Source: Candidatus Methanoperedens sp.
GTDB lineage: Archaea; Halobacteriota; Methanosarcinia; Methanosarcinales; Methanoperedenaceae
DNA: 32,000 nucleotides
Assembly (NCBI GenBank): GCA_041494705.1
Contig: JBGQBI010000006.1
Span: 30,001 to 62,000, forward strand
Direction: 5' to 3'
The notes beneath the pieces are model-generated. The model searched no databases. It was given only the letters and a program-made list of their open reading frames with translations, and was not told the DNA's origin. Positions 1-32,000 of the stretch are shown one piece after another. Positions within the stretch are counted from its first letter, which is position 1; the number at the start of each line of letters is the position of its first letter. Both the position numbers and the translations under genes were made by a program.

Positions 1-438
1 GGCTTCCGCTCCTTTTAACTTCGCGTCTTCTTCGGTTGTTACAACAGACTTGAAGGTGACTGACAGTTCCGCTCTTACAGGTATCCCGCTCGGGAGAAAC
101 AGTGTGAACTTCTGGTCATGTTTATATATGATTCCCTTGTAAGTGAATTTTCCCCAGCTAAACAGGCATATGTGGGGTTTTTTTGTTTGTTTTCCCTCAA
201 CAGTAGGCATAACGAGTGAGGTTATCTTTTCGATTTTCTCCCTGACATCAGTTTGCTTTTCGTAAGTATCGAAGAGCAGCGTAACAGTGAAATCCGATAG
301 ATTTACCTTATTGAAACTCAGCGATGACCCTTCACCGGTTGTCTGTGCAAGTGTCGAGACGGTATATTCCTTCGGATTAAACATCACTTCAATAGTTTCA
401 TTCGTATCGAGTACGGTTATTTGCGCCTTTGAAACCAT
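1..438 (-). CDS. eCIS tube-initiator / baseplate-hub protein, N-terminal tube-like domain (Afp7/Pvc7 position, often LysM-linked). Only the 5' part is present; the gene continues past the window start.
   Basis: Absent from the ORF track because it is open-ended; I translated it by hand. The ATG at 438-436 shares one nt with the TGA of the upstream gene (TGATG), which suggests translational coupling. There are 146 codons with no stop: MVSKAQITVLDTNETIEVMFNPKEYTVSTLAQTTGEGSSLSFNKVNLSDFTVTLLFDTYEKQTDVREKIEKITSLVMPTVEGKQTKKPHICLFSWGKFTYKGIIYKHDQKFTLFLPSGIPVRAELSVTFKSVVTTEEDAKLKGAEA. From memory, the pattern (FNPxEY ... LxFDTY ... DVR ... WG.F.y.G.I ... F...G.PvRA.l.v.F) matches the tube-like N-domain of CIS LysM proteins. 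Its position directly after the tape-measure-position gene also fits. Confidence 0.6.
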   Translation of the reverse strand, partial: MVSKAQITVLDTNETIEVMFNPKEYTVSTLAQTTGEGSSLSFNKVNLSDFTVTLLFDTYEKQTDVREKIEKITSLVMPTVEGKQTKKPHICLFSWGKFTYKGIIYKHDQKFTLFLPSGIPVRAELSVTFKSVVTTEEDAKLKGAEA

Positions 439-2573
439 CAGGATAACCCCCTTCTGTCTTTTTCTATCGAGATTCTTTTCTCAATCATCTTGTAAACGGT
501 ATCGGCAATCCTGTTGATCTCATGGAACGGTTTTTCTCTGAAGGATTCCCTGATAAAAGTATCGTTTATATTCGGGGGAGCTGTTTTTCCTGCCTGTTCC
601 TTGTTTTCCGGAATAATTTCTGTTTTTTGCACCACCGGTTTTTTAAGAATCAGTTCCAGAGAGGAGTTATAGGCAAGCTCGCCGGTTGAAACCTCCATTG
701 GTGTTTTCATGTCATTGGGAATACCGTATTTCAAATCGATACCATTCCGGGGAAAAACCAGGTCAGAAAATTGGTCTTCAGCCGGTTTCAATATTATCCC
801 TCCACGATGTGCGCGGATTGTATTTTTTCTTCCTGTCTTTTCATATTCCCTGATAATATTTTCATAGCGTGTATTCACGATAGTTCTGTTTTGCAAGACT
901 GATTCTGTGCCTTTTTCCGTCATGTCCCGAATACCTGCCGGAGTCCCATCCGCTTTTATGTGCGATGGCTCCCCGGATTGGTTTTCATTATTTGAAGGCT
1001 GTGCTGCAGGGACAAAATGATGAATGCCCCGGTTACTTTTTGAGAGTATGTTCCCGATATTGGGCGTTCTTTTTAAATTGCTAAAATTTACAGTATTTGA
1101 AGGATTCAAGACCATTTTTAAAGGCCGACTTATCAGATGCGAACCGGGGAGGTTTTTGTAGCTTGTTTCAGTTTCAGTCATGCTCCGGTATAAGGCATTT
1201 TTGGCCTCTGGATGACCGCTCGTTCTTGAAAGCGCCGGTTCTAAAAATCCCCCTTCTTTAATAAAATTCCTTAATCCCGATACAGGAGCCTGGATAATCC
1301 TGTGTTGTGAACCCGTCTCGATATCGGGAGGTCTTTTTAAATAACCCCTCATCCCGGCGTTTGAATATATGTTTGAGTATATCAAAGTCATATTCGCGGG
1401 CCGGGTTATTAAATGCGAGCCGGTGAATAAAAGGTTCCCTCCAGTCCCGCTTTCCTGAGGATTATTTTCATAGCTTATGTCCGCTGCCGCCCCGTTTTGC
1501 GAATATAATGGCTTTGCTGATACCGCATCTTTCCCGGCCGAATGGGAGTTCATTATTTTTGCGGGAAAAGAATGCCTTTCTTCGGGCTGCTTGCCAGATG
1601 CAAAAGGATAACCGGTTTGATAGCGCCGTGAACCGAAAATCCAGGCGTTCTGCAATCTTTGCAAATGGCTTATAGTCACATTCGCAGAATACGTGACCAT
1701 TCTAATTGGCCGGATAATCGAATATGAACGGGTGAGTAAAAAATTCTTTCCTGCATTGCCGGACTCCCCTGTATTATATTCATAATCTATATTCGATACT
1801 GTGATTTCCTTCTGGAAAGCATTTGTGCCTTCCGATGGTTTCACATTCATTATTGCGCGTGGCGATGCCGAAGAAACTTCTTCATGAGAAGCCTTTATTC
1901 CGGATGGTATAGGTTCGATTATTTTTTTATCGTCCTGAGCAGGGTAGGAAGAAGAAAGCTGCTTATGTGTGAATATCCGGTCACTCTGATTCGTTGCGGA
2001 ATTGTTGAAAAATGTTAAGCCATTTCGTTGCTGAGAATCATTTACCACGTCTCCGGACTGACCGATATGCAACCGGGGAATGGGTTTCCTCTTGAAATCC
2101 AAGCCTCGCCATGATTGCCCGAAAAAGCCGGAGACTTTCGGGGGTGCGAATGGTATATGCGGAAGAACACCGATGGCGGTTTTTTCCGATGTTTTCGTAG
2201 CCTGGCCGAGTCGTTTATCCGTCTGCGGTAAATACCCCTCGTTCTTACTATTTATAAAGTTGTATAGTTTCTGAAGATAGTAATTATCCGGTGTTTTTAT
2301 CAACTGCCTGATGAATTCAAAATAAAAGCCGAACTGGAATTTCAGGTAATTGCTAATTGATACTCTATGTGCGGAATTTTTATTCTTTGCCCCCGCACCT
2401 GATAATCTCAGGAATATCAGTGAAGGCAGCCTGCCTGATTTTCTAAAGATGCCGTATTTGCCTGCTATCCGCCTGGAAAAATTAAAACCGCCAAGTCCCG
2501 GAGCCCGGGCTGATAGTTCATTCTGCAAAAGACGTGATTTCATATCAAATTTCATGTTTTTAGATTTGTCCAT
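438..2573 (-). CDS. eCIS tape-measure-position protein (Afp14-like role inferred from position), 711 aa, with internal periodic repeats
   Basis: Long ORF with an ATG at 2573 preceded by GAGGA. It lies between the second tube paralog and the tube-initiator gene, which is where tail-length determinants sit in phage and eCIS operons. It is low in Cys and rich in Ser/Asn/Pro/Gly, with four quasi-repeats about 100 aa apart. I recognised no domain, so the function is positional inference. Confidence 0.55.
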   Translation of the reverse strand: MDKSKNMKFDMKSRLLQNELSARAPGLGGFNFSRRIAGKYGIFRKSGRLPSLIFLRLSGAGAKNKNSAHRVSISNYLKFQFGFYFEFIRQLIKTPDNYYLQKLYNFINSKNEGYLPQTDKRLGQATKTSEKTAIGVLPHIPFAPPKVSGFFGQSWRGLDFKRKPIPRLHIGQSGDVVNDSQQRNGLTFFNNSATNQSDRIFTHKQLSSSYPAQDDKKIIEPIPSGIKASHEEVSSASPRAIMNVKPSEGTNAFQKEITVSNIDYEYNTGESGNAGKNFLLTRSYSIIRPIRMVTYSANVTISHLQRLQNAWIFGSRRYQTGYPFASGKQPEERHSFPAKIMNSHSAGKDAVSAKPLYSQNGAAADISYENNPQESGTGGNLLFTGSHLITRPANMTLIYSNIYSNAGMRGYLKRPPDIETGSQHRIIQAPVSGLRNFIKEGGFLEPALSRTSGHPEAKNALYRSMTETETSYKNLPGSHLISRPLKMVLNPSNTVNFSNLKRTPNIGNILSKSNRGIHHFVPAAQPSNNENQSGEPSHIKADGTPAGIRDMTEKGTESVLQNRTIVNTRYENIIREYEKTGRKNTIRAHRGGIILKPAEDQFSDLVFPRNGIDLKYGIPNDMKTPMEVSTGELAYNSSLELILKKPVVQKTEIIPENKEQAGKTAPPNINDTFIRESFREKPFHEINRIADTVYKMIEKRISIEKDRRGLS
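1113..1790 (-). repeat. Intragenic protein-level repeats in the 711-aa protein, with a period of about 98-104 aa
   Basis: aa 262-293 IDYEYNTGESGNAGKNFLLTRSYSIIRPIRMV; aa 365-396 DISYENNPQESGTGGNLLFTGSHLITRPANMT; aa 469-487 ETSYKNLPGSHLISRPLKMV; and a weaker fourth copy at aa 567-597, NTRYENIIREYEKTGRKNTIRAHRGGIILKP (DNA ~783-875, outside the stated span). The shared core is [ST/R]Y-E/K-N ... G/R-S-H/Y-L/S-I-x-RP-x-x-M. Confidence 0.6.
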
Positions 2574-2595
2574 ACAGTAACTTCCGCGTCCTCAA

Positions 2596-3021
2596 TTAGA
2601 CCACGCCATGGTGGGTCAGTACAATGGTTTCACTTGCAACAGTATTGCTTGTCGAATTGAATGAGGACACATCCCACTTTACGGGATACGCTTCAAAGAA
2701 ATACCAGTCCATTACCTGATTTCCTTCGTGGTCAAGAAGGTAAATAGCGCCGCTTTTCCGGCTGATTATCCCATTTATGACGTCTTTGTACCAGTTGTAC
2801 AGCTCCCAATCGGTAAGCCCGCGTTTTAAGGTAATATCAGTGTATTTCGTACCTCTGGGGAGCTTATACTCGAAATCATTGACTCCGCCTTCCCGTATGG
2901 AATCGACTTCTGTCTGGATGCTCAAGCCGGAAACGTCTGTAAATCCCCCTGCGATTATACCTTCAATTTCTACCAGAAACCGAAAGGCGCTATAAGGGTC
3001 TTCTCGTTTTCCAACAACCAT
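2596..3021 (-). CDS. eCIS inner tube protein paralog 2 (T4 gp19-like tail tube family; Afp5-like position)
   Basis: The N-terminus MVVGKREDPYSAFRFLVEIEGIIAGGFTDVSGL carries the DPyxxFrFxVEIdG tail-tube signature. The C-terminus reads ...SETIVLTHHGV. It is 141 aa, paralogous to 3604..4047, and has GGAG 8 nt upstream of the ATG. Confidence 0.85.
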   Translation of the reverse strand: MVVGKREDPYSAFRFLVEIEGIIAGGFTDVSGLSIQTEVDSIREGGVNDFEYKLPRGTKYTDITLKRGLTDWELYNWYKDVINGIISRKSGAIYLLDHEGNQVMDWYFFEAYPVKWDVSSFNSTSNTVASETIVLTHHGVV

Positions 3022-3029
3022 TGCCGCTC

Positions 3030-3212
3030 CTATACTTCGAACATATTCCTTGGTTCTTCTCCGTTAAGTTTCTCATTTATTTTACTTACCTCCTCGCACC
3101 ACTGCTGCCGCTCCCTATGCTCCATGTTCATTATCGTATCATGGTCCCAGTGAAAGTGGTAAGCCAGAAAGGCTACCTCCTCGTAGAGGCGCTCGTGGGG
3201 GTAGCCTGTTAT
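3030..3212 (-). CDS. Small conserved-looking eCIS ORF (60 codons) with no AUG/GUG/UUG start. It is either AUA-initiated/reinitiated or the -1 frameshift extension of the upstream gene.
   Basis: Absent from the ORF track. Hand translation of the -1 frame relative to 3209..3577 gives (I)TGYPHERLYEEVAFLAYHFHWDHDTIMNMEHRERQQWCEEVSKINEKLNGEEPRNMFEV*, with a TAG at 3032-3030. It exactly fills an otherwise 187-nt gap in a tightly packed operon and ends 8 nt before the next ATG. The frame is open from a TGA located 8 codons upstream of the G5 run. The first canonical start is the internal ATG at codon 28. Confidence 0.5.
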   Translation of the reverse strand: MTGYPHERLYEEVAFLAYHFHWDHDTIMNMEHRERQQWCEEVSKINEKLNGEEPRNMFEV

Positions 3213-3577
3213 TCCCCCAGGGATTGCACCTCTACATCGAATTTGTGCTCACACTTCGGACAGACCGTCTTGATCACATTCGAACCATTCTGGTTGATTC
3301 TCGTATACATCTCCTGTAGATATGCGAAATCCCCGGCAAAGAGTCCCTCAATAACCCTGGGGTTTACCATCTTCAAACTCCCGAGGCTCGTAACGACCCT
3401 GGAGAGAAGGATGACGGTCAAATACGCCGGGTTATTCTGCACCCTCGGGTCTTTCATGGGCAGTATCTCATCAGCAGCAGTGGCCAGCCTCATCTTGCCG
3501 TCCCTGTGAAGAGTTCCTGCCTCATCCACATATCCCATGGGCAAAGTAAAATCGTGTTCTGTCTGTAAAATTCCCAT
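3209..3577 (-). CDS. eCIS-associated protein at the tail-assembly-chaperone position, with a C-terminal zinc-ribbon-like CPKC...H motif
   Basis: 122 aa, MGILQTEHDFTLPMGYVDEAGTLHRDGKMRLATAADEI...VCPKCEHKFDVEVQSLGE. It lies between the tube gene and the tape-measure-position gene. The ATG at 3577 is preceded by GGAAG. The function is positional inference. Confidence 0.6.
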   Translation of the reverse strand: MGILQTEHDFTLPMGYVDEAGTLHRDGKMRLATAADEILPMKDPRVQNNPAYLTVILLSRVVTSLGSLKMVNPRVIEGLFAGDFAYLQEMYTRINQNGSNVIKTVCPKCEHKFDVEVQSLGE

Positions 3578-3603
3578 TTCGCTTCCTTCTTTGCTAATCC
3601 ATA

Positions 3604-4047
3604 TTACTTCGTCCTCTTTATCCCTTCATGCACAAGCTCAAGTGTCTCTATGACCACTTCGTTCGCCTTTGCGCTAAAACCCGACGGGCTATACTTTGTG
3701 GGCCATGCCTCCATAATATCCCATCGCGCCTTATCATTTCCTTCCTCATCGATCAATATCAGGGAAATATTCTTTCTTGCCTTGGTTGCCCCGGCATCTT
3801 CAACAGACTTTCTCCACTGATAAATCTCCACCGAGTCCGTGAGCCCTTTCTTCAGGGTTATATTCCCGTACTTGGTGAGACCCGAAAGTTTTTTCTGGAA
3901 AGGTAAATCGGTTCCTTCCCTGTAATCAACCGAGTCTGTGGTAGTGTCCGGGATTGTGGCTTCTGCAAAACTTGCCGTTTGGATTCCATCTATCTCGACC
4001 CTGAACCTGAAATTCCTGTACGGATCGGTTCTTGCTCCTGTTGCCAT
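3604..4047 (-). CDS. eCIS inner tube protein paralog 1 (T4 gp19-like tail tube family; Afp1-like)
   Basis: MATGARTDPYRNFRFRVEIDGIQTASFAEATIPD...ITLKKGLTD...LELVHEGIKR. This is the classic tail-tube signature. It is 147 aa, lies immediately downstream of the sheath gene, and has an AAGGAGG RBS. Confidence 0.9.
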   Translation of the reverse strand: MATGARTDPYRNFRFRVEIDGIQTASFAEATIPDTTTDSVDYREGTDLPFQKKLSGLTKYGNITLKKGLTDSVEIYQWRKSVEDAGATKARKNISLILIDEEGNDKARWDIMEAWPTKYSPSGFSAKANEVVIETLELVHEGIKRTK

Positions 4048-4075
4048 ATTATTTTCCTCCTTAATTATTTTTCAT

Positions 4076-5578
4076 TTATTTTGACAATGTCTTCTGCTGT
4101 ATCCTGATTATTACGAACTCTGCAGGTTTTACCGGCGCTACGCCGACCTCGACAATCAACTGCCCTGCATCTCTTACTTCCGGCGGATTATTCTCGGCAT
4201 CGACCTTTACATAGAATGCTTCTTCCGGTGTGCTTCCGAACAATGCGCCGTCTCTCCATACCCTCAGCAGAAATGCCGTTATATTCCTGATTACCGAGCC
4301 CCACAGCGCGGGCGAGTTCGGCTCAAATACGACCCACTGTGTGCCCTTGTCAATGGATTTCTCAAGGAAGAGGAACAGCCTTCTGATGTTAATGTATTTC
4401 CATTCCGCGTCGGCAGAGAGCGTTCTTGCTCCCCATACCACGATGCCTGACGATGGGAATGAACGGATGACATCTATCCCTATGGGATTTAATCCATCAT
4501 GTTCGCTCTTTGTTATGATCCTTTCAATACCGCTCACCGAATCAAGATAACCGTCAGAAATGCCTGCTGGCGCCTTATGGACTCCCCTTACCGAATCTGT
4601 GTGGGCATATGTTCCGGCGATTGCACCGGATGGAGGGACAGATTTTTTCTGTTTCGGGTTCAGAGGATCGCTTACAATAACCCATGGATAGTATAGAGCG
4701 CCAAATGAGGAATTAAAGGCATTTCCTGCATAAGTACCGGTTCCCTCTTTAAAGGCTTTAACTGCAGTCGGATCCAGGCTTATGGGCGGGTCGGCAATAA
4801 AGAAGCAGTCTTTCCTGTTCTGGCAGTAATTAAGTCCTTTTAAGATTGCATCTCTATTTCCGCTCATATCTGGCATAGCGACGATATTGATGTCGTCAAC
4901 CACATCGAACGCGTGAAGACCGTTCAGGGCTTTTCCATCGCCTTCAAAATCGGTTGCCGCAATACTCGTGAGACCATTATTGCCGGAAGTCAGGGTCACA
5001 GGCGTATCCTTCTTGGGAGCATTTGCTCCTTGTTTCACCACTTTGATATACGCCGATACATTATCTATTGCATCTTCAACAGTTCCAATTGTCAAATTGT
5101 CGTATGACTCTTTTTCATCACTGTTATATTTGACGACCAGCTTGAATCCATTTGTCAGTGTTGCATCAGATGCGGCTTTTGCCTCTACGGATATTTTATC
5201 CCCCCAGATACCCTCCGAAGCTGCCGTGACTTTTATCGAGGCGGCGGCAGCATCATCATTCATGGTTCCTGTTGAAGCTACAGCCGTCTTTGTCGTCGGG
5301 TCTGTTATAGTGGTGTAATGGCATGTCCTGACCACAAAACATCTTGTTCCTCCTTCCGAAAAGAACTGATATACAGAGTATGCAAGATACCCGTTGGCAA
5401 TATAGCCTCCGAATGTATTTATAAACTGTGTCCAGTTCGCTATCTGCTTTGCCTCTCCTATCGGTCCTCTCTCGGCAATCCCTACAAACGCCCCTGTCGA
5501 AGTGCCGACACCTTCTATCGGCTTTACCCCTGAGGATTTTTCTTCAACATATACCCCAGGTGATAGATATTCAGTCAT
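4076..5578 (-). CDS. eCIS / phage-tail-like contractile sheath protein
   Basis: The N-terminus MTEYLSPGVYVEEKSSGVKPIEGVGTSTGAFVGIAERGP is the canonical tail-sheath start. The C-terminal region reads ...GIDVIRSFPSSGIVVWGARTLS...WKYINIRRLFLFLEKSI...FEPN. It is 500 aa with an AGGAGG RBS. Confidence 0.95.
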   Translation of the reverse strand: MTEYLSPGVYVEEKSSGVKPIEGVGTSTGAFVGIAERGPIGEAKQIANWTQFINTFGGYIANGYLAYSVYQFFSEGGTRCFVVRTCHYTTITDPTTKTAVASTGTMNDDAAAASIKVTAASEGIWGDKISVEAKAASDATLTNGFKLVVKYNSDEKESYDNLTIGTVEDAIDNVSAYIKVVKQGANAPKKDTPVTLTSGNNGLTSIAATDFEGDGKALNGLHAFDVVDDINIVAMPDMSGNRDAILKGLNYCQNRKDCFFIADPPISLDPTAVKAFKEGTGTYAGNAFNSSFGALYYPWVIVSDPLNPKQKKSVPPSGAIAGTYAHTDSVRGVHKAPAGISDGYLDSVSGIERIITKSEHDGLNPIGIDVIRSFPSSGIVVWGARTLSADAEWKYINIRRLFLFLEKSIDKGTQWVVFEPNSPALWGSVIRNITAFLLRVWRDGALFGSTPEEAFYVKVDAENNPPEVRDAGQLIVEVGVAPVKPAEFVIIRIQQKTLSK

Positions 5579-5604
5579 ATTATACCTCCTTTATTTAATT
5601 TAGA

Positions 5605-5832
5605 TTATTTTCCTTTTCGTACATAGCTGGTCTTCTTCGATTCTTCCTTTTCAGCCGCTTCTTCCTTCTGGCTGAGGACAATCCCGCCTTTTGAAAGAAG
5701 GGTTTGCAGATGCGATGACGATAATTCCTCATCTGTAACATCCGCTGTATCTTTTGCTAAAAGGTCAATATTTTTACCACTATTCAAATTAATTATAATT
5801 CTCTGATTGAGTTTATTTCGTATTACTGGCAT
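5605..5832 (-). CDS. Small hypothetical protein (75 aa) upstream of the sheath gene
   Basis: The ORF-track entry runs 5605..5874. I prefer the ATG at 5832 (MPVIRNKLNQRIIINLNSGKNIDLLAKD...) because GGGAGG lies 5 nt upstream of it. It has an acidic/Lys-rich tail and no domain I recognise. Confidence 0.5.
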   Translation of the reverse strand: MPVIRNKLNQRIIINLNSGKNIDLLAKDTADVTDEELSSSHLQTLLSKGGIVLSQKEEAAEKEESKKTSYVRKGK

Positions 5833-5963
5833 AAACCTCCCGTCTAAAATCTTCAACTCGATACAAATTTTCAATAATTATTCTGCACTATCTTATTTTT
5901 GAAATACCTCCCCTGATTTTTCAGGTTCAGTTAGTTTTGAATCTAAAGTTTAACACCTCCATC

Positions 5964-6530
5964 CTACAGTCTGGTTAGCATTATCGGATCGATAATACGT
6001 GTCACTACACCCTTTTTTAACAGAACGGGAACATTCCCGATTATATATCCATTTTTATTAATAGTTAGTGTTATATTTATATCACTATCTATGGTAAACC
6101 GGATGAAAAAACCACCGTCATCTTCCGAAGTTGCGCTCTGTGTCATGGTTGTGACGGTTATGGCGGCATTGGCAATCGGCCTGTAGTCCTTCTCGGCAAT
6201 CCTTCCCAGAAGGACTGTAATCCCGCCGGGAAAGGGGTAATTGGATTTCGGGGTCAGCGCCAACTCTGCAAAAGGCTGTTTTGGGTCAATCGATGTGGTA
6301 TCAATGGTCAAATTCCCTGGTTTGTAAAAATGACCGCCGCCTGTAAGGACATGCTCCCCTTCGGGAAGGTCTATCAAAAGGAAATAGCCTGTGCCGTGTT
6401 GAATAATTTTTTTCTTTACACCTGTGGCTTTTAAGAACACGTCTCCGATAGTCTTTTTATCCGGGGAAAGGTCGTCTTTCAGCATTACTGCAAGACCCAG
6501 GACCGACTTTGTTCTTTCAAGAAAGGTCAT
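5964..6530 (-). CDS. Hypothetical protein with a carboxypeptidase-regulatory-like beta-sandwich segment
   Basis: 188 aa. The segment ...GRIAEKDYRPIANAAITVTTMTQSATSEDDGGFFIRF... resembles CarboxypepD_reg-type motifs, which is a recall-level match only. Its ATG overlaps the stop of the DUF4255 gene (ATGA at 6527-6530). Confidence 0.5.
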   Translation of the reverse strand: MTFLERTKSVLGLAVMLKDDLSPDKKTIGDVFLKATGVKKKIIQHGTGYFLLIDLPEGEHVLTGGGHFYKPGNLTIDTTSIDPKQPFAELALTPKSNYPFPGGITVLLGRIAEKDYRPIANAAITVTTMTQSATSEDDGGFFIRFTIDSDINITLTINKNGYIIGNVPVLLKKGVVTRIIDPIMLTRL

Positions 6531-7099
6531 GTACCGGCATCCATCCTGTATACGTCAATATCTCTTTCCATAACTCTTTTAATCACAGCGGGCGGCTTTC
6601 CGGACGGGACCCTTACAGGGCTCAGGATGTAGGAAGCCGAAAGCTTGAATGGCTTGCTGGGAAATCTCTCCCAGAGCTTGTTTATTTCATCAAACGTAAA
6701 GTTGGTGGGAACAACCCGTATCTCCTTATTTCCGGCTTCTATCAGCCCTCCTTTAAGCATATCTCCCTTGAGTACGGAATTATCATAGAACACCTGCATG
6801 AGCTTTTCAATGATTATCAGTTCGGTTTCTTTGACTTTCGCGTAAGGAGTAAAGATAAAGTGTAAATCAAGAATAAGCGGTGGATATCGCATCTTGTCGG
6901 TATCGATAGGCTCCGATGAGGTATTCTTTAAATAGCCATTCTCAATGATTTGATATAAGAAGACAGAAAGCATCGGATTTCCCGTCGGTTCGATCTCTGC
7001 GGGTGAATCAAAGACTATCGAATTGACAGGCTTGAGTTCTGTGATGTTGTCCTGGAGGAGCGCTTTTAAGGAGTCTCCGATATCTTTTAAAATCGCCAT
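6527..7099 (-). CDS. DUF4255-type eCIS tail terminator/cap protein (Afp16/Pvc16-like)
   Basis: MAILKDIGDSLKALLQDNITEL...SIVFDSP...MLSVFLYQIIENGYLKN...PPLILDLHFIFTPYA. This follows the Pvc16 N-terminal (DUF4255) pattern. It abuts the ATPase stop (TAAATG) and is 190 aa. Confidence 0.8.
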   Translation of the reverse strand: MAILKDIGDSLKALLQDNITELKPVNSIVFDSPAEIEPTGNPMLSVFLYQIIENGYLKNTSSEPIDTDKMRYPPLILDLHFIFTPYAKVKETELIIIEKLMQVFYDNSVLKGDMLKGGLIEAGNKEIRVVPTNFTFDEINKLWERFPSKPFKLSASYILSPVRVPSGKPPAVIKRVMERDIDVYRMDAGT

Positions 7100-13822: not shown

Positions 13823-15370
13823 ATGCATATGACTGTATCTTTAGGGCAGACATTATTAGTTCAAAACGCTGACGCCTTGAGAAAACTGGCTAACGACAAA
13901 TTAAAAATTGAAACTAAAGCGGAGTTAGGACAATTTATGACTCCTGCTCCAACCGCTACATTTATGGCTTCTTTATTTCCAACACCGAGAAGCAACAAAA
14001 TTTATTTGTTAGAGCCAGGCGCAGGAGTAGGAAGTTTGACTTCTGCATTTTTGGCACGTACAAAAGAATGGAATACTGTTGATGAAGTGAGAGTAGATGC
14101 TTATGAAGTTGATGAAACAATGCTTCGATACCTTGGGAAAAATCTTGAGTCATGCAAAGCTACAACCGAGCAAAGCAATCTACATTTTGTATTTAAAATA
14201 TTCAATGAAGATTTCATCTTAAGGGCTTCGGACAGAATATTGACTGCAGAAGGAATGGGGGCAGTAGAAGAGAAAAAATACACCCACTGTATTATGAATC
14301 CTCCTTATAAGAAAATTTCCAGTTCATCTCGTCACCGTAAGTCATTGCGTTCTGTCGGGATTGAAACCGTTAACCTATATTCTGGATTTGTAGCTTTATC
14401 TATATTGCTATTGGAAACTAATGGATATCTTGTTGCCATTATACCGCGTAGTTTTTGTAATGGACCATATTACAGACCTTTTCGAGAGCATATTTTAAAG
14501 TATTCCGCGGTTAGGCATATCCATTTGTTTGCCTCCAGAGACAAAGCATTCAAAGAAGATAATGTTTTACAGGAAAACGTGATAATCATGCTTCAAAAGG
14601 GCGGAGAACAAGGAGATGTTACTATCTCTACGTCAACAGATGACAGTTTTTCCGATCTAATTAATACCACGTATCCTTTTAGACAAATTGTACACCCGGA
14701 TGACAAGGGCTTATTCATTCATATTCCTTTATCGGAAAAGATTGATTTCATCAGTGAATCACAATCTTTTTGTTATTCTTTGAACGATATTGGAATTCAA
14801 GTTTCAACAGGACCAGTGGTTGACTTTCGCCTAAAAGAACATCTACAAGAAATGCCGCAGAAAAGTACAGTTCCATTACTTTATCCCTGTCACTTTTCAT
14901 CAATAAGAGCCATGTGGCCTTTAGAAAATGGTAAAAAACCTAATGCCATTGAGTATAACGATAAAACAAAGGGATGGTTTTTTCCCAATGGCTTCTATAC
15001 TGTCGTTCGCCGTTTCTCGTCAAAAGAGGAAAAACGAAGAATTGTCGCAAGTTTTGTTTGCCCTGACCAATTTAGGGAAACAGATTTTCTCGGATTTGAA
15101 AATCATCTGAATGTATTTCATAAGAATAAAAAAGGAATTTCTGAAACATTGGCTAAAGGACTGGCAGTATACCTCAATTCAACAGCTGTAGATGATAACT
15201 TCCGCAGATTTAGCGGACATACACAAGTAAATGCAACAGACCTAAGAATGATGAAGTATCCTAGCCGGAAAATATTAATTCGTCTCGGAGAATGGGTTAA
15301 ACAGCAAGACTATATAACTACAGATATGATTGATGAACAGTTGGAGATAATTGAGAATGGAAATAAATAA
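13823..15370 (+). CDS. Type II N6-adenine DNA methyltransferase (Eco57I/BsuBI-PstI-associated gamma-class MTase)
   Basis: AdoMet motif LLEPGAGVGSL and catalytic motif IMNPPYKKI. About 515 aa and paired with a BsuBI/PstI-family endonuclease. The ORF-track start at 13802 is a TTG; I prefer the ATG at 13823. Confidence 0.85.
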   Translation: MHMTVSLGQTLLVQNADALRKLANDKLKIETKAELGQFMTPAPTATFMASLFPTPRSNKIYLLEPGAGVGSLTSAFLARTKEWNTVDEVRVDAYEVDETMLRYLGKNLESCKATTEQSNLHFVFKIFNEDFILRASDRILTAEGMGAVEEKKYTHCIMNPPYKKISSSSRHRKSLRSVGIETVNLYSGFVALSILLLETNGYLVAIIPRSFCNGPYYRPFREHILKYSAVRHIHLFASRDKAFKEDNVLQENVIIMLQKGGEQGDVTISTSTDDSFSDLINTTYPFRQIVHPDDKGLFIHIPLSEKIDFISESQSFCYSLNDIGIQVSTGPVVDFRLKEHLQEMPQKSTVPLLYPCHFSSIRAMWPLENGKKPNAIEYNDKTKGWFFPNGFYTVVRRFSSKEEKRRIVASFVCPDQFRETDFLGFENHLNVFHKNKKGISETLAKGLAVYLNSTAVDDNFRRFSGHTQVNATDLRMMKYPSRKILIRLGEWVKQQDYITTDMIDEQLEIIENGNK

Positions 15371-16316
15371 CAACCACCCGTATATTAAAGATGCAATTAA
15401 TATTCTCAAGTCTTTAGGAATGCCTCGTGCACAACAAAACGAACGCTCCGCTCTTTGCCTACTTGCTTTATTGAATTTAACTCCTGATAAAACATGGGAA
15501 CAATCCGAAAATCCGCTTATTGGAATTACACCAATAATGGATTGGGCGAGGCAGTATTATAATAAGGATTATGCCCCAAACACCCGAGAAACCGTTAGGA
15601 GGCAATCAATGCATCAATTTGTTGATGCTGGAATTGCACTTTATAATCCGGACCAACCTGAGCGGTCTGTAAATAGTCCGAAAGCGGTATATCAAGTAGA
15701 ATTAAATGTTCTAAAACTACTTCGTACTTTTGGTTCTGATGAATGGCATGATAATTTAATTGCTTACTTAGCAGAACGTGAGACATTGTCTGCACAGTAT
15801 GCTAAAGAGCGAGAACAAAATCGCATTCCACTTCAAATTGCCCCTGGAAAAAAAATTACTCTGAGCCCCGGGGAGCATAGTGAATTAATAAGAGAAATCA
15901 TTGAACAATTTGGTCCACGATTCATCCCTGGAGGTATTATTGTTTATGTAGGTGATACTGAGGACAAATGGATATATTATGATGCCCCATTGTTAGCAAA
16001 ACTTGGAGTTGTTGTAGATGCTCATGGCAAGATGCCTGACGTAGTTTTATTTTGCGCAAAACGAAATTGGTTGATTTTGATAGAATCTGTTACAAGTCAT
16101 GGTCCTATTGATGGAAAACGACATTCAGAGCTATCAAGCTTATTTGCTGACTCTAAAGCCGGGCTTGTTTATGTTACCGCATTTCCAAATCGTTCATTCA
16201 TGGGGCGATACCTTAGTGAAATTACATGGGAAACAGAAGTCTGGGTTGCTGATTCACCGTCACATCTTATTCATTTTAATGGTGTCAGATTTTTAGGGCC
16301 ATATGATGAAAACTAA
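15357..16316 (+). CDS. BsuBI/PstI-family type II restriction endonuclease
   Basis: INILKSLGMPRAQQNERSALCLLALLNL...LIGITPIMDWARQYYNKDYAPNTRETVRRQSMHQFVDAGI..NPD.P.RSVNSP matches my recollection of the BsuBI/PstI REase N-terminal region. It is 319 aa, overlaps the MTase stop by 14 nt, and has GGAG 10 nt upstream of the ATG. Confidence 0.8.
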   Translation: MEINNNHPYIKDAINILKSLGMPRAQQNERSALCLLALLNLTPDKTWEQSENPLIGITPIMDWARQYYNKDYAPNTRETVRRQSMHQFVDAGIALYNPDQPERSVNSPKAVYQVELNVLKLLRTFGSDEWHDNLIAYLAERETLSAQYAKEREQNRIPLQIAPGKKITLSPGEHSELIREIIEQFGPRFIPGGIIVYVGDTEDKWIYYDAPLLAKLGVVVDAHGKMPDVVLFCAKRNWLILIESVTSHGPIDGKRHSELSSLFADSKAGLVYVTAFPNRSFMGRYLSEITWETEVWVADSPSHLIHFNGVRFLGPYDEN

Positions 16317-16562
16317 ATATCTATGAATATAATTAACAACAAACAGCTTTTCAAGAAACCCACCATTTTTTGCCGATAATATCTCAAAAAATGAAAAAAT
16401 CCTCATACACCCCCTCGATGCCTTGCGTTTGTAACAGGGTTCGTTGACTGAATTTAACCTCGAACCTACATCCTGATACGCTTTTTTTTTTACGGAGACT
16501 ACATGGCAATAAGTTTGTTTAGCATCGAAATCTTTATTGAGTTCTAAAATATTGTAATTCCT

Positions 16563-17042
16563 ATGTCAGAAATCCTTATAGTCTATTATTCAAGAGCAGG
16601 TAACACCGAAAAGCTCGCAAAGGCGGTCGCCGAAGGCGTGCGCGAAGGCGGGGGAAACCCGACGCTGAACACGGTGGATGAAGTCGATATGAACAAACTT
16701 CCAGAATATGACGGCATCATAGCAGGCTCCCCGGTCTATTTCGGGATGATGGCAGCAGAGCTTAAAAAATTCTTTGACGAATCCGTCGTAATGGTGAGGA
16801 AAAAGATGGTCAATAAAGTGGGCGCAGCCTTTGTCACGGGCGCGCACAGGACTGGCGGCAAGGAAACCACGCTCATCTCCATACTCCAGGCAATGCTCAT
16901 AACAGGGCTGGTAGTGGTGGGCGACCCGCTTGAGACAGGCGGGCACTACGGCGCGGCAGGCTCGGACGAGGTCGGGTTAAAAGAGGGACGTGCGCTTGGG
17001 AAAAGAGTGGCGGAACTTGCAGATTTGATTCATCGCAAATGA
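16563..17042 (+). CDS. Flavodoxin-like NAD(P)H:quinone oxidoreductase (WrbA-type)
   Basis: ILIVYYSRAGNTEKLAKAVAEGV...IIAGSPVYFGMMAAELKKFFD... is the flavodoxin-fold FMN-binding pattern. Confidence 0.8.
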   Translation: MSEILIVYYSRAGNTEKLAKAVAEGVREGGGNPTLNTVDEVDMNKLPEYDGIIAGSPVYFGMMAAELKKFFDESVVMVRKKMVNKVGAAFVTGAHRTGGKETTLISILQAMLITGLVVVGDPLETGGHYGAAGSDEVGLKEGRALGKRVAELADLIHRK

Positions 17043-17983
17043 GTAGAAAGAAGAACAAACAAAGAATAAGCTCAAAAAAAGTAAAAGAGCAAACATCAGG
17101 TAAATCAAGAACCATCGCTATCATACTCGGTATTTTCATCATTCTGGCCCTTGTTTATTTTCTAATACCTCAGGGAAGCCAGGAATGGAAAGTGGATAAA
17201 GACGGTATTCTCTCCTATCCCGAAAACAGGGGTAAAGTTGACGTCAAATTGCTTAATATCACAAAGGAACGCAACGATTCTCTTGAAACTATTTCTTTCC
17301 AGAGCAAGGACTATACCGTAGAAGGCCTCCTTCGCATCCCTTCTTCGAACAAAAAAGTGCCTGCGGTTGTTCTTCTTCCCGGCGCCACAGTCCCGAAGGA
17401 AGGAACGCAGGGGCTGGCTGAGATTTTATCCGGCATGGGATACGCAAGCATTGGCATCGAGCAGCGAAACCGCGGAGGCGTGGACATGGAATACGATTAC
17501 AGTTTATTCAAGGATGGCAAGGAACCTGTAGAGCATAAGATGGTGTTCGATGCCCTGCGGGCGGTTGATGTTTTGAAGCAGGATTCAAGGATTGACGCAC
17601 AAAGAATCGCTATTATCGGGGAAAGCAATGGCGGGCGCTTTGCAATCATAGCAGCGGCACTTGACCCCGGTATTAAAGGAGTTATAGGCATAAGCACAAG
17701 CGGCTATGATACAGAGTCGCAGCTCGTCAATGTTCGGAATGAAACTATTATCAGGTTTTATCGCTCCATCGACCCCGATACGTATCTTGGTTTTATCCCT
17801 CCCCGCAAATTCGTGATGATGCATTCTGTAAATGACAATATAATCCCGATAAACCTAGCTGAGAACACATTTAAAAAAGCAAAAGAGCCAAAACAGTTTT
17901 ATAGCGTAACGACCGGAACTCATGGCTACAGCGAAGGCATGTTGAACCCACTTGAGAATGAATTGAAGCTTATGTTCCAATGA
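17039..17983 (+). CDS. Membrane-anchored alpha/beta hydrolase (dienelactone hydrolase-like)
   Basis: N-terminal TM segment IAIILGIFIILALVYFLI and nucleophile elbow GESNGG. The C-terminal ...TGTHGY supplies the His. The start overlaps the upstream stop (ATGA). Confidence 0.75.
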   Translation: MSRKKNKQRISSKKVKEQTSGKSRTIAIILGIFIILALVYFLIPQGSQEWKVDKDGILSYPENRGKVDVKLLNITKERNDSLETISFQSKDYTVEGLLRIPSSNKKVPAVVLLPGATVPKEGTQGLAEILSGMGYASIGIEQRNRGGVDMEYDYSLFKDGKEPVEHKMVFDALRAVDVLKQDSRIDAQRIAIIGESNGGRFAIIAAALDPGIKGVIGISTSGYDTESQLVNVRNETIIRFYRSIDPDTYLGFIPPRKFVMMHSVNDNIIPINLAENTFKKAKEPKQFYSVTTGTHGYSEGMLNPLENELKLMFQ

Positions 17984-18002
17984 TTGTGGTGAGGAGAATC
18001 GA

Positions 18003-18072
18003 CCACAGAGCACACAGATATCACAGAGGGTTGCCGCTTTTCTCTATGTCCTCTGTGCTCTCTGTGGTTTTT
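18003..18072 (+). terminator. Imperfect long inverted repeat followed by T5
   Basis: CCACAGAGCACACAG...CACAGAGG pairs with CCTCTGTGCTCTCTGTGG and is followed by TTTTT (18068-18072), just downstream of the hydrolase stop. Confidence 0.4.
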
Positions 18073-18150
18073 CAAACCGGAAAATAATAAGAAGTCTATG
18101 ATTTTAAACGCAAAACCTTAAAATAGCATTGCCTCCAACTTATATGCAGG

Positions 18151-19632
18151 GTGAGGTTTTTGCAGGAATACAAGTTTTTCATAAACGGAGAATGGTTAGA
18201 ATCAAGTGATGGCGAGACATTCGATGATATCAATCCGGCAACACTTGAGTTAATCGGCAAAATCCATAAAGCATCGGATGAGGATGTAAAAAGTGCCGTG
18301 GACAGCGCGGAAGAAGCTTTCGATTCATGGAGCAGCACACCAGCCCCGCAGCGCGCTAAGATACTTTTCCGTGCGGCAAGGATGCTTGAGGAGCGAAAAG
18401 AAGAGCTTTCGCGCCTCATGACAACCGAGATGGGAAAAGTCCTGAAGGAAGCGCGGGGTGACGTCCAGGAAGCCATCGACATAGCGTATTATGCTGCGGG
18501 CGAGGGAAGGCGTCTTCTCGGAGAGACCACGCCCTCAGAACTCCCGGATAAATTCGCAATGACGGTGCGCCGGCCGATAGGCGTGGTGGGTCTCATCACG
18601 CCCTGGAATTTCCCGATAGCGATTCCGGCATGGAAGATAATGCCCGCACTCATATCGGGGAATACGCTGGTGCTTAAACCTGCAAGCGACACACCAATTA
18701 TGGCAATTGAACTTGTTAAGATACTTACCGAAGCTGGGCTTCCAAAAGGAGTCTTGAACCTTGTGACGGGTGGAGGGGATACGGTGGGAAGCGCGATTGT
18801 CCATAACAGGAAAATCCGCGCTGTTTCATTCACAGGCTCGCTTGAGACTGGAAAATGGATATTGGGCGAAGCAGGAAAGGAGATGAAACGGGTATCGCTT
18901 GAACTTGGAGGAAAGAACCCAATCATAGTCATGGATGACGCAGACCTGAATCTTGCCATCGATGGTATAATCTGGGGCGCATTCGGGACGACAGGGCAGA
19001 GATGCACAGCCGCAAGCCGCGTCATAGCGCATGAAAAAATACTTCCAGCACTTTTGAAAAAGCTCATCGAAAGAACAAAGAAGCTAAAGCTCGGAAACGG
19101 CCTTGATGAGAATACCGATGTCGGGCCTGTCATAAATAATTCGCAGCTTCAAAAGATTGCAAAATATGTGGATATCGGAAAAAATGAAGGCGCAAAACTT
19201 TCATTTGGCGGGAGAATTGTCCATCCCCTGCCAGGTTACTTTTTTGAGCCGACTATCTTTACAGATGTCACCCCTGATATGCGCATAGCCCGGGAAGAGA
19301 TATTCGGTCCGGTCGTTTCCTTGCTCTCTACCTGCGACCTTGAAGAGGCTATAAGGATAGCAAACTCGGTTGAATATGGTCTATCGTCTTCGATTTATAC
19401 CGGGAACATAAAAAATGCCTTCAAAGCCATCGAAAAAATCGAAGCTGGCATCACGTACATCAATGCATCAACCATAGGCGCGGAAATCCACCTGCCGTTT
19501 GGCGGCGTGAAATCAACCGGGAACGGAACGCGCGAGGCCGGGACTACGGCTATAGAAGAGTTCACGGAATTAAAAACTGTTTATATTGATTACAGCGGAA
19601 AACTCCAGAAAGCGCAGATAGATATCGAATAG
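18151..19632 (+). CDS. NAD(P)+-dependent aldehyde dehydrogenase (succinate-semialdehyde dehydrogenase-like)
   Basis: FINGEW..., ...ELGGKNP..., ...GQRCTA... (catalytic Cys) and ...EEIFGPV... are all present. GTG start. 493 aa. Confidence 0.9.
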   Translation: MRFLQEYKFFINGEWLESSDGETFDDINPATLELIGKIHKASDEDVKSAVDSAEEAFDSWSSTPAPQRAKILFRAARMLEERKEELSRLMTTEMGKVLKEARGDVQEAIDIAYYAAGEGRRLLGETTPSELPDKFAMTVRRPIGVVGLITPWNFPIAIPAWKIMPALISGNTLVLKPASDTPIMAIELVKILTEAGLPKGVLNLVTGGGDTVGSAIVHNRKIRAVSFTGSLETGKWILGEAGKEMKRVSLELGGKNPIIVMDDADLNLAIDGIIWGAFGTTGQRCTAASRVIAHEKILPALLKKLIERTKKLKLGNGLDENTDVGPVINNSQLQKIAKYVDIGKNEGAKLSFGGRIVHPLPGYFFEPTIFTDVTPDMRIAREEIFGPVVSLLSTCDLEEAIRIANSVEYGLSSSIYTGNIKNAFKAIEKIEAGITYINASTIGAEIHLPFGGVKSTGNGTREAGTTAIEEFTELKTVYIDYSGKLQKAQIDIE

Positions 19633-19646
19633 GGGAAAAGAGAAAT

Positions 19647-20927
19647 ATGAATAAAAATACAACAAAATCAAGGGAAATCATAAAGCGCGATAATAAAGTT
19701 ATGTCGCCGTCCCTCACGCGATCGTATGAACTTGTGATTGACAGCGCCGAGGGTTCGACAATATTCGATGTTGACGGCAGGAGCTACATAGATTTTGCAT
19801 CAAGCGTAGCCGTCATGAATATCGGATATAACTGCAAGAAAGTAAAGCAGGCTGTGTGCGCCCAGATGGAAAAAATGGTGCACTGCGGATTTTCGGATTT
19901 TTATGCCGAAATCCCTGTAAAACTATCAGAGAAACTTTGTGAAATGACAGGATACGAAAAGGTATTCCTTTCAAATTCAGGGGCGGAAGCGGTTGAAGCT
20001 GCCATGAAACTTGCGTTCTGGTACACGAAAAGGAATTCGATGGTGGCTTTCTACCGCGCTTTCCACGGAAGGACGCTGGGTGCGCTCTCCTTGACAGGTT
20101 CAAAAATAAAGCATAAAGAGCACTTCCCGTCGTTCCGGGTCGTGCATTCACATTACGCGTACTGCTACCGCTGCCCTCTTAACCTTGAATATCCTGGATG
20201 CGGCATCTCATGCGCCAGGGAAATTGAGAGGACTATTTTCAAGCGGGAACTCTCGCCAAAAGATACGGCTGCCATCGTTGTGGAACCCATACAGGGTGAG
20301 GGGGGTTTCATCGTCCCGCCGCCGGAGTTCCATAAGGAGATACGAAGGATATGCGATGAGAATGACGTTCTTCTGATTGCTGATGAAATCCAGAGCGGGG
20401 GCTTCCGCACAGGTGAATTCATGGCAATGGAGAATTTTGACGTGAGGGCGGATATAGTGTGCATGTCAAAATCCATAGGAGGCGGCATACCTCTTGGCGC
20501 CACGCTGTCAAGCAGCAAGATAATGAGCTGGCCGCCGGGAACCCATGCCAACACCTTCGGCGGCAATCTGCTTGCGGCTGCCGGGGGGGTTGCCACGCTT
20601 GAATTCATGGAGAGCGGCAAACTCGGGGAAAAAGCGGTTGAAAAGGGAAACTATCTCCTCAAACGCTTAAATGAGCTTAAAGACAAATACCCGCTAATCG
20701 GCGATGTGCGCGGTATCGGTCTTATGATTGGCATCGAGCTTGTTGAAGAAAACAAAGCTCCTGCGGCGCAAAAGCGTGAAATCATAGTAAAAAAAGCGCT
20801 TGACGGCGGATTGATACTGCTTCCAGCGGGCGATTCTGTAATCAGGTTCGTGCCTCCTTTGATAATCAAGAAAAATGAGATTGATAAAGGGCTTGAGATA
20901 TTTGAGGATGCGTTAAGGAATACCTGA
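19647..20927 (+). CDS. Class III PLP aminotransferase (4-aminobutyrate/acetylornithine aminotransferase family)
   Basis: ...SNSGAEAVEAAMKLA..., ...LLIADEIQSGGFRTG..., ...MSKSIGGG (PLP Lys). 426 aa. Confidence 0.9.
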   Translation: MNKNTTKSREIIKRDNKVMSPSLTRSYELVIDSAEGSTIFDVDGRSYIDFASSVAVMNIGYNCKKVKQAVCAQMEKMVHCGFSDFYAEIPVKLSEKLCEMTGYEKVFLSNSGAEAVEAAMKLAFWYTKRNSMVAFYRAFHGRTLGALSLTGSKIKHKEHFPSFRVVHSHYAYCYRCPLNLEYPGCGISCAREIERTIFKRELSPKDTAAIVVEPIQGEGGFIVPPPEFHKEIRRICDENDVLLIADEIQSGGFRTGEFMAMENFDVRADIVCMSKSIGGGIPLGATLSSSKIMSWPPGTHANTFGGNLLAAAGGVATLEFMESGKLGEKAVEKGNYLLKRLNELKDKYPLIGDVRGIGLMIGIELVEENKAPAAQKREIIVKKALDGGLILLPAGDSVIRFVPPLIIKKNEIDKGLEIFEDALRNT

Positions 20928-20959
20928 TTTACACCAGACGTAAACTATAAATACTATAG

Positions 20960-21027
20960 TTCGTATATATACGAATGTTAGTGGGCAGATTTTTTTAACA
21001 TACCACCATAATCCCCTCTGCCCACTA
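20960..21027. terminator. Palindromes between convergent genes, possibly a bidirectional terminator
   Basis: A perfect 16-nt palindrome TTCGTATATATACGAA (20960-20975). An 11-bp inverted repeat, TAGTGGGCAGA (20979-20989) and TCTGCCCACTA (21017-21027), with T7 following the left arm. Confidence 0.35.
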
Positions 21028-21039
21028 CCCTCCTTTTAT

Positions 21040-22065
21040 CTAAACAGATTTTTCAAGAACCGAGATACGTCTTGTCAGGCTTTTATGCACCCTCTGTATA
21101 TGGGTTTCGACAATTTTAAAACCCGCCTCTTCAGCGAACCCTTCAATCGGGCGTTCGGAAATAAAGACCGCGCGTTTTCCTCTTTTTAATACCCGGTGAA
21201 TCTCTTTTAACGAACCTGTAAGCAGGGCTTCAAGGGAAAAAGCTTTGATTGCAGCCGACCTGCCATAAGGAGGGTCGGTGACCACGGCGTCCACGCTCTC
21301 ATCGCGAATTGCCAGGCGGCATGCATCCTCAAACATCAGCGCATAACGGACATTGTAATGCAAAAGATTCATTTTTGCGCCAAGCAGCAATTTTCGCTGC
21401 ATATCTCCCCCGATGACCTTTATCCCGATGAGTCCGGCTTCGACGAGTATCCCACCTGTCCCGCAGAACGGGTCTAATAAATAATTCCCGGGTTTTGAAA
21501 TATTTACAAGCGCCCGCGCCACACGCGGCATCAGGACGCCGGGATAAAAAAAGGGTTTGTAATGGGGTTTTCTCGCCTCAAATGAACTCCTGTCAATCGA
21601 ACCGGAAATATTCCCGAAGATGCTCTTATCCTCTGTAAGCAGCACCCTGAACTGCATTTTGGGATTTTTAAGGTCGGCATGATAACCCCTGTCAAAAAAA
21701 ATCCCGCCGAGCCGCCGCTCCATCAGTTCTGTGTTTATACTGGAATATTCCCTGACGCGCCTGACCCTGATGCTGTATGTTCCTTCAAAGTCCGAAAGAT
21801 TCTTGTTCACCATATCCAGGATATCCCTTTCATCAGGTCCGTCAATGCCCACTACTTTAATGATATGATGGGTCATGGCAAGTCTTCCTGTAAGGATTCT
21901 TGTAATTTCATCGGCATTGCTTTTAAGGTCGATGATTAAACACCCATCAAGTGAGAGATGTATCTGGAAATCAGCTTTTAATGCTTCAAGACAGGCAAGT
22001 ACCTCTGATTTCGGAATGGTGTCGTGCTCGCCTGAAAGTTCAAATGCCAGTAACATAATACTCAA
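21040..22065 (-). CDS. THUMP-domain tRNA (guanine-N2)-methyltransferase (Trm-G10/Trm11-like)
   Basis: LDPFCGTGGILVEAG (AdoMet binding) and VVTDPPYGRSA (the DPPY catalytic motif), with an N-terminal THUMP-like region. Confidence 0.8.
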   Translation of the reverse strand: MSIMLLAFELSGEHDTIPKSEVLACLEALKADFQIHLSLDGCLIIDLKSNADEITRILTGRLAMTHHIIKVVGIDGPDERDILDMVNKNLSDFEGTYSIRVRRVREYSSINTELMERRLGGIFFDRGYHADLKNPKMQFRVLLTEDKSIFGNISGSIDRSSFEARKPHYKPFFYPGVLMPRVARALVNISKPGNYLLDPFCGTGGILVEAGLIGIKVIGGDMQRKLLLGAKMNLLHYNVRYALMFEDACRLAIRDESVDAVVTDPPYGRSAAIKAFSLEALLTGSLKEIHRVLKRGKRAVFISERPIEGFAEEAGFKIVETHIQRVHKSLTRRISVLEKSV

Positions 22066-22079
22066 GCCTAATACTCAAA

Positions 22080-22889
22080 CTATACTGTGAAGCTTTCCTT
22101 TAATTCCTTTAGTATTTCTGCCATGACACCATGCCATAAAAATTGTTCCTCAAGTCTTTCTGATATTATTTTTTTAGTGTATGTATCTTCTATCCAGACG
22201 ACGTTTTCGTATTCCACGTTTTTCAAAATAAGACCGTACGCGGGAGCGGGTTCAAGCCCCTCGGTGAATTCTGATGGCGTAAGCATCTGCTCAAGCCATG
22301 AAATATCCTTTGCGCCGCTGCCTATAATTTTCATTGCGGTTGCGATTTTCCTGACCATGTGCCAGAGAAAGTAGTTTGCCCTGATATCCATGATTGTGAA
22401 ATCCCGTTCAACCCGAATCTTTATTTTTTCTATTTTGCATTTACTGGTTCTTTGCTTATCAGGCGTGGCAAAATTTGAGAAGTCATGCGTTCCTTTTAAA
22501 AGTCTTGATGCGTTTCGAAGGGATGAGATGCTGTATTTCCCGCACATGATATACCTGTATTCCCGGCTCTGGGCATCACGGCGCGGGTCAAAGCCGGATG
22601 GGACTTGTGCTCTTGCCCATGTCCATATCGTTGCAGGAAGCCTGCTGTTAATAGCCCTGGGATGTGCCACTTCGGGATTGTCAGTATCGAATGCTATCAC
22701 CTGGCCAAGGCCATGAACGCCTTTATCAGTCCGCCCCGCTGCGATATAGTTTGCTTCATGGCGGGTATTGATGATGTTTAATTCCTCAAACGCTTTTAGA
22801 AGTTCCCCTTCTATGGTATTAACGTCGGGCTGCACCTGAAACCCATGATAATCGGTGCCGATGTAGGCAACTTTTAAGGCGATGCGCAT
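22080..22889 (-). CDS. truA: tRNA pseudouridine(38-40) synthase
   Basis: MRIALKVAYIGTDYHGFQVQP...AAGRTDKGVHGLGQV, which includes the catalytic Asp motif. Confidence 0.9.
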   Translation of the reverse strand: MRIALKVAYIGTDYHGFQVQPDVNTIEGELLKAFEELNIINTRHEANYIAAGRTDKGVHGLGQVIAFDTDNPEVAHPRAINSRLPATIWTWARAQVPSGFDPRRDAQSREYRYIMCGKYSISSLRNASRLLKGTHDFSNFATPDKQRTSKCKIEKIKIRVERDFTIMDIRANYFLWHMVRKIATAMKIIGSGAKDISWLEQMLTPSEFTEGLEPAPAYGLILKNVEYENVVWIEDTYTKKIISERLEEQFLWHGVMAEILKELKESFTV

Positions 22890-22994
22890 GGGGTTTAAAT
22901 TGATGAGTGGATATATAAATTATTGCTAAAAAATGAAAGACAATAAATATTATCATCCTCAAACTCTTCAGGATACAAAATAAGGTGAAAACCC

Positions 22995-23918
22995 ATGCCA
23001 AAAATCACAATCATCGGCGCCGGCGCTGTGGGCGCGACAGCAGCGCAAAGAATCGTAGAAAAAGAACTCGGGGATGTAGTCCTTACAGACATAGTTGAAG
23101 GACTGCCGCAGGGGAAAGCCCTTGACCTCATGGAAGCAGGGCCTCTATTCGGATATGATTCAAAAATAACAGGCACGAATGACTATAAGGATATCGAAGG
23201 TTCGGACGTGGTTGTCGTCACCGCAGGAATTGCAAGAAAACCCGGCATGACAAGGGAAGACCTGCTGAAAATAAATACCAAAATCATCAAGGAAGTTTCG
23301 CAGAATGTCGCAAAATACGCGCCTGATTCCGTGGTCATCACGGTCACCAACCCGCTTGACATAATGACCTATGTCACCATGAAGACCACGGGCTTTGACC
23401 CGGCGCGGGTGTTCGGGATGAGCGGCGTCCTGGATTCAGGGAGATTTGCCGCATTCATCGCCATGGAACTTGGCTGCTCCGTCCGCGACATAAGCGCAAT
23501 GGTGCTCGGTGGGCATGGCGATACCATGGTTCCGCTTCCGCGCTTTACCACAGTTTCGGGTGTCCCAATCACGGAACTCCTGCCTGAAGATACAATCAAG
23601 CGTCTCGTGGAGAGGACGGTCAACGGCGGGGCTGAGATTGTCAATCTCCTGAAAACCGGAAGCGCCTTTTATGCGCCTTCAGCCGCAGTGACTAACATGG
23701 TAGAGGCGGTTGTGAAGGATACAAAAAGGGTTCTGCCCGCGTGCGCTTACCTTAACGGCGAATATGGCAAGAAGGACATTTATCTTGGCGTTCCTGTGAA
23801 ACTCGGGCGCAAGGGCGTGGAAGAGATAATGGAACTAAAGCTGACTACTGATGAGAAAAAAGCCCTTGACAAGTCGGCAGAGGCAGTTAAGTCAGGAATA
23901 GCGGAACTATCCGCATAA
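22995..23918 (+). CDS. mdh: Malate dehydrogenase (LDH-like family)
   Basis: KITIIGAGAVGATAAQ...LTDIVEGLPQGKALD...VVVTAGIARKPGMTREDLL...GGHGDTMVP. Confidence 0.9.
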   Translation: MPKITIIGAGAVGATAAQRIVEKELGDVVLTDIVEGLPQGKALDLMEAGPLFGYDSKITGTNDYKDIEGSDVVVVTAGIARKPGMTREDLLKINTKIIKEVSQNVAKYAPDSVVITVTNPLDIMTYVTMKTTGFDPARVFGMSGVLDSGRFAAFIAMELGCSVRDISAMVLGGHGDTMVPLPRFTTVSGVPITELLPEDTIKRLVERTVNGGAEIVNLLKTGSAFYAPSAAVTNMVEAVVKDTKRVLPACAYLNGEYGKKDIYLGVPVKLGRKGVEEIMELKLTTDEKKALDKSAEAVKSGIAELSA

Positions 23919-23979
23919 TTGCGAAAAGGATATAAGCAGGACGTATGAATAAACGGTTTATTATCACGAGGTCATTCAT

Positions 23980-24267
23980 TTGAATCTTACAATCCAGCCC
24001 ATCGGTGTGATTAAAAAATCCAGTTCAGGATTAACTGATGTGTTGATATACTCTGATTTCGAACCGATTCTCGGCAGCATCATGGAAAAATTCGAAAGGG
24101 GGACAAAGGTGCTGATTGTGCATAAGAACGGCGAATCAAAAGATAAACATCAGGTCAAGGTTTCGGCAGCCGAGTTAATAAACCGCAAAGGCAATCTTCT
24201 CATCGTAAAAGGCATCGAAGCCGATAATGATTCTGTAATAGATGTCAGATTGAAGGATGAAGTTTGA
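23980..24267 (+). CDS. Small hypothetical protein (95 aa), possibly a TsaA/YaeB-like beta-barrel fragment
   Basis: TTG start. The IQPIGVIKK... opening is reminiscent of the TsaA-like family, but the protein is much shorter. The functional call is weak. Confidence 0.4.
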   Translation: MNLTIQPIGVIKKSSSGLTDVLIYSDFEPILGSIMEKFERGTKVLIVHKNGESKDKHQVKVSAAELINRKGNLLIVKGIEADNDSVIDVRLKDEV

Positions 24268-24281
24268 ACTGAGGGATTTAA

Positions 24282-25298
24282 ATGGGGGTTGACCTTGGTG
24301 ACCTCTTTGATAAAAAGGAGATAGAGCTTACTGAGCTTAAAGGGAAAGTAATAGCTATCGATGCCTACAATACCCTTTACCAGTTCCTGAGCATAATCCG
24401 CCAGCGCGACGGCACGCCGCTCATGGATTCTCATGGCGGGATAACATCACATCTTTCAGGTTTTCTATACAGGACTACGAATCTTGTAGAAGCCGGTATC
24501 AAGCCGGTATTTGTCTTTGACGGGGCGCCTCCGGCATTCAAGAATAATACTATCGAGGAACGGAAAAAAATCCGCACTGAAGCCAGGGAAAAATGGGATG
24601 AGGCAAAAGCAAAAGGCGATGAGGAGGAAGCTTTCAAACACGCCCAGGCATCGTCCCGTATTGGCGGGAATATGATAGATGATGCCAAAAGCCTGCTGGG
24701 GTTCATGGGTGCGCCGGTCGTCCAGGCGCCCTCGGAGGGCGAGGCTCAGGCTGCATTCATGGTGAGGGAGAAAAAAGCTTATGCAGCAGGTTCGCAGGAT
24801 TACGATTCGCTGCTCTTCGGCGCATCCGTCATGGTCAGGAATCTTGCGGTTTCCGGAAAAAGGAAGCTTCCCGGGAAAAGTGTGTATGTCGATGTAAAAC
24901 CCGAACTTATCGAACTTGAACCCGGTCTAATTAAACTTGAGATTTCAAGGGAACAACTGGTTGATATAGCGCTTCTTGTGGGAACGGATTATAATGAGGG
25001 TATAAAAGGAATCGGTCCCAAGAAAGCCCTGAAACTGATAAAAAAACACGGCAGCATCGAGGGAGCGCTCGCCGAGTTGAATGTTGAGATTAAAGACCTG
25101 GCAGAAATAAAAGCCCTGTTCCTTGCTCCTGATGTTACGCAGGATTATGAACTGCGGTGGAAAAAACCCGACTCACCGGCGATAATAAAGTTCCTATGCG
25201 AAGAGCATGATTTCTCACAGGAACGGGTGTCAAAAGCGGTGGAGCGCTTACTTCTGGCCTCGGATGAAGGGCAGAAGACGCTGGATAAGTGGTTCTAG
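24282..25298 (+). CDS. fen: Flap endonuclease 1 (archaeal FEN1)
   Basis: MGVDLGDLF...[37 protein letters not shown]...[14 protein letters not shown]...[11 protein letters not shown]...[11 protein letters not shown]...VGTDYN. Confidence 0.95.
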
Positions 25299-26318
25299 CT
25301 AGGATTTTATTCCAAGCGCCTTATTCGTCTTCTTTATCGAGCTTGCCCCGTCCTTCTCAATCTCGAGCATCGCCCTGATGGCATCCACGTTCTCAGGAAC
25401 AACATCCGATTCCTGGTGTATCGCCTGGAAAAAGTACAGTTCACCTTTGTTAATCGCAATCGAGTCCTTCCACACCACGTTCTCCCACATGTCGCCCCTC
25501 GGTCTTCCAAGGTCCTTTGCCAATTCCATCGCCTCGGCGGTTGATTTTATCCTGTCCTTGCTGCTCACAAGCATGATTCTCGGTCTTTTTTCAAAGACTT
25601 TAATGATATCATCTTCCTTGCATGCCTTTTTCAATTCGATATTCAGCGCATGGAGATGCATGAGCGTGGTCGAGGTCTTCACTGCCATGGTCGTGATATC
25701 AATATCGGGAAGAATTGAATTCACATCAGGGCCGTGGTGAGACGGCAGCTTGATTGGGTCGGGAATGAGAGCGTTAATAGGGCCTGTGTTTATATCGTTG
25801 GGGTCGGCAGCCCGCCGCATCAATGTTACCCGCGCCTTCCTGACGCCAAATGCAGTATCAAGTGCGTACAGCACCCTTACAAGTCCTGTTGTGTTGCATG
25901 AAACTACCCTGGCAAAATCCCTGCCAAGAGCATCGCCGTAATTTGCCTCTGAATTGAATGAAAATCCAGATAATTCATGTTCTTCCCCGCCCTGCCAGAT
26001 GGCCTTGACGCCATGTTTTTCATAGAGTTTCTTATATTCTTCGCCCGTATCGCCAGGCGTGGCGTCAATCACGATATCTGCTTTGTCAAGCAGTTCTCCA
26101 AGTGTTCCGCTGACTTCAATTTTTGATTTCCTGAACTCCTCGATATTTTCTTTTGCAGCAGTATAAAGCGCAAAACCTTTTTCAAGCGCGATTCGCGCCT
26201 CAAAACTCGGTCTTGTTTTAACAACACCCACGACCTCCATGTCGCCCTGGGCAGCCACGGCATCCGCCACACGTTTTCCTATGGTTCCATAGCCATTTAT
26301 TGCAACTTTTGCCTTCAT
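25299..26318 (-). CDS. gap: Type II (archaeal) glyceraldehyde-3-phosphate dehydrogenase
   Basis: MKAKVAINGYGTIGKRVADAV...VVSCNTTGLVR (catalytic Cys)...PSHHGPDV. Confidence 0.93.
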   Translation of the reverse strand: MKAKVAINGYGTIGKRVADAVAAQGDMEVVGVVKTRPSFEARIALEKGFALYTAAKENIEEFRKSKIEVSGTLGELLDKADIVIDATPGDTGEEYKKLYEKHGVKAIWQGGEEHELSGFSFNSEANYGDALGRDFARVVSCNTTGLVRVLYALDTAFGVRKARVTLMRRAADPNDINTGPINALIPDPIKLPSHHGPDVNSILPDIDITTMAVKTSTTLMHLHALNIELKKACKEDDIIKVFEKRPRIMLVSSKDRIKSTAEAMELAKDLGRPRGDMWENVVWKDSIAINKGELYFFQAIHQESDVVPENVDAIRAMLEIEKDGASSIKKTNKALGIKS

Positions 26319-26345
26319 CTGTTATTCTCCCTGTCGTCAGATTAT

Positions 26346-26519
26346 TCAGCTATCTATTATAGCTTCCTGTTTTGTTATATTAATGTCAACAATCCTGCCA
26401 TGAATGGTTTTGGTCTCGCCGAAGAGACTCTGGAGCTTAATGGCATCTTTATCCGCAGTCAAACGTACGACGTCTTCCATAATCGTTTTTCCTTTAAGGA
26501 TTACCTTGAGTTCGCACAT
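26346..26519 (-). CDS. CooT-like small protein (putative nickel-binding/RNA-binding-like fold)
   Basis: Using the internal start, MCELKVILKGKTIMEDVVRLTADKDAIKLQSLFGETKTIHGRIVDINITKQEAII has the Met-Cys N-terminus and ~57-aa length typical of CooT-family proteins. The ORF-track entry extends to 26567. Confidence 0.5.
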   Translation of the reverse strand: MCELKVILKGKTIMEDVVRLTADKDAIKLQSLFGETKTIHGRIVDINITKQEAIIDS

Positions 26520-26633
26520 AGCTGTTAAATCGGTCTTGTTGATATTAATATTTATCATCCCTTGCAACTATAAAGGGATGGAGGCTTTGCTATACCTGAA
26601 CTGAAAGGACTTATAATACCAGATTATACGGTA

Positions 26634-27479
26634 ATGGAAGAGCATTCCATCGTGGTCCGAGGCGATGTTATTGTGGGGAATTACGCAGAACTCGCTTACG
26701 GTTTGATAGCAAACATGGTAATAGCAGGGGAGCATGTAAAGATAAACGGGAATATTCTTTCTGAGAACGATATCAGGATAGACCTGTGGTCTGAGATAAC
26801 AGGGGATGTCCGGACAAAGACCGATGCGTATCTCGGCGAATTTGTCAATATCAACGGGAAGCTCTTTGCGGCTGGCAATCTTGATGTGGGGAACAACGTG
26901 AAAATAAGCGGAGGCTATGATGTTAAAGGATGGCTGGTGGTGCGCAATCCCCTTCCTGTCATGATGTTCATATTCTTCTATCTTATGGCATTGCTTCGCT
27001 TCGGCAATGAGGAGGAGGTTGAAAAGGCGCTTGATGAGCTTTTCACGGAAGAGCCTTCAGATAATAAACTGTTGTCAATACCCAACAGGACAAAAATAGA
27101 CCTTGAAGCGATAAAGACCACCTCGCGCGCCGTGATTGGAAGCCACTGCCGCCTGCTCGGGAATATCCGGGCCCGTTCTATGTCGATGGGAAACCATGAC
27201 ACGTTGTTCGGGAGTATCCGCACCACCGGAGATATCGCAATCGGACGAAGCTGTATAATTCACGGGAATATTATCACGAAAGGAACGGTTGATATAGGAA
27301 GGAACTGCAATATTCTTGGGAAAATAACGGCGGACGCGATAGTATTGCATGAAACCTCCAAAGTTAATGGCGAACTGGTAGCCCCGAACAGCGTGAAAAT
27401 AGTGCGGGATGACCTTGAAGGGCTGGATGAGGTCGGGAAAAAGCTGTTCTACGGGTTTACCCTGCTTGAGGATGTTTGA
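26634..27479 (+). CDS. Bactofilin-like polymer-forming (beta-helical repeat) protein with a central hydrophobic segment
   Basis: Repeated G(D/N)(V/I)xxxxxxxI motifs on both sides of PLPVMMFIFFYLMALL. Confidence 0.55.
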   Translation: MEEHSIVVRGDVIVGNYAELAYGLIANMVIAGEHVKINGNILSENDIRIDLWSEITGDVRTKTDAYLGEFVNINGKLFAAGNLDVGNNVKISGGYDVKGWLVVRNPLPVMMFIFFYLMALLRFGNEEEVEKALDELFTEEPSDNKLLSIPNRTKIDLEAIKTTSRAVIGSHCRLLGNIRARSMSMGNHDTLFGSIRTTGDIAIGRSCIIHGNIITKGTVDIGRNCNILGKITADAIVLHETSKVNGELVAPNSVKIVRDDLEGLDEVGKKLFYGFTLLEDV

Positions 27480-27542
27480 AGATGTGTGCTGTCGAAATTT
27501 GATTAAAATACCAACATCAGCACCAAGGCTGATGATAATTAT

Positions 27543-28259
27543 ATGAGCCCAATAACGCGGACTGTCCCGCGATACGATATGCTTTTCAGGAATGGTGAGT
27601 TCAACGGAACCCTCCTAGTCGGACCTGACCCACTCGGGGCAGATTTTGACTACAGGGTATTCCTGGAGGCCAGGCGAATACTGAGAATGATAGGCTTTCG
27701 TATGAATGAAGGCAAACGCGGGTTCGAGGAATACCAGAAAAATTTCACTTATGATAACAAAAATATCAAAGCGCGCATACGACTTGTCCTTGGCCGCAAT
27801 TATGATGGGGACCTGCAGGAATTCTGGCGGGAATCGCTGGCACATGAAGATTTCATTTATCTAAAAACCCATGCAGGATACGGCAAACATCTCAGCCTGA
27901 GCGATGATGTGCGTTACTTTACCGATGCCATGAAGGAAGGGTTTGTCCATCCTGGAAAAAAACCATACCAGTTGTATTATCTTGATTGCTGCAAGAGTGA
28001 GATGTATTATAAGGATGTGTTCCGAAACTTTGTAGGAAGCGATGGCGTAGACCTTATTTTGCATAAATGGTTCTGTGATTACAAGATAATAGGACCCGTC
28101 ATGGTGCTTATCCGGGAACTGATGGAAGGTTCGGATTTTGAGACCATAGTTTCAAAAATGAACGACGAATATGGAATCCCGCATTTTGATGTGGAAGATG
28201 ACCCTACTGATATGACGCTGGACAGGAAGATGGTCACTTATTCTGTAAGCCAGAGGTAA
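27543..28259 (+). CDS. Hypothetical protein with a caspase-like His...Cys arrangement
   Basis: FIYLKTHAGYG, then 39 residues, then QLYYLDCCKS. See the findings entry. No family is assigned. Confidence 0.55.
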   Translation: MSPITRTVPRYDMLFRNGEFNGTLLVGPDPLGADFDYRVFLEARRILRMIGFRMNEGKRGFEEYQKNFTYDNKNIKARIRLVLGRNYDGDLQEFWRESLAHEDFIYLKTHAGYGKHLSLSDDVRYFTDAMKEGFVHPGKKPYQLYYLDCCKSEMYYKDVFRNFVGSDGVDLILHKWFCDYKIIGPVMVLIRELMEGSDFETIVSKMNDEYGIPHFDVEDDPTDMTLDRKMVTYSVSQR

Positions 28260-28322
28260 AAGTAAGGAGTTCAGGTTTTTGCTTATTTTTTATCCACAAT
28301 TTCGTTTTGTAAATTCAATATT

Positions 28323-30035
28323 CTATGATATGGAAGAAAATCCGTAAAATTTACAGCCAGCCGACGCAGCAATAGAACGACTGGTATTGCCGCTGTCATT
28401 GCAACCCAGCAGCAAATTCAAGAGGGAATCGACTTCACCTGAAGGTATCTGCGGTTTTCGCACGCCGCTTTGATTGACTGCTTTTTCAGATTGTGGGATT
28501 TCAGCGTTTGTCGGAACAGGTGTTGGTGCCTGCACGGGCTGCGGTGCTGTAATTTCAGGGGCTGGTGCTTCTGTAGTAATAACCACAGGAGATTTTATCC
28601 TTATTTCAAGTTCCTGGCTCTCCGTGCTAATCTTAGCACCTTTACTTCCAAGTTCGTAATATTCTGCAGTTGCCCGGGGAAGTTTAACCGGCTGTTCAGA
28701 ATTTATTTTAAGAGTATAGCTGAAACTCACTTCATTGTTTGCTTCCAGATACGCATCGGTTGAGGTGTTGCCGCTGACGATAGTGGCTTCCAGGGGCAAT
28801 GCATCTCTGATAGTGACCCTTGTGGGGGTGCTACCGGTATTTCTTGCAACTACCGTTACAGTTACGATATCGTTTGGATTGATTTCAGAAACGTCTGTTT
28901 GTTTAGTCAGTACAATGCTGGGTCCGTATACCACAACAGCGACCTCGTTTGATTTTACAGCATAAAATTCATTTTTTTGTGTGAATTCAGCAATCGCAGA
29001 CGGTAATACGATGCCATCTTTGTCTGGCACCTGTGGTTTTATCAAGTAGTGGAAGTCCCAATCTCCCATAGCAGGAAGATCAATGACCCAGTGCAGCGAA
29101 TTATTATTCGTTAGTTTAAATCCATTTGGCACATAATCGGTAACACTCACATTTTTAAGATCATATTTTGCATTGTTTTTAACTGATAGCGACACGATCG
29201 CAAAATCCTTTAAATATACCCTCTCATTTACGCTCTTATTTATGGAAAGGCTTACCTGTGGCTCGGTTAATACTGAAATAGTATTTTGGGACTCTGTAGT
29301 GTATGGAAGTTTCTTGACATCGTAGCCCGTTACATTTGCAACTATTTCATAAGATTTCGTTTCAGCGATATTGGGTGATGAAAACGTGATGGTTTCTGAG
29401 GCTGAACCTATTTTCACACTATCATAATGGAATTTTAAAATTCCTTTCTTAATTGGAAGATCGGTTTTGATATTCATGTCAACATTAAACGCATCAGCCG
29501 TACCGGTATTTCTTAATGTTACAACCGTAACAATTTCTGTTGCTGATGATGATGCGTACTCGTTTTTGTCTGTCTCCACTGATACCGTAAGTTCCGGTTT
29601 GCCCCTCGGGTCCAATTCAATTGTCGCCCAGGGTTCGTAACTTTCAAAAAGCCACTCTGAGGAATTCTTAGAAGGCATATCTCTTACTGTAACTTCCAGT
29701 TCATTATCTGGTGTTATATACGATTCTGCAAGTCCGAGTATTATAGTATCGATTAAAGTACCGTTTTTGGATATATTCAATCCTGCAAACTGCTCAACTG
29801 GTTCAGCGGGTGTATTCTTATATTTATCATGTTCTACCGGGGCAGGGAACGAAACGGCCTTTACAGAATATTCACCCAACGAAATAATACCTTCACGCTG
29901 GAGTTTGGCTGATACCCCTGGCGCCCACTGGAGCCCGGGATTATCTAAAGCCAGAGCTATACTTATAAAACCTGACAAAATCAGGGTTATCATAGCCAAT
30001 TTAATCAAGCCGTGGTTTTTTCTCCCTGCATTCAT
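28323..30035 (-). CDS. Secreted or cell-surface protein with repeated DUF11/CARDB-like beta-sandwich domains and a Pro/Thr-rich linker
   Basis: N-terminal signal/anchor LIKLAMITLILSGFISIALA. Repeats such as VTVVTLRNTGTADAFNVDMNI, VSLSVKNNAKYDLKNVSVTDYVP and TVTVVARNTGSTPTRVTIRDALP. Linker APAPEITAPQPVQAPTPVPT. Confidence 0.7.
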   Translation of the reverse strand: MNAGRKNHGLIKLAMITLILSGFISIALALDNPGLQWAPGVSAKLQREGIISLGEYSVKAVSFPAPVEHDKYKNTPAEPVEQFAGLNISKNGTLIDTIILGLAESYITPDNELEVTVRDMPSKNSSEWLFESYEPWATIELDPRGKPELTVSVETDKNEYASSSATEIVTVVTLRNTGTADAFNVDMNIKTDLPIKKGILKFHYDSVKIGSASETITFSSPNIAETKSYEIVANVTGYDVKKLPYTTESQNTISVLTEPQVSLSINKSVNERVYLKDFAIVSLSVKNNAKYDLKNVSVTDYVPNGFKLTNNNSLHWVIDLPAMGDWDFHYLIKPQVPDKDGIVLPSAIAEFTQKNEFYAVKSNEVAVVVYGPSIVLTKQTDVSEINPNDIVTVTVVARNTGSTPTRVTIRDALPLEATIVSGNTSTDAYLEANNEVSFSYTLKINSEQPVKLPRATAEYYELGSKGAKISTESQELEIRIKSPVVITTEAPAPEITAPQPVQAPTPVPTNAEIPQSEKAVNQSGVRKPQIPSGEVDSLLNLLLGCNDSGNTSRSIAASAGCKFYGFSSIS

Positions 30036-30402
30036 AAGCCAGAATATTTTTTTATTAAAAAATCTATTCCTTATTAGTATCTAATAAGAGCAAAATACTT
30101 ATAATTTCCGATACAGTTAAAAACAATTCAATGTTCAATCTGAGTTCCTTGAAAACCGGCCATGCCCCCAATTTCAATGAATTCCATGGCATTTTCTTCC
30201 GACTATCAAATAAATCTTTTTTACCATTCCAAACATCCAATGGCGGCATCAGAGCAGCTAATATTCGATTTAAATCAGTATTTTTCCTTGAATTTGAGTA
30301 AAGGTTATTCAGGCTAAAGAAATATTCGGACACACCGGATAGAACATTTATCATTACGGAAACATTGATGATACATAAGCGAGATTTTGAAAAAAGGAAA
30401 CT

Positions 30403-31152
30403 ATGGATATAAGATTTTATAAGAAACCGGAAATGACAAACCCACGAATGCTGGTCGGTCTTCCTGGTATGGGAATGGTTGCAAGGACTACTGTTAACTA
30501 TTTTATAGAATTCTTAAAGCCGGAATTGTTTGCGGATATTCCGGTGCCTTATCTCTCGCCTTCAATTGCCTTTTTTGAGAAGGGCCTGGTAGTACCCGTG
30601 GACAGGGATAAAAGCCCATTCAAGTTCTACTATTCACAGGAAAACAATCTCATACTGTTCTCTGGCGATATGCAAATTGGATATATCGCAAAGGATAATG
30701 AACTCGCCGAAAAAATAATCGAAGCTGCGAAGCTTTGCGGGGTTGATACTGTTTATACGGTAATAGCAACGCAGGTAAAAAAATATGTTGAGGAACCGCA
30801 GGTATTCGGGGTCGCAACATCACCTGAACTTCTTGAATTTTTAAAAAGTAAAGATGTGGAGATAGCGGATGGCAGCCTGCAGATAAGCGGGGTTAATGGA
30901 CTTGTAATCGAATATGCAAAGCGCAATGGGATTAATGGAATATCCTTACTCAGCGAGACGGTTTTTCCTGATGCGCTGGATATAAAAGCATGTTATGCAG
31001 GGATAAAAAAGGTTTCGGAGCTTCTGGGAATTGAGATTGATATGAGCAGGATTGAGAGTGAAGCGAAGAAATTCGATGAAGGTTTTAAAAGGTATTTGAA
31101 AGAGATACAGGAAAAGAAGAGGAAAGAGGAGGATTTGGGGTATATTGGGTGA
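30403..31152 (+). CDS. PAC2-family (proteasome assembly chaperone-like) protein
   Basis: The MLVGLPGMGMVARTTVNYFIE... N-terminus is typical of archaeal PAC2/COG1938 proteins, and there is an acidic/Lys-rich tail. Confidence 0.7.
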   Translation: MDIRFYKKPEMTNPRMLVGLPGMGMVARTTVNYFIEFLKPELFADIPVPYLSPSIAFFEKGLVVPVDRDKSPFKFYYSQENNLILFSGDMQIGYIAKDNELAEKIIEAAKLCGVDTVYTVIATQVKKYVEEPQVFGVATSPELLEFLKSKDVEIADGSLQISGVNGLVIEYAKRNGINGISLLSETVFPDALDIKACYAGIKKVSELLGIEIDMSRIESEAKKFDEGFKRYLKEIQEKKRKEEDLGYIG

Positions 31153-31180
31153 GATGACTGAATCCTTCTTGACACGCCCT

Positions 31181-31795
31181 TCACTTTCCCCTCTTATCCG
31201 GACACAGCTCACCAAGCATACACACTCCGCATTTCGGCCCCACAGGTCTGCATATATCCTGCCCGAACCTCACAAGTAGCTCATTGATATTGCGCCAGTG
31301 CTTCTTGGGGAGGATTTCGCGAAGTTTAATTTCTGTCTCTTCTGGTGATTTTGTGCTTACAAGCCCGAGCCTGTTTGAGATCCTGTGGACATGAGTATCC
31401 ACAGCAATCGCATCCTTGCCAAAGCCATAAACGAGAACACAATTTGCAGTCTTTCTGCCAACGCCCGGAAGTGAGAGCAATGTTTCCATATCATCCGGCA
31501 CCTTGCCCTTATAATCATTGCTGATTATCCGGGCTATTTCTTTTACTCGCGGCGCCTTTATGCGATAGAACCCGACTTCGCGTATCAATTCCTCAATGTC
31601 CGAAACATCGGCATGTGCAAGCGCCTCTGGCGTGCCATATTTAGCAAAGAGCTTCTCCGATGCCCTGTCCGTGACCTCATCGCGGGTGCGCTGGGAGAGG
31701 ACTGTGGCTATTAGCTGGAGAAAAGGGTCGCGTGAATTGAATTTGCCTGGAGGATAGCGGTTTTTAAGGCGGGAGATGATGAGGTCGATGGGCAT
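31181..31795 (-). CDS. nth: Endonuclease III (HhH-GPD DNA glycosylase with a 4Fe-4S cluster)
   Basis: LLSLPGVGRKTANCVL (HhH-GPD), VDTHVHR, and the C-terminal CX6CX2CX5C cluster (CRPVGPKCGVCMLGELC). Confidence 0.9.
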   Translation of the reverse strand: MPIDLIISRLKNRYPPGKFNSRDPFLQLIATVLSQRTRDEVTDRASEKLFAKYGTPEALAHADVSDIEELIREVGFYRIKAPRVKEIARIISNDYKGKVPDDMETLLSLPGVGRKTANCVLVYGFGKDAIAVDTHVHRISNRLGLVSTKSPEETEIKLREILPKKHWRNINELLVRFGQDICRPVGPKCGVCMLGELCPDKRGK

Positions 31796-31818
31796 AGTTT
31801 GTACTTTCGGCGCAATGG

Positions 31819-32000
31819 TCAGGCTTCAATTAACTTCTCGATTGTCTCTGCGAACTCATACAGGTCATCAATATCCTCTTTCAGGTATTGGTAAGCTCTT
31901 GAATCATCCACCTTGCCATACCTGTGGACAAGGAGATTCCTGAAGCTGACCATATCCTCAAGACTGTTTGAGAGTTTTTTAGGGATTATTTTGTCATCGG
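31819..32000 (-). CDS. HepT/DUF86 (HEPN-domain) toxin, 3' part only; the gene starts beyond the window end
   Basis: Absent from the ORF track. Hand translation gives ...DDKIIPKKLSNSLEDMVSFRNLLVHRYGKVDDSRAYQYLKEDIDDLYEFAETIEKLIEA*, which contains the HEPN R-x4-H motif (RNLLVH) followed by RYGKVD, as in DUF86 proteins. Confidence 0.7.
   Translation of the reverse strand, partial: DDKIIPKKLSNSLEDMVSFRNLLVHRYGKVDDSRAYQYLKEDIDDLYEFAETIEKLIEA

What the first reader, a model, noticed from the sequence alone, without database searches (positions are those of the whole stretch)
3030..3218. Hidden 60-codon gene with no canonical start, overlapping a G5 run and stop codon: AUA reinitiation or a G/GT-like -1 frameshift
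Between the chaperone-position gene (stop TAA at 3211-3209) and tube paralog 2 there is an apparent 187-nt gap, unique in this operon. The -1 frame across it is open and reads like a real protein: GYPHERLYEEVAFLAYHFHWDHDTIMNMEHRERQQWCEEVSKINEKL...

The only canonical start is an internal ATG that would discard the best-looking half.

The minus-strand junction reads CTG-GGG-GAA-TAA in frame 0 and GGG-GGA-ATA-ACA in frame -1. This allows two readings:
(a) An ATA codon overlaps the TAA stop (ATAA, analogous to the common ATGA coupling), giving non-AUG reinitiation or a recent ATG-to-ATA change.
(b) A -1 slip on the G5 run (3218-3214) two codons before the stop yields a ~180-aa fusion.

Reading (b) would parallel the conserved G/GT and E/E' tail-assembly-chaperone frameshift that phages encode at exactly this position, between tube and tape measure.

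From memory, small free-standing proteins with an LYEEVA..AYHFHW...ER..W..EI..IN-like pattern occur in bacterial eCIS loci. That would favour (a), but I cannot verify it here.
Basis: partly seen in the sequence, partly recalled or inferred. Interest (0 to 1): 0.7.

Follow-up and report, generated by a model that had tools for sequence, protein, structure and literature searches.

The report
Programmed frameshift in injection-system chaperone gene
The "hidden" 60-codon gene is real, but it is most likely made by ribosomes slipping back one base at the end of the tail-assembly chaperone gene, as phages do, and this signal is conserved in phage-tail-like injection systems of bacteria and archaea yet missing from their annotation.

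Summary
On the minus strand, the 122-aa ORF (3577-3209) ends CTG-GGG-GAA-TAA. The -1 frame is open from there to TAG 3032-3030, has no canonical start before an internal ATG (3131), and matches Pfam DUF6760 (E=2.5e-19).

I compared 75 related loci from genomes with 34-71% GC, covering many bacterial phyla and at least 13 archaeal genomes.
- DUF6760 lies in the -1 frame behind a homologous chaperone.
- A heptamer sits in fixed register: G_GGG_GAA, G_GGG_GGG or G_GGG_GGA, and once the classic G_GGA_AAA.
- After a 5-nt (sometimes 8-nt) spacer holding the 0-frame stop comes a 36-nt hairpin (window 3206-3171).
- Third-codon positions are frozen only in the heptamer and the stem arms. For example, Val is GTA in 71/72 cases against 15% background.
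- Compensatory changes occur, and Streptomycetaceae rebuild the stem from different sequence.
- ATG/GTG at the overlap occurs in only 9/75 loci, eight of them a by-product of a TGA stop.
- Six lineages where DUF6760 has its own start have neither heptamer nor hairpin.

The upstream protein hits a phage tail-assembly-chaperone family. This is therefore a gpG/gpGT-type -1 frameshift giving a ~182-aa fusion. I found no description of it for these injection systems. It has not been shown experimentally.

The parts
3209..3577 (-). 0-frame ORF for the tail assembly chaperone (short product, 122 aa, ends ...SLGE*)
   Evidence: ORF list. It hits PHROG 508 'tail assembly chaperone' at E=9.8e-8. NCBI names homologs 'phage tail assembly protein'. 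A weak Foldseek resemblance to the HK97 chaperone 2ob9 and to YqbN 3klu was found.
3212..3218 (-). Slippery heptamer G_GGG_GAA in 0-frame register (X at 3218, GGG 3217-3215, GAA 3214-3212)
   Evidence: Sequence. The same position and register hold GGGGGAA in 39, GGGGGGG in 22, GGGGGGA in 11 and GGGGGAG in 3 of 75 loci. The P-site Gly codon is GGG in 71/72 loci against 22% background. L056 carries the canonical G_GGA_AAA at this site.
3207..3211 (-). 5-nt spacer UAACA containing the 0-frame stop TAA (3211-3209)
   Evidence: In relatives the 0-frame stop lies at -5, -2, +10 or +31 relative to the stem. The spacer is 5 nt in 71 of 75 loci and 8 nt in 4.
3171..3206 (-). Stimulatory hairpin: GGCUACCCCCAC / 12-nt loop / GAGGAGGUAGCC, built from the GYP(H/L) and EEVA codons
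   Evidence: Folded alone it gives -17.8 kcal/mol, z=-2.66. Across 75 sequences 95.5% of cells are paired, and 12 double-change cells are seen against 2.1 in shuffles, 0/500. Third-position entropy is about 0 only in the stem arms. The median is -19.6 kcal/mol in 77 frameshift-type loci against -4 to -10 in loci without the frameshift. Synonymous recoding costs about 11.7 kcal/mol.
3030..3218 (-). -1-frame segment (GG-ITGYP...NMFEV plus TAG stop 3032-3030). It encodes the DUF6760 domain, the C-terminal extension of the long product.
   Evidence: Translation. Pfam PF20546 E=2.5e-19. The predicted long product is join(3577..3215, 3215..3033) on the minus strand, 182 aa. In the AlphaFold model of the fused homolog P0045 the DUF6760 part forms three helices behind a low-confidence linker.
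3604..4047 (-). Tube protein 1 (PF06841), directly upstream of the chaperone
2596..3021 (-). Tube protein 2 (PF06841), directly downstream of the DUF6760 segment
438..2573 (-). 711-aa protein with no family hit. By position it is the candidate tape-measure-like client of the chaperone (inference only).
   Evidence: No Pfam, NCBIfam or PHROG hit. It lies between tube 2 and the Afp7-like gene that runs off the window start. Proteins at the corresponding position in relatives vary in length from 212 to 490 aa.

Best explanation
The gap holds the 3' part of a recoded gene. Ribosomes translating the 122-aa tail assembly chaperone usually stop at TAA (3211-3209).

A fraction of them slip back one nucleotide on G_GGG_GAA (3218-3212). 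They have been paused by the hairpin that begins 5 nt downstream (3206-3171). These ribosomes continue in the -1 frame through DUF6760 to TAG 3032-3030. The result is a ~182-aa fusion with the junction ...EVQSLG-GITGYPHER..., or ...SLGEITGYP... if both tRNAs slip together.

By analogy with lambda gpG/gpGT and P2 E/E+E', I infer the following:
- The abundant short form coats the tape-measure-like protein.
- The rare long form uses its DUF6760 extension to bring that complex to the tube or baseplate so that the tube polymerises to the correct length.

What is shown: the coding reality of both parts, the frame relationship, and the conservation of heptamer, spacer and hairpin with synonymous-site constraint and compensatory changes.

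What is inferred: that slippage actually occurs, its efficiency, and the division of labour between the two products.
For: 1. DUF6760 is real coding sequence. The upstream ORF is chaperone-like: PHROG 508 at E=9.8e-8.

2. Frame relationship. Of the 80 genome loci retrieved through peptide patterns within the chaperone, DUF6760 is in the -1 frame in all but three that carry it. Those three are L009 and L015, which have their own ATG, and the decayed L016; a fourth locus, L054, has no DUF6760 hit.

3. Heptamer. It is at -12..-6 in 0-frame register in 71 of 75 loci and 3 nt further upstream in 4. The types are GGGGGAA 39, GGGGGGG 22, GGGGGGA 11 and GGGGGAG 3. L056 has the canonical G_GGA_AAA at the same place with the hairpin intact.

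4. Bracketing. In L012 a -1-frame stop at -15 and the 0-frame stop at -5 leave exactly the heptamer as the only place where the frame can change.

5. Start codons. The -1-frame codon at -6 is ATA 29, ATC 10, GTC 9, ATG 6, GTT 6, ATT 5, GTA 4, GTG 3 and CTA 3. A canonical start is therefore present in only 9 of 75 loci and tracks TGA or TGG in the 0 frame.

6. Hairpin.
- 95.5% of cells are paired. Four pairs show compensatory changes (G-C to C-G or A-U; C-G to U-A). The covariation score exceeds all 500 shuffles and every slid register.
- Codon choice is frozen in the stem arms: GGC 64/66, TAC 72/75, CCC 65/74, GAG 74/75, GTA 71/72, GCC 63/75. Background values are 38, 46, 27, 59, 15 and 32%.
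- Third-position entropy is about 0 only at the heptamer and stem arms. It is 1-1.9 bits in the loop and at other equally conserved residues.
- Only 0.27% of synonymous recodings are as stable as the natural sequence.

7. Streptomycetaceae keep G_GGG_GAA but form a different stem, ACGUACGCG/CGCGUACGU, of -21 to -33 kcal/mol.

8. Natural controls. L009, L015, L086, L088 and L097 have their own ATG or GTG. They lack both the heptamer and stem complementarity while keeping the peptide.

9. In-frame fused homologs with the junction LGGV(I/V)GYP exist (P0026, P0045). They carry G8 where relatives have G7.
Against: - There is no experimental evidence of any kind: no peptide, ribosome profile or reporter assay.
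- The window's heptamer G_GGG_GAA is not a canonical X_XXY_YYZ. After a tandem slip the A-site tRNA-Glu would face GGA. The event may therefore be a P-site-only slip, whose efficiency is hard to predict.
- A 5-nt spacer is at the short end of the usual range.
- When the whole region is folded, the G run can pair with the CCCCC of the stem instead.
- DUF6760 can evidently act as a separate polypeptide in some lineages (haloarchaea, an Oscillospiraceae genome, one IMG/VR contig), so fusion is not universally required.
- The close relative Ca. M. nitroreducens has ATG at the overlap, so independent initiation cannot be excluded there.
- To my knowledge, programmed -1 frameshifting is little documented in Archaea.
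- The in-frame G8 fusions could be assembly errors. One other fusion, P0062, certainly sits on an indel-prone contig.
Confidence: 0.85

Rival explanations
1. DUF6760 is an independent small gene. It is translated by termination-reinitiation or coupled initiation at the AUA that overlaps the TAA stop, or it was so translated until a recent ATG-to-ATA change.
For: - Ca. M. nitroreducens has ATGA at exactly this position.
- Gene callers and RefSeq list DUF6760 as free-standing 50-90-aa proteins.
- RefSeq even uses ATA as the start in Nostoc pn3.
- Some lineages do have a separate gene with its own ATG or GTG.
Against: - Only 9 of 75 loci have ATG or GTG at the overlap, and these track a TGA or TGG in the 0 frame. 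Most loci have ATA, ATC, GTC, GTT, ATT, GTA or CTA there.
- The 0-frame stop moves between -5, -2, +10 and +31 while the heptamer stays fixed.
- A stable hairpin starting 5 nt after the putative start would hinder initiation rather than help it.
- This reading does not explain why the GGG Gly codon and the stem-arm codons are frozen.
- It does not explain why both signals vanish exactly where a real start codon exists.
- The G-rich stretch abuts the AUA, so it is too close to serve as a Shine-Dalgarno sequence.
Confidence: 0.06
2. The frame change happens at the RNA or DNA level, not on the ribosome. RNA polymerase would stutter on the G run and add one G to a fraction of transcripts, or the G tract would vary in length in the population (phase variation). 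Either would produce in-frame fusion mRNAs.
For: - The site is a homopolymeric G run of 5-8 bases.
- Two independent assemblies carry G8 where relatives have G7, which creates in-frame fusions.
Against: - Half of the loci, including the window, have only G5. To my knowledge that is short for polymerase slippage or slipped-strand mispairing.
- L056 replaces the run with GGGAAAA, a classic ribosomal slip site, at the same register.
- The 0-frame register of the run is fixed, which matters only to a ribosome.
- A conserved hairpin 5 nt downstream is the hallmark of ribosomal -1 frameshifting. A slippage-prone tract has no need of it.
Confidence: 0.06
3. The arrangement is damage: a sequencing or assembly indel, or a decaying pseudogene in this genome.
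For: Metagenome-derived sequence can carry homopolymer errors. One homolog contig (L089) clearly does.
Against: The same arrangement, to the nucleotide, recurs in 75 loci from independent genomes, including isolates such as Methanosarcina sp. DH2, Paenibacillus spp. and Streptomyces plasmids. The cassette pattern also has at least 120 exact matches in metagenome contigs. The DUF6760 peptide is under purifying selection.
Confidence: 0.02

Closest known systems
Lambda gpG/gpGT and the conserved tail-assembly-chaperone frameshift of tailed dsDNA phages (Levin et al. 1993; Xu, Hendrix & Duda 2004; cited from my own knowledge)
   Same: - The gene lies directly after the tube gene.
- Two overlapping ORFs are present, and the second has no start of its own.
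- A -1 slip near the 3' end of the first ORF gives a short and a long product with a shared N-terminus.
- The arrangement is conserved even where the sequences diverge.
- The upstream ORF hits a phage chaperone family.
   Different: - This locus is not a phage. There are no hits in 50,697 GenBank phages and only 2 loci in IMG/VR.
- The heptamer is G_GGG_GAA/GGG/GGA rather than G_GGA_AAG.
- The signal includes a strongly conserved downstream hairpin. As I recall, lambda G/GT does not need one.
- The extension domain is DUF6760.
- A second tube gene sits between the chaperone and the tape-measure candidate.
P2 E/E+E', Mu gp41/gp42 and R-type pyocin chaperones, the contractile-tail versions of the same frameshift (own knowledge)
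   Same: These are contractile sheath-tube machines with a frameshifted chaperone encoded next to the tube gene.
   Different: No detectable sequence similarity was reported by Pfam or NCBIfam. The slip sites differ (P2 uses a T run). Those systems have an adjacent, recognisable tape-measure gene.
Pfam PF20546 (DUF6760)
   Same: The -1-frame peptide is a full-score member: 69.6 bits against a threshold of 27.
   Different: The family is described as of unknown function. Its members are annotated as free-standing proteins. Here it appears to be the frameshift extension of the chaperone.
Heptamer-spacer-hairpin -1 frameshift signals of bacterial genes such as dnaX and IS911/IS3-family transposases (own knowledge)
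   Same: The signal has the same layout: a slippery heptamer, a short spacer and a stable stem-loop.
   Different: The gene context is different. No upstream Shine-Dalgarno stimulator is evident. The A-site codon of the commonest variant (GAA) does not re-pair canonically.
Lineage II extracellular or cytoplasmic contractile injection systems (PLTS; Streptomyces, cyanobacterial and haloarchaeal CIS)
   Same: The window carries sheath, two tube genes, a Pvc16_N cap, an AAA+ ATPase and an eCIS_core protein. Homologous chaperone plus DUF6760 pairs occur in Streptomyces, Nostoc and Halogeometricum CIS loci.
   Different: The published descriptions I could read list extra conserved genes of unknown function. 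They state that a typical tape measure is absent (PMC6899500, PMC10066040, PMC11566945). None of them mentions a chaperone or a frameshift.

Membership tests
gpG/gpGT-type frameshifted tail assembly chaperone | The gene lies immediately downstream of the tail tube gene and upstream of the tape measure gene. | tested here: inconclusive
   It lies directly after tube gene 1. Downstream come tube gene 2 and then a 711-aa protein with no family hit. Its identity as a tape measure is inferred from position only. In Streptomyces L091 a large hypothetical protein follows DUF6760 directly.
gpG/gpGT-type frameshifted tail assembly chaperone | A second ORF overlaps the 3' end of the first in the -1 frame and lacks its own start codon. 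| tested here: met
   In the window there is no ATG, GTG or TTG between the upstream TGA and the internal ATG at 3131. Among relatives, 66 of 75 lack a canonical start at the overlap.
gpG/gpGT-type frameshifted tail assembly chaperone | A slippery sequence in the correct 0-frame register lies within the overlap. | tested here: met
   G_GGG_GAA is at 3218-3212. Relatives carry the canonical G_GGG_GGG, G_GGG_GGA and G_GGA_AAA in the same register. Caveat: the GAA variant is non-canonical in the A site.
gpG/gpGT-type frameshifted tail assembly chaperone | The two-ORF arrangement is conserved among divergent relatives. | tested here: met
   It is found in 75 loci with 34-71% GC, from Bacteria and Archaea. 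At least 120 further matches to the cassette pattern occur in metagenomes.
gpG/gpGT-type frameshifted tail assembly chaperone | The upstream ORF is homologous to known tail assembly chaperones. | tested here: met
   PHROG 508 'tail assembly chaperone' at E=9.8e-8. The structural match to the HK97 chaperone 2ob9 and to YqbN 3klu is only weak: E 0.68, TM about 0.5. There is no Pfam, NCBIfam or PDB sequence hit.
gpG/gpGT-type frameshifted tail assembly chaperone | Both the short and the long protein are made, and both are needed for tail assembly. | not testable with these tools
   This needs proteomics, a reporter assay or genetics.
Pfam PF20546 DUF6760 | The HMM score is above the gathering threshold. 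| tested here: met
   69.6 bits against 27, E=2.5e-19, profile positions 5-55 of 89.
Contractile injection system locus (eCIS/PLTS, lineage II-like), not a prophage | Sheath, tube, Pvc16-type cap, AAA+ ATPase and eCIS core domain are present, and no capsid or packaging genes are nearby. | tested here: met
   PF06841 twice and Pvc16_N. A 500-aa ORF (4076-5578) occupies the sheath position. I did not scan the window's copy, but Phage_sheath_1 hits its counterparts in relatives. A 730-aa ORF (7100-9292) stands where relatives carry the AAA+ ATPase; it too was not scanned directly. eCIS_core is at 9933-11591, and the flanking genes are a restriction-modification pair and housekeeping genes. Among the ORFs I scanned there is no capsid or terminase, though not every ORF was checked. 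There is no similarity to any GenBank phage.
Separately initiated, translationally coupled small gene (ATGA-type overlap) | A canonical start codon overlaps or adjoins the upstream stop. | tested here: not met
   The window has ATA. ATG or GTG occurs in 9 of 75 relatives and tracks TGA or TGG in the other frame.

The most novel reading that the evidence does not exclude
One nucleotide-level -1 frameshift cassette (G_GGG_GNN, a 5-nt spacer and the GGCUACCCCCUC...GAGGAGGUAGCC hairpin) travels with lineage II contractile injection systems. It is read by both bacterial and archaeal ribosomes. If so, it would be the most widely conserved cellular -1 recoding signal proposed for Archaea.

Its product, chaperone-DUF6760, would be the missing gpGT-like assembly factor. 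That would mean these machines, including the Streptomyces and cyanobacterial systems described as lacking a typical tape measure, use a phage-like chaperone and tape-measure pathway to set tube length.

The alternative pairing of the G run with the CCCCC of the stem might additionally tune the ratio of the two products.
Probability: 0.5. Interest if true: 0.75.

Novelty: new member of a known kind. Interest (0 to 1): 0.65.

Why it matters
- **Function for an unknown family.** It gives DUF6760 a concrete role as the frameshift extension of a tail assembly chaperone.
- **Annotation.** It points to a systematic error in hundreds of genomes. The gene is currently called with ATA, GTG or internal starts, or not called at all.
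- **Assembly pathway.** It implies that lineage II contractile injection systems assemble their tube by a phage-like chaperone and tape-measure route. This includes systems now being studied and engineered in Streptomyces, cyanobacteria and archaea. The papers I could read treat the tape measure as absent from these systems.
- **Engineering.** Codon optimisation or refactoring of such gene clusters for heterologous expression would destroy the heptamer and hairpin, both of which are made of synonymous choices. The long product would be lost silently.
- **Recoding in Archaea.** It offers a compact, testable -1 recoding signal in cultured archaea such as Methanosarcina sp. DH2, a domain in which such events are barely documented.

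Tried and rejected
- NCBIfam gave no hit for either part or for the neighbouring ORFs.
- PHROGs gave no hit for DUF6760 or the 711-aa protein.
- A profile search of PDB sequences with the fusion alignment gave nothing.
- Rfam at a permissive threshold over 2900-3400 gave nothing.
- blastn and tblastn against GenBank phages found no match.
- The cassette pattern had 0 hits in IMG/VR.
- Folding the whole junction, including the G run, gave a competing GGGGG:CCCCC pairing and an unremarkable z-score of -1.18. I treat this as the ribosome-free state, because the heptamer sits inside the ribosome when the slip occurs. The hairpin alone folds as proposed.
- The Foldseek hits to phage chaperones are too weak (E 0.68) to count as more than a hint.
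- In-frame fused proteins looked at first like direct proof of a fusion.
  - P0062 sits on a contig with further indels and was discounted.
  - P0026 and P0045 have G8 where relatives have G7, so I treat them only as weak support.
- I suspected internal repeats in the 711-aa protein, but a self-BLASTP did not confirm them.
- Nine literature searches found no paper mentioning DUF6760. They also found none linking contractile injection systems with a chaperone frameshift. Subscription-only papers were not searchable.
Full report
**1. What is in the window**

The left 11.6 kb of the window carries a contractile-injection-system operon on the minus strand. Reading along it:
- an eCIS_core (DUF4157) protein at 9933-11591;
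- a 730-aa ORF (7100-9292) at the position where relatives carry the AAA+ ATPase (not scanned directly);
- a Pvc16_N cap (6527-7099);
- a CarboxypepD_reg protein (5964-6530);
- a 500-aa ORF (4076-5578) at the sheath position (not scanned directly);
- tube protein 1 (3604-4047, PF06841);
- a 122-aa ORF (3577-3209);
- the apparent gap;
- tube protein 2 (3021-2596, PF06841);
- a 711-aa protein without any family hit (2573-438);
- the start of an Afp7-like gene that runs off the window.

The rest of the window holds a restriction-modification pair and housekeeping genes, including an archaeal-type flap endonuclease and GAPDH. Among the ORFs I scanned none is a capsid or packaging gene. Near-identical homologs come from Candidatus Methanoperedens genomes.

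**2. The observation**

- The 122-aa ORF ends CTG GGG GAA TAA, with the stop at 3211-3209.
- The G5 run is 3218-3214.
- The -1 frame is open from just after a TGA near 3250 down to TAG 3032-3030.
- An ATA codon (3212-3210) overlaps the stop.
- The first canonical start is ATG 3131.

The 60 codons from ATA match Pfam DUF6760 at E=2.5e-19, so the frame is genuinely coding. The 122-aa protein has no Pfam or NCBIfam hit. It does match PHROG 508, 'tail assembly chaperone', at E=9.8e-8. NCBI names its homologs 'phage tail assembly protein'.

**3. Comparative test of the two readings**

I built an alignment of conceptual and natural fusions (A1). I used it to fetch 80 loci from one-genome-per-species collections. 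The peptide patterns used for the scan lie inside the chaperone, so the junction was not selected for.

The loci come from Paenibacillus, other Bacillota, Acidobacteriota, Cyanobacteriota, Nitrospirota, Chloroflexota, Verrucomicrobiota, Betaproteobacteria and Desulfobacterota. They also include at least 13 archaeal genomes: Methanoperedens, Methanosarcina sp. DH2, Methanoregula, Methanotrichaceae, an ANME-2 cluster archaeon and Hydrothermarchaeota.

tblastn placed DUF6760 in the -1 frame relative to the chaperone in all of these genome loci that carry it, except three: L009 and L015, which have their own ATG, and the decayed L016.

Taking the G of the conserved GYP motif as position 0, I analysed 75 loci with 34-71% GC.
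- The heptamer is at -12..-6 in 71 loci and 3 nt upstream in 4. It is always in the 0-frame register X_XXY_YYZ.
- The types are GGGGGAA 39, GGGGGGG 22, GGGGGGA 11 and GGGGGAG 3.
- The 0-frame stop lies at -5 (TAA 18, TAG 15, TGA 8), at -2 (26), at +10 (7) or at +31 (1).

A canonical start is therefore present in only 9 of 75 loci. Eight of those are the arithmetic consequence of a TGA stop (GAA-TGA or GGG-TGA). This includes Ca. M. nitroreducens, where the junction reads GGGGGAATGATC. Within Methanoperedens the TAA and TGA versions alternate while the rest of the cassette stays unchanged. The ATG is therefore incidental and not a lost start.

Two loci are especially telling.
- In L012 a -1-frame stop at -15 and the 0-frame stop at -5 bracket exactly the seven nucleotides of the heptamer.
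- In L056 (Verrucomicrobiae) the G run is replaced by G_GGA_AAA at the same position and register, with the downstream hairpin intact. This is the textbook slippery sequence.

**4. A conserved hairpin**

The codons for GYP(L) and EEVA are complementary: GGCUACCCCCUC and GAGGAGGUAGCC. They form 11 pairs with one C.A mismatch around a 12-nt loop, starting 5 nt after the heptamer (window 3206-3171).

- Folded alone, the window's copy gives -17.8 kcal/mol, z=-2.66.
- On 75 distinct sequences 95.5% of cells pair.
- Four pairs carry changes on both sides: G-C to C-G four times, G-C to A-U once, and C-G to U-A three times at one position and twice at another, with G-C twice at the loop-closing pair.
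- Twelve double-change cells compare with 2.1 in shuffles (0/500). All slid registers score far lower.

Because the region is so conserved, synonymous constraint is the stronger evidence. Codon shares at the stem positions, with the background share in the same genes in brackets, are:

| Residue | Codon | Share at stem | Background |
|---|---|---|---|
| Val | GTA | 71/72 | 15% |
| Gly | GGC | 64/66 | 38% |
| Tyr | TAC | 72/75 | 46% |
| Pro | CCC | 65/74 | 27% |
| Glu | GAG | 74/75 | 59% |
| Ala | GCC | 63/75 | 32% |

- Third-position entropy is about 0 only at the heptamer and the two stem arms. It is 1.0-1.9 bits in the loop and at equally conserved Tyr, His, Phe, Glu and Arg residues elsewhere.
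- The 0 frame has already ended by this point, so dual coding cannot explain the constraint.
- Median hairpin energy is -19.6 kcal/mol in 77 frameshift-type loci, against -4.6 for the adjacent 39-nt window.
- Random synonymous recoding weakens the hairpin by 11.7 kcal/mol. Only 0.27% of recodings are as stable as the natural sequence.

**5. Natural controls and variants**

Loci in which DUF6760 has its own start lack both the heptamer and stem complementarity, although the GYP...EEVA peptide is kept. Their codons there are GTC or GTT and GCG, and their energies are -4 to -11 kcal/mol.
- These loci are the haloarchaea L009, L086 and Halogeometricum pHBOR03 (L097), the Oscillospiraceae locus L015 and the IMG/VR contig L088.
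- L082, with a degenerate heptamer and stem, and L016, with an internal stop, look decayed.

Three Streptomycetaceae plasmid loci keep G_GGG_GAA. Their peptide reads TYA...EE(I/T)AY, and they form a different stem, ACGUACGCG/CGCGUACGU, at the same place, with -21 to -33 kcal/mol. The structure is thus kept while the sequence differs.

Proteins with two tandem chaperone domains carry the same cassette after the second domain.

In-frame fusions exist with the junction LGGV(I/V)GYP, which matches the predicted product. P0045 and P0026 have G8 where relatives have G7. P0062 is on an indel-prone contig and was discounted.

**6. Distribution and annotation**

It has none in 2.9 million viral contigs.
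- The protein has no match in 50,697 GenBank phages and only two loci in IMG/VR.
- Forty-six plasmid or chromid records carry it, 24 of them from Streptomyces.
- RefSeq annotates two separate genes without slippage, and the DUF6760 start varies. It is ATA in Nostoc pn3, a GTG overlapping the stop in Streptomyces, and an internal codon in Rhodococcus.
- Gene callers give N-termini at several different positions.
- Rfam has no matching family.

**7. Structure**

I ran an AlphaFold model of the fused homolog P0045. Mean pLDDT is 70, which is moderate, and the alignment was shallow. The model shows:
- a beta-hairpin plus helices in the N-terminal domain (pLDDT 75-88);
- a low-confidence linker across residues 95-125, the junction region;
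- three helices for DUF6760.

The only sensible Foldseek hits are the HK97 tail assembly chaperone (2ob9) and YqbN (3klu). They are not significant: E 0.68, TM about 0.5 on the target.

**8. Mechanism**

The best explanation is a programmed -1 ribosomal frameshift.
- With GGG in the P site and GAA in the A site, and the hairpin at the mRNA entrance, tRNA-Gly re-pairs from GGG (3217-3215) to GGG (3218-3216). Translation then continues GGA-AUA-ACA-GGC...
- This gives a 182-aa chaperone-DUF6760 fusion. Ribosomes that do not slip terminate at TAA and release the 122-aa form.
- For the G_GGG_GGG, G_GGG_GGA and G_GGA_AAA variants a canonical tandem slip is possible.
- For G_GGG_GAA the A-site tRNA would re-pair imperfectly, so a P-site slip is more likely. 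This step is inference.

The functional model is taken from lambda gpG/gpGT (my own knowledge) and is untested here. In that model the short form coats a tape-measure-like protein and the long form links it to the tube or baseplate.

Rivals are non-AUG reinitiation, transcriptional or DNA-level G-run slippage, and sequence damage. Each fails to explain the fixed register, the G_GGA_AAA substitution, the hairpin with its synonymous constraint, or the recurrence in isolates.

**9. Novelty**

The kind is well known: a frameshifted tail assembly chaperone. I found nothing that describes it for contractile injection systems.
- No paper in the searchable library mentions DUF6760.
- The eCIS/PLTS/CIS surveys and the Streptomyces, ANME and haloarchaeal studies I opened mention neither a chaperone nor a frameshift.
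- Several of them state that a typical tape measure is absent from these lineages.

Literature behind paywalls could not be searched, so prior description cannot be fully excluded.

**10. Verdict**

This is a new member of a known kind, with practical consequences for annotating and engineering these systems and for recoding in Archaea. Experimental proof is still missing.

Noticed in passing
window 5964-7099 (minus strand): The cap protein is split here. Pvc16_N (6527-7099, 190 aa) and a CarboxypepD_reg protein (5964-6530, 188 aa) are separate ORFs with a 4-nt overlap. The same split is seen in M. nitroreducens. In the bacterial locus L001 one 290-aa protein carries both domains.
   Followed up: partly
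window 438-2573 (minus strand): A 711-aa protein between tube 2 and the Afp7-like gene has no Pfam, NCBIfam or PHROG hit. Proteins at this position vary from 212 to 490 aa in relatives. By position it is the tape-measure candidate. Self-BLASTP did not confirm the internal repeats I suspected by eye.
   Followed up: partly
L092 (Nostoc sp. UHCC 0926 plasmid pn3) 1863-2033; L091 3366-3524; L095 684-827: RefSeq annotates DUF6760 as a separate gene with inconsistent starts. These are ATA in Nostoc (WP_337961488.1), a GTG overlapping the stop in Streptomyces, and an internal codon in Rhodococcus. None is marked as ribosomal slippage.
   Followed up: yes
L001/L002 about 4350-4358; L090 about 522-530: Two independent metagenome loci have a G8 run where relatives have G7. 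This puts the chaperone and DUF6760 in one frame as an obligate fusion. They could be real alleles, tract-length variation or assembly errors.
   Followed up: partly
window 3197-3218 (minus strand): When the whole junction is folded, the GGGGG of the slip site pairs with the CCCCC of the hairpin's 5' arm instead of the hairpin forming. This could be a competing conformation that tunes frameshift efficiency, or it could be irrelevant on a translated mRNA.
   Followed up: no
L009, L086, L097 (haloarchaea); L015; L088: Some lineages have lost, or never had, the frameshift cassette and give DUF6760 its own ATG or GTG, sometimes with an N-terminal extension. Among them is Halogeometricum borinquense pHBOR03, whose injection system has been studied experimentally (PMC11566945). 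In L009 an in-frame TGA separates the two parts and is followed by GGVMTGYP.
   Followed up: partly
window 13802-16316 (plus strand): A restriction-modification pair lies a few kb from the injection-system operon. It comprises an Eco57I-like methylase (13802-15370) and a BsuBI/PstI-family endonuclease (15351-16316). A further methyltransferase is at 21040-22065 on the minus strand.
   Followed up: no
window 9933-11591 (minus strand): A 552-aa protein with an eCIS_core (DUF4157) domain at residues 223-292 sits at the head of the operon. In the literature this domain is associated with toxin cargo (PMC8213781).
   Followed up: no
P0001, P0002, P0014, P0031 and others; L006 3001-3753; L058: A subfamily of 248-260-aa proteins consists of two tandem chaperone domains. 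The same G_GGG_GAA plus hairpin cassette and the -1 DUF6760 follow the second domain.
   Followed up: partly
window 5605-5874 (minus strand): An 89-aa ORF between the sheath gene and the CarboxypepD_reg gene has no family hit in Pfam or NCBIfam. I did not check whether it is conserved in relatives.
   Followed up: no
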